This document shows, one piece after another, positions 1 through 64,000 of a stretch of DNA of 64,000 nucleotides. A program made the translations under genes and the position numbers. The stretch spans positions 3,840-67,839 of IMG/VR virus record IMGVR_UViG_3300037258_000358. One strand, 5' to 3'. Within the stretch, counting starts at the first letter, position 1; each line of letters opens with the position of its first letter. This DNA comes from a virus. The notes under the pieces were generated by a model that was not told the origin of the DNA, searched no databases, and saw only the letters and a list, made by a program, of their open reading frames with translations.

Positions 1-59
1 TGATCCGGGCCGACGATCCCTATTCGTCATGCAGCGCCCGGGGGCTGAACGTCACCTCC

Positions 60-1040
60 ATGATGACGGCCCGGGTTCTTCGCCAGAAGGGAGCTGATTG
101 CGATATCTGGCATTGCCCGGATGCCCGGGAAGTGATGCTGAAGCTGCGGCGCGAGGAACCGCGCCAGCGCCGGCCGATCACGCACGTCGTCATCAATACG
201 CCCGGCTTCGTCCCCCCGGACGCCTTCGGGGAACTGGCCACCACATGGCCCAACGTCCAGTTCGTCATGCTCAACCACACGGGCCTGGCGTATCTCTCCA
301 TCGACCCGGACGGCTGGCAGAACATCCGCGCCCTGCTCGACATGCAGGCCATGCTCGACAACGTCCATGTGGCCGGGAACAACCCGCGCTTCTGCGCCTC
401 GATCAAGGCCGGGTTCGGCAAGCGGACGCTGCTTCTGCCCAACCTGTTCGACCTCGAGCAATTCAAGCCGCTGCGCCCCAAGCGCCGGTCCTATGCTCCA
501 TTGCGGATCGGGTCCTTCGCCGAGGGGCGGCCATGGAAGAACCAGCTGGCCGCGGCTCAGGGCGCGCTTTCCATCGCCCGCGCGCTGGGCGTCCCGCTGG
601 AACTCTACGTCAACGATGAGCATCCCCACGACAATTGGGACCGCGTCGGACTCATCCGCGCAAGGCGCGAACTATTCCGCGGCTTGCCCTGGGCGACGCT
701 CGTCCCCGTGACCTGGCAACCCTGGCACGCCTTCCTCCACACCGTCGAGGCGATGGACCTGATGCTCTATCCCTCGTTCGACGAGTCGTTCGGTATGGTC
801 CCGGCCGATGGCATCGCCATGGGCGTCCCCTGCGTCACGGCGCCGTCGCTGGAATGGACGCCGCGGTCCTGGCAGGCGCTCGAGCCGTTCGACCCGGCCT
901 CTATCGCCAGAACGGGTCTCAGGCTCCTTCGCCATCGGCGCTGCGCCCTGTGGTCCGGGCGCCGGGCCCTGAAGCGCTATGTCCATGCCGGCGCGCGCAC
1001 GTGGCTGCGCTTCTTGGGTTCGGGACGCCGACTCAGCTAA
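60..1040 (+). CDS. Glycosyltransferase, GT-B/GT4-like (may extend 5' of the window)
   Basis: C-terminal MDLMLYPSFDESFGMVPADGIAMGVPCV matches the GT4 E-x7-E/D signature; WKNQ motif. Confidence 0.8.
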   Translation: MMTARVLRQKGADCDIWHCPDAREVMLKLRREEPRQRRPITHVVINTPGFVPPDAFGELATTWPNVQFVMLNHTGLAYLSIDPDGWQNIRALLDMQAMLDNVHVAGNNPRFCASIKAGFGKRTLLLPNLFDLEQFKPLRPKRRSYAPLRIGSFAEGRPWKNQLAAAQGALSIARALGVPLELYVNDEHPHDNWDRVGLIRARRELFRGLPWATLVPVTWQPWHAFLHTVEAMDLMLYPSFDESFGMVPADGIAMGVPCVTAPSLEWTPRSWQALEPFDPASIARTGLRLLRHRRCALWSGRRALKRYVHAGARTWLRFLGSGRRLS

Positions 1041-1062
1041 TCCAGTCAGACAGGAGACGCCC

Positions 1063-1851
1063 ATGCCCAATCTCGCCCTTGGCCGCAAACCCCGGACCTT
1101 CAGACCCTCGATCCCGCATATGTCCGCGCTGATCTCCGGTCGAAAGCTGGCGCCGATCCCGACGTCGGCCGACTGGCTGACTGCGCTGCCGAGCGCCCTG
1201 GGGGTCATGGGTAACGATTCTTTGGGGGACTGCACGTGCGCCGGCTTGGGTCATGCAATCCAGGTCTGGAGCGGCAATGCCGAAGGGGCCGTCATCACCA
1301 TCCCAGACAGTGACGTGCTCGAGATCTATGAGGACGCCTGCGGCTATGTGCCGGGCGATCCGTCCACGGACCAGGGCGGCGTCGAGCAGGATGTCCTGGC
1401 CTGGGCGCACAAGACCGGCATCCCCACGCCCGGAGGACCGGACAAGATCGCGGCCTTCGTCGAGATCGATGTCCGCAACCTCCATGACATCTGCCGGGGC
1501 ATCAACGAGTTCGGCCTCGTCTATATCGGCTTCAACGTCCCGGCCTATCTCATGGCCAACGGCCCTCCGCAGGTCTGGGATGTGAACCCGGTCGGCGATC
1601 AGACCATCGTCGGGGGACATTGCGTCGTCCTGCCGTCGTATGTGTTCACCCTGGCGCCCAACGGCTACATCTCCGAGGCGACCTTCGGCCTGATCTCCTG
1701 GGGCGAGAAATTCGCCATGACGGCGGCGTTCTTCCGCGCCTTCGTCGACGAGGCCTACGCCGTCGCCGATGCGCACTGGATCGAAGCGACCGGCGTCGAT
1801 CCGTTGGGCATGACCCTGGCGCAGCTCGAAGCGCAGATGAGGGCGCTGTGA
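1063..1851 (+). CDS. Papain-like cysteine peptidase (phage C1/C39-like)
   Basis: GNDSLGDCTCAG (Cys), GGHCVVL (His) and ISWG motifs; RBS AGGAG before ATG 1063. Confidence 0.7.
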   Translation: MPNLALGRKPRTFRPSIPHMSALISGRKLAPIPTSADWLTALPSALGVMGNDSLGDCTCAGLGHAIQVWSGNAEGAVITIPDSDVLEIYEDACGYVPGDPSTDQGGVEQDVLAWAHKTGIPTPGGPDKIAAFVEIDVRNLHDICRGINEFGLVYIGFNVPAYLMANGPPQVWDVNPVGDQTIVGGHCVVLPSYVFTLAPNGYISEATFGLISWGEKFAMTAAFFRAFVDEAYAVADAHWIEATGVDPLGMTLAQLEAQMRAL

Positions 1852-2041
1852 AAGAGCTGCTGGCGGGAGTCGGGATCGCCATCCTGCTCCTGGCCATCAG
1901 CGCCGGATCCTCGTGTTCGTGGATCTGCAACGACTTCGGCCGGACGAACGACTGTCCCGCCTCGCACAAGACCAAGCCGCACAGAGCCTTGACGCCCGGC
2001 GAGGTCTAGGACTCCCATCGTCGCCACGTCAGACTTGGCCA

Positions 2042-2305
2042 ATGGCCGATTCAGCCGAGGTATCTGTCGATTGCTCGGAAGCCGCCCAGGTCGTCGCCGA
2101 GATGCGTCTGTGGAACGGGCGCACGTCGGAGCTGCCGACGTTCCTGCGCGCCGAGTTCCTCGCCGTGTCGACGCTCCCGGCCGATGATCTGATGATCGTC
2201 GAGGTCGACAGCGGTAAGCGCGATATTGCGCTCCGGATGTCCGGCAGGCTCAGCGTCTTGATGGCCAATCTCCGCGCCCAGCGCGCCGCGCGAGACGGCC
2301 TGTGA
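2042..2305 (+). CDS. Hypothetical protein
   Basis: ORF MADSAEVSVDC..., stop overlaps the start of the next gene. Confidence 0.45.
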   Translation: MADSAEVSVDCSEAAQVVAEMRLWNGRTSELPTFLRAEFLAVSTLPADDLMIVEVDSGKRDIALRMSGRLSVLMANLRAQRAARDGL

Positions 2306-2820
2306 CCCTGATTGAGATTTGCGCCGTGGCCGGGGCAGTCGGCGGCGTCGTGTCGCCGACAGCCGTAGTGGTGGGCCTGATGGTCCAAGCGCGGTCTACC
2401 GAGAGGGTTCGGATCGCGGCAGAGGCGAAGCGCCAGACGGCCCTCGAAAAGGCTGACGCCAGCGTCCTGGCCATGGTGGAGGGCCAAACCGCGGCGCTCA
2501 GGGACCTGACGGCCCAGATGGCGCGGTCCAATGACGAGCGAGAGAAGCACGAGGTCGAATGCTCCGGGCGATGGGGCGCGGCCGACGCGAAGATGGAAGT
2601 ATTGGTCGAGCGCGGCCGCGACGTCGTCGGCCTGGCGGAAAAGGTCGGGGCGTTCGGCGCCGACCAGGCCCACAACAAGGCCCTTCTGGAGCGCGGCCAG
2701 GGACGGTTCGACGAAGCGTTCCGCGCCCTGGGCAACCTGACCGAGGGCATAGGCGCGCTGCAGAAGGGGATGACGGCCATCGAGGACCGCCTTAGCACCG
2801 GGCGCCGCACCAAGCCGTAG
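2302..2820 (+). CDS. Membrane-anchored coiled-coil protein (lysis-region type)
   Basis: N-terminal hydrophobic helix followed by coiled coil. Confidence 0.5.
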   Translation: MTLIEICAVAGAVGGVVSPTAVVVGLMVQARSTERVRIAAEAKRQTALEKADASVLAMVEGQTAALRDLTAQMARSNDEREKHEVECSGRWGAADAKMEVLVERGRDVVGLAEKVGAFGADQAHNKALLERGQGRFDEAFRALGNLTEGIGALQKGMTAIEDRLSTGRRTKP

Positions 2821-2835
2821 ACAGGACCATGCGCT

Positions 2836-3411
2836 TCAGGTCGGCGGCAACGTCGAGAGCCACGCCTGAACCCGCGCCTTGGCAGTATCGGCGTATTTCT
2901 TTCGACCCGAGGCCGGGACCGCCATGTACTGGCTGACCGCGTTCTGCATGGAGACGGCAGAGCGCCCCGTTGCACGGCTCGCCATGGCGGCCGCAGCCGA
3001 CAGGGAGATACCGAAGAAGGCGCCGATCGCCACAAGCAGGATCTGCGCCGCCTGGATCCCGACGATATAGGCTGTCGGAATGCCGGGGATGTTCTCGACC
3101 AGCGAGAAGGCCTCGTTCAGCAAGCTGAGAAGCGCCTGGGCCGTGGAAGCAGCGCCCGTGGCCGATGTCAGCGCCGCGAAGGCTTGTTCCGCCGTCTCCA
3201 CGTCACTGAGGACAGTATTCAGCTGCGTGGTGAGCGCCGGATCGAGCGTCTCGACGAGCGGTACGACCTTGGCCAACGCCGCGACGGCCGTGGCCGCATA
3301 GCCCTGGACATCGGCCAGGGCAGTTCCAGTCGAGCATCCGCCCAGCAGAAAGAGCGGCGCTGTGGCGAGCGCACCTAGCAACGCGGAGCGCCGGCTGGTG
3401 GGAAATCTCAT
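2836..3411 (-). CDS. Predicted lipoprotein with twin-arginine-like signal
   Basis: MRFPTSRRSALLGALATAPLFLLGG-C: SRRxxL motif plus lipobox; RBS GAAAGGA. Confidence 0.65.
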   Translation of the reverse strand: MRFPTSRRSALLGALATAPLFLLGGCSTGTALADVQGYAATAVAALAKVVPLVETLDPALTTQLNTVLSDVETAEQAFAALTSATGAASTAQALLSLLNEAFSLVENIPGIPTAYIVGIQAAQILLVAIGAFFGISLSAAAAMASRATGRSAVSMQNAVSQYMAVPASGRKKYADTAKARVQAWLSTLPPT

Positions 3412-3444
3412 GGGAAATCCTTTCAGAAAGGGAGGGGGAAGTGG

Positions 3445-3762
3445 TCAGGCCGCTGGCGCCGTGCCCGGGGCTGGTAGCGCGCCGCTTTTGGTCATGGCCT
3501 TCACGACCTCCGGCGGAATCGGCCCCTCGGGAGGCGCGGTGTAGAGCGCGACCTTGGCGGCCAGTTTCGCCTGGCTCGCGGGCGTGACGACGGCCCGCAG
3601 GATGGCCACAAACACGGACCACAGTGCGGCGACGGCCGCAATCGTGGTCGCCGGAATGCTGAAATGGATAGCCGCGGCGAGCGCGATGATGGCGGCGCCC
3701 AGGTTGGTGAAGATGACGGGCTCGCCGTCGATGAGCGCCAGCAGGCGTTGAAGGTAGGTCAT
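3445..3762 (-). CDS. Holin-like small membrane protein
   Basis: 105 aa, two hydrophobic segments, EPV...RAVVTP pattern typical of phage holins. Confidence 0.55.
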   Translation of the reverse strand: MTYLQRLLALIDGEPVIFTNLGAAIIALAAAIHFSIPATTIAAVAALWSVFVAILRAVVTPASQAKLAAKVALYTAPPEGPIPPEVVKAMTKSGALPAPGTAPAA

Positions 3763-3930
3763 TCTGGTCCCCCGATAGGTGCGAAAATGATGAGCGAGTG
3801 TCCGCTTCGACGGCGCGAATGTCCATCGCCGCGAAATTGGCCGTTCCAGGGGCGTCCGCGGCGCGCCTGCCGGGGCGCCCTCCGCGACCGCCCGTTGGAG
3901 CGTCGGAAAGGAAAGGGGCGCCCACGGCGC

Positions 3931-4956
3931 TTATTTCGGCGCGACGTCGAGATAAGCCTTTATGAAGGCGCACGCTGTTTCCGCGTCGAGAGCATCGCCA
4001 TAACCGCGCAGTCGTCCCATACGCGCGGGAGACGCATCAACCAGCGGGCATGCGCCGGGTTCAACCGGGCGCCAACGGCCGTCTCGGCAGAAGAGCCAAT
4101 CAGCGCCGGGCCCTGGTGGATCACTTGGTTGTTGAGCTGTTCGCCCTTCTTCTCCCCGCCACGGGACGCGAATGATTCCAAATTGGGCGTCCGATAGTCG
4201 CGTTCGCTCGGCGTCGCCCAACCGGTCAGACGCGACGTGTCCTCCAGATAGAGCACTACCGTGTTGTGGCCGTCTGATTTCCGGTACAGCCGCACCTTCT
4301 CCAGTGTGTCCGGAGACCTCGAACGGTTCTGCGTATCTGGCGTCGGCCAGCCCGCGAAGGCCACGACCTGCTCGAGCGTCACGGTCGCCTTGGAACCGTC
4401 TGGTCGTTGGCCAGACGCCGTCGTTCCAGGGGGCACGCTCTGCCCACCGCTCGGCGTCGTTGGCGTCGGCCACCCAGAGGAATCGTTGTCGGATGTGGTA
4501 AGCGCGGAAGCCCGCAGCCGATAGATCAGCCGCCCCGAAGGCGTAGCCGATGCCTTCCAGGTCAGCCGATACAAGATCGATCCAGGCATCTGCGTTCGCA
4601 ACCTGTTCACCAAAGATGTTGCCAGGCCTGCGCTCGCCGATGAGCCGAAACCATGGCGGCCAAAGGTGGCGCGGGTCTTCGAAGCCTTGGCGCTTGCCGG
4701 CGGCGCTGAATGGCTGGCAGGGGCATGAACCGGTCCAAACAGGTCGGTCGTCTGGCCATCCGGCGCGTCGGAGGGCGTAACTCCAGACTCCGATGCCAGC
4801 GAAGAAGTGGCATTGGACAAAGCCATCGAGGTCGCTGGGCTGGACTTCCTGGATCGGTCTTTCATCGACGACCCCCGGAGCGATGGCGCCGGCTTCGATC
4901 AGGCTGCGGAGCCACGCCGCTTTCTTGCGGTCGTTCTCGTTGTACCACGCAGTCAA
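3931..4956 (-). CDS. C5-cytosine DNA methyltransferase, alpha polypeptide
   Basis: FFAGIG (motif I), GSCPCQPFS (IV), EQV (VI), HIRQR (VIII), RLRGYGDAL (X); TTG start at 4956 overlaps the upstream stop. Confidence 0.85.
   Translation of the reverse strand: MTAWYNENDRKKAAWLRSLIEAGAIAPGVVDERPIQEVQPSDLDGFVQCHFFAGIGVWSYALRRAGWPDDRPVWTGSCPCQPFSAAGKRQGFEDPRHLWPPWFRLIGERRPGNIFGEQVANADAWIDLVSADLEGIGYAFGAADLSAAGFRAYHIRQRFLWVADANDAERWAERAPWNDGVWPTTRRFQGDRDARAGRGLRGLADARYAEPFEVSGHTGEGAAVPEIRRPQHGSALSGGHVASDRLGDAERTRLSDAQFGIIRVPWRGEEGRTAQQPSDPPGPGADWLFCRDGRWRPVEPGACPLVDASPARMGRLRGYGDALDAETACAFIKAYLDVAPK
3960..4865 (-). CDS. Alternative-frame beta polypeptide of the C5 methyltransferase (true start may be internal)
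   Basis: 301-codon ORF nested in another frame; WPTP/WATP repeats; C-terminal RLNPAHARWLMRLPRVWD resembles motif IX, which the alpha frame lacks. Confidence 0.7.
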   Translation of the reverse strand: MKDRSRKSSPATSMALSNATSSLASESGVTPSDAPDGQTTDLFGPVHAPASHSAPPASAKASKTRATFGRHGFGSSASAGLATSLVNRLRTQMPGSILYRLTWKASATPSGRLIYRLRASALTTSDNDSSGWPTPTTPSGGQSVPPGTTASGQRPDGSKATVTLEQVVAFAGWPTPDTQNRSRSPDTLEKVRLYRKSDGHNTVVLYLEDTSRLTGWATPSERDYRTPNLESFASRGGEKKGEQLNNQVIHQGPALIGSSAETAVGARLNPAHARWLMRLPRVWDDCAVMAMLSTRKQRAPS

Positions 4957-5234
4957 TTCTTGACGTGCGCGTCGGCTTCGGCCTGCGCTTCCGCCGCCTC
5001 GGCCGAGCGCAGGATCGCATCGACCACGCCGCCGACGGATGGATAGAGGATGGCCAGGATCGGCCGGGGCGCCCGTACGCAGGTCATATGTTTGATGTGA
5101 TAGCGGATGACGGCATGGAGCGCGCCCGAACAGATGACCTCTGGCGAGATGCCACGGCTCTCGGCGTGGGCGAGCATCAGGGAGACAGCCTGGTCGGTCG
5201 CGGCCGCCTCGGCTTGGTACTGGAGATCGCTCAT
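4953..5234 (-). CDS. Hypothetical protein
   Basis: 93-aa ORF translationally coupled on both sides. Confidence 0.55.
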   Translation of the reverse strand: MSDLQYQAEAAATDQAVSLMLAHAESRGISPEVICSGALHAVIRYHIKHMTCVRAPRPILAILYPSVGGVVDAILRSAEAAEAQAEADAHVKN

Positions 5235-6757
5235 TCGTCCGGGGCCGATGCGTTGCGGATGTCGACCACAGCATCGGCGATAGGATCCTCCAACTCAAGA
5301 TACGTCCGGGTCCGCGCGAGGGCGCGGAAGGATTTGCGCACGTCGGCCGGCGCGGCCTGTTGCGCCCAGGCCATGAAATACATCGGGTCGTGCTCCGGGT
5401 TGACCTTCATCTTCTCGACGGCCGCGCGGTTGTAGGCGAGCGAGAGCGTGCGCTTCTGGTCCCCTGCATCGAAGGCCTGGAATTCGCCGCTCTCGATCAG
5501 GTCGTAGATTTGCCGGGCGATCGTCGGCCAGTCGGGCGCCCGCATGATGATCTCGCGCCACTCGACTACGGGCGCTTCCGCCCCATTGCCGCTTTTCGTC
5601 TCTTCCTGGATAGCCTCGGCCTCAGGCGTGCGGTGCGCCTCTCCCTCGTCCGCCGGACGGTCGCCAGGGAAGGCGTCCTCTTCATTCGCCTGTGGCTTGT
5701 CGATCTCGCCAGCGCTCGTAGCCTCGGACTGCGCTGGCTGGCCAGAGGCTTCCTCCGCTGAAACCTCCGACGCATCGGTCGCAGAGTCCGGCGTAGCGCT
5801 GTCCGCCTCCGCAGTGTGGGCAGCGCTCTCGGAAGGGTCCGGCTGAGGATCTTCGACCTCCGCCTCGACCTCATCGCCGACCACGGACTGGCGCAGTTCC
5901 TCGACGCGGAGACGCGCGGTCTCTTCGACCCACTGGCGATTTTCGTCGTCGAGGGCCTCGATCCATTTCTCGTCGCCCCGGAGAATATCGGCGATGTCCG
6001 CGCCGGTCTCCGCGTGACGCAGGGCCGTGACGAGGGCCGTGACAGCTTGGACCAGTTCAGGCCCCTCTTCAGCGACTCCCGCTGCTTTGGCGCTCTCCGC
6101 CTCCGCCTTCGGCGCATTCAGGCGAGCCGCGAGGCCCGATGTCTGGCGCCCGTTATCGCGAGCCGGAAGGACTTCGAAATCCCTGACCTCTTCGGCGATG
6201 GACGTTCCGCGCAGGACATCGGCCGCCCCGTCCCGACAGGCGAATCCCCGGGCGCGCATCTGGAGCATCCGCCTCTTCGCGGTCTGCCAGGGGCCGTCCT
6301 TGGACCAGAGTTTCGCCTCCTTGGCCTGAAACACCGAGAACGTCCGCTCGATCTCTTCGCCGTCTGGGCGCGTCACCCGGCAATGAGCGGTCATGTCGTC
6401 CGGGTAGGCGTCGCTCTCGTTGGCGAGCCACTCCTTGATCTTGAAGCGGTGTGCATAGAGCAACGCCGGGATGGCGTCCCCCCAGATCGTCAGCTGGTTG
6501 TTCACCATGTAGAAAGCGCGGATCGCCTGCATGGGCGGGAAGCCGAGTTCGGCGCCGGTGAGGATCGCCACCGTGCATTTCTCGGCGGTGTTCAGCGTCT
6601 TGGGCGCCAGATCGGCCCGGGCGATGGCGGTCCCCAGCCGGAAGGCGTCCTCGAGCGACCGCGGAAGGATGGCGGCCAGTTCGGCCCCGGCCATGAGCGG
6701 CTGCGCGGGCCGAACGGCGACTTCCTTGCGGTCTTCAGTTGCGGGTTGGTTGGTCAT
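5231..6757 (-). CDS. recT: RecT-family ssDNA annealing protein with long acidic linker and C-terminal domain
   Basis: AILTGAELGFPPMQA, GPWQTAKRRMLQMRARGFACRDGAADVLRG; follows the exonuclease gene. Confidence 0.8.
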   Translation of the reverse strand: MTNQPATEDRKEVAVRPAQPLMAGAELAAILPRSLEDAFRLGTAIARADLAPKTLNTAEKCTVAILTGAELGFPPMQAIRAFYMVNNQLTIWGDAIPALLYAHRFKIKEWLANESDAYPDDMTAHCRVTRPDGEEIERTFSVFQAKEAKLWSKDGPWQTAKRRMLQMRARGFACRDGAADVLRGTSIAEEVRDFEVLPARDNGRQTSGLAARLNAPKAEAESAKAAGVAEEGPELVQAVTALVTALRHAETGADIADILRGDEKWIEALDDENRQWVEETARLRVEELRQSVVGDEVEAEVEDPQPDPSESAAHTAEADSATPDSATDASEVSAEEASGQPAQSEATSAGEIDKPQANEEDAFPGDRPADEGEAHRTPEAEAIQEETKSGNGAEAPVVEWREIIMRAPDWPTIARQIYDLIESGEFQAFDAGDQKRTLSLAYNRAAVEKMKVNPEHDPMYFMAWAQQAAPADVRKSFRALARTRTYLELEDPIADAVVDIRNASAPDE

Positions 6758-7674
6758 ATCGCGGCCTCAGCCTCCATCATTTGCAGTTTCCGTTCGATCT
6801 TCGAGCGCTGCCAAGGCGGCATCTCGACGAATTCGGCGTCGCGCTGGTTGCCGCCCGGCCCTGGCCAATGGCCCTCGTCCATGCATCGCTTCATGAGCCG
6901 TAGCGACGCAGCGACCTGCCGGTCTCCCAATTCGATATCGGCCGGCTTCAGGGTGCGCACCCGGCAGCAATAGGGCGGCTTGGTCTCGACGAACACCGTG
7001 GAGAAGGATTGCATCTCCATGCCGAGGATCTGTTTGAAGGCGCGGGCGATCATCGCCGCCTGCATGTTGATCCCGGTATCGCCGATGGCCTTTTCGATCC
7101 ATTCGTCAGTCACGGACGCGGCGGTTTTCAGATCGGTGACATCGGCGCTGTCGTTGGGCAGCGAGTCGGGCCTGACCTTCAGCCAGATCCCGGTTTCCTC
7201 GTCCAGACAGATCATCGTGTGTTCGATCAGCCCCCCGAGGGCGCCGTTCCGAACCAGGGCGTTCTGCGCCAGACTGGCGGCCATGCCGTCGATGGCCTCG
7301 GTATGCTTGGGCTCGATGACCTGCATGCCTTCAACTTGTTTCTCAGCCCGCCACGCCTTCGCTTCCTTCGTCCGCCAGGAGTCGAACTTGTCGGGGCGCA
7401 CGACGAAATGCTCTTCGAAATAGCGCTGGCCCAGGATCAGGTGATGCGCAGCTTGGCCCAGGATCATCGCCTCGCTGGGATCGTCCTCTTCCCGGTTCGG
7501 GTTCAGATAGAGCTTCAGATAAGCATGCGCCGGGCTGTCTTCGAAGATCGTGTGGAGAACTGATCGGGAGGCGCTGGGCGTCGCGGTGAGTTGGCCATGA
7601 TATACGTCCATTCCGACGTCCGAATAGACGCCCGGGGCATTCAGAGGCCGATGGCGGAAGGGGATGATGTCCAT
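6754..7674 (-). CDS. RecE/exonuclease VIII-like PD-(D/E)xK nuclease
   Basis: YH...SRS, GQAAHHLIL, KVRPD...DLKT, QAAM motifs. Confidence 0.8.
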   Translation of the reverse strand: MDIIPFRHRPLNAPGVYSDVGMDVYHGQLTATPSASRSVLHTIFEDSPAHAYLKLYLNPNREEDDPSEAMILGQAAHHLILGQRYFEEHFVVRPDKFDSWRTKEAKAWRAEKQVEGMQVIEPKHTEAIDGMAASLAQNALVRNGALGGLIEHTMICLDEETGIWLKVRPDSLPNDSADVTDLKTAASVTDEWIEKAIGDTGINMQAAMIARAFKQILGMEMQSFSTVFVETKPPYCCRVRTLKPADIELGDRQVAASLRLMKRCMDEGHWPGPGGNQRDAEFVEMPPWQRSKIERKLQMMEAEAAI

Positions 7675-7676
7675 GG

Positions 7677-8972
7677 TCACTCTGCGGCTTGCTGAAGCGC
7701 GACGCGGCCGTCTTCGATGACGATCACCCCCGCACGGCCCGAGGCAACCGTCTCGATCCAAACCTGCAGGTCCTCGGTCGCGGCGAATTGCGCCAGAAGC
7801 GCCATGCTGTCGTTGTCGAGCAGGGAGCCGTCGCGCACCCGGATGATCCGGAGCTTCGGGTTCATGGCCGCAGCGATGGCGATGGAAACGCGCAACTGCT
7901 CGGCGTCCGACGCCTGATCAAGCGGAAGGCCATTGAAGGTCACGCCGTCCTCGGAAAGCCCAAGGCCATCGACCGGCAACTTCGCCTGAGCGATGGCCTC
8001 GGTCCTGATTCGTTCTCTGTTCGCCATCTGTTCGGTGAGCAGTCTGGATTTGGCCTCCAGTTCGGCCGCCTCTTCCTCCAGGCCGACCTTGGCGAGCCGC
8101 GATCCCTCGACGGCGTTGAACCGACGCGCCTTGTCGATCTCCGCGCTGAGGGCCTGCGTGTCGATAGGGTCGTCGAGGGGCTTGGCGTTGGATACAGCCT
8201 CGTTTCGCTTGCCGACCCGGGCCTGGAGTTCATCCACCTCTTTCGCCAGAGAAGCGGCCTGCGCAAGCAGATCGTCCGCCCTGTCGCGTTTCTCATCGGC
8301 CAGATTGACCAGAGCCAGTGTGTCACGCTCATAGGAAAGCCGTTGCTCCCGGAGCGTGGCGATCTTGGCATTGTGGTCGCTGGCGCCCGTCAGTCTGGCG
8401 AGCAGATCATCGAGCGGCGCGGACGGCTCTTCGATCTCCGCTAGGGTGATCGCGGCCGCCCTGGCCTTCGTGCTTTCAGCCTGGCGGTTGATGTCGCGCC
8501 GGTTGTCGAAATCGGCCTTGTTGGATTGGGCGATGGCGTCGAAGTCCACACCCGGGACAAGCCGCTGGAGGTCGCGAAGCTGGTCCTTGCCGTCCTTCTG
8601 CATGAAGTCGAGCGGATCGAATGTAAGAGAACCGACGAGGCCGTTCAGGATTTCCTGCGGCTTGGGATAGCGCGCGCCATCCTCGCTCTCGACAACGAGG
8701 GAGGTGGTGAAGCCGCCATCTTCCTGGGCGTTGAACGTGCGCCGGATCTTGAGCTGGCCCATGTCCAGGCGGATCACGGCCCTTTCCTCGCCGGCCCGGA
8801 TCGGCCGCGTCGGAATCCGGCGCTCGCCGGCCAGGGCATAGAAGATGGAATCGAGGATCGAGGTCTTTCCGGCCCCGTTCTTGCCCGTGATCTCGACGAT
8901 GTTGCCCTCAGGCGTGATCTCCACCGCCGACAAACGCTTCACGTTCTCGGCTTCGAGCCGGATGATTTTCAT
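7677..8972 (-). CDS. SMC/SbcC-like AAA ATPase
   Basis: MKIIRLEAENVKRL, Walker A GKNGAGKTS, coiled coil, ASDAEQ signature, RDGSLLD. Confidence 0.85.
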   Translation of the reverse strand: MKIIRLEAENVKRLSAVEITPEGNIVEITGKNGAGKTSILDSIFYALAGERRIPTRPIRAGEERAVIRLDMGQLKIRRTFNAQEDGGFTTSLVVESEDGARYPKPQEILNGLVGSLTFDPLDFMQKDGKDQLRDLQRLVPGVDFDAIAQSNKADFDNRRDINRQAESTKARAAAITLAEIEEPSAPLDDLLARLTGASDHNAKIATLREQRLSYERDTLALVNLADEKRDRADDLLAQAASLAKEVDELQARVGKRNEAVSNAKPLDDPIDTQALSAEIDKARRFNAVEGSRLAKVGLEEEAAELEAKSRLLTEQMANRERIRTEAIAQAKLPVDGLGLSEDGVTFNGLPLDQASDAEQLRVSIAIAAAMNPKLRIIRVRDGSLLDNDSMALLAQFAATEDLQVWIETVASGRAGVIVIEDGRVALQQAAE

Positions 8973-9038
8973 GGGATCGCCTTGGAATCGTCGAGGTCCG
9001 AAAAGTGTGGGCTCAAATAATTCCGTTGGCAAGCAGGA

Positions 9039-9311
9039 TTGCATGAGACGGTGGCCTATGGGATGTCTATTTCACGCCGACTCATGACCAAGCCGCTCAT
9101 CAATCCTCACCCGGAAGTGGCCGCTCTAGCTGACCATTGCTTCCGTGCGGGCGTGAATGTTCCGGACGTTCTGAGGCGCGCCAAGGTCGCCCCCTCGACC
9201 TGGATGCGCTGGCGTCGCGGAATGTCTCACTCGTCCTCGACGATGTTCGCCCTCAGAGCGGCGCTCGCCGAAATCATCAAGGAGAACGAATCCCATGCCC
9301 AAGCCGACTGA
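9039..9311 (+). CDS. Cro-like HTH protein
   Basis: VPDVLRRAKVAPSTWMRWRRG helix-turn-helix; first gene of a divergent unit; start uncertain. Confidence 0.6.
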   Translation: MHETVAYGMSISRRLMTKPLINPHPEVAALADHCFRAGVNVPDVLRRAKVAPSTWMRWRRGMSHSSSTMFALRAALAEIIKENESHAQAD

Positions 9312-9855
9312 ACTTTCCAACCAGCCCTCTGACGACCAGGTCCGGACTTACATGAACGGGATGATCGAACTGATCGTCGAGCGCGAGGAACTGAACGCCA
9401 AGATCGGCGGCTTCCGGAAGCTAGCCAAGGCCCAAGGCGTCGAACTCAAGCGCGCCGACAACATCATCAAGATGCTGGATTGGGAGCCCGAAGAGATCAA
9501 AGCTGCCTTCGCCGCCGACCGGCGATATGCGGAAATCATGGGGATGCCCGTCGGTACTCAACTGGACCTCTTCGACGGATCGGCGGACACGGCGGCCGAC
9601 GTCAAGGAAAAGATGAAGTGGCGCGCCCGCGGCCGTATGCTGGGCCTGGCGGGAAAGGGGGACGCGACCGAGGCGCCCGAGGGTTGCCCCCCCGAATGCT
9701 GCCAGGCCTTCGCCGAAGGCTGGGAGGACGGCCAGGATGAGACGCAACAGGCTTTCCTGCGCATTCAGGGCGAGAAAGACGGGAAGGTCACGCCGATCAA
9801 GAAGGGCGCGAGGGCCAAGGCAGACGAAAAAACCGAGGATCCGCTTCTCAACTGA
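9295..9855 (+). CDS. GapR (DUF2312)-like DNA-binding protein with C-terminal extension
   Basis: QVRTYMNGMIELIVEREELNAKIGGFRKLAKAQGVELK... follows the GapR pattern (L..I.RL..E...I......AK..G). Confidence 0.55.
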   Translation: MPKPTELSNQPSDDQVRTYMNGMIELIVEREELNAKIGGFRKLAKAQGVELKRADNIIKMLDWEPEEIKAAFAADRRYAEIMGMPVGTQLDLFDGSADTAADVKEKMKWRARGRMLGLAGKGDATEAPEGCPPECCQAFAEGWEDGQDETQQAFLRIQGEKDGKVTPIKKGARAKADEKTEDPLLN

Positions 9856-9856
9856 G

Positions 9857-10366
9857 ATGCGCGAGATTGAGCCTCTGACAGCCAAAACGGCGCGCGCCAC
9901 GTGGGCCTATGACCCGGAGACAGGCATTCTCAGGTGGCGCATCCGGCCAGCACCATGTGTTCGGGTCGGCGACATCGCCGGAAGCGTGAATAGCAACGGC
10001 TATTTGAAGGTCGACTTTCGTGGCCGTACATATGCCGCTCATCGATTGGCGTTTCTGATAGCCGAGGCCCGATGGCCGCGCGGCGATCTGGACCATCGCG
10101 ACCTGGTCAAGTCGAACAATCGTCGGGACAATCGGCGCGAGGCGACGCGGTCGCAGAACGTCGCCAACGTCGGGCTGCGCCTCGATAACTCTAGCGGATT
10201 TCGGGGCGTCACGCGGCGAAGGTCCGGGTCGCGACCATGGCGTGCCGTCCATGTAGTCGACGGCGTTCGCCACAGCTTGGGCGATTTTTCCACTGCGGAG
10301 GAAGCAGGGGCGGCCTACGCCGCTTTCGTCGCCGAGCATCGCGGAGAATTCGCGCGGTGCAAATAA
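9857..10366 (+). CDS. HNH-AP2 homing endonuclease
   Basis: YDPETG, AHRLAF, DHRDLVKSNNRRDN, NSSGFRGV, LGDFSTAEEA. Confidence 0.9.
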   Translation: MREIEPLTAKTARATWAYDPETGILRWRIRPAPCVRVGDIAGSVNSNGYLKVDFRGRTYAAHRLAFLIAEARWPRGDLDHRDLVKSNNRRDNRREATRSQNVANVGLRLDNSSGFRGVTRRRSGSRPWRAVHVVDGVRHSLGDFSTAEEAGAAYAAFVAEHRGEFARCK

Positions 10367-10893
10367 TCGGCTGGGATCTCGGGAGCCACCTTTGCGGCTG
10401 GGCAGTCACCGACTGCGAGCACCTTCCTGCCGCCGGCGCCTTCGAATTGGATCGGTGCACTCCAGACACAATCGGCGACATGGGCGCTCAATTCAGCCGG
10501 CGCGTCATGGAGATTCACGAACGGTTTCCAGGCTCGACCCATTGGGTCAGCGAGCGCCCGCTGCTGACGCCCACTGACCTTAGATTCACCGTCGAGAGGC
10601 TCTGCGGCCTTTCGATTCTGCTCCAGACCATCGGTCGCAAGCTGGGGCTGGAATGCGCCATGGTCGAGCCGAGGACGGCCAAGGCGGAATGGGCTGGCCG
10701 AAACGCCTCAAAAGACGAGATGATCGCCATCGCGGTCCGGATGGGGATTCAACTGCCAAAGGCAAAGGCAAACGGTCGCGAGGACGCCGCCGACGCTTGT
10801 GCCGTCGCCAAAGTTGGGGTCCGCCTCTTCGCCCGGCAACACCTGACGCGCTGGGACCAAGCGATCTACCGACGCCAGGGAGGGTTGATCTAG
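10357..10893 (+). CDS. RuvC-like Holliday junction resolvase
   Basis: IIGWDLGS, VSERP, NASKDEM, DAADACAV; GTG start inferred. Confidence 0.75.
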   Translation: MQIIGWDLGSHLCGWAVTDCEHLPAAGAFELDRCTPDTIGDMGAQFSRRVMEIHERFPGSTHWVSERPLLTPTDLRFTVERLCGLSILLQTIGRKLGLECAMVEPRTAKAEWAGRNASKDEMIAIAVRMGIQLPKAKANGREDAADACAVAKVGVRLFARQHLTRWDQAIYRRQGGLI

Positions 10894-11474
10894 CGCGACA
10901 TCCAGTCCGCCACGCGCCGCAGATCGGACGGTGAATAGTCGCGCTTGATGTTGTTGCAGCGCCAGCAGATCATCCGGACGTTTTCGCGCTCGTAGCCTCT
11001 GTCATTGTCGAAGCGGTCTATGCTCGGGCTGTCATTTCTCTTCTGGCCCGAGCCGGTCGATCCCGTGCAAAAGGTCACGCCGCAACACTCGCAGTTAGGC
11101 TGCGCGCGAAGCCACTCTTCGACAGCCTTCGGCGACAGCCATTCTGGCTTTGGCCAACCGCGGTCGCGACACCTCATATAGATTCCGGAGGCCATGCTGT
11201 TCGCCTTGACCTTCAGCGGCACGCGGGCCTGTCGTGCCCGCTCTACAGCGCGTTGGCGGTCGCCGTGCGCCGTCTGGTAGAGTGCGCGACGCCTAGTCGC
11301 GATCCGTTCTGAGTTTTTGCGCCTCCACGCCGTCAATGTGGCTCGCGAACAAATCCGGCATTTGCTCGTCAGCCCGCGTCGGCACACCCGGCTGGGCGCG
11401 AAGAATTCTGACGTGTGCGGGTTGGGGGTCTGGCATTGGCTGCATACTTGAATTGGAGGCGAGGGAGCCATCAT
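10890..11474 (-). CDS. HNH-type endonuclease with N-terminal zinc finger
   Basis: CECCG...SPSIDRFDNDRGYERENVRMICWRCNNIK. Confidence 0.75.
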   Translation of the reverse strand: MMAPSPPIQVCSQCQTPNPHTSEFFAPSRVCRRGLTSKCRICSRATLTAWRRKNSERIATRRRALYQTAHGDRQRAVERARQARVPLKVKANSMASGIYMRCRDRGWPKPEWLSPKAVEEWLRAQPNCECCGVTFCTGSTGSGQKRNDSPSIDRFDNDRGYERENVRMICWRCNNIKRDYSPSDLRRVADWMSR

Positions 11475-12129
11475 GCTTGCCTACCTCATTTCCCCACGAA
11501 TGCCAGTTTTCCCTGTTCGACCGCGCAAATAATTCCAAGTACGGTCCGCCGACGAGCGCCTCGAGACGATCATATTGCTGATGCGGCTTGGCGGAGTGAG
11601 CGCCGCGCGGACAGTAGATCAGTTGCTCGACGCCCTTCGAGAGCCGGGGCGGTGAACCGCGACCAAAAAGAAAGGTGATCTCGGCCTGCTTTCGGAACCA
11701 ATATCCCATGGAAAGGTTCGGGCGCTTGCCGCGGCGGTCCTTCACCCAGACAGGCCCGAGGGTGCGGTAACTGAACCCCCACGCTTGCCCTAGGGCGAGT
11801 GCTTGCGGGACCATGGCGTCCAACACCCACATGACGAGGACGCAGTCTGACGCAGCCACCTCGGCCACGCTGAGGGCCTTCAGCATCGGCATCGGGACGA
11901 CGCGGTAATGCTGGACGGCCGCGCGCTGCGGGATCGCGCCGGCGCTCTGATAGGTTCTGAACGCCCATGGTGGATCGGCCAGGATGCAGCGAAAGCCGCC
12001 TTCTACGCGGGGGAGGGGGCCGAAGAGGGCCTCAAGCGCCAAGTCCGCTCTTTCTCGCCGAGCTTCGCCCCCGAGCCGCCTGCTTTCGAGCGCTGCACTT
12101 TCTGCGCCGAGAGAAGTTCCTTCAGACAT
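11293..12129 (-). CDS. MT-A70 family N6-adenine methyltransferase (start uncertain)
   Basis: ILADPPW, WGFSY, MGYWFR, HSAKP, YLELFAR, WGNE. Confidence 0.9.
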   Translation of the reverse strand: MSEGTSLGAESAALESRRLGGEARRERADLALEALFGPLPRVEGGFRCILADPPWAFRTYQSAGAIPQRAAVQHYRVVPMPMLKALSVAEVAASDCVLVMWVLDAMVPQALALGQAWGFSYRTLGPVWVKDRRGKRPNLSMGYWFRKQAEITFLFGRGSPPRLSKGVEQLIYCPRGAHSAKPHQQYDRLEALVGGPYLELFARSNRENWHSWGNEVGKHDGSLASNSSMQPMPDPQPAHVRILRAQPGVPTRADEQMPDLFASHIDGVEAQKLRTDRD

Positions 12130-12299
12130 TGGCTGGCGCTCCGGTTGTCGACGCCGATGGCCCGGGCCACCTCGCTCGTCCGCAGCGGCCGGCTGGCCTT
12201 TGACAGCGCCTCGAGCGCGCGCTGTTCACGTGTCGGACCCGTTCTTGGAGCCACCGGAGTTCGCCTCGCACCCCTCGTATCGGTATCGACGTAGAACAT
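12003..12299 (-). CDS. Small winged-helix protein
   Basis: ALEALSKASRPLRTSEVARAIGVDNRSASQCLKELLSAQKV...TWRL. Confidence 0.55.
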   Translation of the reverse strand: MFYVDTDTRGARRTPVAPRTGPTREQRALEALSKASRPLRTSEVARAIGVDNRSASQCLKELLSAQKVQRSKAGGSGAKLGEKERTWRLRPSSAPSPA

Positions 12300-13395
12300 C
12301 TGGCCAGAGTCGGCAATCCGGGGCGCCGGGAGGGGGGCCCCAATGGCCTCTATCCCAATCCTTGCGCAACTTCGTGCGCCAGCGGTCCATGGTCGACGTC
12401 TGCCGAGCCACGCCGGGCCATTCGTAGGTTCCGATGGCATGGCGGTTGCCGCCGGCCGGGGCGATGTAGGTCTCGTTTTCCCAGACGATGGGCTCGCCCT
12501 CGATGCACGGCTCGTCCGGCGGTTCCTCGACCTTGGGAAGGCGCCCGTCGGCGTACTGCCAGCGACCCTCGTCGATCGCCCTGGCCGGTGACATGGCATA
12601 GCGGCCGGCGTCCTTGGTCTGATCGTTCGTCTTGACGAACCGCAGCATCGCCTCGGTCACCACGGCAGGGTCGTGGCCATCCTCGGCGGCGTCCCGGAGG
12701 GCGTAAACGATCTTCATCGGGTCGTCGCGGCAGCGTTTCTGAGCCGCCTCGGTCGATGCATCGAAGATCCTGGCGGCGAGATTTCGGAGGTCCGGCGACG
12801 AGGCGTCCGGGATTTTCAGCTTCAAACTCGGCCTCGCGCGCGGCGGAGTAGAATCCTTCCTTCCTTCCTTAAGACTCTCTTCTAAGGAAGAAGAAAGAGA
12901 GTCTGTTCTTATAGGCGCCGCAAATGTTGCGGTCTCGAGACCACTCGCAGCATTTGCGGCGCGCTCTGTGGATGCAGGATTTGCAGTTAGTCCACTCGCA
13001 AATTTCGCAGGGGACTCGACCTCGAATTCGCTGGGAACCGACTGACCATTTCGGCGCTCGAGGATGCCGGGATCGCCTGGAGGGGGTGCGTTGGCATCCT
13101 CGTCGCGGCCGTTCGGGAAGATGGTAACCGGCGAGAAGTTGATCTCGATCAGGTCGGAAAGACGCCCTTGGCCACGAACGCGTTTGGTGCGCTTGATCAG
13201 TTTCCGCTCTTCGAGGTCGGTCAGCGCCGTAAAGACCGTTCTCTCGCAGAGATTGCAACCCTCCGCGATGGCGCTTTGCGCGGCCCAGCATCGACCATGA
13301 GTACCGGCGAGTTCGCAGAGATAGAGAAGGACCAGGAGAGACGTGTATTTGTCTACGCGCTGCGCCCACGCCCATGCCGTAGCTTGTCCGCTCAT
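12226..13395 (-). CDS. Phage replication initiator (HTH_36, lambda O-like)
   Basis: MSGQATAWAWAQ...LVLLYLCE...CWAAQSAIAEGCNLCERTV...LEERKLIKR; adjacent to helicase; internal iterons. Confidence 0.8.
   Translation of the reverse strand: MSGQATAWAWAQRVDKYTSLLVLLYLCELAGTHGRCWAAQSAIAEGCNLCERTVFTALTDLEERKLIKRTKRVRGQGRLSDLIEINFSPVTIFPNGRDEDANAPPPGDPGILERRNGQSVPSEFEVESPAKFASGLTANPASTERAANAASGLETATFAAPIRTDSLSSSLEESLKEGRKDSTPPRARPSLKLKIPDASSPDLRNLAARIFDASTEAAQKRCRDDPMKIVYALRDAAEDGHDPAVVTEAMLRFVKTNDQTKDAGRYAMSPARAIDEGRWQYADGRLPKVEEPPDEPCIEGEPIVWENETYIAPAGGNRHAIGTYEWPGVARQTSTMDRWRTKLRKDWDRGHWGPPPGAPDCRLWPDVLRRYRYEGCEANSGGSKNGSDT
12850..13012. repeat. Putative replication origin: four quasi-palindromic 13-bp iterons plus purine/AT-rich tract
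   Basis: CGCAAATGTTGCG 12919, CGCAGCATTTGCG 12946, TGCAGGATTTGCA 12973, CGCAAATTTCGCA 12997, inside the initiator gene. Confidence 0.65.
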
Positions 13396-14948
13396 ACCAT
13401 TCTCCCCCTCGGTGGTGGCTCGCTGGACCGGACGGCGTTCCAGGCGATATCGATCCAGACCTTGGCCGAGCGCGACGTGCTGCCGGCGCGGACCTTCCCT
13501 GGGATGATCTCGAGTTCCTTGGACGAGCAGCGCCGGTCCCATTCGTACCAGGCCGCGTCGTCGGACTTGGCCGGCTCCTTCTCGCGCTGCGCATAGAAGG
13601 CGTCGCGGAAGGGAAAGATGATGGCGTCGGCGCAGTTCTCGATGATGCTGGAGTCGCGTAGGTCGCCCATCTGCGGTCGCTTGTCGTCGCGCCTGCGGTT
13701 TTCCCGGTTCAGGTGCGCAAGGGCCATGATGTGGATATCCAGGTCGTCGGCCACGCCCGCCAGGTCGATCACGATATTGGATTGCTCGCTGTAGCGGTCG
13801 CCGCGTTTGCCGTCTGGCCGCATCAGGGTGAGGTTGTCGAGGATCAGAAGGCCCGGCCGGATCCCGGCGCGCGCCCATTTCGAAATGACCCGTCTGGCGA
13901 TCGAGCGCAGGTTCGAGGGTTTCAGCCCGGAGCGTTTGAGCATCTCGATCGGCCACCCAGCGAAGATGTCCCGGGCGTGGCGGAGCATTCCTCTCTGTTC
14001 CGCGGTGACCGTCCGGTTTCGCATGGCCTGGAAGGTCGGGAAGTCGGGCCCGAAGAGCGCATAGCCGATGTCGGCGAGGTGCCGGTGTGTCAGCTGCCCG
14101 ACAGTCATTTCGCCGCTCAACTCGAGCACGCCGAATGGCTGACCCTCGCCGATGGATTTGAGATAGGCCTCGCCGGTCTCGAAGGCGTCCGTATGATAGA
14201 TCTCGACCTCGCGCCACCACGCTGGGGCAGCGACCCGATTGGCAATCGAGCAGGCCAGGGCGCTCTTCCCCATACTCGAATCGCCGCCCATGATCGTCAT
14301 CTCTTTGGGAAGCAGGAAGCCGATCTGAGTGTGAAGTGGCTCGATGCCGCAATGGGCGCCGACAGGCTTCGACACGTCGTCGATATCGGCCAGGACGGCG
14401 TCTGCGGCTTCTTGGGCGCCAACAGGGGACAACCTGGGGTCGACGCGCGAGAGATCGGTGATCTGGCGCTCGGCCTCTTCGATCAGGGCGTCCGTGGTGA
14501 GGCGTCCTGTCTCTCCCGTTTCCGGAGCTTGGGCCAGCCGGATGATATCCCTGGCCGTGGCGATCAGCGACCGGCGGATGGCGAGCCCCTGGATCAGCCG
14601 GGCGTAATGTTCGGCCTCCCGCGCGGGCGGCGCATGTTCGATGAGGGCCAGGAAGTATTTGCGGCCGCCCAGTTCCCTGTAGGCGGGATCGCGCCTGAGG
14701 GCCTCGCCCACCGAGATCGGCTCGACGGCGCCGCTGTCGGCGATTTCCTCGCATATCGTCGTGAACAGGCGACCATGGAACGGCTCGAAGAACGAGGCCG
14801 CGTCGAGCTGCGTCTCGAGTTCGTGCAGCGCGTCATTGTCGCAGAGCAGGATCCCGAGAAGGGATTGTTCGGCCTCGATGTTGGCGGGCTGCTCGTCATT
14901 CGCGACGTCCGGAGAGCTGCGAAGATCGAGCATGCTCATAAGCGCCAT
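13392..14948 (-). CDS. dnaB: DnaB-like replicative helicase
   Basis: NIEAEQSLLG, GGDSSMGKS, SGEM, LAHLNRE...KRPQMGDLRDSSIIENCAD. Confidence 0.92.
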   Translation of the reverse strand: MALMSMLDLRSSPDVANDEQPANIEAEQSLLGILLCDNDALHELETQLDAASFFEPFHGRLFTTICEEIADSGAVEPISVGEALRRDPAYRELGGRKYFLALIEHAPPAREAEHYARLIQGLAIRRSLIATARDIIRLAQAPETGETGRLTTDALIEEAERQITDLSRVDPRLSPVGAQEAADAVLADIDDVSKPVGAHCGIEPLHTQIGFLLPKEMTIMGGDSSMGKSALACSIANRVAAPAWWREVEIYHTDAFETGEAYLKSIGEGQPFGVLELSGEMTVGQLTHRHLADIGYALFGPDFPTFQAMRNRTVTAEQRGMLRHARDIFAGWPIEMLKRSGLKPSNLRSIARRVISKWARAGIRPGLLILDNLTLMRPDGKRGDRYSEQSNIVIDLAGVADDLDIHIMALAHLNRENRRRDDKRPQMGDLRDSSIIENCADAIIFPFRDAFYAQREKEPAKSDDAAWYEWDRRCSSKELEIIPGKVRAGSTSRSAKVWIDIAWNAVRSSEPPPRGRMV

Positions 14949-15276
14949 GCTGTCTCCGCTTGGCAGTGCGGGCAGCCTCGGCTAGGGTGAATGAAGCCAA
15001 ACAAGGCGGTCGCGTTCCCTCCGTGGCTGGTCCCTCCGGCTACGAGACGGGAGATAAGCCGACAATCTTGGGCCGGGTGCGGAGTGTCGAGGCTCCCCCC
15101 GGCCGGCCGTCCTTCAATAGAACCGGGAATCAGGGCGACGCAAGGGCGCCATTCGCGCGCGAGCGAACGTCCGCGCCCAGACCTGGTTCCAAGACGCTAA
15201 ATGTAGCGTGGGAGTGGGGATCCGAACCGCTAGGGGTGGTGGAGCACCGCTCGAAAAAAAACTGCGGCGGTTTTGA

Positions 15277-15765
15277 TCACCGCCGGCGCGGCCGGTTCTT
15301 GGCCTCGTCTGCTTTCTCCCTGGCCGTGAGGCGAAGAGCGCTCTTCAGAAGCGAACCGGGCGCAGGCCGAGTCGGGCCGAACTGGACCGCGTAGCGCGAC
15401 GGCGCCGGGCGAGTGGGCGCTGCAGGTTTGGGCGTCTTCGGACGTTTCGACATCGGCGCGCCTTTCAGCTTGCGACCGCTGCGGATCTTCGATGGCTTGC
15501 GAGGGGCGAACGCCGCTTTCTTCCAGAGCGCCTTGATATGCGAGCGCACGGCCGCGTCCTTCGACGTCTTGGCCTTGTGGCACGGGATGCAGAGCGGCCT
15601 GCACGCCTCGTCAGTGTCGGGTCCCCCGACCCAGAGGCTCGAGTCGTGATCTATCTCGAAGGCGCCTTCGATCTTTTTGCCGCAGGCGCACCTGCCGTCA
15701 TAGGCCAGGAAGATTCGGGCGCGCCTGGCGGCGTCCATGGGGCCGCGCGGGGTGGCGCCTGTCAT
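15277..15765 (-). CDS. HNH endonuclease
   Basis: GRCACG...EIDHD...GGPD...LCIPCHKAKT. Confidence 0.75.
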   Translation of the reverse strand: MTGATPRGPMDAARRARIFLAYDGRCACGKKIEGAFEIDHDSSLWVGGPDTDEACRPLCIPCHKAKTSKDAAVRSHIKALWKKAAFAPRKPSKIRSGRKLKGAPMSKRPKTPKPAAPTRPAPSRYAVQFGPTRPAPGSLLKSALRLTAREKADEAKNRPRRR

Positions 15766-15923
15766 CGCCCCCTGACCTTCAGCGCCCGATCGATCAACTC
15801 AGCGACGGCGGCCGTGATCGTGACGCCGCTTTCCCTGGCGTAGGCCCTGAGCCGGTCGCCCAGATCGCGTGGGATCCGCATCGGGATGTTGTCTACCTCG
15901 TAAGGCGTCTTGGGTCTGGCCAT
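15762..15923 (-). CDS. Arc/RHH-like regulator
   Basis: IPMRIPRDLGDRLRAYARESGVTITAAVAELIDRAL. Confidence 0.7.
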   Translation of the reverse strand: MARPKTPYEVDNIPMRIPRDLGDRLRAYARESGVTITAAVAELIDRALKVRGR

Positions 15924-16255
15924 CAGTCCGGCTTGCCAGCTAGGCCGCAATAGCCGCCAGCGGGAAGGGGTGCCTTGATCTCGACATAGCCGTTTTCGTC
16001 CGGCTCCGAGTTGGTGACGGACCAGCCCTTCCAATGATCGAAAAGCACGTTGGGATGGACGCGCTGCGGCCCCATCACTTCATCTGTTCGCCACGCCATG
16101 CAGTCGGAGCCGATGCAGCGCGGCGCGCCCTCCATTGCCATATGGAGCGGCGGCCGATTGACGGCCACCGTGAAAATATCACCATCTGCAGTGCGCGCTT
16201 TGCCCGGCTGCCGCGCGAACGGACACCATTTGGTCTTAGCTTCGTCTTCGGTCAT
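15923..16255 (-). CDS. Phage hypothetical Cys-rich protein
   Basis: MTEDEAKTKWCPFAR...CIGSDCMAWR...GYCGLAGKP; RBS AAGGA. Confidence 0.65.
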   Translation of the reverse strand: MTEDEAKTKWCPFARQPGKARTADGDIFTVAVNRPPLHMAMEGAPRCIGSDCMAWRTDEVMGPQRVHPNVLFDHWKGWSVTNSEPDENGYVEIKAPLPAGGYCGLAGKPD

Positions 16256-16683
16256 GGGCGTTTCCTTTGGCGTTGAAACTGGCGCGCCTGAATGCGAGCT
16301 GTGATCAGTTGCGCGGCCAGCTCGCACGCAGCCAGGGCGTGCGGCCAATCGTCATGCTTGATGCAGGTATCGAGCGCGCGCTGATAGACGCCAAGTGTGT
16401 TCCTTTGCGCGGCGTCGTCTAGACGCGCCGTCCGGTAATAGACGGCGCCCTGGCTGGAGGAATAGACGCGCTGCTCAGTCATCATCGTGGCCGCTGGGAA
16501 GCGGACGGCCAGTCTGGCCGATCCATGCGATACGGAACACCTCCGAGATATCGAAATCGTCAAAGGCAGCCTCGACCGGCGAGCGGTCCGACAAGGCGTC
16601 GACGCCTTGCGCAAGACGGGCGAAGAATTCGCAATCGGGCATTTGGGAGTCTCCTGGTTAAGGGCGCGCCAAGTGGCGCTAGC

Positions 16684-17052
16684 CTAGCGGCGCATTCGGC
16701 GGAAGTTTTCGGCGTTTCGCTCTTCGATGGCGACGAGCTGAGCCTCGACGTCCGGCTGAGCCAGATAGTCGGCCCGTTGCTGGTTCTCGCGGATCGCCGC
16801 CGTGAGCCGATCAGCGAGAGCGGCCTCGTCAGTCGTGATCGAGAACACATGCGAATAGGTCTGGAAATTGCCGAAGAAATGGACTGTGCCGGGCACAAAG
16901 GCAGCCTTCCCGTCGAATCCTTCGGGATCGAGGCTGACGAAGTTGCCGTAGCGCTCAAAGGTCCGGTCGAGCGGGTCGCTGGCCAGCCGATCAAACAGCG
17001 CCTCGATGGGAAGAGTGCGTCCTCCGCCATTCGAGTTGATAATCGTCGTCAT
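16684..17052 (-). CDS. Hypothetical protein
   Basis: 122-aa ORF with RBS GAAGGA and an upstream promoter-like sequence. Confidence 0.65.
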   Translation of the reverse strand: MTTIINSNGGGRTLPIEALFDRLASDPLDRTFERYGNFVSLDPEGFDGKAAFVPGTVHFFGNFQTYSHVFSITTDEAALADRLTAAIRENQQRADYLAQPDVEAQLVAIEERNAENFRRMRR

Positions 17053-17130
17053 TTGTCGGTTTCCTTCTAAGAGGCGCGCCTGAGGCGCTGACAGTTATTG
17101 ATATCAAATTGATCGAGCCATGCAAGTCTT

Positions 17131-17349
17131 TTATGCGCACTCGCCGTCGTTAAATCCTTCCGGGCGAAAGCCGGTCTCGAGCGCCTCGATAGCGACGCTG
17201 ATCGGCCCGGAGATCGGCCGGCGATCACGTTCCATCTCGCGCACGAGCTGGGCGCCGCGGCCGGTCAGCCGCAGTGCATCGGCAAGCAAGCCCTGCGACC
17301 AGCCGAGACGATGCCTGGCGGCTATCAGGTCGGATCCAGTCTGGATCAT
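17131..17349 (-). CDS. XRE-family HTH protein
   Basis: LIAARHRLGWSQGLLADAL...VREMERDRRPISGP. Confidence 0.75.
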   Translation of the reverse strand: MIQTGSDLIAARHRLGWSQGLLADALRLTGRGAQLVREMERDRRPISGPISVAIEALETGFRPEGFNDGECA

Positions 17350-17610
17350 CGGGACTCCTCAGGTGATCTTGCGCGCGGGCATTATGCGCGCGTGCGCGGC
17401 CGAGGGACAACGGCAGAATTTACAGTCACCATTTCGGGCTCAGGTTGATCGCGCCAGCTGGCCACCGGGCGTTCAAGCGGGCGACAGCTTCGCGCTGGCC
17501 CACGTTCACCGGCTGGCCAGACTGGACGGTCAGCTTTGGCGTCGAGGCCTGCCAGCCCGCGTTCTGGATCGACTGGCGCGCATAGTCGTCGACAAAGTAA
17601 GGCGCGCCTC

Positions 17611-18998
17611 TCACGAGATGGCCCGCGGCAACACGGGATGCGTTTGCGCCCACGGGGCAGCTTGCCCATAGGGCACGACATCGCCGCCCCAGACCTTGCC
17701 GACCGCCCGCGATCTCGCGCAGGCGGTCTTGCCGGCCGCATAGGCGGAATCGACGTCCGCCGCCTCAACGTCCCCGGACCATGCGCTCGCGCGGCCTCTC
17801 GGGGTTCCGTACTGAATCGTCACATGAAAGCGCGACATCGGTTCGACTCCTGTTAGGTCTGGCGTTCAAGGGAACCGCCGGCCCGGGGGTGCTAGGTCAA
17901 AGTGACCGGGCCAGCGGCTCTTTTCAGCGTCAGACTCCTTTGCTGGCTAGGTGGAAAGGGCGGATTCGGTTCGCGCCAGATAGCAGCGGGCGAGCGCATA
18001 GGCTGTCCGGTCGGCGCAATCCCAGGCCTGCGTCCGGCGCACATGAAGTTGCGACGGCGTCTGGCTTTCCCACCATGAGCGCTCGGCTCTGGCGAAAGCC
18101 GGGCTCAGGGATTCGGTAAGCGACTGGAACGCCGCGATATCGGCGTCAGTCGGAACCTTATTCCAGTGGAACTCGAGGGGCGTGGTCATTGATCGGATCT
18201 CCGGATCAAGGCGCGCCACTGGCGCTGATGGATTATTGATATCAGAAACGAGCGAACGCGCAAGCCTTTTCAGGTCAGCGTCTGGAGGAAAGCTGCGAGC
18301 GCGTCGACGTTCGCCATGGCATGGCCCAGCCAGTGGAGCGCCCAAAGGGCCGCGGCGATGGAAAGGCCTGCGGGAATGAGGCGAGAGATCACGGCGCCAA
18401 CTCAGCGCGAGCTGTCGCCGCGTCGTCTTCGCATCCGCAATCGAATTGTGACCAGACACCGGCCATCTGGCGCTTGGCGCGCTGGACAGCCAGATCCGCG
18501 ACAGAGGCGCGCAAGGCGACGTCGACCGGCTGGCCATGATCGAGCCGGTCCAGAAGCAAATCCTCCAGCTCGATCCAGTAGCCGAGCGGCCGCGGCGACT
18601 GTGACCGCGCATAACGGCCAAGCAAGCGCCACGCGACATAGTCGAGATTGGGAGTCGTGGATCGAATGGTCATGGTCTGGGGTCCTCGTGAAAGGCGAGC
18701 CTGAGGCTCAGAAACGATTGAGGCGAACGCGGCGTGAAACGTAGCGGCCGGGCGACGTCCGGTCATACCCGGACAGAATGGCGAAGCCTTCCTCAGCATC
18801 GCCGGCGGCGAAAGCCTCTGCGGCGCACTCGGCTCGATGCTCGGCCTGAGACGCATAGAGGTCAGCCTCGCGACGTGAACGCTCAGCGATGCGCTTCGCC
18901 TTGTCAGCTTCCTTGTCTACGCCATAGGCGACGCCAGATGCACATTGCGTCACGCCGCGCGAGGCGAGGAAAGCGGCGATTTCGTCTCTGTCGGACAT
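17611..18998 (-). other. Cluster of small early hypothetical genes (17611-17838, 17947-18188, 18389-18673, 18708-18998)
   Basis: Short ORFs with plausible RBS, co-oriented, no recognisable motifs. Confidence 0.45.
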
Positions 18999-19154
18999 CG
19001 GTCTGATCCCTGGGGCGAGCCTGCGGCTCTGACAGATGATTAGTCGCAAATTTCGCAGGGAAGGTCAAGTCTATTCGGCAGGAAGTGCACCGCGCACCGA
19101 GCCATGCAAGAGGAAGAGACCGCGCGCGAGCGGAAGATATCAAGCCCGGTGCGC

Positions 19155-19227
19155 GGTAATACCAATATCGGCCGGTAATACGGAAACTGAGCGGGTAATA
19201 CCTTGCGCTGAGCGCCAATGGTAATAC
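19155..19227 (+). promoter_or_regulatory. Four GGTAATAC direct repeats overlapping a promoter (TTGCGC-16-TACGCT)
   Basis: Copies at 19155, 19174, 19194 and 19220, immediately upstream of an RHH-like gene. Confidence 0.65.
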
Positions 19228-19236
19228 GCTGCGCGG

Positions 19237-19605
19237 ATGTCAAAGGTCGTCAAATCGTTCAAGGTCGATTCCGCCGCTTGGTCGGCGTTCGCTGAGGCTT
19301 GCCAGAAGCAGGGTCGGGCACCGTCCGCAGTTATCGCGGCCTTTGTGGAAAAGCGGCCAGTCGCGACGAAAGCGGCATCGGCGGATTCGGCGTCGCCGCC
19401 TGCGGCGTCGCCAGCACAGAAACCGGCCGCACCGCCCAAGCCAGCGGCAGCGCCAGGCCGGACGGTCACGGTCGCCCAGCCGACGCCTGCAGGATCCACA
19501 CGAGCGATGGCTCAGCCTCGCGCCAATCCACCGCGCACGGTCGACGCGGCGACGCTGGCCAGCATGCCGATGTGGCAACGCAAGATCTTCGGTCACGTCG
19601 ACTGA
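19237..19605 (+). CDS. RHH-like DNA-binding protein with Pro/Ala-rich tail
   Basis: KSFKVDSAAWSAFAEACQKQGRAPSAVIAAFV. Confidence 0.6.
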   Translation: MSKVVKSFKVDSAAWSAFAEACQKQGRAPSAVIAAFVEKRPVATKAASADSASPPAASPAQKPAAPPKPAAAPGRTVTVAQPTPAGSTRAMAQPRANPPRTVDAATLASMPMWQRKIFGHVD

Positions 19606-19665
19606 GACACAGACCGCGTGCAAACATAGTTGCATGACGCTCGACCCCGTGCGACGCTGATCGCC

Positions 19666-20265
19666 ATGGTTGACTCGACGCAATCCTGGCCCGCGCTACA
19701 CGTGCGCAAGGTCGCAGTCGGCGAGCTGACCGCATCCCCGGACAATGCCAGGCGGCATGACGAGTCGCAGCTGGCGCGGATCGCCGCGTCCATAGAGCGC
19801 TATGGGTTCACCGCCCCGATCCTGGCTGACGAGTCGGGCGTGGTGATCGCCGGCCATGCGCGCCTGGCGGCCGCGTTGCGCCTGGGACTGGACAGCGTTC
19901 CCGTCGCCTACGCCACAGGCTGGACCGACGAACAACGCCGGGCATACGCGCTGGCTGACAATCGCCTCGCCGAACTCAGCTCATGGGATGAGGCGACGCT
20001 CGCGACAGAGCTCGCAGCGCTGGCCTCGCTCGGCGAAGACCTCGCATCCATCGGCTTCGATGCGGAAGACCTCTCACGCCTCACGGGAGACGCCGGTAGC
20101 GAGGCTCAGTTTACTGAGATCGCTACCCACCCCATAGGCGACCGATTTTGGCTCTCCATCCGCGGCCCAATTTCCTTGCAGAGCCTCTTTCTGTCGGCGT
20201 TCAAGGCAGCCGCTGCGGGCAATCCGGACATTGAGATCGACATTGGGAGCGTTCAGCTTGAGTAG
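19666..20265 (+). CDS. ParB/Srx N-terminal domain protein
   Basis: NARRH..SQLARIAASIERYGFTAPIL...IAGHARL...YALADNRLAELSSWD. Confidence 0.88.
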   Translation: MVDSTQSWPALHVRKVAVGELTASPDNARRHDESQLARIAASIERYGFTAPILADESGVVIAGHARLAAALRLGLDSVPVAYATGWTDEQRRAYALADNRLAELSSWDEATLATELAALASLGEDLASIGFDAEDLSRLTGDAGSEAQFTEIATHPIGDRFWLSIRGPISLQSLFLSAFKAAAAGNPDIEIDIGSVQLE

Positions 20266-20437
20266 GTCCAGGGATGGCGCCGACCTCGATTCCAAGGAGG
20301 GGGCCGCCCTTCATGTGAACGGGGGAGGGGGTATGGTCCCAAAAATCGCGGTATTATGGCGCAAACGCCGGAAGCGGAATCCGGCCCTCCGCGCCATGTC
20401 TCCAGGGAACGATCCTAGGAGGCGCGCCGTGAGGGCG

Positions 20438-21373
20438 CTACTCGCGCCAGGGCTTTGTAAGCCAGCGGAAAAAGGCAAACGCGCCCTTCGACGCGCGCTC
20501 TATGGTCTTTGTGTAATTGTATTCCTCGCCGCCTGCCAGAATAAACGTTCGGTCGTATTCACTATAGACAGTGCAGAAACCAGTCACGTGGTTGTTGCTG
20601 AAAATATCGCTGAATCTCACATACCCATGGAACACAAAGTGCTTATTAGCGCCGCTCTTAAAGATGGCGTCCAGGAGCACGTCGGCCGGGAATTGTTGGG
20701 ACTGGTAGACGACCGATTTCTCGCCAGCCGGGATGACTACTCCATAGGGAAGTTCCATTCCATTCCCGGCGTTCGGATCGAGCGCGGCTGGAAGAAGCTC
20801 ATCCATGAGCGCGATTTGGTCCATTCTTTCGTGGATAAAGGCCGGTGTGCGGCCGACGTTGCGAAAGCGGAAATCGAGGCGGCTCAACTTCACCTGTCTG
20901 GAGGGCTTTTCGCCTTCGGTGATCTCCTCGATGGCTGGATCGACGATTTCCAGCGCGAGGAACGGCCGCTCCAATTCGGTCAACGCCCGTTCGGCAACCC
21001 GCACGGATCGGCTGATATGGCGCGTCTGAACCACCAAGATGATCCATTGCAGGAAAGCGGCGAGGGCCAAGGCCCCTGTCAGATAGAGAAGATACCACTG
21101 GGTCTTCGCTTCATCCTGGCCTGCCTTGGCTATATCGGCGGCTTCTTTCTTGCTCTCTGGGGTTTGGGTGAGCGTGACAAAGGCCGGTTGCTCTTTGGAG
21201 CCGCGCTCGTCGGCCTGGGCACGTTGGGCGCCCTTAGCGGGATTGGCGTGTGGACTCTGGTCGCTTGGTGCGGCTGAGAACGCGCAACAGACGCACGCGG
21301 CGAAAATCAGTCCGGCTCGTGCAACCGCACGGTGTTGATGCCGAGCGCCTTCATGGCCGCGAAGAGGAACCAT
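20438..21373 (-). CDS. IS passenger: hypothetical membrane protein (start uncertain)
   Basis: TM helix followed by AERALTELERPFL...FRNVGRTPA...GYVRFSDIF. Confidence 0.55.
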   Translation of the reverse strand: MVPLRGHEGARHQHRAVARAGLIFAACVCCAFSAAPSDQSPHANPAKGAQRAQADERGSKEQPAFVTLTQTPESKKEAADIAKAGQDEAKTQWYLLYLTGALALAAFLQWIILVVQTRHISRSVRVAERALTELERPFLALEIVDPAIEEITEGEKPSRQVKLSRLDFRFRNVGRTPAFIHERMDQIALMDELLPAALDPNAGNGMELPYGVVIPAGEKSVVYQSQQFPADVLLDAIFKSGANKHFVFHGYVRFSDIFSNNHVTGFCTVYSEYDRTFILAGGEEYNYTKTIERASKGAFAFFRWLTKPWRE

Positions 21374-21543
21374 GCGGGAAACGCTCCCCGGTTGATCTTT
21401 ATCTGAACTGACGCCTCCGTTTCCGGTAGGCCCATCTCAGTCAGGCGTCGAGCTAGCTCGGCATGTTTCACGCCAGCGTGGACCATCGACGCCTTCAGAT
21501 GGCGCTTGGCCGTTTCCGACCATTCCTCGCTCTTTGCAGACAC
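21307..21543 (-). CDS. DUF6471-like small HTH protein
   Basis: EWSETAKRHLKASM...LARRLTEMG..ETEASVQIKINRGAFPAWF; divergent from the transposase. Confidence 0.7.
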   Translation of the reverse strand: MSAKSEEWSETAKRHLKASMVHAGVKHAELARRLTEMGLPETEASVQIKINRGAFPAWFLFAAMKALGINTVRLHEPD

Positions 21544-21653
21544 GTTAGCTTTCCATTCTTCTGACCGAAATCAATCATATCTGTTTGTTTTTCCCTTGCA
21601 AGTGATCGCCTAAAATCATACACTTCTGATTGTAGAGCAATCAGATGTGATCG

Positions 21654-22649
21654 ATGCCCAAGCCAACCGGCCAGCATTTCCTCCTTTCCCGGCAAGCCAA
21701 GACGCTCTCTCTGGCGACGGTGTTCCGCATGTCGGACGAAGAAGCCGAAATGGCCTTCCGAAAGGTGCGCTGGGGCGAGACTGACGGCGAGCCGGTTTGC
21801 CCTGCCTGCGGGGGCTTAGATGCCTATGATTGCCGGCGCCCGAACGGCGCGCCCCGCTGGGAATGCCGCGAGTGCAAGAAGCACTTCAGCGTCACCTCGG
21901 GGACGCTGTTCGCGTCGCACAAGCTCCCGCTGCGATCCTACCTCGCGGCCATCGCGATCTTCTGTAATGAGGTGAAGGGCAAGTCGATGCTCGCCATGAG
22001 CCGCGACCTGGGCATGAGCTACAAGGCGGCGTTCGTGCTCTGCCACAAGATGCGCGAAGCCATGGCGGCCGAATTGAGCGGGCGCGTGGTCGGCGGCGAG
22101 GGCAAGGAAGCTGAGGTCGATGGCGGCTATTTTGGCGGCTACGTGAAGCCTGCCAATCGCGTCGAAGATCGCGTCGACCGCCGGCTATCCGAGAACCGGA
22201 CCGGCAAGCGCAAGGTCGTGGTGATCATTCGCGAGCGCGGCGGCGACAGCCTCCCGGCGGTGTTCAGGTCCGAAGCCGCCGCGACCAACTTCATCCGCTC
22301 GCACGTCAAGCCCGGAACGGTCGTCAACGCCGACGAAGCGGGCTCCTGGGATGCGCTCCACGCCAAGTATGAGATGAAGCGCATCAATCACGGCGAAGCC
22401 TACAGCCTCGACGGTGCCTGCACGAATTGGGCGGAAGAGTATTTCAGCCGGCTCCGTAGGGCTGAGGTTGGCCACCACCACCACATCTCCGGCGCGTATC
22501 TGCTTCGCTACGCCCAAGAGGCGGCGTGGCGCGAAGACAGCCGCCGGGTGGGCAATGGCGAACAGGTTCAGCGCGTCGCCCAGCTTGCCATGGCCAAGAA
22601 GCCCAGCGTCGATTTCTGCGGCTATTGGCAGAGGCACAAAGCAGCTTAA
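21654..22649 (+). CDS. IS1595-family DDE transposase
   Basis: Zn ribbon CPAC..CRECKKHFSVTSGTLF, EVDGGYFGG, NADE, TNWAEEYFSRLRR, YLLRYAQEAAWR. Confidence 0.95.
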   Translation: MPKPTGQHFLLSRQAKTLSLATVFRMSDEEAEMAFRKVRWGETDGEPVCPACGGLDAYDCRRPNGAPRWECRECKKHFSVTSGTLFASHKLPLRSYLAAIAIFCNEVKGKSMLAMSRDLGMSYKAAFVLCHKMREAMAAELSGRVVGGEGKEAEVDGGYFGGYVKPANRVEDRVDRRLSENRTGKRKVVVIIRERGGDSLPAVFRSEAAATNFIRSHVKPGTVVNADEAGSWDALHAKYEMKRINHGEAYSLDGACTNWAEEYFSRLRRAEVGHHHHISGAYLLRYAQEAAWREDSRRVGNGEQVQRVAQLAMAKKPSVDFCGYWQRHKAA

Positions 22650-23105
22650 GATTGGGTCGACGGGCGGGGCCCACCCCGCCACCGTCGATAGCAATGCGCC
22701 AGCATCGCGTGGATGAACTTACGCGAGTCGCGTCATGCCTCAAATCGTAATCGATCACCTGATCTTGGATGCGTCAGCCCCTGAGCGCGCGTCGCAACCC
22801 TTCCCGAACGGCGTCGAGCGCAACCGGTTTTGCGGCCTCAACGGCCTTTCGTTTCAGGTCGCCCCAACGTCCGAGTTGCCGCCCGCAGCCTTGGCAAGAG
22901 GCGATGGAGTCATCGGTTTTGCCATTGGAGAGGACGAGTTTGGTCGGCCCGCGAGTTGGGCATTGGAATTTGACGCTGATATTTCCAAGCGGAATGTTGT
23001 TCATGTCTCGGCTCCAAATGGGGCCGACGACGCTTGACCAAGAGACTGGAATCGCAAGATTCTCAGGCTCTTCTTGGCGGTCGCCGTGTCGTCGGCGATT
23101 GAATA

Positions 23106-23144
23106 AACCCTCCGGCGCGTCCAACGCCGGAGGGTTCTCTTTTC
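23106..23144 (+). terminator. Intrinsic terminator-like hairpin
   Basis: AACCCTCCGGCG-7-CGCCGGAGGGTT followed by CTCTTTTC. Confidence 0.6.
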
Positions 23145-23316
23145 GGACGATTCCATTTTCGGCGCCTAGCCTGCGGTTAAACGCAGGCGGCTCGCGCTTG
23201 AGCGGCCCTCACTGTTCAGCCTAAACTGCCTGCGGGATGGCCTCATCGGCCCTCCTGGGGCGTTGGAACCCCTCACAAGGCGGCCCGAGTGCGGCCGTCA
23301 ACAGCACTCCTCGACC

Positions 23317-23410
23317 ATGCGGTCGGGGAGGCGTCAGTGTATGTCCAGGGCGCAAGCCTAAAGACTGGCGCGGCTCTCCTTGTGAGGCTTCCAAACTCCC
23401 CGGCTCCGGG
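23317..23410 (+). ncRNA. C4-like antisense RNA with upstream target site
   Basis: Outer stem GGTCGGGGAG/CTCCCCGGCT, inner stem GCGTCAGT/ACTGGCGC with a GCAA loop; CCTTGTGAGG and TTCCAA are complementary to upstream TTGGAA..CCTCACAAGG (23263-23280). Confidence 0.55.
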
Positions 23411-23423
23411 ACGGGGAGTGGAA

Positions 23424-23777
23424 ATGCAGTGTCCCTACTGCCTCGAACAGATCATCGACGGCGCCAAGCTTTGTCGGTTCTGCGGGAAGACGCAGGTAGC
23501 CGAGAAGGCTAGGCGTCACAACCGCTTGGGCGTCGTGCTGCTCTCATCTATCGGCGTAATCGTGGTCATGCTCGTGTCCATGATCGTGCTGGAATCGGTG
23601 TTTGGGCCGCAGAGCCTCAAAGATGAGGCCAATATCGAAAAGGCGAATTGCATCGCCAACAAAGGCGACGGTTACTGGACAGGTTCGTCGGGGATGACAC
23701 TGGCTAGGTTTTGTGAGGCCTCCGCCGCTCTGAAGGTGCTCGAACAGGACCGGAAAGATCACCCCGAGCGCTACTAG
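23424..23777 (+). CDS. IS passenger: zinc-ribbon membrane protein
   Basis: CPYC...CRFCG followed by a TM helix. Confidence 0.7.
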   Translation: MQCPYCLEQIIDGAKLCRFCGKTQVAEKARRHNRLGVVLLSSIGVIVVMLVSMIVLESVFGPQSLKDEANIEKANCIANKGDGYWTGSSGMTLARFCEASAALKVLEQDRKDHPERY

Positions 23778-23780
23778 CCC

Positions 23781-24203
23781 TTAAGGCTCGACAGCCCACC
23801 TCTTCGGCGATCCCTCCAACCGCACTATCCCCATGCCGATCCGCCGCTCTAGCGTCAGGTGCAGCGCGCATTCTATGGAGTTGGTCCCGAGGTAGCCTTT
23901 GACGCCTTTGGCGGCGGCGATCTTGTTGGCGATCTCCCGCGTGGTCATGGGCCGCTTGGCCTGGCGCAGGATGTCGAGCGCCATACGCGCCCAGGTTCCG
24001 GTGTTCTCGCCCCGGTGATTGGTCCATGGCCGGATAGGCTTGATGGCCAACACGTTCTCGTCAGGCTTGAAAATCAGGAGCGCTGCGGCAAGGTGAGTCG
24101 CATCCGCCGTCAGCCGGATCGGGTCGCCTTCATGGACTAGCAGCATCCCGATTGTGCGGGCATACTTCTTGCGAAGGGCGACGACGACATGAGACTCGGC
24201 CAT
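23781..24203 (-). CDS. IS passenger: winged-helix hypothetical protein
   Basis: HVVVALRKKYA..., ALDILRQAKRPMTTREIA. Confidence 0.65.
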   Translation of the reverse strand: MAESHVVVALRKKYARTIGMLLVHEGDPIRLTADATHLAAALLIFKPDENVLAIKPIRPWTNHRGENTGTWARMALDILRQAKRPMTTREIANKIAAAKGVKGYLGTNSIECALHLTLERRIGMGIVRLEGSPKRWAVEP

Positions 24204-24612
24204 GACCGGAAATGTGGTGCTAGATCAGGCCGTTGTCTTCCGGCGTTTGCGCCATAATACCGAAAAATCGCGGAAGGGCGCGCGGCGTCGGGGATGATGT
24301 CCGTGTCCTGGGATTTGGAAGCGGGGCGGCCGGATGGTGCGGCAGTGATCAAGGTTCTGGACGAGGATGGGGTGATACACATGGCGCGAGTGGTGACCGA
24401 CCGGGCCGAGATCGAGGCGATACTGAAGGGCCTGGGCGTACGAGCGAGCGGGAGACCTCCAAGTCGGTCGAGAAAGTCGACACGGGGCGCGGCGTCCTGA
24501 TTCTCCCGCTCCCGGCCCTCCCTGCCTTGGGGGAAGAGATCGAGCGCATGCAGCGGAAGATTGCGGACGCGATGTTCATTCCGGCCCAGTTGCTGTCGCG
24601 GGGGCCGTATAG

Positions 24613-26670
24613 ATGAGCCGCCCTCCACAAGGGGCGCGGATCGAGTTTCGCTGGCGTCGCCGGCCGACCGCGGCCTGGCACGCGGGCTACGTCAACCACG
24701 TGGGCGACGAGAAGATCCGGATCGGGTATTGGCCGGATGATCCCTTGGGCGGTCCGACAGTGGCCATGGGCGACATCGAATGGCGGGAAATGCCAGGATG
24801 ACCAAGTTCACCTCGACGGCAGTCGAGCGCGACCAAGTGCGGGCGGAGATGATCGCCATGGGGTTCATTGTGCCAGAGGGTTGGCTGGCTGACGCAGTCC
24901 TTGAGTCGATCGTGCGCCATCGCAAGGGGGAGAGCCTGATCGCCGTCCGAGCCCGGTGTGGCGCCGGCGTCGCGCGGATGACCGACATTATCGCCAGCAC
25001 TTTCCGGGAGCGCGCATGACCGCCTACATGACGTCGCCCGGCGCACGGGCGCCAGACGCGCCGATCGCCTTCGTCGATGAGTTGGGCCCCAGCGCTCCGC
25101 AGTGGCTTCACGACGCCGTCCTGGACGCTTCCTACCGGGTCACGGAAGGCGCGTTCTACCGCACCCAGCCATGGCCATTCGACGTGCGCCGGGTTTTCCA
25201 GCGGATGGCCTTCGAGGCGCGGCAATTGGGAGCGGGCGAATGATCCATCCCATGGACCTCGTCCGCTGCGTCGACGCCGGGCAGTATGACGCGCGGCCCG
25301 TGTTCCTGCGGGAAGGGCGAGTCTATCGGGTGAAGGAGCTGTGGCCGGCGGAATTCCAGCACGGCGATTGCGTCCGTTGCCACACCCGCCATCCGGGCGT
25401 CGAGGTATTCGGCCAGCGGGATGTCGCGATCTGCTATTGCCCGGGGCGGTTTGCCGAGGTTGACGACAGCGCTGTCGACCACAGGCGCACCGAGGAAATC
25501 ATCCGGCGCCTCGAAGAGACGCCCGTCCGGGAGGGGTATGTCGATGGAGCATTCAGACCCGGCCTGGTGGCTGATCGCCATGGGCATGAGCGGCTTCGCC
25601 TTCGTCGGCTACCTGGCCATCGGCGCGGCCGTGGCGTGGCTGTGGAGGGCGCTGAAGCACCGGACGGGGACATCCTGAGATGACCTTCGACGCGGACCGC
25701 GGGGCCCGTTATCCCTACCTCGAGACCCTGGCCATCAACTTCGTCCACGCCATCAAGGCGCGCCTGGGCGATGAGGCCGGGAATGCGCCCGTCGCCAGGG
25801 ACCTTGCCCTTCATCTGGTCGCGGCGGCCCTACAGGACCAGTTCGGCTGGCATCGCGAGGAAGTGACCAAGGCCCTGGCCAAGATCCTCGGCATGGCCCT
25901 GCTGGAGTCGGACGAAGCAGACCTGAAGGTCCGTCTCGACGACATCGCCGACTGGATCCGCCAGGGTTGGGCCGAAGCGCGCCAGATGGCGGAATTGGCG
26001 AAGAAGGAGTCGAGCTGATGGCGACGGCGATGCGCCCATGCACAACCTGCAAATGGCACGCGCCGCGGGCGATGGCGTCGGACTGCATCGCGCCGCAGAA
26101 TATCGACCATCGGTGGATGGCCTATCGGGCCCGGTCGCAGGGCGCCGCAGGCTTGGCCCCGGACGATCAGGTGTCATTCCGATATACGGTGACCAATCTG
26201 CGCGGATCGGGCTGGATCGAGGCCAGAGTGGACAACCGCTGCGGCCGGGAGGGCCGGTGGTGGGAACCGGCGGAAGGACAGGAAACATGATCGACACTGC
26301 GCCGTCATGCCCCGAAATCACCAAGCCGCCCTTCTGCACGAACGCCACGGCGCCGGTGCTATCCCCGTGTACCGAAATCACCTTCATCCATGGGCAGATC
26401 GAGTGCCGGCTACCGGGTCCAGATTCTCCAATCGAGATCGACAGCACTGCGCCTCCCGGCGCGATCGTCCTCGACAGACCTCCATGCGGGACGCCGGACG
26501 TGGCCGCTGGCCAAGCCAGCACACCATGGCGCGTAAAGGCCAGGTTCGTCTATCGCCGTGCCGCGAACAACCTCATCGGCGAGCCATGCGACCCGAAGGC
26601 TAACCCGCCTCTGGGCCTGATTTGCCACGACACGCTGTACGACAATCCGCCCCCAGGGTTTGGATGGTGA
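24613..26670 (+). other. Run of small coupled hypothetical genes (24613-24801, 24798-25019, 25016-25243, 25240-25683, 25680-26018, 26018-26290, 26287-26670)
   Basis: Consecutive ATGA/TGATG stop-start overlaps. Confidence 0.6.
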
Positions 26671-27578
26671 TGAAGATCTATGCCTCCGTTGCGGGCGGCC
26701 TGGGGGATTTTATCCTGCAGATACTGGGCGGGAGCGACATCCCCTATTTCCGCGACCTGAAACAGCGTCATCCCGAGGCCGACACCTGCGTCCATGCCTG
26801 GTACGTCACCGATTCCTCGCGGGACCTGCTGATCGCCAATCCGGACATCGACCAGGTCGTGCTCAACGATTTCGATCGCCTTTGGGAAAGCCGCGGCGTC
26901 GAGATCGCCCAGGACGCGGGCTATCGCCGCTTCACGGACGAGGAACGCTGCATCCTGACCCGCGCCACGCCGACCTGGACGCTCAACCAGCTCGAGCGTG
27001 AATATGCGACCAATGTCCTGGCCGGCCCTCCCTTCGTCGCCTTCCACCCGTTCGCCGGGACGCTGGACAGGGATTTCCGGGCCAATGGGGTCGAACCGGA
27101 GGCGGCCGCGGCGGCGATGTGCGAGGCCGGGGTCCGCGTGGTCCTGTTAGGCGGCAATTCGAAGCGCCAGACGCACGACGGCCACGAAGATCTGGCCGAC
27201 GCCTTCGACTATGCCCACGAAAACCTCGTCGACATGCGCGACCAGCCGCAGGTCACCTGCCGCCTGCACGCGTTCCTCGTCTCCAGGGCCCGCGCCTTCA
27301 TCGGCACGACCAGCGCCTACAATTGCGCCGCCGAGATGTACGCGGTGCCGACCCTGGCCTTCACTGCCGATTTCATCCGCCGCCACGTCGAGCGCGACAT
27401 GGGCGGCATCTTCTGGATGATGCGGGAACGCGGGACGCGAGTGGAGTATTTCGATCATCTGCCGGCCGATCCCTGCGGCCTGATCGCTGAATTCGCAAAG
27501 GACCACTGTTCGATGGCCCTTGGCAACGTCATGAATTTCAGCGGCCACACCATCCCGATCCTCGGAGCAGAGTCATGA
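26670..27578 (+). CDS. GT9 (heptosyltransferase)-like glycosyltransferase
   Basis: GGLGD, NPDIDQV, FVAFHPFAG, VVLLGG, ARAFIGTTSA...VPTL. Confidence 0.7.
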   Translation: MKIYASVAGGLGDFILQILGGSDIPYFRDLKQRHPEADTCVHAWYVTDSSRDLLIANPDIDQVVLNDFDRLWESRGVEIAQDAGYRRFTDEERCILTRATPTWTLNQLEREYATNVLAGPPFVAFHPFAGTLDRDFRANGVEPEAAAAAMCEAGVRVVLLGGNSKRQTHDGHEDLADAFDYAHENLVDMRDQPQVTCRLHAFLVSRARAFIGTTSAYNCAAEMYAVPTLAFTADFIRRHVERDMGGIFWMMRERGTRVEYFDHLPADPCGLIAEFAKDHCSMALGNVMNFSGHTIPILGAES

Positions 27579-27961
27579 GCGTGCGCAGCGGCCCATGGAA
27601 GCTCTGGGAGCGCGATCAGCTTCGCGAGCTGGCGGCCGATGGCCATCCCGATACGGCCATAGCCCAGTCCATGAACCGCCCGCGCAGCGAAGTCCGCAAC
27701 ATGGCCCGGGCCCTGAACATCAAGGTCCATGCGGTCGGAATCGCGCAGAGGGCGCCCCCGAAGCAGACAGTCAGACAGAACGCCGACCCGGCGCCTCGCG
27801 GCCCCGCGTCGCTCGACCATGAGCGCTCCTTGCACGACCAGCACAGGCGACGGGACGAAGCCTACGTCGCGATGCTCCTGGCGGACGGTGGATTCTGCTA
27901 TGCCGAGATCCGGGACGGCCTGCGCGTCCACGTGTGGCCTGGCGGGAGAGTGACGGCGTGA
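27575..27961 (+). CDS. Protein with GcrA/Myb-like N-terminal HTH
   Basis: WKLWERDQLRELAADGHPDTAIAQSMNRPRSEVRNMARALNI. Confidence 0.5.
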   Translation: MSVRSGPWKLWERDQLRELAADGHPDTAIAQSMNRPRSEVRNMARALNIKVHAVGIAQRAPPKQTVRQNADPAPRGPASLDHERSLHDQHRRRDEAYVAMLLADGGFCYAEIRDGLRVHVWPGGRVTA

Positions 27962-27977
27962 CGGTGGAGGCGGTGAC

Positions 27978-28331
27978 ATGCGTGCTTCGAAGGAGCTTGT
28001 CGTCCACGGGTCGGGACTGCGGGCCAGCGCACGCAAGAGCGAGCGCCGCGCTGGCGGCTATGTGCCGTCATCAGAGCAATTGGAGATCGCCGAGGGCGCG
28101 CTCACCGTCCACAGCGACGAGATTGAGCGCCTGCGCGTTCTCGTGGCTCAGGCCGAAGAGCAGATGGTCGCCAGCGCCGAGGCTTGGCTCGAGGCTCAGG
28201 CTCAGCACTTCAAGGCCAAGCGCGCCCTCGAACGCATGATCGTGAACGCGCGGCGCACATTGTCGAAGCCAACCACGACTACGGGGTTGATGATGGGCGA
28301 CCCAGCGCCGGGACGGACGCCATGGGCGTGA
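27978..28331 (+). CDS. Hypothetical coiled-coil protein
   Basis: 117-aa ORF ending MGDPAPGRT. Confidence 0.5.
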   Translation: MRASKELVVHGSGLRASARKSERRAGGYVPSSEQLEIAEGALTVHSDEIERLRVLVAQAEEQMVASAEAWLEAQAQHFKAKRALERMIVNARRTLSKPTTTTGLMMGDPAPGRTPWA

Positions 28332-28410
28332 GCGGTCCCGGGATGACCAGGGCCGCGATCATCGTCCTGGCGATCGTCGCTGTAGCCTTCATGGTCCTGG
28401 CGGGACGAGC

Positions 28411-29052
28411 GTGACGCCCAGGCGCGACCCGACGCGCCGGTTCTTCGTCAAGAAAAAGAGCCGCATCGATAACGCCGCGCCCATGCTCCGGGCCAAGATC
28501 GGCGTGCGCAAGGCCGTGCTCGAGAACCTCGGCGCCGAGGCGCATGTGTTCGATGCCTTCGCGGGATCTGGCGAACTCTGGGCCGACGTATGGAGGGACG
28601 CGAAATCCTACGTCGGCTGCGACGTCAGGTTTTTCGCCGATGAGCGGGAATGCTTCGTCGCCGACAATCGCCGGATCCTCCGGGCTGTCGACCTGGGGCG
28701 GTTCACCATCTTCGACTTCGATGCCTACGGGTCGCCTTGGGAACAGGTGATCATCCTCTGTGCACGCCGGCGGCTGGCGCCTGGCGAGCGGCTGGGCGTC
28801 ATCCTGACGGAGGGCTCGATCCTGAAACTGAAGATGGGGACGCTTCCCCATGCCCTGCGACTGATCGCCGGGATCCGCGGCAACCCGGCCGGCCTCGCCC
28901 GCGGCGATGGCGTTCTGGACGCGGCCGTCGCCGGGATGGCCCGACGATTGAATGCCGTCATCGTGAGGCAGTGGCGAGCCTGGGGCGCCAGCGGCGCCCG
29001 TATGCGCTACGTCGGCCTCGTACTCGAGGGAAAGACCTCAGGCGACGTCTAG
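28411..29052 (+). CDS. SAM-dependent methyltransferase-like protein
   Basis: VFDAFAGSG SAM-binding motif; FDFDAYGSPWEQ. Confidence 0.65.
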   Translation: MTPRRDPTRRFFVKKKSRIDNAAPMLRAKIGVRKAVLENLGAEAHVFDAFAGSGELWADVWRDAKSYVGCDVRFFADERECFVADNRRILRAVDLGRFTIFDFDAYGSPWEQVIILCARRRLAPGERLGVILTEGSILKLKMGTLPHALRLIAGIRGNPAGLARGDGVLDAAVAGMARRLNAVIVRQWRAWGASGARMRYVGLVLEGKTSGDV

Positions 29053-29425
29053 GGCCTTCCGGACCGCGTACCGGCTCGTAATGACACGGTAGCCATCGGC
29101 GAACTCGACGAGGGCGCTGTTCATCCGGCCGACGGCGACGATGCGGCAGGGCTCACCGAACCGTTCCGGCAGGTACTTCCGCCAACGCCAAGTGTGGCTC
29201 ACCCGGCGCCGCCGCACATCGGACACGTCAGCCAGCGCCCGATCATGTCGATGGCCGTCGCCGGCACGGACCCGCTTCCACCGCATCGCTCGCAAGGACC
29301 ATCCGGCGGCGTCAGATGAAGCGCAGGGGGTGCATCGACTATGCGCACTGGCGGGTTGGCCTCAGCTAAGCGTCGGCGGTGCTGGGCGTATAGGCGCTGG
29401 CGGGGATCGTCTTGCGGGAGGTCCA

Positions 29426-30277
29426 TCATCGGGGATCGCCCTCCCACCCGAGCGGTGCCTGAAAGCCTGAAGCATGGGCGTGGCCACCGCCGCCATACGC
29501 CGCCGCAATCACGGAAACATCGGCCCCATCGTCCATGGAGCGGAGTGAAAAGACCCGCGCGCCATCAGCGCGGTCAAAATAGCACGCCCCGAACGGATAG
29601 CCCTTGGCCAGCTCATGCGCCGCGTCCGACGACATCGTGTAGGGCAGATTGGCGACCCGGACTGGATAGCCGCCGATCACCATGCTTCGCGTGGTCTGAG
29701 CGAGCAATTCCCTAACGTCTTTGTGGTGCTTTCGCTCAATGGCGACGCCTTGGGAGATGATGTTCTCCAGTCCGGCGCGCGTGCTCAGTTGAGCGGCCAG
29801 ATCATCCCACGCGCCAAACTCATACGAGTGGCTGAAGAGGACAGCGGCGACCTCTCGCGAGCCGTGCAGTTGGAAGCGCCAGAGATCGCGGTCCTGCACG
29901 TAGAGGCAAATTGGAGGTGCTTCAGAGTCGTGGCAATAATCCCACGCCAGCACGGCCCCGCTGCGGTCCATATCGAACACAACATCCACATTCGGGTGAG
30001 CGCGGGCATCCCAGCCTTCCAGGTCAGCCTGCGCGCTCTTGTGGTGGTCCAGGATCGTTAGCGACCGACATTGTTCGACCATCTTGTCGAGGACCGGCCG
30101 CTTGTAGGAAAAGTCCACCAATAGCACGTCTTTGTCAGCCACGTCTGGCGGTGCTTCGCCATAAACGCCAGGATGGAATTGGACTGCGTCGCCCCACTTT
30201 TTCCAAACGGCCCACGCTGATGTAAATCCATCGGCACACGGATGATGGTGGATGCAAATATCAGGTGCGTCGGTCAT
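29426..30277 (-). CDS. DHH/DHHA1 phosphoesterase
   Basis: HHPCADG, VDFS, LDHH, DRDLW, FSLRS, GGGGHAHASGF. Confidence 0.88.
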   Translation of the reverse strand: MTDAPDICIHHHPCADGFTSAWAVWKKWGDAVQFHPGVYGEAPPDVADKDVLLVDFSYKRPVLDKMVEQCRSLTILDHHKSAQADLEGWDARAHPNVDVVFDMDRSGAVLAWDYCHDSEAPPICLYVQDRDLWRFQLHGSREVAAVLFSHSYEFGAWDDLAAQLSTRAGLENIISQGVAIERKHHKDVRELLAQTTRSMVIGGYPVRVANLPYTMSSDAAHELAKGYPFGACYFDRADGARVFSLRSMDDGADVSVIAAAYGGGGHAHASGFQAPLGWEGDPR

Positions 30278-30340
30278 AGTTCCCTCCAGTGCAAAAACAG
30301 GTATTTCAACATTCTCCGGGATGAAAGAGTCCTTCATCCT

Positions 30341-33300
30341 CTACACGGAGCCCTTGGCTGGAGTGTTGGCGAGAGCATCGGCCGCCATTTGCACATAGTC
30401 CTGGTCTGGGTATTGAGGGGCATAGGCACCTGCTGCCCAGAGCCACGCCCAATTTGGTTCTTGAACTCCTGTCGGCGTGAAACGGGCGTTACACCGGACG
30501 CAAAACAGATAATGCTCCGGGCGCTTATAGACGAGCGGCTTGCGACCGCAGCAGCGGCCCTTCTCGTCCAAATGTCTCGCCGGGAAGGATGCTGGCAAAT
30601 CTTGTCCCCCCTCCATCACGACCGCTCTCCCGCAGATCGGGCGAAGGCCACAGAGGCTTTGCGGAGCCGGGACAGCGCCAGCAATTCCTTGCCCAACAGG
30701 ACGCGCCCTTTGATGGCCGCGGCGTAAGCCTCGGCAGCGCTAATCACCTCCCCAAGGCCGTCCTGGGCCAAGATGGCGTCTACCTCGGCGTAAACGTAAG
30801 CGCGGTCAGCTTCATCATGGTCCTCCCAACGCGGCCCTTCGTCGTGGCTATCATAGAGGCGTTCCCACATCGCCCGCGCGGCCCTCTCCCGGAAGGTATT
30901 GCGAGGGATGGTCGATTCAGGTGACGAGCCGTACACGGTCATGCTTTCGAGGTCTCCGCGTTCGCAACGCTGATTCCAAGGCATTCAGTATGGTGGTGTG
31001 CCCCGCCTGACAGCACGGGGCAGTAGCCGAACCCGAGCGCCTTTCCACAGGTCGCGCACGGCTCGAACATGCGAATGAGGTTGCGGGCGATGTGGAAATT
31101 CACCTTCCAATGATGGACGTGCCAGCGCGGATGCTTCCACCATGGGCGGTAATGCCGATGCAGATTGGCCGCGATCAGCTTGACGAGAGTTTCAGGTTCT
31201 TCGGCGGTGGAGAGGTTGTCGATCGGATTGAGCGCGAGAGCATGAGCTTGGTCGGTCACGTCCCGAACGCGGGTGAAGGCTCTGCGCATCCATTTGGCGT
31301 GCGCGCCGCCGTCGCCGTTCTGGCCATTCCACCAGCGCCGAAGTTCAAGTTCGCGCGCCACCATGACACAAACCGCCATGGTTTCGGCGAGCGGCATTCG
31401 GGAGTAAGTGTAGCCACGGCTATCGTCCAAACCGCCAGGATGATTGACGGGTGTTCGCGTTCGCAGGGCGCGGCCGACCTCGAACATCGTGGCCTTGTCG
31501 GCGAGGATGTATCTCACCGCGTCGGCGTAAGGCCCGGGCGAACGGTCAAACCAGCCACAACTATCGTCGGTGCGATTGCCAGTTCCCGGCTTCTCAGGGT
31601 CGACGTGCCAGATATCGACACCAATCCACGGCGCGAGGCCATAGAGGAAGCGCCCGAAAGACCATGGCTTTGGTTTACCTCTGAAGCTGACGCCGCCGGC
31701 CGGATAGGGCGGGAAGCTGAAAGCCAGCGTCGACGGATCATACATTCTCAGTCCTTCCAAGCATTTCGCAAGTACGGCTCGTCATTATTCTCTCCTCCAA
31801 GCTGCGGCGCGCTCGCTCATGGCCAATAAAGCCCGTCGCGATTGCAGTTCGGGCATGGGCGCGCATTGTCGCAATCTTCGGCTTCGACGGACCCTCGACA
31901 CAGATCATCGCAACAGCCATGAAGCCAGCCGTCGTCACAGTTATAGCAGCCCATTAGGCCGGGACCGCCGATGTTTGGATCGTCATCCCAATCGTCTAGG
32001 TCATCGTCCGACTCTGCGGAGCGCTCGCGGGAATGGGTCATGGCTGATCTACTAGCGAAGCCCGGAAACCGCCGCAGGTATTCACAGCGCAGATCACGAG
32101 CGCGAGAATTGCCGACGCTTCGGGGTCGCTGCGATCAAGCGCACACAGGACCACGCGGCCATTTGCGTCTCTCAGACGGCCAGCGCAGTATTCGTCCTCG
32201 GTCCACGGCAACGGTGCTTGAACGGCGCTGGCCATCGATTGGAACGCGTCTGTGGTCTCCATCTTGTCGAGGCGCAAGATCGCCATTACCCGCTCTCCTG
32301 TTGCGACTGAGCCTCGTGGGCGGGTGGATCGGGAAGGGGCTGCCAATCCGTCGGTTCGCGAAGTTCATCAACGCAAAAGCCCGCACTCTCATGCCAACGA
32401 CAGAAGGTCACGAAACCTTCTAAGCCGTGGGCAGGCGCAGCGAAAACGATGATGCCAGTCCCATCCTTCGGCGCTTCCTCAATCGGCCGCCATTCGGATA
32501 GCACCCCGGCTATGGCGTCGATGACGCGGTCCATCAGTTCGTCGCTGGCATTCAGGAAATACGGCCCCCATGATCGCCGCACTTCCTCCCGCGCTCGCTG
32601 ACGTTGGGTTGGGCTAACCGCCATTACTCGCACCCTCCTGTTTGGGTTGGCGTGGGGATGGTAACGGTCCCGCCAACGCCAATAAACGGATCACCCAGAA
32701 AGCGTTGTGCGGCGCGCACCTGTTCATTATACTGTTCTTTCAGCACACGAGCGCGCGGACAATCTGATCGTAAACAGCAAACCCAATCCCAAGGGCAAGC
32801 TGAATAGCAATCTTGACGCGCCCTCTCTTCCATCTACTCTCCCTTCAGGCTGGCGATGGCGGCGCGGGCTGTTTCGCTGTCGCAAAAACAGATTGCGCGG
32901 ATATGCCAGAGCGTATCCTCGTCCGGCTCTACAAGGCGCGCAGCCAGCGACAGGAGGGCGTCTAGATCCCCCATGTCGAGGGCGTGTTCGTTGCCCTTGA
33001 TCTTGCCGGATTTGGTGAGGGCGCAGGCGGAACGAAAGCGCCGGACGCGATCCAACAGCGCTCTATCGACGGTGGGGATCATGGGCTCAGGCTCCGATGG
33101 CTTTGATAATGCGGCGGAGATCGCCAAGCCGCATGTCGATGCGGTGGCTGTCGCGGGGCCTGTAGAGCGCGACAGAATGTTCGGCCTCCCATAGCTTGGT
33201 GCGCCGGACGAGTGGTTCCGCTGCATGTATGATTTCGATCAACGCCTTGGCGACATCGCGGATTCCGTCAGGGTCGCGGAGAGCGATGAGTTGCAACTTT

Positions 33301-35955
33301 TCATCACTCGCGACTACAAGCCCTTCGGCGGCAGCACCAATGACGCGCTCGGTAAGTCGCCCGGCTCTATCATCGGGCTCCGGCCCCTCAACTCTATCGC
33401 TCATGGGGTGGGGTCCAGCGCCGGAGGAGGAGGCGGCCCGGGATCAAAGGGCGGTGTCTGATCGTCGCGTATATAGCGATAGGCCCCGGCAAACGGATAG
33501 GCCGACCACACGCCATCGTCTTTTATGGCATTGGCGTATATGAAGGTGGCCGTATCTAGCTGAGCCGGCTTATCTCTGTCGAACGGGGGCAAATCGAGAA
33601 ACGCCAGAATTTGGAAGATGGCGCGAGATTGTTCCCCGAATTGCGCCCCCTGCGATGGTCCTAGTTCATTAAGGTAAAACGCGCCATCCTGGGCAGCTTG
33701 CTTTGTGGCTTCGTCAATCATCTCTAATTCTCCTTCCCAGGGGTTGCGGAGAGGGCGGCGAAGGCGACGTCCATAATGCCGCTAGCGTGCACCATTCCCT
33801 CGTCGAGCGTGCCTGTCGGATCAGTTACGCCGTTCTCCCACGCACCCGCGTTGGCATGTAAGCAAAGATCGTAAAGACCCTCCAGCGCCGCTCTCAGCCC
33901 GTCCCTCGCAGCGGTCAGCTCTGCGATGCGGGCGGCCATATCGGGAGCGGAGGCGATCAGCGCGGCGTCAGCATGGCTAAAGCATACAAAGTCGTCGCGG
34001 ATGTAGGGCGCCGAAGTTGAAGTGCGTTCGATGTGGCACGGGACACCGATGCAAAACTCGCCCTCATCCAGATAGCCGTAGGTCGGTTGATGCGCCCAAT
34101 TGACGCGCGGGCGGCTCTGGACAAGAACTGTGCTATCGCCACCAAGCGCCTCCACCCTCCATGGTCCCGGCGTATGCCCGCTCATTCCACCTCTCCCTTC
34201 AGAGCCTCGTCAATGAGACGCAGGTCCTCTCTCGCGGTGGCCGTGTCCGCCCAGGTTATAACCCAGCCGCGTGCGCGTCTCAGGAGTGCTTCCAATCTGG
34301 CGATGCGGGCGTCTTGCGCCTCCACATAGTCGGCGATGTTGGCGCGGTCGGTTTTGGTGAGGGTCATTCCACCTCACTCATAGGACCGGTGGCTGAAGAG
34401 AGGGTGGAGACCCGAAATTCTCAAGCATGTCGAGAAAATTGGAAGCCTCGTTACTGTCCATCAATCCTAAGTCTCCATGAAAGTTCGACTTGATGGAGTG
34501 GCGCATAGAATGGCCTGGTCTGGGCTCGAAGGATATGCCATAAAAGGCCAAACGGGATGCTATGCTGTCATTCTCTTGCATTGTCATTCTCCAGTGAGGG
34601 TCAATCGTAAACGTCCATTATGTCGATCAGATCGAGCGGCGGTTGTTCCGGGGTGGACCAGCCACAACCCTCGCAATGCCAAGTGCCCCGCACGTCGATT
34701 TCAACGCTGTCGCTCTCGGCTATTTGGCCACAATGGGGGCAATACATCTAATCCATGCGCAACTCGCTCATTCCACGTCCCCCGCTTCTCGGGCTGCGGC
34801 ATAGGCGGTGAGGAAGGCTTGGGCGCGGGCCTCGTATATCCTTCGGTCGGTGTCAGTAAGCTCATCCCAAGACCATGTCGGTGCTGGATAAACAACACGT
34901 CGGAACAGCTCCCCCGCACTCACCTTCGGCCGCTCGTGATGGGCGATGGAGGAAGCGTAATCATAGCCCGCTTCCGTGAAGTCTGGATCGCGGTCTTCTT
35001 GAGGATTGTTGTGGACCGCTTCGCATCCCGCTACGAAAGCGTTCTTTAGCGCCTCGCGCTGGTCATCCTCCGTGTCCTCTCTCGCGTCGGCGATCACAGC
35101 ATCAGCAGCGGCTTGCCAAGGCTCGCCCTCCGCGTGAGTGTCGGCCTGGGTGGCCTCGAACGCTTCCCGCGCCACCTCTCCGCCCGTTCTCGGCGAGGTG
35201 GACTTGGCGACTGTCGCTCCCATGGTTAATTCCCACAGGCCGTTTTGGGCGTGTTTTCCCCAAAGCAACTCGCTTGAAGACTGGCCATTGATTACAATGT
35301 GGTCCTTCGCACTCCCTGCACACACCACATGGACGCTGCCGCTCCCCTCCGCATCCCATTCGCGAACCTTTGCCGCGACGGCGACGGCGACATTGCGTAG
35401 GATATGAGGCCCTAGAGGTGCTTTGGCCTGAGCGGCTAGTGCAACTGCTTCCAACTCTTCCGCTTCATTCCGGGGTTCGGTCATTGGGGGGGGGGGTTCT
35501 TTCGATCACGGCTTTCAGATCCTGTCGCCTTCGGCTGCATCGTCGAGAACGCCCTCGGCCGCGGCGCTGGCCTGGATAGAGGCCAGATGGCGTGCGTCGA
35601 TGAAGCCGGCCTTAAAGGACTGTTGGCCTAGGGCCAGGGCGTCGGCCCACGTCAGTTCGCCCATGATCGCCAGGTTCTCGGCCTCGGCAAGCTGGCTGAC
35701 GGCCAGATGCTTCTGCCATTGGGCGTCCGCGGCCAACCTGGCCTTGCGGCGATCCAGAAGATTGCGGATCGGGTAGGCGACCGTCCGCTTGGCAATCCAG
35801 CGCAGGAAGAGCCCGAAGAGAGCGACATCGGTGATCGGCCATGCGATGCATGCCCAGAAGAAGTTTTCCTGAGCGAGGCCATCCTCGCCGAGGAAGGCGG
35901 AAAGCACCAGGGCATGGAACACGGCGCCAATGGCCAGGATGAGGACCGGGTTCAT
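30341..35955 (-). other. Array of ~15 small co-oriented hypothetical phage genes of lower GC (e.g. 30341-30619, 30939-31760, 32038-32346, 32286-32633, 33401-33721, 33724-34185, 34768-35484, 35515-35955)
   Basis: Overlapping stop/start codons; typical phage motifs such as WRPIEEAPKDG (32286-32633) and HTPGPW...ADAALIASAPD (33724-34185). Confidence 0.6.
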
Positions 35956-36368
35956 CGCGGCCCTTCCAGCATCAACGTCCGGGGCATATGCCCCTTTTCG
36001 CGCATATCCTCGAGCTGCGGCGTCGCCCATTCGCTCATGGTCTGGCCATCGTATAGGACCATGTCAGCCAAAAACTCCCGCTCAATGGTCGTGGCGCCCT
36101 CGCGAACGGCCTCCAATTTGAAGCGGATGATCTGGCCCAGCAGCCGCCAAGCGCGCCGCTCTTCCTGCGGCGTGTTTCTGGCCTTTGGATTGATGGGGAC
36201 CGTGACCCGATACATGCAGGCGTGAACCTGAAAGGCGACGACAGACCTCTCGCTGCTTTCGAAGATCGCGATCTGATCTGCGGCGTGCTTACGCAGCATC
36301 GCCTTCACTTCACTCTGGCTCTGGCTGGCCGGAACCTTCGTATCTTGGGCGAAATGGCGCGTCGTCAT
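35952..36368 (-). CDS. Conserved phage hypothetical protein
   Basis: TKVPASQSQSEVKAML...QEERRAWR...KLEAV...EREFLA. Confidence 0.65.
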   Translation of the reverse strand: MTTRHFAQDTKVPASQSQSEVKAMLRKHAADQIAIFESSERSVVAFQVHACMYRVTVPINPKARNTPQEERRAWRLLGQIIRFKLEAVREGATTIEREFLADMVLYDGQTMSEWATPQLEDMREKGHMPRTLMLEGPR

Positions 36369-37159
36369 GCGTAGAGGCCTACTTGGGGACGCCGCGCCAT
36401 CGCTGGCTGCTCGACGAACCGGAACGACAGCCAGCCCGCGAACAGCGCCATCGGGAGCGCGGTGATGAAGAGCCAGATCGGCTCATGGACGCCGGCCATG
36501 ACCAGGACGCCCTGGATCGGCCAGCCGTAGAGGTAGGTCCCGAACGAGATATCCGGGATGCGCGGTAGCGGCAGGCGAAGGCGCCCGATGTGCGCATGGA
36601 ACCCGGCGCCAACCAGGAAGGCCGCGAACATGCGATAGACGCTGGCGGCCGGGAACGAGATCGCCAGGATGATGAAGAGTGTCGTCACCATGATCCAGAT
36701 ATCCGGGCGCCGCAGGAAGGGCGCGAACAGGAGCGGAACGGCCGCATAGCAGGCGACCTCCCAGAAGATCGTGTACATCGGCGCGTCGACGGGAATGCCT
36801 CCGAACGGCCGCGCGCCAGGCGCCTGCAGCGTCAGGAGACGGCCGACATCGGCCAGCGTCGGGCTCGCGCCAAGCGACGGCCCGATCAGAAGCGCGCAGA
36901 CCAGGAACGCCGTCGCGTAGCCCGGCAGGATCCGGAGCGCGCGTTTGCGGGCGAACCGGACCGCGTCAGGATCGGAGCGCCAACTGGCGGTCACCAACGC
37001 CCCGGAGAGCATGAAGAAGCCCAGGACACACCAGCCGCCGAGCCCCAGCCCAAATGCGCTCGGCTCAGCACCCGCTTCGCACCAGGGATTGCAGTGCGAT
37101 AGGATCACGCCGCTGGCGAGCGCGAGACGGATGGACGTCAGGTCAGTGCGGGGGGTCAT
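36365..37159 (-). CDS. Acyltransferase family 3 (glycan O-acetyltransferase-like)
   Basis: LTSIRLALASGVILSH, FFMLSG, KRALRILP, YTIFWE, DISFGTYLYGWP, SFRFVEQP; multi-TM. Confidence 0.85.
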   Translation of the reverse strand: MTPRTDLTSIRLALASGVILSHCNPWCEAGAEPSAFGLGLGGWCVLGFFMLSGALVTASWRSDPDAVRFARKRALRILPGYATAFLVCALLIGPSLGASPTLADVGRLLTLQAPGARPFGGIPVDAPMYTIFWEVACYAAVPLLFAPFLRRPDIWIMVTTLFIILAISFPAASVYRMFAAFLVGAGFHAHIGRLRLPLPRIPDISFGTYLYGWPIQGVLVMAGVHEPIWLFITALPMALFAGWLSFRFVEQPAMARRPQVGLYA

Positions 37160-37380
37160 GGACGCTTCACCAACCCAGCCATGGCCTGGGGAATCCAGTT
37201 TCGCGTGTTCGATGCGACGTCGCCGAGCTTGTCGACCGCTGAGGCGAGCGCAGCAACGCCGACGCCAATCGCCCCAAGGCCACTCCCGATCGCCAATCCA
37301 GCCACGATGATCCCGAAGCCGATGGCGATCCCTGCTCCGAGGATACCCGTCGCCAAATAGTTCATGTCCGTACCGCTCAT
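37156..37380 (-). CDS. Small membrane protein
   Basis: Gly/Ala/Ile-rich hydrophobic 74-aa ORF, coupled on both sides. Confidence 0.5.
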   Translation of the reverse strand: MSGTDMNYLATGILGAGIAIGFGIIVAGLAIGSGLGAIGVGVAALASAVDKLGDVASNTRNWIPQAMAGLVKRP

Positions 37381-38222
37381 GCGCTCAGCCTGAATGATGG
37401 CGCCTCAGTCACAGGGAACTCACGCCAGAGACGCCCGTCCAGCAACGCGCCACCCTTGCCATTTGCCTTCGGGTCGAGGCGCTCGGCCTCGGCCTTGGAA
37501 AGCCCGCGCTCAAAGACGGCCGCGTTCGAACCGTAGTTTCCGAACTGCTTGAAGAAATAGGCCGAGCCGTAGTCACGGCAGTCGTCGCGGAGGTCGCGGA
37601 ACCATTGCGGGTCAGAGATCCGGGCGCCCGGGCCGCTCTCCCCGCCTGAGATCGTCCAGTCAGGCCTGCCGTCGCGGGAAGAGGTATCTGGGAAGCGGAG
37701 CGGCCCGACAGCCGGCTCGTAGGAGATGAAGCGCACTACGGCGGGGATGGCCGCCAACTTCGGCCAGCGCCGATCGAAGTTCTCTTGATCCTCCGTGGTC
37801 GTGCCCAGCCAGACGTTCGGATATCCAGAGCCCCAATCGGCAGGAAGGAAGCGCCTGATGTTCTCGGGGCGCTTGGTCAGGATCAGCCAGTCGAGATCCG
37901 GGGTATCGCGGATGACCGTCCACGCCTCGTCACGCCATTCCTTCGGGGCCTTGTTGTCGAAGAAATCAGAAAGCGAGCACGTGAACACGCGCTGACGGCG
38001 CCCATGCTCAGCTTGGAAGCGGCCGGCGTTTCGTTGCCAGCCCAGCGGCGCACCCCAGGTTTTTGTTCGCTTGCGAATGCCATGCGGACCCCACTCTACC
38101 CAACCATATCGAGCATTAAGCGCCTCACTATAGCAATTGTCGCATGCTTTACTCAGCTTGGTGCAACCCAGCCAGAAATTTTGCGTGCTATCGCACCATT
38201 CTATTTTGCTGACCTCAGCCAT
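37377..38222 (-). CDS. DUF5131 / Gp37-Gp68 family (three-Cys, radical-SAM-like) protein
   Basis: SKIEWCD, GCTKLSKACDNCYS, SLSDFF, LTKRPEN, SYEP, GGESG, FFKQ. Confidence 0.92.
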   Translation of the reverse strand: MAEVSKIEWCDSTQNFWLGCTKLSKACDNCYSEALNARYGWVEWGPHGIRKRTKTWGAPLGWQRNAGRFQAEHGRRQRVFTCSLSDFFDNKAPKEWRDEAWTVIRDTPDLDWLILTKRPENIRRFLPADWGSGYPNVWLGTTTEDQENFDRRWPKLAAIPAVVRFISYEPAVGPLRFPDTSSRDGRPDWTISGGESGPGARISDPQWFRDLRDDCRDYGSAYFFKQFGNYGSNAAVFERGLSKAEAERLDPKANGKGGALLDGRLWREFPVTEAPSFRLSA

Positions 38223-38401
38223 TATTCAAATGCTCCGGTTGCAGGGGCGCGCAGATAGGCGACTCGCCCCCGTTGCCAATCGAGGTTACGATCACCAGTC
38301 TGGCTGGTCTTGGAGGCCATCATGTTTCCCGGTCGAGGACGGTATTCGAATCGTAGTCTCAGCGCCGCTCTCGTGCAACCATATTTGCACGGCGCTCTCT
38401 G

Positions 38402-38905
38402 ATGGCTGACCGGGAACTCATCAACGACGAGACGACCCGGATGACAATCCAGGGCCTCGCTTCCATCTTCGCGACGCAGGAAGAGGCCGCCGCAGTCCTG
38501 GGCGTCAAGCCGACCAGGTTCATGACCTTCGTGCGCGACAATCCGGACGTCATGGAAATCTGGGAGCGGGGAGGGCGGATCGGCAAGGTGTCGGTGCGCC
38601 GCAAGCAGTTCGCCCTGGCCGATCGCAACGTCGGCATGGCCATCTGGCTCGGCAAGCAGTTCCTCGGCCAGCGCGACGACCCCCTCGATGGCAAGCAGAA
38701 ACTCGACGATGACGGGCGCGTCGCCGTTCCCACCGGAAAGGGCCTGACCACGGAGGACAAGCGTGAACTCGAGCGGATTCTCTCAAAGGCTGCGGGGAAC
38801 GAGACTGGAAGTGCCGCCGGGCCTGGACCTGAAGCAGATCCAGAAGGAGCTGGCGGGGGAGAGCCTGAGGGACTTCATCCGCATCGGCTGGCCGCAGATC
38901 GATAA
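38402..38905 (+). CDS. terS: Terminase small subunit
   Basis: HTH, GKVSVRRKQF...MAIWLGKQFLGQRD; directly upstream of TerL. Confidence 0.8.
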   Translation: MADRELINDETTRMTIQGLASIFATQEEAAAVLGVKPTRFMTFVRDNPDVMEIWERGGRIGKVSVRRKQFALADRNVGMAIWLGKQFLGQRDDPLDGKQKLDDDGRVAVPTGKGLTTEDKRELERILSKAAGNETGSAAGPGPEADPEGAGGGEPEGLHPHRLAADR

Positions 38906-40379
38906 ATCCAGCTTCGTTCCTGGATTTCACATTGATGCAATTTGCGACCACCTAGAAGCGGTCACCCGCGGCGAGATCACCCGCCTGCTGATCAACATTC
39001 CACCTCGTCACATGAAATCGTCAGGTGTCTGCGTGGCGTGGCCGGCTTGGATCTGGGCGCAGGAACCGAACGAGGAAGGCGACTATCCGACCAAGGGCTT
39101 CTGGGGCCCGTCGGTGCAATTCCTGTACGCCAGCTACGCCCAGAGCCTCTCGAACCGGGATAGCGCCAAGTGCCGCCGGCTGATGCGCTCGCCCTGGTAC
39201 CGGAGGAATTGGGGCCACCTCTTCGAGTTCTCGGGCGACCAGAACGCCAAGATCCGGTTCGAAAATGACCAGATGGGCTATCGGATCGCCACCTCGGTCG
39301 ATGGCCTGGCGACAGGAGAGGGCGGCGACATCGTCGTCGTCGACGACCCGCACAACACCAAGCAGGCTGAATCGGAGACCGTCCGCGAGGCGTGCCTGAC
39401 CTGGTGGGACGAGACCATGTCCACCCGCCTCAATGACCCTCGCACGGGCGCGTTCGTTATCATCATGCAGCGGTTGCATGAAAACGACCTGACCGGCCAC
39501 ATCCTGGAAACCGAGGGCGCTGACTGGACGCATCTGTGCCTCCCGGCCAGGTTCGAGCCAGATCACCCGACCGTATGGGCCCGCGATCCGAGGACGGAAC
39601 TCGGCCAGCTCCTCTGGCCCGTGCGCGTGCCGGAAACGACGATGGTCAAGCTCGAGCGACGCCTTGGGCCCTACGCCGTGGCGGGCCAGCTCCAGCAACG
39701 CCCGGCGCCGCGGGAAGGCGGCCTCTTCAAGCATGAGTATTTCGAACACGCGATGATCGACCGCGCCAATCTGCCGCAGGGCCGCGTCCGCGTACGGCAT
39801 TGGGACTTGGCGGCGACGGAATTGAAGGCGACGGATATGCGCGGCGCCCGGACCGCCGGCGTCCTGATGAGCCGGTCGATGGACGGCCGCTATTTCGTTG
39901 AGGACTGCCGGACGGCGGCGAAGGGCGGCAATGCCGTCAAGAAGCTGATCCACGAAGTCGCCGTGCTCGAGGATGGAAAGGGCGTGACGATCTCGCTCCC
40001 CCAGGATCCGGGACAGGCCGGCAAGACTCAGCGGCGCGATTTCATGGTCCTGCTGGACGGGTTCGTCGTGCGCAGCTCGCTGGAGGGCGCCGAGGGCAGC
40101 AAGGAAAAGCGCGCCGAACCCTTCGCCACGCAATGCGAGGCGGGGAACGTCTATCTGGTGAAGGCGCCCTGGAACAAGGAATTCCTCGACGAGATCACCA
40201 TGTTCCCGGGAGGCGTGCGCAAGGACATCGTCGACGCCTGTTCGGGCGCCTATACGAAGCTCGTTCCGCACCCGGCCATGCTCATCGGCCAACAGCCGAT
40301 CGTGGGCGGCATCCTCATCGAGGGCGTCAAGGAGGTCGAGGGCTACATGGAACAGGACTTCCTCAACGCGATGAGTTGA
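38763..40379 (+). CDS. terL: Terminase large subunit
   Basis: RLLINIPPRHMKS, VVDDPH, MQRLHENDL, QQRP, HWDLA, KDIVDA. Confidence 0.95.
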   Translation: MNSSGFSQRLRGTRLEVPPGLDLKQIQKELAGESLRDFIRIGWPQIDKSSFVPGFHIDAICDHLEAVTRGEITRLLINIPPRHMKSSGVCVAWPAWIWAQEPNEEGDYPTKGFWGPSVQFLYASYAQSLSNRDSAKCRRLMRSPWYRRNWGHLFEFSGDQNAKIRFENDQMGYRIATSVDGLATGEGGDIVVVDDPHNTKQAESETVREACLTWWDETMSTRLNDPRTGAFVIIMQRLHENDLTGHILETEGADWTHLCLPARFEPDHPTVWARDPRTELGQLLWPVRVPETTMVKLERRLGPYAVAGQLQQRPAPREGGLFKHEYFEHAMIDRANLPQGRVRVRHWDLAATELKATDMRGARTAGVLMSRSMDGRYFVEDCRTAAKGGNAVKKLIHEVAVLEDGKGVTISLPQDPGQAGKTQRRDFMVLLDGFVVRSSLEGAEGSKEKRAEPFATQCEAGNVYLVKAPWNKEFLDEITMFPGGVRKDIVDACSGAYTKLVPHPAMLIGQQPIVGGILIEGVKEVEGYMEQDFLNAMS

Positions 40380-40633
40380 GTCATGCTGGGAGCCTCGGAG
40401 GGCCAGATGGCAAATTATAGGTTTGTGAATTCGACCGGCCCAATCATCCGCCTTTTCGTCGCCGGCATCCTCTTCCTGAAGAACGGCAGGTCCGTCATCG
40501 TTCAGGGCCGCAAGGAAGTCGCCATTTGCAAGGCGAATGACCAGCTGACCTACGTCGTCGATTAGCCACCGTCTTTCGCCGGACGGCGCAACACGTTAGC
40601 GTCACGTCCGAACCCCGGGGGCGTCGACCAGCG

Positions 40634-42358
40634 TTGGCCAAGAGCACCAACTCCACACAGACGCAGTCAAGGGGCATCGCCGGCGCCGCCGGATCGTTCG
40701 GCTACGGCGGTACGGCTGACACGTCCTACGGGGCGACATCCAATATCTTCGGCTCGCTGCTGGGTATCTTCCGGCCGCCCAAGGCCAATCCCTACGCCGA
40801 ATCAGGCCGGATGGGGACGGCCGTCTGGGGCGGCTTCGTCCAGAATATCGAGAAAGACCCCCGGCTCTATGGCCAGAACCGATATCGGACAGCGTCCGAC
40901 ATCCTGGCCAATGTGTCGATCGTCGCCGCAGGGCTGCGTTTCTTCCTGAACCTCGTCGCGGTGCCGGCCTGGACGGTGAAGCCCGTCGAGGACATGCCGC
41001 ATGGGCAGTCGTCGGACGAAGCCAAGCGCCTCGCTGACTTTGCCCAGGATTGCATCGAGGATCTCGACACGGCCTGGACGCGGGTCGTGCGCCGCTCGGG
41101 GATGTTCCGCTTCCACGGGTTCGGGATTCAGGAATGGACTGCGCGCCGGCGCGAGGATGGCCTGATCGGCCTGCGCGACATGGAACAGCGCCCGCAGCAT
41201 ACGATCGAGCGGTGGGAACTGGCCGACGACGGCACGATCCTGGGCGTATGGCAGCGGTGGCCACAGAATGGCCAGCTGCTCTTCATTCCGCGCGAGAAGG
41301 TCGTTTACCTGGTAGACGACATGATGACCGACAGCCCCGAAGGGTTGGGCATGTTCCGTCATCTGGTCGATCCGGCCGAGCGCCTGCGCCGCTATCTGAA
41401 GATGGAGGGCATCGGCTACGAGCGCGACATGCGCGGACTGCCTATGGGCCGCGCACCGCTGGCCGAGATCAATCAGCAGGTCGCCAACGGCACGATCACC
41501 AAGCGGCAGGGCGAAGAAGCGATTTCCGCCATCCGCAAGTTCGTCCAGCTCCAGGCGAAGGAAGTGGACTCCTCCCTGTTGGTCGACTCGGCCGCCTACA
41601 TCGGGCCCACGTCGGACGGCTTTACCGTCTCTCCCGTCCACAAATGGGACGTGGAACTTCTGAAGGCTGGATCGGCCGGCTTCAAGGAGTTGGGCGACGC
41701 CATCGACCGCGTGACCCACGACATGGCGCGGATCCTCGGCGTGGAGACGCTGCTTCTGGGGAGCCATGGCCAGGGATCGGGCTCGAGGGCGCTCTCGGAG
41801 GACAAGTCGCGCAACCTCTATCTCGCCGTCGACTCCACGGTCGATGACATCGCCGAGGGCATGCGGCGCGACGCCTTAGGTGCGATCTGGATGCTGAACG
41901 GCCTTCCCAGGCGCCTGATGCCGAAACTCCATACGGAGGACGTCGCCTTCAAGGACGTGTCGTCGGTGGCCAAGGCCCTGGCCGACATGGCGACGGCTGG
42001 GGCGATCCTCGCGCCCGATGACCCGGCGATCAACGATGTCCGCGATCTTCTGGGAATCTCGCGCCAGCCGCAGGGCGATGGCGCGGCTGCCGTCGCGGCG
42101 GCGATGTTGCCACGGGCGCTCCCCCCGAAGGGCGGCGCCGTGGACCCGACGGGTGGCCAACCGCCTGATGGCGGAACGCCGCCCAAGCCGTCCGGACGCT
42201 CCGGACGTGCGATCAATGATGGCAGGCCGAAGGGCAAGATCCCGACCGAGACGAGCGCATCGCATGCGCCGCAGCCGGGGCCGACGCCGGCTGCACCAGG
42301 GTCGCCGCAGACAAGCGGCAAAACCCGCAACGTCACTTCGAGTTCGACGATCCGATGA
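40634..42358 (+). CDS. Portal protein
   Basis: 574 aa after TerL; GFGIQEW, SPEGLGMFR, GYERD, GSRALSEDK. Confidence 0.85.
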   Translation: MAKSTNSTQTQSRGIAGAAGSFGYGGTADTSYGATSNIFGSLLGIFRPPKANPYAESGRMGTAVWGGFVQNIEKDPRLYGQNRYRTASDILANVSIVAAGLRFFLNLVAVPAWTVKPVEDMPHGQSSDEAKRLADFAQDCIEDLDTAWTRVVRRSGMFRFHGFGIQEWTARRREDGLIGLRDMEQRPQHTIERWELADDGTILGVWQRWPQNGQLLFIPREKVVYLVDDMMTDSPEGLGMFRHLVDPAERLRRYLKMEGIGYERDMRGLPMGRAPLAEINQQVANGTITKRQGEEAISAIRKFVQLQAKEVDSSLLVDSAAYIGPTSDGFTVSPVHKWDVELLKAGSAGFKELGDAIDRVTHDMARILGVETLLLGSHGQGSGSRALSEDKSRNLYLAVDSTVDDIAEGMRRDALGAIWMLNGLPRRLMPKLHTEDVAFKDVSSVAKALADMATAGAILAPDDPAINDVRDLLGISRQPQGDGAAAVAAAMLPRALPPKGGAVDPTGGQPPDGGTPPKPSGRSGRAINDGRPKGKIPTETSASHAPQPGPTPAAPGSPQTSGKTRNVTSSSTIR

Positions 42359-42831
42359 CCTTCATCCTTGGAACCCGTTCGCTTCAGACTCTTCAGGGCG
42401 TCGAGCCTCGGCTGGTTGCCGTGGCCAGACTTGCCATCTCGATCACCGAGCAGGATTTCGCGATCTTCCCGCCTGGCGGAGTCCGCACCCTGGCCGAAGA
42501 GAAACAGCTTGTCGCCGAAGGAAAGTCGCATAGCCTCAAGAGCCATCACCTCATCCAGGCCAACGGCTTTGGCGGCGCATGCGATGCGGTTCCGTGGGTA
42601 GGCGGAGGACCGGTCTGGGAATGGCCGAGGATTTTCCTCATCGCCCGCGCTTTCCAGGCGGCGTTCGCTCAGCTTGGTATCGAGGGCACCTGGGGCGCCG
42701 TTTGGGACAAGCTGATGAGCGAGTATGGCGATCCGGCCGCCGAGGAAGCGGCCTACGTGCGGCGCATGCAGGCTGGCGGCTCGCACGATGTATTCGTCGA
42801 CGGGCCGCACTTCGAATTGGGACGGAACTGA
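42355..42831 (+). CDS. M15-family peptidoglycan peptidase (endolysin-like)
   Basis: SLQTLQGVEPRL, GVRT, SHH...ACD, WGAVW, DGPHFEL. Confidence 0.85.
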   Translation: MTFILGTRSLQTLQGVEPRLVAVARLAISITEQDFAIFPPGGVRTLAEEKQLVAEGKSHSLKSHHLIQANGFGGACDAVPWVGGGPVWEWPRIFLIARAFQAAFAQLGIEGTWGAVWDKLMSEYGDPAAEEAAYVRRMQAGGSHDVFVDGPHFELGRN

Positions 42832-42832
42832 A

Positions 42833-43402
42833 ATGCCCTATGTCGAAATTCCGCAGAGCGGCGGCGTCGAATACGACACGTACATCGACCTGGCGGACGC
42901 CGATATCTATCTGGCGGCCCAGATCACGGCGACGGGCTGGGCGGCCGCGACTCCAGACCAGCGATCGGCGGCGATCGTCTCGATGACGCGGACGATCAAC
43001 CGCCAGACCTGGCAGGGAAAGCCGAGCGATGGCTTCGAGTCGGCGGCCTGGATGGCATTTCCGAGAAGCGGCCTCGTCTATCGGGACGGATCGCCCGTCG
43101 ATCCGACGACGGTTCCTCAGGAGGTGATCGACGCCACATGCGAGGGTGCGTCCTACATGCTGAACGGCGTCCCGATCCAGGACGAGTCGTCGACCTTCAA
43201 TCCGACCAAGATCATCAAGGCCGGGTCGGTGATGCTCGAGAGTTTCCGCCTGATCGAGCCGCTGCCGCGCTTCCAGCCGGCCGTGCAGGAGTTGATCGGC
43301 CAATGGCTGGGGGGTGGCCCGCTGGCGACGGGGGCCGAGTCGTCCGGGACGGAAGGCCGCTCGGTCATGAAAGAGCAGTACAACGTAAACCAGGGCTTCT
43401 GA
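42833..43402 (+). CDS. Head-tail adaptor (phage DnaT-like family)
   Basis: TYIDLADADIYL, WQG, AFPRSG, VPQEVIDATCE. Confidence 0.8.
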   Translation: MPYVEIPQSGGVEYDTYIDLADADIYLAAQITATGWAAATPDQRSAAIVSMTRTINRQTWQGKPSDGFESAAWMAFPRSGLVYRDGSPVDPTTVPQEVIDATCEGASYMLNGVPIQDESSTFNPTKIIKAGSVMLESFRLIEPLPRFQPAVQELIGQWLGGGPLATGAESSGTEGRSVMKEQYNVNQGF

Positions 43403-43403
43403 G

Positions 43404-44378
43404 GTGCCGTTGCTCCGGCCGGCGCTCGCCAGACGGTCTGTTCCGGTCCATGCGCGCCCGAGCCTGCGGCCTCCGCATGAAAAGGGCCTCAGCGCCGTGC
43501 TTTCCGGAATGCATGGCCTGGGCGACAACATCTATCAGCGCGCCTACGTGAAGGCCCTGTCCGAGCAGATCGGCAACGTCTGGCTGTCGACGCCATGGCC
43601 GCAGCTCTATGCCGACCTCGACAAGGTGCACTGCATGCGAACGGGGACAAAGCTCCGCACTCAGGCGAAGAACGAGAGGATTGCCGACTGCTGGAATGTC
43701 GCGCCGTTTCCAAGATCGCCGCCTCGCCGGGTGTTCTATTCGCCGCGGGACATGTTCGACGGGATGTCGATCTTCGAAGCGATGGGCGGCGTGTTCCCGG
43801 GCCTTGAGCCGAAAGAACTGAGTCTCCCCGCCGTCCTGACGACGACGCCGCGGGGTCCGCGCCCTACATCCAGGCCGCTGGCGATCATCCGGCCGCCGAC
43901 GGTGCGCCGCGAATGGCGGAACGATTCGCGCAATTGCGACCCGACCGCCCTGGCGCAGATCTCACGGTTCCTGATGCGCACGCACCACGTCATGTCGGTT
44001 GCGGACCTTCAGGACGGTGAGGAATGGCTCGTGGGGGCGCCTCCCCCGGCACACGCCCACCTGCACCGCGGCGAAATCCGGATGATGGAACTGCTCGATC
44101 TCTGCCGGGATGCAGCCGTCCTGGTCGGACCACCAGGCTGGCTGGCGCCCTTCGGCATCGCCTCGCGGACGCCGACATTCATCGTCCTGGGAGGCCAGGG
44201 TGGGCACAATGGACCGGACAAGCTCCAACCCGAATGGCTCGGTCCCGGGAAGCTGGCCTATGCGATGCCGGACCGTTTCTGTCAGTGCGGCGACAATCGG
44301 CATTCCTGCGACAAGCGAATCAGCAATCCTCTCGCTCAATTCTCCAGATGGGCGAAAGCAGCCGGGGTGATCGGATGA
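43404..44378 (+). CDS. GT9-like glycosyltransferase
   Basis: MHGLGDNIYQR, TPWPQLY, EWRNDSRN, LVGPPGW...TFIVLGG. Confidence 0.65.
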   Translation: MPLLRPALARRSVPVHARPSLRPPHEKGLSAVLSGMHGLGDNIYQRAYVKALSEQIGNVWLSTPWPQLYADLDKVHCMRTGTKLRTQAKNERIADCWNVAPFPRSPPRRVFYSPRDMFDGMSIFEAMGGVFPGLEPKELSLPAVLTTTPRGPRPTSRPLAIIRPPTVRREWRNDSRNCDPTALAQISRFLMRTHHVMSVADLQDGEEWLVGAPPPAHAHLHRGEIRMMELLDLCRDAAVLVGPPGWLAPFGIASRTPTFIVLGGQGGHNGPDKLQPEWLGPGKLAYAMPDRFCQCGDNRHSCDKRISNPLAQFSRWAKAAGVIG

Positions 44379-45067
44379 ACATGATCGTGGATATTTCAGG
44401 GGCCAACCGGTGCCTGGAGGCCATGGCCCACGACAAGTTCCAATGGTTCCCGCAGTTGGGCGTCGGGTACATCGAAGTCCAGCATCCGCAGTATGACCAG
44501 GTCTATTTCGACAACTATCGCCGTCTGGCCAGCACCGACATCGGCAAGCGCCTGAACGCCTTTCGCGTCGAGATCGTCGAGACTTACGCTTCGGTCTCCT
44601 GCCCGGTTCTGGATGTGGGCGTCGGCGCCGGGTCCTTCATTGACGCCTACATGCGAGCCGGAAGGCGCAACGTCGCAGGCTATGACGTCAATCCGGCCGG
44701 CGTCGCGTGGCTCGCCTCGCGCGGGATCTTCCGTGATCTCTATGATGGCGACTGGCCGTGCGCGACATTCTGGGACAGCCTCGAGCACATCCGCGACCCG
44801 GCCTTGGCCCTGGCCCATGTGAGCCGGACGGCGGTCATTTCCCTGCCGATCTTCAAGGGATGCGATCACGCCCTCGGCTCCAAGCACTTCAAGCCGTCGG
44901 AACACTACTGGTACTTCACGCATGAAGGATTCACGCGCTTCGCCGTCGGCCAGGGGTTCGACGTCATTTTCTGGACGAACCGCGAAAGCCTGATCGGCCG
45001 CGAGGATATCGAGACCTTCGTTCTGAAGCGCCGGAGCGCGGCCCACGTGGCCCATCACCCGGTTTGA
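44375..45067 (+). CDS. Class I SAM-dependent methyltransferase
   Basis: VLDVGVGAGSF, GYDVNP, TFWDSLEHIRDP, EHYWYF. Confidence 0.85.
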   Translation: MNMIVDISGANRCLEAMAHDKFQWFPQLGVGYIEVQHPQYDQVYFDNYRRLASTDIGKRLNAFRVEIVETYASVSCPVLDVGVGAGSFIDAYMRAGRRNVAGYDVNPAGVAWLASRGIFRDLYDGDWPCATFWDSLEHIRDPALALAHVSRTAVISLPIFKGCDHALGSKHFKPSEHYWYFTHEGFTRFAVGQGFDVIFWTNRESLIGREDIETFVLKRRSAAHVAHHPV

Positions 45068-45645
45068 TGCTGGCGCTCTGCGTCGGGTCGGCCACCTGCA
45101 AGGACGATGACCTCGCCCAAGCGCGCCGACTCGGGATTTCGCAGGCAAAGGGCTGGACGGTCATTGCCGTCAATCACGCAGCGCTGCATTGGCCCGGCGA
45201 ATTGCCGCATTGGGCCAGCTTCCACGCCAACTTCTTTCCGCGCTGGACGGCGGAGCGCGCAGCCCTCGGCCTTCCCGCTGCGGGCCAACTGTGGACGGGG
45301 ACTAGGCGGCTGATTCCCCAGGCCATGGACATCAGGCAAGTCGGCAATTGGGGAGGATCCAGCGGCCTTCTCGCCGTATCGGTCGCCCACAGCCTCGGCG
45401 CCCATGCCATCGTCTGTTGCGGGATTCCCCTCGATTATCAGCAGGGCCACTTCGACAGTCCGGACAAGCTCTGGCGAGACGCGGCAAATTACCGAAAAGG
45501 ATGGGTCAGTCACAAAGCCGAAATGGGCAATTTCGTTAAGTCAGTGTCAGGTTGGACAGCCGAACTGCTGGGCGCCCCGGAGGAACAGTGGCTTGCGCGG
45601 GCTGTCCAGCGTGAGCAATCTCTTGTGGCGGAGGACGTGATATGA
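45064..45645 (+). CDS. MAF/DUF115-like Rossmann-fold glycosyltransferase-related protein
   Basis: CVGSA, IAVNHA, GSSGLLAVSVAHSLGAHAIVCCGIPL...HF. Confidence 0.55.
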   Translation: MMLALCVGSATCKDDDLAQARRLGISQAKGWTVIAVNHAALHWPGELPHWASFHANFFPRWTAERAALGLPAAGQLWTGTRRLIPQAMDIRQVGNWGGSSGLLAVSVAHSLGAHAIVCCGIPLDYQQGHFDSPDKLWRDAANYRKGWVSHKAEMGNFVKSVSGWTAELLGAPEEQWLARAVQREQSLVAEDVI

Positions 45646-46113
45646 AGGGCAGCGGCGGAAGGCCGAAGCAGGTCGTGCGGGCCGTCGGGGTCGACGCCAT
45701 GATCAAGTCCATAGCGGCCGCGGGCGTGGCGTCGATGCGTGGCGTCGCGCATGATCCGGTCCCGGACTGGAATCCGGATTTGCACACGCGCTATCGGCAT
45801 GGGAGTTCGGGATACCGCGCCCCAAAGTGGTACAAAGGATCCCGCTTCGCCAAGCGAGCGACAGCGCGGGGCGGCAATCCCGCCGCACATGGGAGAGGCG
45901 CATATGGCTGACGAGAAAGAGATCCAGGCACGGGAAGACCGGGTCGCGACGCTGGAGCACGATCTGGAATGTCAGGCTATCGAGGCCGTGACGGAATTCT
46001 TCAAGGGGACGGCGACACTCAAGTTCCACTGCATCGATGGCGCTTCGCTGGCCAACGGCTTCGCGATGCGCGTCGAAAGAGCAAAGCCCGATGGTGCTGT
46101 TCAACCGAAGTGA
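45642..46113 (+). other. Two small hypothetical genes (45642-45911, 45904-46113)
   Basis: Coupled short ORFs with RBS. Confidence 0.45.
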
Positions 46114-47107
46114 GTTCTTCGCGAAGGCGACGACGCTTTCGATCGAAGAGGATCGCCTGAGACGACTTCTCAGCATGATCGAGGGCGACCTGCGGCGCCA
46201 GTTCGATGATTTCGTCGAGCGGTCGACATCGCCTGAGATGATGGCCGAGGTGAGCGAGCGCCTCGAGCACAATGACGTCGACGGCGCCCTGAATCTGATC
46301 GAGCCGCATATCCGGACGCTCGGGACCTCCATCCCCAGGCTCTTCACGGACGCGGCCTTCGCCGAGACGACGGCCCTTGCCGACCAGGTGCGCGCTTCTG
46401 TCGCGGTGAGCTTCGATCCGACCTATCCCGCGGCAGCCTACCTCATGCGGCGTAACCAGCTGCAGTTCGTCCAGGGCCTCACCGAACAGCAAACTGTGGC
46501 GACGCGGGAGGCGCTGTCGAATGCGCTGGAGACGGGAAGGGGCTTTGAAGCGACGGCGCGCGCCTTCCGCCAGTCTATCGGCCTCGCCCCGGATCAGGTG
46601 CAAGCGGTGGCCAATTATGAGCGGCTTCTGCGGGCCAACAGCAGCATGGCCCTGGATCGTGCCCTTCGTGACCGGCGATTCGATCCGGCGCTCGAGAATG
46701 CGATTGAGGAAGGCGAGCCGCTGTCCGAGGAAAAGATCGCCAGGATGGTGGGCCGATATCAGGAACGCATGCTGGCTTTCAGGGCCCGGACTATCGCCAG
46801 GACGGAAAGCATTTCGATCCTGTCGCAGGCGCAGGAAGCCTCGATGGCGCAGAACATCACCAGCGGCGCGGTCATGGCCGAGGAAGTCGAGCAGGTCTGG
46901 AATGCCACGATCGACAACCGGACGCGCGAGACTCATCTCGGCATGAATGGCCAGGTCCGGCCATGGGGCGAGCCGTTCCAATCCCCATCGGGCGCGTTTC
47001 TGCGCTACCCGGGCGACCCGAATGCGCCGGCATCGGAGGTCGCAAACTGCCGCTGTCGCAGGTCTTTCAAGACCAAGCTGTCGTCTGAAAGAATGCTCGC
47101 GGCCTGA
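46091..47107 (+). CDS. Head morphogenesis protein (Mu gpF/SPP1 gp7 family)
   Basis: RARTIARTE, W.ATIDNRTRETH, YPGDP, NCRC. Confidence 0.9.
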   Translation: MVLFNRSEFFAKATTLSIEEDRLRRLLSMIEGDLRRQFDDFVERSTSPEMMAEVSERLEHNDVDGALNLIEPHIRTLGTSIPRLFTDAAFAETTALADQVRASVAVSFDPTYPAAAYLMRRNQLQFVQGLTEQQTVATREALSNALETGRGFEATARAFRQSIGLAPDQVQAVANYERLLRANSSMALDRALRDRRFDPALENAIEEGEPLSEEKIARMVGRYQERMLAFRARTIARTESISILSQAQEASMAQNITSGAVMAEEVEQVWNATIDNRTRETHLGMNGQVRPWGEPFQSPSGAFLRYPGDPNAPASEVANCRCRRSFKTKLSSERMLAA

Positions 47108-47175
47108 CATTCCGGTAGTGAATTCAGTGATATCGCCTTCATCGTGATATCAAGAACTCCCCAAAAACACCACAT

Positions 47176-47206
47176 CTTGCGCCCGCTGAACTTGCACAAC
47201 AGCATC
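47176..47206 (+). promoter_or_regulatory. Putative late promoter, copy 1
   Basis: TTGCGC-17-CAGCAT containing CTTGCACAACAGCATC; near-identical copy at 53238. Confidence 0.55.
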
Positions 47207-47229
47207 TAGGCATCGGGTGCGGGACAGCG

Positions 47230-47787
47230 ATGGCTCTGGGTTTCTTGAAGGAAGCGGGACCGGCAGTGGGCGACGTTCACGTCAACACGGCCGACTTCCT
47301 CGCGCCCGACAAGGGCAAGCGCACACCAGAGGACATCGAGAACGAGCGCAAGGCGAATCTGCGCACGGGACCCGAAGGCGCCGTTTCGAAGGAAGGCTTC
47401 ATCGCCAAGGTCGACACCTCGCATGGCCTGGTGTTTGGGTTCGGGATCGTCTGCCGCAAGGGCGGCCAGCCGTACTTCGACCTGCAGAAGGACCATATCC
47501 CCGAGGATTCCATGATCGAGGCCGCGGCCGATTTCATGAAGAACAGCCGCCAGGCGCATGAGATGCACGCCGGGTCGAAGCAGGGCGATGTCGTATTCGC
47601 GATGCCGATCACCGACGACATCCGCAAGTTCATCGCCGACAGCGACGAGACCGGCCTCCTGATCGGAATGGCCCCGTCCGCCGAAGTCTTGGCCAAGTTC
47701 AAGAGCGGCGAGTACGCCGGCTTTTCGATCGGCGGCGAGCGCATCGACGATGAGGACGGCTCTGCAGGAGTCCGACGTGCGGCATGA
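47230..47787 (+). CDS. XkdF-like prohead serine protease
   Basis: LVFGF, DLQKD, AAADFM, EMH, FKSGEYAGFSIGG. Confidence 0.8.
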   Translation: MALGFLKEAGPAVGDVHVNTADFLAPDKGKRTPEDIENERKANLRTGPEGAVSKEGFIAKVDTSHGLVFGFGIVCRKGGQPYFDLQKDHIPEDSMIEAAADFMKNSRQAHEMHAGSKQGDVVFAMPITDDIRKFIADSDETGLLIGMAPSAEVLAKFKSGEYAGFSIGGERIDDEDGSAGVRRAA

Positions 47788-49964
47788 GCGACAAGCCCAC
47801 GGTCATGCGCCGCCTAAAGATCGCGGAGATTTCGGCCGTGGACCGGCCGGCGCAGGCTCACGCCAGGGTCGCCCTGATGAAAAGGCACGATCCGATGATC
47901 GATGAATTCATCAAGCGCGAGTTCAGCGACGACAAGCGCAAGGAACTCGCCGAGTCGGGAGCGGCATTGCCGGACGGTTGCCTTTCCGGCGACACGCTTG
48001 TTGAAACGCTCGATGGCCAGCGGCCGATCTCTGGTCTTCTTGGTCGGCAGCGCCTGCTCACCGAGCAAGGTTGGAAATCAGCCGAGGTCCAGTATTTCGG
48101 AGAGCAGCGACTCGCTGAGGTGCGTCTTTCTCGCGGGTATGTGCGGCGCTCCATTCTTGCGACGCTTGGCCACCGTTGGCACACTCGGCGCGGGATCGTG
48201 CCCACGGCCGGCCTCCGACCTGGAGACCTGCTTCCTCAAGTATCCCGCGACCGCTTCGCTGTAGCTGTCGAACCATCCGAGATGGCTGTTGCAGGGGCCA
48301 CAGAGCAGTCCGCGAACCTCGCCAGTCAGATGGTCATGGTCGACATGGAGCGCGGTCCACGTGCGCCCTGTCCGCGTGTTTGCACGGTTCAGCGTGGGCG
48401 TCCGGCAGCAAATGGCGCATCGGCCGCCCTGCGCGATAAACATCGCCTCGAATTCGGCGTTTCCGATGCCGTATTTTCGGCGCAAGGCACCTTCTCGGCG
48501 ACGAAGCCAGCGAAGATCGCCGAAGTCGACCTTGGCGGAAGATTCCTCGGCATGAGTTCGCTTGCAGGTCTTACATTCGGTGCGCCTCCGGCCGCTTTCC
48601 CGAATGTAGAACTCGCTCGGTGGCTGCCTGACTCCGCAGAGTCGGCAGTTCCGCCATGCCGGATCGTCCGGAAGCGTTCCAGCCAGGATGCGTCTCGCAT
48701 CTGTGGAACCATGTCGCCACAGGCGTTGGTAATGGGGGCTGCAGAGTCCGACTGCCTTGACGATTCCTACGCAGCCCTCGATTTTGCAGGTGTTGACGGT
48801 GGATGGTCTGTCGAAGAGGTCCGGATGACCGGCCTCATCGAGTCCGTCTACTGTGGCGTCGTCCCTGATTTGCATAGGTTCGCTCTAGCCGATGGCCTGA
48901 TCACCGGCAACAGTTTCCCGATCGAAAACGAAGAGGATCTGCACAACGCGATCCGCGCCGTCGGCCGGGCCAAGGACGAAGCCAAGGCCAAGGCGCACAT
49001 CATCGCGCGAGCCAAATCGATGGGCGCCACGGGCGCTCTTCCCGAAGACTGGAAGGCCAGCAAAGCCGTCCACCTCACTCCCCTGAAAGGAACGACCATG
49101 ACGCCCTCAGAGCTTCGCAAGTCCCTGGGTCTGGCCGACAGCGCCTCCGATACCGAGGTCACCAACGCCCTCATCGTCAAGGCCAACAAGGCCGACGACG
49201 ACGCCGAGAAGGCCAAGGCCAAAGAGGAAGAGGCCGAAAAGCGCGCGAAGAAGGCCGAGGGCCTCGCCAAGATGAGCGACAAGCACCGCGGATTCATGAA
49301 TCACGCGGACGCCAAGATGCCCACGGGCGGCAAGGACGCCTTCGCCGAGATGGAGCCGTCAGAGCGTGACGCGCACATGAAGGCCAACCCGATCGAGGAC
49401 GACGGCGACGCGGACGACGTATCGAAGGCCATCAAGGCCGGGACTGCCTTCGTCGCTGCCGGCGGAATTCTCATCCGCAAGAGCAAGGTCGGGGCGGACG
49501 TGTTCTCCGTGCTGAAGGCGACGACTGAGCAGAACGCAACCCTGGCCGAACAGGTCAAGAAGTCCGACGAGGCAGCCGCGCTCGCCAAGTTTGAAAAACA
49601 GGCGGACGCCGAGTTCGCGCACCTGCCGGGCACAAGCGCCGAGCGCGCCGAACTGCTCAAGGCGATCGACGCCATGCCTGAGGCCGTCAAGAAAGCGACG
49701 CTCGCCAACATGGCGATCCAGGAAAAGCTCGCGAAGTCGGCCTTCACCATGATCGGCCGGGACGCCTCGGACCTCGGTCTCGAAAAGAAGGACGAGGACA
49801 ACGCCGAGGCTGAACTCGACAAGAAGGCCAGGGAGATCGTCGGGAAGTCCGCTGGGACGTCCTACGCCAAGGCCTATGACCAGGTCTGCAAGGACAACCC
49901 GGATCTCTACGCCAAGTACGTGAGCCAAAAGCGCCAGCGCACGAACGGCGCCGACGCGGACTGA
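47784..49964 (+). CDS. Intein-containing head protein/scaffold precursor (726 aa; 415 aa after splicing)
   Basis: EISAVDRPAQ N-terminus; exteins rejoin as ALPDG|SFPIENEEDLHNAIRAVGRAKD; Ala/Lys/Glu-rich scaffold-like C-terminus; lies between protease and capsid genes. Confidence 0.8.
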   Translation: MSDKPTVMRRLKIAEISAVDRPAQAHARVALMKRHDPMIDEFIKREFSDDKRKELAESGAALPDGCLSGDTLVETLDGQRPISGLLGRQRLLTEQGWKSAEVQYFGEQRLAEVRLSRGYVRRSILATLGHRWHTRRGIVPTAGLRPGDLLPQVSRDRFAVAVEPSEMAVAGATEQSANLASQMVMVDMERGPRAPCPRVCTVQRGRPAANGASAALRDKHRLEFGVSDAVFSAQGTFSATKPAKIAEVDLGGRFLGMSSLAGLTFGAPPAAFPNVELARWLPDSAESAVPPCRIVRKRSSQDASRICGTMSPQALVMGAAESDCLDDSYAALDFAGVDGGWSVEEVRMTGLIESVYCGVVPDLHRFALADGLITGNSFPIENEEDLHNAIRAVGRAKDEAKAKAHIIARAKSMGATGALPEDWKASKAVHLTPLKGTTMTPSELRKSLGLADSASDTEVTNALIVKANKADDDAEKAKAKEEEAEKRAKKAEGLAKMSDKHRGFMNHADAKMPTGGKDAFAEMEPSERDAHMKANPIEDDGDADDVSKAIKAGTAFVAAGGILIRKSKVGADVFSVLKATTEQNATLAEQVKKSDEAAALAKFEKQADAEFAHLPGTSAERAELLKAIDAMPEAVKKATLANMAIQEKLAKSAFTMIGRDASDLGLEKKDEDNAEAELDKKAREIVGKSAGTSYAKAYDQVCKDNPDLYAKYVSQKRQRTNGADAD
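48078..48875 (-). CDS. Endonuclease VII-family HNH homing endonuclease, antisense inside the intein
   Basis: CKIEGC..GLCSPHYQR; CRLC..EFY..CKTC; LRRKYGI...QGGRCAIC...LHVDHDHLTGEVRGLLCGPCNSHLG. Confidence 0.88.
   Translation of the reverse strand: MQIRDDATVDGLDEAGHPDLFDRPSTVNTCKIEGCVGIVKAVGLCSPHYQRLWRHGSTDARRILAGTLPDDPAWRNCRLCGVRQPPSEFYIRESGRRRTECKTCKRTHAEESSAKVDFGDLRWLRRREGALRRKYGIGNAEFEAMFIAQGGRCAICCRTPTLNRANTRTGRTWTALHVDHDHLTGEVRGLLCGPCNSHLGWFDSYSEAVAGYLRKQVSRSEAGRGHDPAPSVPTVAKRRKNGAPHIPARKTHLSESLLSEILDLG
48882..48910 (-). promoter_or_regulatory. Candidate antisense promoter for the homing endonuclease (leaderless mRNA)
   Basis: Minus strand TTGCCG (48910-48905), 17-bp spacer, TAGAGC (48887-48882), 6 nt, then ATG 48875. 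Confidence 0.55.
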
Positions 49965-50044
49965 TCGCCGGCGGGGGCCGCGAGGCCTCCGCCCAACCCG
50001 GCCGGGCTCCCGCCCGGCGCGGCCTCTAGGATGGAGACACCGCC

Positions 50045-50497
50045 ATGGCGGCGAATTATGAACGCGCTCATACCATCAGCCGTCCCGTGGGCGCTGACTA
50101 TTCCCAGCCGGGCGTGGGCGAGTACCGCTTCGCGGTCGTGAACCCCGACGAGGTGACGGACTATACCGATCCGTCGCAGCCCGGCCTGTGGTACGGCACC
50201 GCCGGCGATCCGCCGCCGATCGCGGCCGGGAACGTCCTCGTCAACACCGATGCCGGCGGCTACTGCCCGTTCGTGCTGGCCGGGAAGGCCCTGCCGGGCC
50301 AACCGATCGAGTGCGCCTGGGCCGGACGTGTGCTGGTCGTGGCCGGCGCAGCCGTCGTGGCCGGCGCCATCGTGTCATCGGACGACGCGGGCGCAGCGGT
50401 CACGCAAGCCGGCGAGGCTGTAGCCCTCGGCGTCGCGCTCGATGCGGCCGCCGCTGCCGGCGACGTCTTTTCGATCCTCTTCGCTCCCGTCACCTGA
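50045..50497 (+). CDS. Capsid decoration/cement protein
   Basis: VVAGAAVVAGAIVSSDDAGAAV...GVALDAAAAAGD (DUF2190-like); precedes the major capsid gene. Confidence 0.75.
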   Translation: MAANYERAHTISRPVGADYSQPGVGEYRFAVVNPDEVTDYTDPSQPGLWYGTAGDPPPIAAGNVLVNTDAGGYCPFVLAGKALPGQPIECAWAGRVLVVAGAAVVAGAIVSSDDAGAAVTQAGEAVALGVALDAAAAAGDVFSILFAPVT

Positions 50498-50564
50498 CTG
50501 GAGTTAACGCACTGGGGCGAAGTCGTCAGACGTCGCCAGGCTCTAACTGGAAGGAGACTCCGGG

Positions 50565-51572
50565 ATGCCCGGCAATCCGCAACTAGGCGACGTCCACGTA
50601 AACGTGCCGCTGACCAATATGTCGGTGGCCTACATCCAGGACGAATCGAATTTCGTCGCCGATCGGGTGTTCCCGAATCTCCCGGTGACCAAGCAGTCCG
50701 ATCGGTACTTCCAGTACAGCCGGGCTGACTTCAACCGCGACGAGATGGAAGAGCGCGCGCCGGGCGCCGAGTCGGCCGGCAACGGCTACGACCTGGACAA
50801 CACGCCGACGTACTTCGCGACGGTCCGGGCCTTCCACAAGGACATTCCCGATCAGATCCGCGCGAACAGCGACGACGTGCTGGCGCCGGACCGGGACGCG
50901 ACGATCTTCGTCACCCAGAAGGCGCTCATCAAGCGTGAGGTCACCTTCGCCAACAACTACTTCAACAGCGGCGTCTGGAACTATGGCGCGACGGGTGTTG
51001 ACGCCTCTCCGGGATCTGGCGAGTTCCTCCAGTGGGACAACGTCGATTCGACGCCCATCGAGGACATCCGCGCGGCCCGGCGCGTCGTGCAGGAAGCCAC
51101 CGGCTTCAAGCCGAACATCCTGGTCCTCGGCAAGATCGTGTTCGACGTCCTCGTCGACCACCCCGAGTTCATCGACCGCATCAAGTACAACTTCGCCCAG
51201 GGCGTCGCGGCGGTCGCGAACGAAGTGATCATGGCCCAGCTATGGGGCCTCGAGCAGGTGCTCGTCATGGAAGCGGTCGCCAACTTCGCCCCTCGCGGCG
51301 CGGTTGAAGACTCGCAGTTCATCGGCGGCCCCAACGCGCTCCTGGCCTACCGGACCAAGACGCCGGGGATGATGATGCCGACTGCGGGCTACACCTTCAG
51401 CTGGAACGGCTGGATGGGCGCAACCGGCATGGGCCACCGCATTAAGAGCTTCCGGCTCGAGCGGAACGAGTCCGACCGCATCGAAGTCCAGATGGCCTAT
51501 GATCAGAAGATCATCGGCGCCGACCTGGGCTATTTCTTCGACACGGCCGTCAACACCGCGCTGTCGGTCTGA
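50565..51572 (+). CDS. Major capsid protein
   Basis: DVHVNVPLTNMSVAY...FVADRVFP, TPIEDI, KPNILVLG, GYTF; 335 aa. Confidence 0.9.
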   Translation: MPGNPQLGDVHVNVPLTNMSVAYIQDESNFVADRVFPNLPVTKQSDRYFQYSRADFNRDEMEERAPGAESAGNGYDLDNTPTYFATVRAFHKDIPDQIRANSDDVLAPDRDATIFVTQKALIKREVTFANNYFNSGVWNYGATGVDASPGSGEFLQWDNVDSTPIEDIRAARRVVQEATGFKPNILVLGKIVFDVLVDHPEFIDRIKYNFAQGVAAVANEVIMAQLWGLEQVLVMEAVANFAPRGAVEDSQFIGGPNALLAYRTKTPGMMMPTAGYTFSWNGWMGATGMGHRIKSFRLERNESDRIEVQMAYDQKIIGADLGYFFDTAVNTALSV

Positions 51573-51577
51573 TCTTC

Positions 51578-52015
51578 ATGCCTGCCGCCGCTTTCTTCCG
51601 GGAGCCTTTCAACCCCGACGCGCGGTTCGTGGTCGTTCACCAGATGAAGGTGAGCGGGCGCGAACTGACGATGGGAGCCAGGTTCCCGAAGAAGGCGGTG
51701 AGCCAGCGTGTCTTGCGCAAACTCTTCGACAGTCGCCGGATCGGCTATGAGGGCGAGACGGGCCGGCAGCGGGCCAAGCCTCCCGCGCCGCGCTCGAACA
51801 TGCACCGGACGACCCTCGACCGTCCCGCGCCAGCGGTTGTGGCTACGCTTCCCGGCGAGATCCCGGAGAACTGGCGCGAGTTCAAGGCGAGGGATCTGCG
51901 CACGCTCCTGGCCGATCTGCGGCCCGGGATGACCTTCGTCAACCGCATTGAGATGGTCGACTGCATCGAGGCGGAACTCGCGCAGCGCGCGAGACTGGCC
52001 GATGGGACTGCTTGA
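51578..52015 (+). CDS. Hypothetical virion-region protein
   Basis: 145-aa ORF after the major capsid gene. Confidence 0.6.
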   Translation: MPAAAFFREPFNPDARFVVVHQMKVSGRELTMGARFPKKAVSQRVLRKLFDSRRIGYEGETGRQRAKPPAPRSNMHRTTLDRPAPAVVATLPGEIPENWREFKARDLRTLLADLRPGMTFVNRIEMVDCIEAELAQRARLADGTA

Positions 52016-52382
52016 CCGCCAGCTGGCCCGACAGCTTCTCCAGGGCTTCCAGGGAAAGAACATCCTCCAGGCGGCCAAGCTGTGGCGTGCCGTGCCCACG
52101 GGAGGTCTCGACAGCCACGGCGACCCGGTCAGTTCAACCCCGACGCTATGGGACTTTCAGGGGTTCACGGAGGATTACAACGACGCTTTCCGCCGGGCCG
52201 CGGGCATCCCCGAACTCGATATCAGGGTCAATATATTCGGCGCCAGCCTGCCCCCTGGAATCATTCCGATGAAGGACGACAAGGCCTTTATCGCTGGCCA
52301 GTGGTGGCAGATCCGCAAGCCCGGGACCGATCCCGCGAAAGCATTATACGTCTGTCAGTCATTTGGTTGCGAGACGCCATGA
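52002..52382 (+). CDS. Head closure (stopper) protein
   Basis: Position, size, DPAKALYVCQ terminus. Confidence 0.65.
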   Translation: MGLLDRQLARQLLQGFQGKNILQAAKLWRAVPTGGLDSHGDPVSSTPTLWDFQGFTEDYNDAFRRAAGIPELDIRVNIFGASLPPGIIPMKDDKAFIAGQWWQIRKPGTDPAKALYVCQSFGCETP

Positions 52383-52798
52383 CGACCTGGTGGGATGACT
52401 CGGGCGTGACGGCGAAGGTGCGTGACGGCGCCAGGGCCGGGGTCATCGCAGCAACAGAGGCCGTGTTGGCCGAAGGCACGAGGCTGATCCTGTCGCCGCC
52501 GAAGAGCGGACGCATCTATCGTCGCGCAGGCCGCACACATCAGGCCTCGGCAGCGGGCCAAGCGCCAGCTAACGACCTCGGGTTTCTGGTCGCGTCCGGA
52601 CGGGCGATCTATCCAGATCAGGAAGATCTTTTCGTCATCAGTGGAATCGCCAACTGGTCGACTGAATATGCCGTGTACCTGGAACTTGGAACGGCCAGAA
52701 TTGATCCGCGACCCTACGCCTTTCCGGCACTTGATTTCGTGTCCCCCGAGTTCAGCGGCTATGTCGCGCTCGGCATCCAGGCGAGGCTTGTCGTATGA
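52379..52798 (+). CDS. Tail completion protein (HK97 gp10-like)
   Basis: HQASAAGQAPANDLG, EYAVYLELGT, PRPY..PAL. Confidence 0.85.
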   Translation: MTTWWDDSGVTAKVRDGARAGVIAATEAVLAEGTRLILSPPKSGRIYRRAGRTHQASAAGQAPANDLGFLVASGRAIYPDQEDLFVISGIANWSTEYAVYLELGTARIDPRPYAFPALDFVSPEFSGYVALGIQARLVV

Positions 52799-53235
52799 GC
52801 GAGCCGCTCGACCTGGGTCCGGCGTTCCGGACGGCAATCCTCGCCAATGATGCGATCACGGGCCTGCTCGCCACATGGGAGGGTGAGCCAGCCGTCTATA
52901 CGCGAAGGCCCGTTCCAGACGATGCGCCTTACCCGCTCATCCTCATCGCGCCGCCAGCGTCGATCGGCGACGCAGACTGGCTGACGGTCAGGATCCCGCG
53001 CCCGCGACTCGATCTCATCGCCTACGGCCTCCAGCCGGGCGATTACCGCAACGTCGAGACCATCGGCTATCTCCTGAGGGAGCAATTCCACCGCGAGCCG
53101 TTCTCGATCAGTGTCGATGGCTACAGCGTCCTGGACATCGTCGCCAACGGGCCGATGCCCGCGCCGGTCGACGATCAGAACGAGGTCGGACGGGCCGTCC
53201 TGCTGACCATTCGGCTTCGGGACTTGTCCACGTGA
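52795..53235 (+). CDS. Tail terminator (DUF3168-like)
   Basis: VY...PDDAPYPLI; position. Confidence 0.75.
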   Translation: MSEPLDLGPAFRTAILANDAITGLLATWEGEPAVYTRRPVPDDAPYPLILIAPPASIGDADWLTVRIPRPRLDLIAYGLQPGDYRNVETIGYLLREQFHREPFSISVDGYSVLDIVANGPMPAPVDDQNEVGRAVLLTIRLRDLST

Positions 53236-53253
53236 TTCTTGCACAACATCATC
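53223..53253 (+). promoter_or_regulatory. Putative late promoter, copy 2
   Basis: TTGTCC-17-CATCAT containing CTTGCACAACATCATC, upstream of the tail tube gene. Confidence 0.55.
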
Positions 53254-53296
53254 GGCGTCGGCAGGCCGGCGCCCTCCTCGGGGAAAGGACCATCCC

Positions 53297-53773
53297 ATGA
53301 TTTCGACCGCTGGTGGCGTAACCCTCGCGATCGGGGGCGCCGTCGTCCTCGATCCCCTCAACCCTCCGATCCTCAGCGACTACACCAGCGAGAGCTACGT
53401 CGAGATCGACGAGGTCGAGGATGGTGGCCAGGTCGGCGACGAATCGTCCTCGATCACCTTCACGTCCTTGCTCGACGGCCGCGTGCGCAAGCTCAAGGGG
53501 CCGCGCGACGCCGGCACGATGGCGGTCGTCGTCGGTCGCGACGGGACGGACGAGGGCCAGTCGGCCCTGCAAGCCGCCGAAACGACCGTCTACGACTATT
53601 TCTTCCGCGTCGTGTTCAACGATCCGGCCACGGTCGGCGGCGATCCGACCACCTATTACTTCTGTGCGAAGGTCATGGGCGAGCGCACGAACATCGGAAA
53701 TGTGTCGAACGTCATCAAGCAGACCTTCAACCTTGGCGTGAACACGGCTATCACCGTCGTCGCGCCCACCTGA
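53297..53773 (+). CDS. Major tail tube protein
   Basis: GDESSSITF...RVRKLKGPRDAG...DEGQ. Confidence 0.85.
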   Translation: MISTAGGVTLAIGGAVVLDPLNPPILSDYTSESYVEIDEVEDGGQVGDESSSITFTSLLDGRVRKLKGPRDAGTMAVVVGRDGTDEGQSALQAAETTVYDYFFRVVFNDPATVGGDPTTYYFCAKVMGERTNIGNVSNVIKQTFNLGVNTAITVVAPT

Positions 53774-53794
53774 GGGGCGTAGCCAGGAGGCTAC

Positions 53795-54259
53795 GTGGAC
53801 GACGAAAAAGCCAACGAGAACGCCCATCTGACGGGCGTCTATCAAGTCACGATCGGGGAAGAGGCCTATCCGCTGAAGCGGACGGTCGGCGCCCTGAGGG
53901 CCATCAACCTCATGGCCGGGGGGTTGCAGAACAACAATCCCAATGTCTCGACGGTCGTTACCCGTGTTCTCGGGCGCGACCTGGAGACCATCGGCGCGGT
54001 GATGCGTGCCGGTTGCGGCGTGGCCCCGAACGCCTTTTCCAAGCTCGAGGAACAGGTCTTCAATGCCGGGGTGGACGATGTCGTGCCGAAGATCTGCGAC
54101 TTCATCTTCCTGCTTCGATCGAGGCCCGGGACGCCGATCCCGTACAGCAAAGCGGAAACCGAAGAACAGGAACGCCTCGCCAAAGAGGGAGGCAAGACAG
54201 AGGAAAAGGCGGACCCTACGCGAAGCCCCTCTCTCTCGGAGAGTACGCAGACGAACTGA
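53795..54259 (+). CDS. Tail assembly chaperone (gpG-like)
   Basis: Between tube and tape-measure genes; RBS AGGAGG, GTG start. Confidence 0.7.
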   Translation: MDDEKANENAHLTGVYQVTIGEEAYPLKRTVGALRAINLMAGGLQNNNPNVSTVVTRVLGRDLETIGAVMRAGCGVAPNAFSKLEEQVFNAGVDDVVPKICDFIFLLRSRPGTPIPYSKAETEEQERLAKEGGKTEEKADPTRSPSLSESTQTN

Positions 54260-54573
54260 TCCGCATCGCCTGCGGAAGCCTCGGCTGGGCGCCGGAAGTT
54301 GCGTTCAATATCGACATCGGGATCATCCTCCTGGCCTGGCAGGGGCGCATGGACGATATCGAGCGACTCGAGCAGATCGCCTTCGGTGCGCAGGGCCATA
54401 AGATCAAGACCCGCAGGGACATCGACCGCGACAAGTGGATAGCCCAGAACGGCGGTATGTCGGCGATGTGGCGACAGTTCGAGGCGCAGCACAACGCCAC
54501 CTTCAAGCCGAAGTCTGGCCGGAAGGGAATCCGTCGTTTACCGTCTGCGGCGCCCGAGGGGACGCATGGCTGA
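54208..54573 (+). CDS. Tail assembly chaperone -1 frameshift extension (gpGT-like)
   Basis: Open -1 frame (ACGSLGWAPEVA...) without its own start; candidate slip sites G-GAA-AAG 54202-54208 or GAC-CCT 54212-54217. Confidence 0.6.
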   Translation, partial: GGPYAKPLSLGEYADELIRIACGSLGWAPEVAFNIDIGIILLAWQGRMDDIERLEQIAFGAQGHKIKTRRDIDRDKWIAQNGGMSAMWRQFEAQHNATFKPKSGRKGIRRLPSAAPEGTHG

Positions 54574-57500
54574 TTCTGAAAACACGGTCGGCGGCGTAAA
54601 CGTCGAGGTCAGCGCCGATCTGACCAGGTTCGCCTCGGGCCTCCAGGCGGCCAGGGCGCAGACCCAGCAATTCGACCGCGAAGCCGCGACGGCCATGGGC
54701 AATGTGGCCAGGGCCACCGAAGGCCTGACCGCTTCGCAACGCAGCCTGGTCGCCGCCGTCACGTCCGGCAAGATGTCCCTGGCCGAACTTTCGGCCTATC
54801 TCGGCAAGAGCGCGGACGCGACCAAGACCCTGGCTGCGGCTCAGGCAGCTCTCGCTGTCGAGACCAAGGGCGCCGCTGCGGCGACGGTGCCCCTGGCCGT
54901 CGGGGTGAAAGCGGCCGATGTCGCCATGGGCGGCATGAAGATCCAGACGGCCCTGGCCACGCGCGAACTGGTCGTCATGGGCCGGGAAATCGCCAGGGGC
55001 AACTTCAGCCGCCTGGCGGGATCTGCGACCATCCTGGCGCAGTCGATGGGCGTCCTGGCCTTCGCCTTCACGCCCGTCGGGATCGCCGTGATCGGCCTGA
55101 CCGCCGGTCTTGCCATCGCCACCATCGCGACGCTGAATTTCGAGGCGGCCCAGGCGAAACTGGCCCGGACGATGGAGACGACGGGCCGCGTTTCCGGTCT
55201 GACGACGGCCCAGGTCAAGTCATTTGCGACCGAGGCTGCGGCGGCGAGCGGACAGTCCCCCAATGTCGCGGCGACCAGCGCCGGGGCTTATGCCTCAGCC
55301 GGGGTGCAGAGCCCCGAGGTGCTGAAGAACCTCATCCGCGTCACGCAGGAGTACGCGGACCTGACCGGACAGAAGGTTCCGGCCGCGCAGAAAGAACTCG
55401 CTGCGTCGATGGCGGAGCCGACCAAGGCCGGCGAGAAACTGCTTGGGACTTGGGGCGAGTTGGATTCGGCGACCAAACGCCAGATCGAAACCCTGACCGC
55501 CTACGGAAGGACGGAAGAGGCGCAAGAGGTCATCGCCCGCAAGATGGTGGGCACCCTCGACGATACGACCCGGGCCGGGGGCTATACCAAGAGCGCGATG
55601 GAGAAGGTCGGATCGGCCTTCGACCAGATGGGGCAGTCCATCGGCCATGCGACCGGCGCGATGGACAAACTCATCGGCAGCACCATGCACTGGCTGGCGG
55701 TGAGCGCAGGCCTGGCGAAGCATGACGCCGCCATCGGCGCCGAGGCCGCGCAACAGGCCAAGGACGCGCGCAACGCCGCCCTGGTCAAAATAGAGAACCG
55801 CGCCGACGAAGCGCCAGGCACGGAAACACCGGAGGATCGCGACCGGCAGCGCGAACAGGAACTCAAGGGCGGCGCAGCGCAGAAGAACCTCGCCATGGGC
55901 GCGGCCAAGATCCTCGGCGATGCGGAGGGTGTCCGTCGCTACAAGCAGGAACGCGATTCCCTCAACGACACGATCAGCCGGAATACCGACGCGCAGGGGC
56001 GCTGGATCAGCAGTCTCGATCGCGAACATATGGTCATGCAGGAGTCGGCCAAACTGGCCGCCGCCAGGCATTCGCACAATCTCCAGGCGGCCAAGGATGC
56101 CGAGGACCGGATCACCCTCCTGAAGGCCGGCGACACGGTCGAAACGAATGCCCAGGCGCGCCAGCACGCCGCCGACGAAGCGGCCCTGACGGGCGCGCAT
56201 GGCGTCGGGCGTGGGAAGAAGGACATGTTCGGTCCGCAGGACGCCAGCAAGGAAGCCGACGCACAGGCCGAGGTCGCCCTGGCCGAGGCCTATCTGCAAA
56301 GCGGCACGGCCGCAGCCAAGGCGGAAGCGTCGCGCAAGGCCCTGACCGAGGCAACGCTGAAGGGCCGATCCGCCGCCCAGACAGCCAAACTCGTCCAAGC
56401 CGAACTCAATCTCGAGACCGGGAAGGCCGCGGCTGAGGGGGCGAAGAAAGTCGCGGAGCTGCGCGCCGAGTCGGACGCCTGGGATCGCGCCAACGAGGCC
56501 CTGGCCAAGGGAACGATCGGGCGCAATGAACTCGATCGCTCTGTCACCGAAAGCATCGAGATCGGCAAGCTCGAAGCCCTGGCCGACGCCGCCAACACCA
56601 AGACCAAGGCCGAATTGCTCAAGGTCATCAAGGAACTGAAGGCGGCCTATGACGCCTCGGATACCTCCAAGGATCAGTCGGTCATCGCCCGGCAGATCGA
56701 CGAGACCCGCGACAAGATCGAGGACATGAAGGCGGAGATGGCCGCCATCGGCCAGCCGAAGGGACAGGCCGCCATCGGGACCGCGCAGCGGACGGCACAG
56801 CGCACGCTCAAGGATCAGGGCGTCGATCCATCGAGCGCCATGGGCCAACAGTTCGTCGGGGGACAGGTCGACGAGGCCAAGGTCAAGAACGCCCTGGAGG
56901 CGGCACAGGCTGTCGACAAGCTGGTCAAATCGACGAAGGAGGAAATCGTCGTCCTGGGCCAGGAAGGCCAGACCTACGGCATGACCAAGCAGGCCGCAGC
57001 CACCTTCGTCGAATACCACAAGCTGCTCAACGATGCGCAGAAGGAGGGCATCCAGCTCGACGAAAAGGAAAGGGCCGCGCTCGCCAACGTCGCCGCGGCC
57101 TATGGCCAAGCCGAGGTCGCCTCGAAGAAGCTGACCGATGCCCAGAAGGGCGCGCAACAGGCCAGCCAATCCCTCGCCGACACCTTCTCCAAGGGCATTG
57201 AGGGGATGATCTACGACGGGGACAAGCTGAACGTCACCCTGCGGTCGATGAGCCAGCAGATCGGCAAACAGACCCTTGACGCGGTGCTGACGGGGTCAGG
57301 CCCCTTCGCTCAGATCCTGGGGACCAGCCAGAACGCCGCTGGCGGTCCTGGCGGCATTATGAACGCTCTCACCGGGTCCCTCTTCGGCGTGCCGGGAAGC
57401 ATGGGCAACAAGCCAGATGGCACGGCGGCCAATCCCCTCAATGTGGTCATGGCTGGGGGCGCGGGAGGGATGGGCGGGGGCCTGCTAGGCGGCATGGGAG

Positions 57501-57889
57501 GCGGCAGTTCTGGCGGCATCATGGGGATGCTGAGCAGCCTGTTTGGGGGAGGCGGCGGAAGCTCGGGCATAGCTGGGGGACTCGGAGCGAGCGAGGACAT
57601 GATGGCCTTCCTCCACACCGGCACGTCCTATGTCGGGACGCCCGGGCGCCAGGTCCGCGCCGATCCTGGCCTCTTCATCGACGCGCCCAGACTCCACAGC
57701 GGCCTTGCGCCAGACGAGTTTCCGGCCATTCTCCAGCGTGGCGAGCGAGTCACGCCGCGGGGAGGCGGAGGGAACAGCGGCGTGCGCGATGTCCACATCC
57801 ACGTCAGCTCGCCCGACACGACGAGCTTCGCGCGGACCGGTAGCCAGATTGCCCGGAACACCAAGCGCGAGATGGCCAGCACACGATGA
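54566..57889 (+). CDS. Tape measure protein
   Basis: 1107 aa Ala-rich helical; C-terminal HTG...APRLHSGL..DEFPAILQRGERV. Confidence 0.92.
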   Translation: MADSENTVGGVNVEVSADLTRFASGLQAARAQTQQFDREAATAMGNVARATEGLTASQRSLVAAVTSGKMSLAELSAYLGKSADATKTLAAAQAALAVETKGAAAATVPLAVGVKAADVAMGGMKIQTALATRELVVMGREIARGNFSRLAGSATILAQSMGVLAFAFTPVGIAVIGLTAGLAIATIATLNFEAAQAKLARTMETTGRVSGLTTAQVKSFATEAAAASGQSPNVAATSAGAYASAGVQSPEVLKNLIRVTQEYADLTGQKVPAAQKELAASMAEPTKAGEKLLGTWGELDSATKRQIETLTAYGRTEEAQEVIARKMVGTLDDTTRAGGYTKSAMEKVGSAFDQMGQSIGHATGAMDKLIGSTMHWLAVSAGLAKHDAAIGAEAAQQAKDARNAALVKIENRADEAPGTETPEDRDRQREQELKGGAAQKNLAMGAAKILGDAEGVRRYKQERDSLNDTISRNTDAQGRWISSLDREHMVMQESAKLAAARHSHNLQAAKDAEDRITLLKAGDTVETNAQARQHAADEAALTGAHGVGRGKKDMFGPQDASKEADAQAEVALAEAYLQSGTAAAKAEASRKALTEATLKGRSAAQTAKLVQAELNLETGKAAAEGAKKVAELRAESDAWDRANEALAKGTIGRNELDRSVTESIEIGKLEALADAANTKTKAELLKVIKELKAAYDASDTSKDQSVIARQIDETRDKIEDMKAEMAAIGQPKGQAAIGTAQRTAQRTLKDQGVDPSSAMGQQFVGGQVDEAKVKNALEAAQAVDKLVKSTKEEIVVLGQEGQTYGMTKQAAATFVEYHKLLNDAQKEGIQLDEKERAALANVAAAYGQAEVASKKLTDAQKGAQQASQSLADTFSKGIEGMIYDGDKLNVTLRSMSQQIGKQTLDAVLTGSGPFAQILGTSQNAAGGPGGIMNALTGSLFGVPGSMGNKPDGTAANPLNVVMAGGAGGMGGGLLGGMGGGSSGGIMGMLSSLFGGGGGSSGIAGGLGASEDMMAFLHTGTSYVGTPGRQVRADPGLFIDAPRLHSGLAPDEFPAILQRGERVTPRGGGGNSGVRDVHIHVSSPDTTSFARTGSQIARNTKREMASTR

Positions 57890-58581
57890 ATCAGTTCCAG
57901 GACGCCTATCTCCCGGACCAGGTCTGGGGCATCCCGGCTCACGCCACGCCCAGGTTCTCGACGCGGATGACGCTGTCGAAGTCGGCGGACGAGTCGCGCA
58001 CTTCTCTGTGGAAAGTCCCGCTACGCAAATTCCAACTCCCCCTGGCCAACATGAACTTCGGGGAGATCGAGGATCTGCTCAACCACTTCATCATCATGGA
58101 CGGCCCGAAATGCACCTGGCCGTGGCGCGATCCGCTGGACTATGCCAGCTGCGCGCCAGTCCCGCCTGACGAGGGTGATCCGCCGATCACTCCTGTCGAT
58201 CAGTTCCTCGGCGCCGGCGACGGGGTCACGAGCCAGTTTCAACTCATGAAGATGCGGACCTTCGGCGGCTTTTCCAGGGTCCGGAACATCTATCTGCCCG
58301 TGGTCGACTCCGTGGTCATCAGCATCAACGGCCATGCTCCCGAGGACGTCCCGAGCGGCTTTCCTCTCTATGGGCCCTATGAGTTCGTCAGTGTTACGCG
58401 GCCCGGTGGCATCGTCACGATTTCACCGGCTCCGTCGGTCGGCTGCGATGACATCAGGTCCGGGTACCTGTGGGACGCCGAGGTCCGCTGGGAAGCGGAC
58501 GACTCGCTCCAGGCCGCGATCGAATCGATGGACACGCAGTCCGTCGCCCCCCTCAATTTCGTCGAAGTCCCGAGGTGCTGA
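57886..58581 (+). CDS. Distal tail protein (DUF2460)
   Basis: WRDPLDY, LGAGDGVTSQFQL, AEVRW. Confidence 0.85.
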   Translation: MNQFQDAYLPDQVWGIPAHATPRFSTRMTLSKSADESRTSLWKVPLRKFQLPLANMNFGEIEDLLNHFIIMDGPKCTWPWRDPLDYASCAPVPPDEGDPPITPVDQFLGAGDGVTSQFQLMKMRTFGGFSRVRNIYLPVVDSVVISINGHAPEDVPSGFPLYGPYEFVSVTRPGGIVTISPAPSVGCDDIRSGYLWDAEVRWEADDSLQAAIESMDTQSVAPLNFVEVPRC

Positions 58582-59676
58582 ATGGCCGGTCTGTGGTGCG
58601 AGAACTTCTGGGTCTATCCCTCGATCGCCAACATGATCGAGGGAGCCTGGGCGCAAGCCGATTCGATGTGGCATCTCTCTACGGCGAACCCGCCGCAGGG
58701 TCCCCAAAACATACGGGCGACCAGCACGACTAACTGGGGCGCGATCCGCCGCATCCTGGGCGGCAACTTCGAATCGGCCGGCTTCGCCTATCGCTTCTAT
58801 GTGCCCAACCTGCCGGTTACCGACACGGGGTCGGACTCTCTGAGCAGCTGCATGGTGCTGGCCATCTTCCTCGACAACAGCGCCAAGATGTCCTGCTATA
58901 TCGTGCTTGGCACAGACGGATCATTGATTCTGGTAAGCGGTGCCGATACTGCATGGCCGTTCGGGGAAGGCCAGCCGATCGACGGTCCAATTCTGCAGCG
59001 CGGAGAGCCCTGTGTTCTCCCGGCGGCCTACAACCACATCGAGATCTACGGTCTGCCCGCAGCCAGCGACGGCGCTTTCGAGGTCAGGGTCAACGGCGTC
59101 ACGCAGTTGAATTACAGCGGCGACACGATCGGATCGTCTGACGGGACGGTCGCCCAGGTCGCCATCAATTTCGGTCCGGCCGGGGTTGGGTACATCGACG
59201 TCGGCGACATGCACACCTGGAACACGCTGCCCGGACAGGGTCCCCAATGGTTCGTCGGCAATGCCGCCGTGCTGAACAGGGCTCTGGACGCCGATTCGTC
59301 GCCTGAGGAATGGACCCCGTCGTCGAGCGGGGGGCCGACCTACGAACTCCTTCAGGACAACAATGATTCGACCTACATCGAGGCGGACGTCGCCGAACTC
59401 GAGGAAGCTTTCGGCGCCGCAGCATTCCCTGACGATGTCATCGGGGTGATCTATCAGCAGATCAATTTCCGCGGCTACAAGGTCGGGGCCGGGGATTGCG
59501 ATGTGACGCCGGGCGTCATCTCAGGCGGCATCCTCGCGGAGGCAGCAGCCCTGGTCATGACGCCGCAGCCGTCCTGGTATTGGGGAATCATCGCTGACGA
59601 TCCCGACACATCCGGGGCGCCGTTCTCGGTGGACGCGGCCAATGCATCTAAGCTGGCGCTGATCCGGTCGCTCTGA
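58582..59676 (+). CDS. Tail-associated beta-sandwich/lectin-like hypothetical protein
   Basis: YNHIEI...GAFEVRVNG; position within the tail-tip genes. Confidence 0.6.
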   Translation: MAGLWCENFWVYPSIANMIEGAWAQADSMWHLSTANPPQGPQNIRATSTTNWGAIRRILGGNFESAGFAYRFYVPNLPVTDTGSDSLSSCMVLAIFLDNSAKMSCYIVLGTDGSLILVSGADTAWPFGEGQPIDGPILQRGEPCVLPAAYNHIEIYGLPAASDGAFEVRVNGVTQLNYSGDTIGSSDGTVAQVAINFGPAGVGYIDVGDMHTWNTLPGQGPQWFVGNAAVLNRALDADSSPEEWTPSSSGGPTYELLQDNNDSTYIEADVAELEEAFGAAAFPDDVIGVIYQQINFRGYKVGAGDCDVTPGVISGGILAEAAALVMTPQPSWYWGIIADDPDTSGAPFSVDAANASKLALIRSL

Positions 59677-59685
59677 GTCCCTCAG

Positions 59686-60759
59686 ATGACCGACGCCTAT
59701 GTCTCGGAAGCCTTCGTATCGGCAGTCTGTCTGATCAACAGCCCGCCCCGGGTCTCCGAGGCCTATGTCTCGGCTGTCGTCCACGTCAAGAGCCCGCCAA
59801 GGGTCTCCGAGGCGTTCATGTCGGCCGTCGTGAAGGTGCAGGCCGGCGCCCTGGTCACCGAGGCCTTCCTGCAAGCCCTGGTCTATCGCGCGCCATGCGC
59901 CTCGAACCGGGCGGACTTCTGGAAAATCACCCGGACGGATGGCCAGGTGTTCGCCTTCACCTCGCATGACGAGGATGTCACCTGGGGCAACGTCACCTAT
60001 CGCCATTGCGGCTCGCTGCAGGATTCGGCCGCCGAGTCGGACTCCGACATCGCCAGCGTCGGGAGTGTCAGCCTCATGGGGCTGATCACCGATGACGCGA
60101 TCACGGAGGACGATCTCTATGCCGGACGGTTCGATGACGCCTACGTCGAGTCGTGGCAGGCCCCATGGGGCGACCAAGCGGACTCTGCGGCGCCATTCAT
60201 GGTGGCGTCGGGCTGGACCGGGAAGGTCAGCCGGCGGATCAATTCATGGTCGGCCGAGGTGCTGGGCGCCAGCGCCAAGCTCGGCCAGACGGCCCTGGTC
60301 GACTTCTTCCAGCCCGGATGTCGCTGGGTGTTCGGTAGCCCGAGCACCGCGGAGCAGCCGGGATGCGGCATCGACGCCCAGGCCTTCCGCCAGTTCGGCA
60401 TCGCGGTGGAGGCCATCGTTGGCCGCGGCATCATCAATTTCGCGCCCGAGGCCATCCCGTCGATGGATGCGCTGTGGAACAACGGAACGCTGATCTGGAC
60501 CTACGGCAGAAACACCGGGATCCAACTCCAGATCGAGACCATGGACTGGGCGAGCGGCGTGCTGTCTCTATGGGATCTGATGCCGTTCCCGGCCCAGCCG
60601 GGAGACACCTTCGACATAATCCCCGGCTGCTCTTACGATCGGCCAGGGTGCAAGGTCTACAACAACTACGACAACTACGGGGGGTACCCGGATGTCCCAG
60701 GCCCAGACGCTCTCCAGCAGAACGCCGATGCCCTGTTCAGCGCCAATGGCGGCAGCTGA
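59686..60759 (+). CDS. Tail hub protein (DUF2163/BR0599) with N-terminal 17-aa repeats
   Basis: WKITRTDGQVFAFTSHD, GCRW.FG...CG, PGC, NYGGYPDVPG. Confidence 0.88.
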   Translation: MTDAYVSEAFVSAVCLINSPPRVSEAYVSAVVHVKSPPRVSEAFMSAVVKVQAGALVTEAFLQALVYRAPCASNRADFWKITRTDGQVFAFTSHDEDVTWGNVTYRHCGSLQDSAAESDSDIASVGSVSLMGLITDDAITEDDLYAGRFDDAYVESWQAPWGDQADSAAPFMVASGWTGKVSRRINSWSAEVLGASAKLGQTALVDFFQPGCRWVFGSPSTAEQPGCGIDAQAFRQFGIAVEAIVGRGIINFAPEAIPSMDALWNNGTLIWTYGRNTGIQLQIETMDWASGVLSLWDLMPFPAQPGDTFDIIPGCSYDRPGCKVYNNYDNYGGYPDVPGPDALQQNADALFSANGGS

Positions 60760-61207
60760 TCTCCGCGCCCAGGTCGTCGCCGAGGCCCGGTCGTGGAAGG
60801 GCACGCATGTCCGCCGGGGCGGCCGGCAGAAAGGGATCGAGGCCGATTGCGTGGGCGTGGCAATGCTGACGGGCGTGGCCCTGGGCGTCCTCACGGAACC
60901 CGAGTGGGCGGCCCTGGCCAAGGAAGGCAAATACGGCCTCCTGCCGAACCCCCGGCACCTCGAAGAGGCATTGCGGTCATGCATGCTCCCTGTCGCCAGA
61001 GCTGATGCCCTTCCGGGCGATGTCTGCCGCTTTGAACTCTCGCCCGGGTCCGGCGGCATGCACCTTGGCGTCCTGGCCTGGTTCGAGAACCGCCTGACGA
61101 TCATCCATGCCAGCGGCGAACAGCCGACGAATGTCCTCGAGGTGACGTTCTCGACCATCTGGACGCGGCTGGCCGTCGACTTCTGGCGCTATCCCGGGCT
61201 CGCCTGA
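60746..61207 (+). CDS. NlpC/P60 tail peptidase
   Basis: ARSWKGT, ADCVG, PGD, HLG, IIHA. Confidence 0.88.
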   Translation: MAAADLRAQVVAEARSWKGTHVRRGGRQKGIEADCVGVAMLTGVALGVLTEPEWAALAKEGKYGLLPNPRHLEEALRSCMLPVARADALPGDVCRFELSPGSGGMHLGVLAWFENRLTIIHASGEQPTNVLEVTFSTIWTRLAVDFWRYPGLA

Positions 61208-63856
61208 ATGGCCTCTCTCGCCCTTTCCATCATGGGGACGGCCATCGCCGGGCCGATCGGCGGGGCCATCGGCGCGGCCGTGGGCGGCCTGATCGACAGC
61301 AAGCTGTTCCCGGGCCCCAAGGTGCCGATGCCGACGGTCACCACCTCGACCTACGGCAACGCGATTCCCTTGCTTTACGGCCCGTACAACCGGGTCGGGA
61401 CCAACATGATCTGGTCGTCTCCAATCCGGAAGGTCCAGAACAAGAGCCTGAAATTCCTGCTCGGCAAGGGGAAGGGCCAGCCCTTCACCTATGAGGTCGA
61501 CGTGGCCATGGCGGTCGGCGCCGGCCCGCTCCAGCCGAGTTGGTGCCAGACCATCTGGGCCAACGGCACGGTGATCTTCGACGCTTCGGCCGGGACGATC
61601 CCGCCGGACCCGGACGAGAACGGCGTCGTCACCTGGGACGTGAGTTTCGAGACCTTCCAGGACTTCGACTTCATCGTCGTCTATCCCGGCAACCAGACGC
61701 AACTGCCAGACCCGACCATCGAGAGCTACATCGGCGTCGGCAACGTCCCGGCCTACCGCGGGACGGCCTATATCCTCATCCACGGGCTGAAGCTGACGAC
61801 ATTCGGCAATGGCGTCCCGACCATGAACTGCCTCGTCCAGGCCCAGGCCACGCGGCCGTCGGTCGGCGCGGTCGTGACTGACATGGTCCGGCGCTCTGGC
61901 CTGCCGATCAACCTGGCCTCGACCTCGGCCCTCGGCGACTCGCTCCAGGGCATGCAGATCACCAGCCAGATGGATGCCCAGACGGCGATCAAGGACTTGG
62001 CGCTGGTTTTCAATTTCGACGCCGGCGAGGTGGCGGGGCAGTTGCGCTGCCAGCCGCGGGGCCTGCCGGCCTATGCGGCGATCAGCGACGATCTCTTCGG
62101 CGCCTATGTCTATGGCGGATCGCCCCCCGAGCCCTGGGAGTGGCCGCGCGCGCCCGAGATCCAACTGCCCAAGGCAGCGTCGCTCACGTTCTTCGACCCG
62201 GCCCGCTTCGGGAATGTCAACACCCAGGCCTCGAAGCGATCGACAGGCAATGCGACATCGAACATCAATTACACCACGCAGCTGACCCTGACCTCGGACC
62301 AGGCGCGCAAGACGGCCGACCGGATGCTGTGGGAAGCCCAGATCGGGCGCCAGACGATGATCACGACGGTCGACGACCGCGCCGTTTGCCTCGAACCGGC
62401 CAAGACCTTCGCCTTCCCCACGCCGGCAGGGCTGGAGACAGTGCGCATCACCAAGGTCGCGCGCGGGGCCAATGGCGTTCGCGAACTCGAGGCCAGCCTG
62501 GAGTATTCCTCGCTCTACTTCTCCAGCGCGCCTGCCGCCGAGGCCGATGCGCAGCGCAATGTCCTGGTGATCACGGGCCCTGTGAACCCGCCGATCTTCC
62601 TGGAGCCGCCGCCCGGTTTCCCCGGCGTGACGGGCCCCACCGTCCTGATCGCGATCTCGGGCGGCGAGGAACTGATCGTCAACGACGCCTGGAACGGCTG
62701 CGCTGTCTATGCCTCGACGGACGAGGAACATTGGATCCTGGCCGGGACACAGGTCGGCGCGACGCTGATGGGCTTCCTGATCGGCCGCCTCGACAACAAC
62801 GGCGGCCATCCAGACACCATTGATATCCTCGACGTCTCGACCGAGGAATGCGGCCTGGAGCCGGCCTCCATGAGCGCCTACGATGCCGGGATCGCCCTGA
62901 TGCCTTATTGGGTCGGCGGGGAGTGGCTATCGGCCCAGACGGTCCAGGGCCTCGGGGGAATGACCTATCGGCTGACGAACCTCTACCGCGGCCTGTTCGG
63001 TAGCCACAACGACGTCCACGCCACAGGCCAGCCGTTCTTCCTGGCCGATGACCGCCTGTTCCGCTTCCCGCTGCCGCTGGAATTCGTGGGCCATGAACTC
63101 CACTTCCGCTTCGTGGGGGGAGGCGAGTCCATCGCGACGGTGGTCGACTATACCTACACGCCGCCTGGATCGAGTTGGGGTCCCGGCACGGCCGGCGTAC
63201 CCGAACAGCCCGACCTTGTGGGGACGACGCCGGCGGGATCGGGGATCCTGATCAACTGGAACCCCGCCTCGTCCCTGTCGACGGTCTCCAGCGTGGAGAT
63301 CTTCCGGGCGCCTGGGTCGGACGCCTCGTTCTCGGAAGCGACGCTGCTCACCACCGTCAGCCCGCAGCAGACGTCCTACACGGACGGGACCGCAGTTCCG
63401 GGCCAGAGCTACACCTATTTCGTGGTGTTCGTGAACGCGGCCGGCCCGAGCATCGCCTCGGAAAGCTCCGGCTCGACAGCGATGCAGATCATTCCCAACA
63501 CCTCGATCACAAAGGCGGCGACGGCCACGGAAGTCCTGTTCGCCGGAGCCTTGGTGACCTTCGTCACGGGCGGCGTCGTCCTGGCCAGTGCGGCCGATGC
63601 GACCAAGCCGGCTCAGGGCTTCGTCCTGGATGATTACGCCGAGGGCGATACTGCAACGGTCTATCTGCCGGGAGGGATCGACGCGATGGCGGTCGGCTGT
63701 GACGGCCCCGGCGAGTACTATCTCAGCCTCACGCCCGGCGAGGTCACGTCCTTCGCCCCGTCCGGCATCGGCGCGCTCCAGCAGGAAGTCGGTTTCGGGA
63801 CGCCTGACGCCCAACTCGTGTTCACCCCAAGATCAGCGACGGTGATGTGGTCATGA
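61208..63856 (+). CDS. Tail tip/central fibre protein (phage-tail_3/GTA-like) with FN3-like domain
   Basis: GPIGGAIGAAVGGLID, YGNAIP..YG, IWANG, PAYRGTAY, LYRGLFGS. Confidence 0.88.
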   Translation: MASLALSIMGTAIAGPIGGAIGAAVGGLIDSKLFPGPKVPMPTVTTSTYGNAIPLLYGPYNRVGTNMIWSSPIRKVQNKSLKFLLGKGKGQPFTYEVDVAMAVGAGPLQPSWCQTIWANGTVIFDASAGTIPPDPDENGVVTWDVSFETFQDFDFIVVYPGNQTQLPDPTIESYIGVGNVPAYRGTAYILIHGLKLTTFGNGVPTMNCLVQAQATRPSVGAVVTDMVRRSGLPINLASTSALGDSLQGMQITSQMDAQTAIKDLALVFNFDAGEVAGQLRCQPRGLPAYAAISDDLFGAYVYGGSPPEPWEWPRAPEIQLPKAASLTFFDPARFGNVNTQASKRSTGNATSNINYTTQLTLTSDQARKTADRMLWEAQIGRQTMITTVDDRAVCLEPAKTFAFPTPAGLETVRITKVARGANGVRELEASLEYSSLYFSSAPAAEADAQRNVLVITGPVNPPIFLEPPPGFPGVTGPTVLIAISGGEELIVNDAWNGCAVYASTDEEHWILAGTQVGATLMGFLIGRLDNNGGHPDTIDILDVSTEECGLEPASMSAYDAGIALMPYWVGGEWLSAQTVQGLGGMTYRLTNLYRGLFGSHNDVHATGQPFFLADDRLFRFPLPLEFVGHELHFRFVGGGESIATVVDYTYTPPGSSWGPGTAGVPEQPDLVGTTPAGSGILINWNPASSLSTVSSVEIFRAPGSDASFSEATLLTTVSPQQTSYTDGTAVPGQSYTYFVVFVNAAGPSIASESSGSTAMQIIPNTSITKAATATEVLFAGALVTFVTGGVVLASAADATKPAQGFVLDDYAEGDTATVYLPGGIDAMAVGCDGPGEYYLSLTPGEVTSFAPSGIGALQQEVGFGTPDAQLVFTPRSATVMWS

Positions 63857-64000
63857 AGCTGTTTGCCATCCTGGGCGCCCTGCTGGCGCTCGCCGCGCCG
63901 GCCGCGGCCACCACGAATTACCAGCTGCCGATCATCAAGGTGAACGGGCAGTACAGCCAGCTTCCCCCGGGCTACGGGATCAAGCTGCAAAGCACTGGCC
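63853..64000 (+). CDS. Partial gene with signal-peptide-like N-terminus
   Basis: MKLFAILGALLALAAPAAA-TTNY..., runs off the window. Confidence 0.5.
   Translation, partial: MKLFAILGALLALAAPAAATTNYQLPIIKVNGQYSQLPPGYGIKLQSTG

What the first reader, a model, noticed from the sequence alone, without database searches (positions are those of the whole stretch)
47979..48911. Intein whose homing endonuclease is encoded on the opposite strand
Seen: a 933-bp in-frame insertion with all splicing blocks (CLSGDT; TLGH; VYC..HRF; TGN/S) splits the extein motif ALPDG|SFPIEN. The ~190-aa middle, where inteins normally carry an in-frame nuclease, has no LAGLIDADG or HNH motif in the sense frame. The minus strand (48875-48078, wholly inside the intein) encodes an intact-looking Endo VII-type nuclease (CAIC, HVDHDH, VRGLLCGPCN) with two extra Cys/His zinc modules. 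The two frames are codon-aligned, so the sense frame stays open as long as the nuclease avoids TTA/CTA/TCA codons. Known: described mobile inteins carry the nuclease as part of the spliced polypeptide, and T4 Endo VII-like domains serve as homing nucleases (e.g. F-CphI). Inference: a bidirectionally coded selfish element in which splicing (late, sense) and homing (separate antisense transcript) are uncoupled. I know of no description of this architecture but cannot search the literature.
Basis: partly seen in the sequence, partly recalled or inferred. Interest (0 to 1): 0.93.

Follow-up and report, generated by a model that had tools for sequence, protein, structure and literature searches.

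The report
Intein with antisense Endo VII gene
A self-splicing protein insert (intein) in a soil phage's head gene carries its DNA-cutting "homing" enzyme as a separate gene on the opposite strand; the layout is real and kept by selection, but this kind of intein is already in print.

Summary
A 933-bp in-frame insertion (47979-48911) splits the motif ALPDG|SFPIEN; 106 of 119 listed homologues have the motif uninterrupted. Its ends fold as an intein splicing domain (pLDDT 95-98, all top PDB matches inteins), while the ~165-residue middle has no confident fold. The codon-aligned minus-strand ORF 48078-48875 is a clear Endonuclease_7 protein (Pfam E 7.9e-18) with all catalytic residues. Two diverged relatives (L017, L018) share the layout. 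In the nuclease core pN/pS is 0.39-0.52 in the antisense frame and about 1.5 in the sense frame; in the splicing domains this reverses. The open sense frame is cheap: about 27% by chance at this codon usage. Homing, splicing and antisense transcription are inferred, not shown. The novelty claim fails. Antisense LAGLIDADG and VSR-like nucleases and out-of-frame same-strand Endo VII nucleases in inteins are described by Gosselin et al. 2025, who cite Gorbalenya 1998. Only the antisense plus Endo VII combination, this host gene and the setting outside PhagesDB actinobacteriophages look unreported. This scan had already found the layout on other DNA. Homologous inteins at the same site carry Endo VII in the sense +1 frame (L015, L023).

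The parts
47784..49964 (+). Host gene: 726-aa precursor of a head-module protein, lying between the head-morphogenesis gene and the scaffold and major-capsid genes; its exact role is not established
   Evidence: ORF. PHROG 24785 (unknown function) E 5.4e-20. Neighbours: head morphogenesis E 2.6e-78, head scaffolding E 1.2e-11, major head protein E 4.5e-85. Several homologues are fused to Peptidase_S78 domains.
47784..47978 (+). N-extein (65 aa), ending ...ALPDG
   Evidence: Alignment with intein-free alleles.
47979..48911 (+). Intein, 311 aa in the sense frame (P0001), from C1 to N311
   Evidence: C1, T62, H65 and N311 are invariant in both alignments (11 sequences; 40 sequences). G310 is invariant in 11 and nearly invariant in 40.
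47979..48254 (+). N-terminal splicing domain (sense aa 1-92, blocks A and B: CLSGDT, TLGH)
   Evidence: pLDDT 95-98; Hint/intein fold; sense pN/pS 0.57-0.65 against antisense 1.09-1.36.
48255..48785 (+). Sense-frame read-through linker (aa 93-269): the translated 'shadow' of the antisense gene, with no confident fold
   Evidence: pLDDT 27-51 over residues 100-260. No Pfam family. Over the nuclease core, sense aa identity to relatives is 0.27-0.31 and sense pN/pS about 1.5. AT skew reverses here.
48786..48911 (+). C-terminal splicing domain (sense aa 270-311, blocks F and G: VYCGVVPDLHRF...ITGN)
   Evidence: pLDDT 81-98. For the last 27 codons, sense pN/pS 0.15-0.30 against antisense 1.27-1.79.
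48912..49964 (+). C-extein (350 aa plus stop), beginning SFPIEN
48078..48875 (-). Nested nuclease ORF (P0002, 265 aa plus stop), codon-aligned antisense; antisense residue i pairs with sense residue 300-i
   Evidence: It is the only Endo VII-like match in the 67.8-kb phage genome.
48228..48653 (-). Conserved nuclease core (aa 75-216): CxxC...CxxC zinc ribbon plus Endo VII / DHHRN catalytic domain (Pfam match aa 131-214 = 48234-48485)
   Evidence: Pfam E 7.9e-18. Alignment to T4 Endo VII 1e7d. C153, C156, D179, H180, R188, C192, C195, N196 invariant and H182 nearly invariant in 31 sequences. pLDDT 87-96. Antisense pN/pS 0.39-0.52.
48693..48797 (-). Extra N-terminal Cys/His module (aa 27-61, CKIEGC...CSPHY), present in the window's nuclease but absent from L017 and L018
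   Evidence: PHROG 5351 HNH endonuclease E 1.4e-5. pLDDT about 80. Gapped in L017/L018.
48078..48227 (-). C-terminal tail of the nuclease ORF (aa 217-265 plus stop), running over the intein's N-terminal splicing domain; probably read-on with no function of its own
   Evidence: pLDDT 44-65. Antisense identity there is 0.18-0.31 and antisense pN/pS exceeds 1. In L018 the nuclease stops 9 codons after the domain, and in L017 after about 30.

Best explanation
This is a composite selfish element. A class-1-type intein sits in a phage head gene, and its usual endonuclease slot is occupied by an independent Endo VII (DHHRN) family homing-endonuclease gene of the free-standing kind. That gene lies on the opposite strand in exact codon register. 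The host frame reads straight through the gene, giving an unstructured linker of about 165-175 residues between the two halves of the Hint fold. The intein then removes itself, linker included, to give a 415-aa head protein. The nuclease is made from its own message and is inferred to cut intein-less alleles at or near the conserved ...GCN CTN CCN GAY GGN|TCN TTY CCN ATH... site during mixed infection, so that repair copies intein and nuclease together. Shown here: the insertion, the Hint fold, invariant splicing residues, nuclease family and catalytic residues, frame-specific purifying selection, recurrence in diverged relatives, and rarity among extein homologues. Inferred: splicing, antisense expression, cleavage specificity and present-day mobility. 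The arrangement most likely arose when a free-standing nuclease gene entered, or replaced, the nuclease region of a formerly LAGLIDADG-type intein. High GC content makes the codon-aligned antisense phase easy to keep open.
For: Insertion relative to empty alleles. Hint fold: pLDDT 95-98 for residues 1-90 and 81-98 for 271-311; 17 PDB matches at E<=0.001, and all those listed are intein splicing domains such as Ssp DnaB, gp41-1, Msm DnaB and Mtu RecA. C1, T62, H65 and N311 are invariant in 11 and in 40 sequences, and the +1 Ser is kept. The family is a true intein family: 633 HMMER hits at E<=0.001; 15 of 40 members hit Pfam Intein_splicing and 24 of 40 carry in-frame LAGLIDADG_3. Nuclease: Pfam E 7.9e-18; DHHRN residues D179, H180, H182, R188, N196 and four zinc cysteines present. 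Selection in the nuclease core, 135-136 codons, three pairs: differences at antisense positions 1/2/3 are 41/36/88, 47/43/79 and 39/35/79 (chi-square p 3e-7, 1e-3, 9e-6); antisense pN/pS 0.39-0.52 against sense 1.48-1.50; aa identity 0.57-0.62 against 0.27-0.31. The pattern is opposite in both splicing domains. Recurrence: L017 and L018 are antisense (Pfam 5.3e-17, 1.7e-17), L015 and L023 are sense +1 (2.1e-17, 4.6e-20), all at PDG|S[FY]; about ten further 50%-cluster representatives match through the shadow region. AT skew reverses over the insertion. The functional parts barely overlap, since the nuclease's low-confidence ends lie over the splicing domains.
Against: There is no direct evidence of expression. 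No sigma-70-like promoter was found in 47600-49300, and there is no clear Shine-Dalgarno before the only start codon. The gene points against a plus-strand late operon. P0001 itself does not reach any Pfam or NCBIfam intein threshold. The penultimate residue is Gly, not the common His. Structural matches of the nuclease are only middling: no Foldseek hit at E<=0.001, and T4 Endo VII at Z 5.2-5.3. The selection test rests on three DNA sequences, found with a query that required an open sense frame. The same-strand pair gives no significant position bias (68/56/80, p 0.12). Sporadic distribution (2 of 119) fits loss as well as gain.
Confidence: 0.8

Rival explanations
1. Passenger or relic. The nuclease gene once invaded the intein but no longer drives homing; the intein is now inherited vertically and the nuclease is on its way to decay.
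For: No promoter-like site and a weak start context. The gene is oriented against the late operon. At the same site, P0130 has a short middle and P0134 an Arg/Gly/Ala-rich one, which may be decayed forms. Gosselin et al. expect antisense ORFs to decay fast once mobility is lost (section read).
Against: Antisense pN/pS is 0.39-0.52 across 50-60% identical relatives. All catalytic and zinc residues are intact in the 5 of 5 DNA-level examples. The same site is occupied in head proteins of very different length, 393-1281 aa.
Confidence: 0.1
2. The nuclease serves the phage itself rather than the intein, for example as a T4 gp49-like junction resolvase or a packaging-associated HNH enzyme. On this reading the intein is merely a tolerated place to keep the gene.
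For: T4 Endo VII is a resolvase (abstract of PMC6083498). P0002 is the only Endo VII-like gene in this genome and lies in the head and packaging module.
Against: Only residues 1-72 of T4 Endo VII align. The zinc ribbon plus Endo VII layout matches many phage records, several annotated as homing endonuclease or endonuclease VII. 106 of 119 related head genes lack the whole insert. In the 70 loci surveyed, an Endo VII-like match inside an intein occurred only at this one extein site.
Confidence: 0.06
3. Chance or artefact. The minus-strand ORF is an accidental open frame in GC-rich DNA, or the sense frame is not translated through, making this a fractured gene with a split intein.
For: 9 of 25 likely genes in the window have a codon-aligned antisense run of at least 265 codons, so long antisense ORFs are common here. 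Several other family inteins have long alternative-frame ORFs with no Pfam match.
Against: Pfam E 7.9e-18 and selection in that frame. The sense frame has 0 stops over 726 codons. The same DNA stands in contigs of two soil runs, with one base changed inside the intein.
Confidence: 0.02

Closest known systems
Non-canonical actinobacteriophage inteins with a homing endonuclease in a separate frame (Gosselin, Arsenault and Gogarten, bioRxiv 10.1101/2025.01.02.630785; abstract, section 15 and passages of sections 3, 8, 12, 14 and 28 read)
   Same: The nuclease is a separate ORF inside the nuclease slot. The intein frame reads through it and gives no recognisable fold. The origin proposed is invasion of an intein by a free-standing nuclease gene. 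An Endo VII-like nuclease is one of the four types, found in Gordonia phage terminases; my hit H18 (Angelicage, 39.8% identity to P0002 residues 134-247) lies in frame 3 of that terminase gene.
   Different: In the passages I read, Endo VII-like nucleases are reported only on the same strand in frame 3, and antisense ones only as LAGLIDADG or VSR-like. Here Endo VII is antisense (window, L017, L018) or in sense frame 2 (L015, L023). The host gene is a head-module protein with the PDG|SFPI motif, and the phages come from metagenomes rather than from PhagesDB, the collection that paper surveyed.
Antisense LAGLIDADG inteins (Synechocystis DnaX; Chloroflexus SpoVR-like), Gorbalenya 1998 and Gogarten 2002, known to me only as cited in the preprint above
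   Same: A nuclease ORF on the strand opposite to a contiguous, presumably functional intein.
   Different: Different nuclease family; cellular rather than phage genes. I did not read the original papers.
F-CphI / DHHRN family of homing endonucleases (Fang et al. 2018, PMC6083498; abstract and passages read)
   Same: The Endo VII catalytic motif D-H-H-R-N, used by a free-standing phage homing endonuclease. P0002 has all five residues.
   Different: F-CphI is free-standing and targets an intron insertion site in psbA; the paper does not mention inteins (0 occurrences of the word).
Fractured genes with split inteins and a free-standing endonuclease gene between the halves (Dassa et al. 2009), known to me only as cited in the preprint
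   Same: A free-standing-type nuclease gene lodged between the two intein halves.
   Different: Here the host frame is uninterrupted, so the intein is contiguous and not split.

Membership tests
Intein (Hint superfamily, class-1-type) | In-frame insertion at a conserved extein site that is absent from homologous alleles | tested here: met
   ALPDG|SFPIE is uninterrupted in P0005, P0006, P0021, P0029 and P0085; 106 of 119 homologues are uninterrupted.
Intein (Hint superfamily, class-1-type) | N-terminal Cys/Ser, block B TxxH, C-terminal Asn, and Cys/Ser/Thr as first C-extein residue | tested here: met
   C1, T62, H65, N311 and S+1. C1, T62, H65 and N311 are invariant in 11 and in 40 sequences. 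The penultimate residue is Gly (G310), not His. That inteins without this His exist is my recollection, not tested here.
Intein (Hint superfamily, class-1-type) | Hint fold formed by the N- and C-terminal segments | tested here: met
   AlphaFold2 pLDDT 95-98 and 81-98 for the two segments; Foldseek gives 17 matches at E<=0.001, and all those listed are intein splicing domains.
Intein (Hint superfamily, class-1-type) | Match to curated intein profiles | tested here: inconclusive
   P0001 gets only Hint_2 at E 0.061, below cutoff, and no NCBIfam intein model. However, 15 of 40 aligned family members hit Pfam Intein_splicing, and P0001 finds 633 proteins at E<=0.001, mostly in two stretches at the N and C ends.
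Intein (Hint superfamily, class-1-type) | Protein splicing activity | not testable with these tools
   Needs expression of the 726-aa precursor.
Endonuclease VII / DHHRN homing-endonuclease family | Pfam PF02945 above the gathering score | tested here: met
   64.6 bits against a cutoff of 23.6, E 7.9e-18.
Endonuclease VII / DHHRN homing-endonuclease family | Conserved D, H, H, R, N (T4 D40, H41, H43, R54, N62) and four zinc cysteines | tested here: met
   D179, H180, H182, R188, N196 and C153, C156, C192, C195, from the alignment to 1e7d and invariance in 31 sequences. D40, H43, R54 and the conserved Asn are named in PMC6083498. H41 and the number N62 are my reading of the 1e7d/1e7l alignment and entry title.
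Endonuclease VII / DHHRN homing-endonuclease family | Beta-beta-alpha-metal fold | tested here: inconclusive
   Foldseek gives no hit at E<=0.001, but T4 Endo VII has probability 0.93-0.96. VIA-align: T4 Endo VII Z 5.2-5.3 (rmsd 3.3-3.8, 61-66 aligned) and EcoKMcrA Z 6.8. These Z values are middling.
Endonuclease VII / DHHRN homing-endonuclease family | Site-specific cleavage of the element-free allele | not testable with these tools
   Needs purified protein and a substrate carrying the uninterrupted junction.
Inteins with a nuclease in a separate frame (Gosselin et al. 2025) | Nuclease ORF lies between the splicing blocks in a frame other than the intein's, and the intein frame stays open | tested here: met
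   Sense frame 0 stops; the nuclease core corresponds to sense residues 84-225.
Inteins with a nuclease in a separate frame (Gosselin et al. 2025) | The in-frame translation of the nuclease region forms no recognisable structure, while the other-frame product matches a nuclease | tested here: met
   pLDDT 27-51 for sense residues 100-260; Pfam and PDB matches for the antisense product.
Split intein / fractured gene (Dassa et al. 2009) | Extein gene broken into two separate ORFs flanking the nuclease gene | tested here: not met
   A single 726-codon ORF without a stop.

The most novel reading that the evidence does not exclude
At one conserved site (PDG|S[F/Y]PI) of phage head proteins, a single intein lineage has repeatedly swapped or re-acquired its nuclease cassette. 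The family's usual in-frame LAGLIDADG domain is replaced by free-standing Endo VII genes that sit either antisense in codon register or in the sense +1 frame. The nuclease phylogeny is decoupled from that of the splicing domain. These would be living intermediates of the 'splicing first, nuclease later' origin of bifunctional inteins. The antisense form would add a regulatory twist, because convergent late transcription would limit nuclease expression to early infection.
Probability: 0.3. Interest if true: 0.6.

Novelty: new variant of a known kind. Interest (0 to 1): 0.4.

Why it matters
It adds a fourth nuclease-by-orientation combination (antisense Endo VII/DHHRN) to the short list of inteins whose nuclease is a separate overlapping gene. 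It also extends that list beyond PhagesDB actinobacteriophages and to a new host gene. More useful is the natural comparison set: homologous inteins at one extein site with the same nuclease family in two different layouts, inside a family whose other members are mostly canonical LAGLIDADG inteins. This allows a direct test of how nucleases enter and leave inteins. It also shows, with numbers, that high GC content makes the codon-aligned antisense phase nearly free of stops, which explains where such elements should be looked for. For annotation, gene callers miss these nucleases: P0002 is absent from a 5.8-billion-protein collection.

Tried and rejected
Whether those nucleases are nested or free-standing stays open. 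My codon-compatibility test worked on the positive control (P0002 against P0003, 100%; unrelated control 31%). It found no exact partner among my representatives; the best was P0276 against P0128 at 83%.

Direct searches with P0001 alone gave only a near-identical fragment (L001/L016). A PDB sequence search with P0001 gave only chance hits at E about 2.

Long alternative-frame ORFs in other family inteins (L058, L081, L074, L067, L026, L072) have no Pfam match at E<=0.01. I do not count them as nested genes.

Expression: no RNA holder is listed for the stretch. The promoter scan found none, and one weak terminator-like site lies on the minus strand at 47901-47888. None of this bears on whether the gene is expressed.

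Laying two soil DNA runs showed the stretch intact in contigs of both. X1 may be the source of the window. X2 differs at 47801 and at 48427; the latter is the middle base of a codon in both frames (Gly150 to Ala in the nuclease, at a position that varies among relatives). One change is too little for any inference.

The same-strand pair L015/L023 gave no significant codon-position bias (p 0.12).

I considered a single inversion as the link between the sense +1 and antisense forms. The splice-domain and nuclease identities are incongruent, which favours separate acquisitions, but five sequences cannot settle it.

PMC6669764 turned up in a literature search and is irrelevant.

Not in print, as far as searched: antisense Endo VII in an intein. 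Searches were.

Rows dropped: of 47 full-length family loci, 39 went into alignment A3. L021, L022 and L047 repeat L020. L028 repeats L027, L042 repeats L041, L059 repeats L058 and L082 repeats L044, judged by identical length, ends and flanks. L076 has 4 stops in the sense frame.
Full report
WHAT IS THERE. The window is part of a complete 67,839-bp virus record with direct terminal repeats. Its contigs are found in soil metagenome runs. Its late structural module, about 38.7-63.9 kb, runs on the plus strand by a rough composition-based gene call. In that module a head-morphogenesis gene comes first (PHROG E 2.6e-78). A scaffold-like gene (1.2e-11) and the major head protein gene (4.5e-85) come after. 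Between them lies a 726-codon ORF, 47784-49964. Its product aligns with many phage head-module proteins of about 400-530 aa. Some of these are fused to HK97-type prohead protease domains.

THE INSERTION. Intein-free relatives read ...ALPDG|SFPIE... without interruption (P0005, P0006, P0021, P0029, P0085). The window has 311 extra residues at exactly that point, from Cys (47979) to Asn (48911), followed by Ser. Of the 119 listed homologues, 106 have the uninterrupted motif, 2 (P0004, P0016) have an intein there, and 11 fit neither pattern.

IS IT AN INTEIN? Curated profiles barely see it: Hint_2 at E 0.061, and no NCBIfam intein model. An exhaustive HMMER search with the 311 residues nevertheless finds 633 proteins at E<=0.001 and 95 at E<=1e-10. 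Most match in two stretches, at the N and C ends. I took 39 of the 47 full-length related loci from viral and bacterial contigs. In the 40-row alignment made of these plus P0001, 24 rows carry an in-frame LAGLIDADG_3 domain and 15 hit Pfam Intein_splicing. C1, T62, H65 and N311 are invariant in both alignments, and G310 is invariant in 11 and nearly invariant in 40. AlphaFold2 on that alignment gives pLDDT 95-98 for residues 1-90 and 81-98 for 271-311. For residues 100-260 it gives only 27-51. Foldseek places the confident part among intein splicing domains, with 17 matches at E<=0.001 (Ssp DnaB mini-intein 1.1e-5, gp41-1, Msm DnaB, Mtu RecA). The sense frame therefore encodes a Hint domain whose two halves are joined by a long stretch with no confident fold. 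The penultimate residue is Gly rather than the common His.

THE MINUS-STRAND GENE. ORF 48078-48875(-) is codon-aligned with the sense frame. It matches Pfam Endonuclease_7 at E 7.9e-18 and PHROG endonuclease VII at 1.6e-28. It aligns to T4 Endo VII residues 11-66 and keeps the HxDHDH...R...CxxCN core. In 31 relatives C153, C156, D179, H180, R188, C192, C195 and N196 are invariant, and H182 is nearly so. These include the D-H-H-R-N residues after which Fang et al. named the DHHRN homing-endonuclease family of F-CphI (PMC6083498, abstract and passages). The predicted structure is confident for residues about 71-225 and poor for 1-26 and 226-254. Structural matches are weak but go to beta-beta-alpha-metal nucleases: T4 Endo VII at Foldseek probability 0.93-0.96 and VIA Z 5.2-5.3, and EcoKMcrA at Z 6.8. 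It is the only such gene in this phage. It is not in the 5.8-billion-protein collection, as expected for a nested ORF that gene callers skip.

WHICH FRAME IS SELECTED WHERE. Two diverged relatives have the same codon-aligned antisense layout. They are L017 (1281-codon host ORF) and L018 (1042 codons), with nucleases 56% and 51% identical to the window's. In register, antisense position 3 is sense position 1. Over the nuclease core (135-136 codons) the three pairs differ at antisense positions 1/2/3 by 41/36/88, 47/43/79 and 39/35/79 (chi-square p 3e-7, 1e-3, 9e-6). Amino-acid identity is 0.57-0.62 antisense and 0.27-0.31 sense. pN/pS is 0.39-0.52 antisense and 1.48-1.50 sense. In the N-terminal splicing domain (81-82 codons) sense pN/pS is 0.57-0.65 and antisense 1.09-1.36. 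In the last 27 codons sense is 0.15-0.30 and antisense 1.27-1.79. AT skew and GC by codon position agree with this split. Each segment thus has one master frame. The selected parts overlap by only a few codons. The long C-terminal tail of the window's nuclease ORF is unconserved read-on over the intein's N domain. In L018 the nuclease stops 9 codons after the domain.

HOW SPECIAL IS THE OPEN SENSE FRAME? Not very. With this phage's codon usage, TTA, CTA and TCA make up 0.6%, 2.0% and 4.4% of their amino acids' codons. A 265-codon gene then avoids all three with probability 0.27, or 0.40 for the first 216 residues. Also, 9 of 25 likely genes in the window have a codon-aligned antisense run of at least 265 codons. 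A filter at the moment of insertion is enough, and no continuing 'avoidance' needs to be invoked.

AN UNEXPECTED COMPANION. At the same extein site, homologous inteins in L015 (= P0016) and L023 carry an Endo VII gene on the same strand, one base out of frame (Pfam 2.1e-17 and 4.6e-20). L023's splicing domains are as close to L018 and the window (N 0.54-0.60, C 0.58-0.77) as the antisense group's are to each other. Its nuclease is only 0.33-0.41 identical to theirs, against 0.57-0.61 within the antisense group. This hints at separate acquisitions or cassette exchange rather than one inherited arrangement. Five sequences do not prove it, and the same-strand pair shows no significant position bias (p 0.12).

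WHAT IS KNOWN. Gosselin, Arsenault and Gogarten (bioRxiv 10.1101/2025.01.02.630785; abstract, section 15 and passages read) report that 63 of 784 actinobacteriophage inteins have non-canonical nucleases. The types are in-frame HNH, antisense LAGLIDADG (credited to Gorbalenya 1998 and Gogarten 2002), antisense VSR-like, and an Endo VII-like nuclease in frame 3 on the same strand. They propose invasion of inteins by free-standing nuclease genes. My hit H18 in the Gordonia phage Angelicage terminase is one of their cases, and I confirm it is in frame 3. In what I could read, an antisense Endo VII nuclease is not described, and five literature searches found no other source. Earlier notes of this scan report the same layout in other genomes and reach the same view.

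MECHANISM AND VERDICT. Best reading (0.8): this is a contiguous intein with a nested, independently coded, selected Endo VII/DHHRN homing-endonuclease gene. The host frame reads through it and the linker is discarded with the intein. The nuclease is inferred to cut empty alleles in mixed infections. Splicing, antisense expression and cleavage are not shown. No promoter-like site or clear ribosome-binding site was found, and no RNA data exist. Rivals are a decaying passenger (0.1), a nuclease serving the phage itself (0.06), and chance or a split gene (0.02). The finding is real, well supported and a tidy example, but it is a new variant of a described kind.

Noticed in passing
L015 4415-5482 (intein), 4755-5474 (+); L023 2501-3364 (intein), 2745-3314 (+): Homologous inteins at the same PDG|S[FY] site carry an Endo VII gene on the same strand in the +1 frame (frame 2), not the frame 3 reported for Gordonia phage terminases. 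Splice-domain and nuclease similarities are incongruent with the antisense group.
   Followed up: partly
L069 1623-2111 (+) and intein 2501-2923; L019 4049-4540 (+) and intein 2501-3439; L062 105-581 (+): An Endo VII-like gene lies outside but near a family intein: about 400 nt upstream of a 141-aa mini-intein in L069, and about 600 nt downstream of a 313-aa intein in L019. These may be free-standing nucleases acting with or beside inteins.
   Followed up: no
L058 / L059 2503-3135 (-): A 211-codon antisense open frame (not codon-aligned) lies inside a 311-aa family intein at only 47% GC, where such a run is not expected by chance. It has no Pfam match at E<=0.01.
   Followed up: partly
P0130 and P0134 (proteins): Inteins at the same site have a short middle (P0130) or an Arg/Gly/Ala-rich middle (P0134) unlike the Endo VII shadow. 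They may be decayed forms or carry a gene in yet another frame. No DNA was available.
   Followed up: no
L076 1992-2886: A family intein in an Actinomycetota MAG has 4 stops in the sense frame, and its LAGLIDADG_3 match (E 1.5e-6) is in the +1 frame. This is either a frameshifted, decaying intein or an assembly error.
   Followed up: partly
window 47230-47787 (+): The 185-aa ORF just upstream of the host gene, overlapping its start by 4 bases, matches only the C-terminal third of PHROG 1530, annotated DNA methyltransferase (E 3.3e-20). That is an odd annotation for a gene inside a head module.
   Followed up: no
window 48693-48797 (-): The window's nuclease has an extra N-terminal Cys/His module (CKIEGC...CSPHY; PHROG HNH endonuclease E 1.4e-5) that L017 and L018 lack, so the nested gene itself varies in domain content.
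   Followed up: partly
loci L017-L083: The same intein family occupies many other extein sites, for example ...YH|CFGC...HQxQN|CLLLRA and ...N|CWFVDV. It occurs in both phage contigs and bacterial MAGs (Sphingomonas, Novosphingobium, Streptomyces, Actinomadura and others).
   Followed up: no
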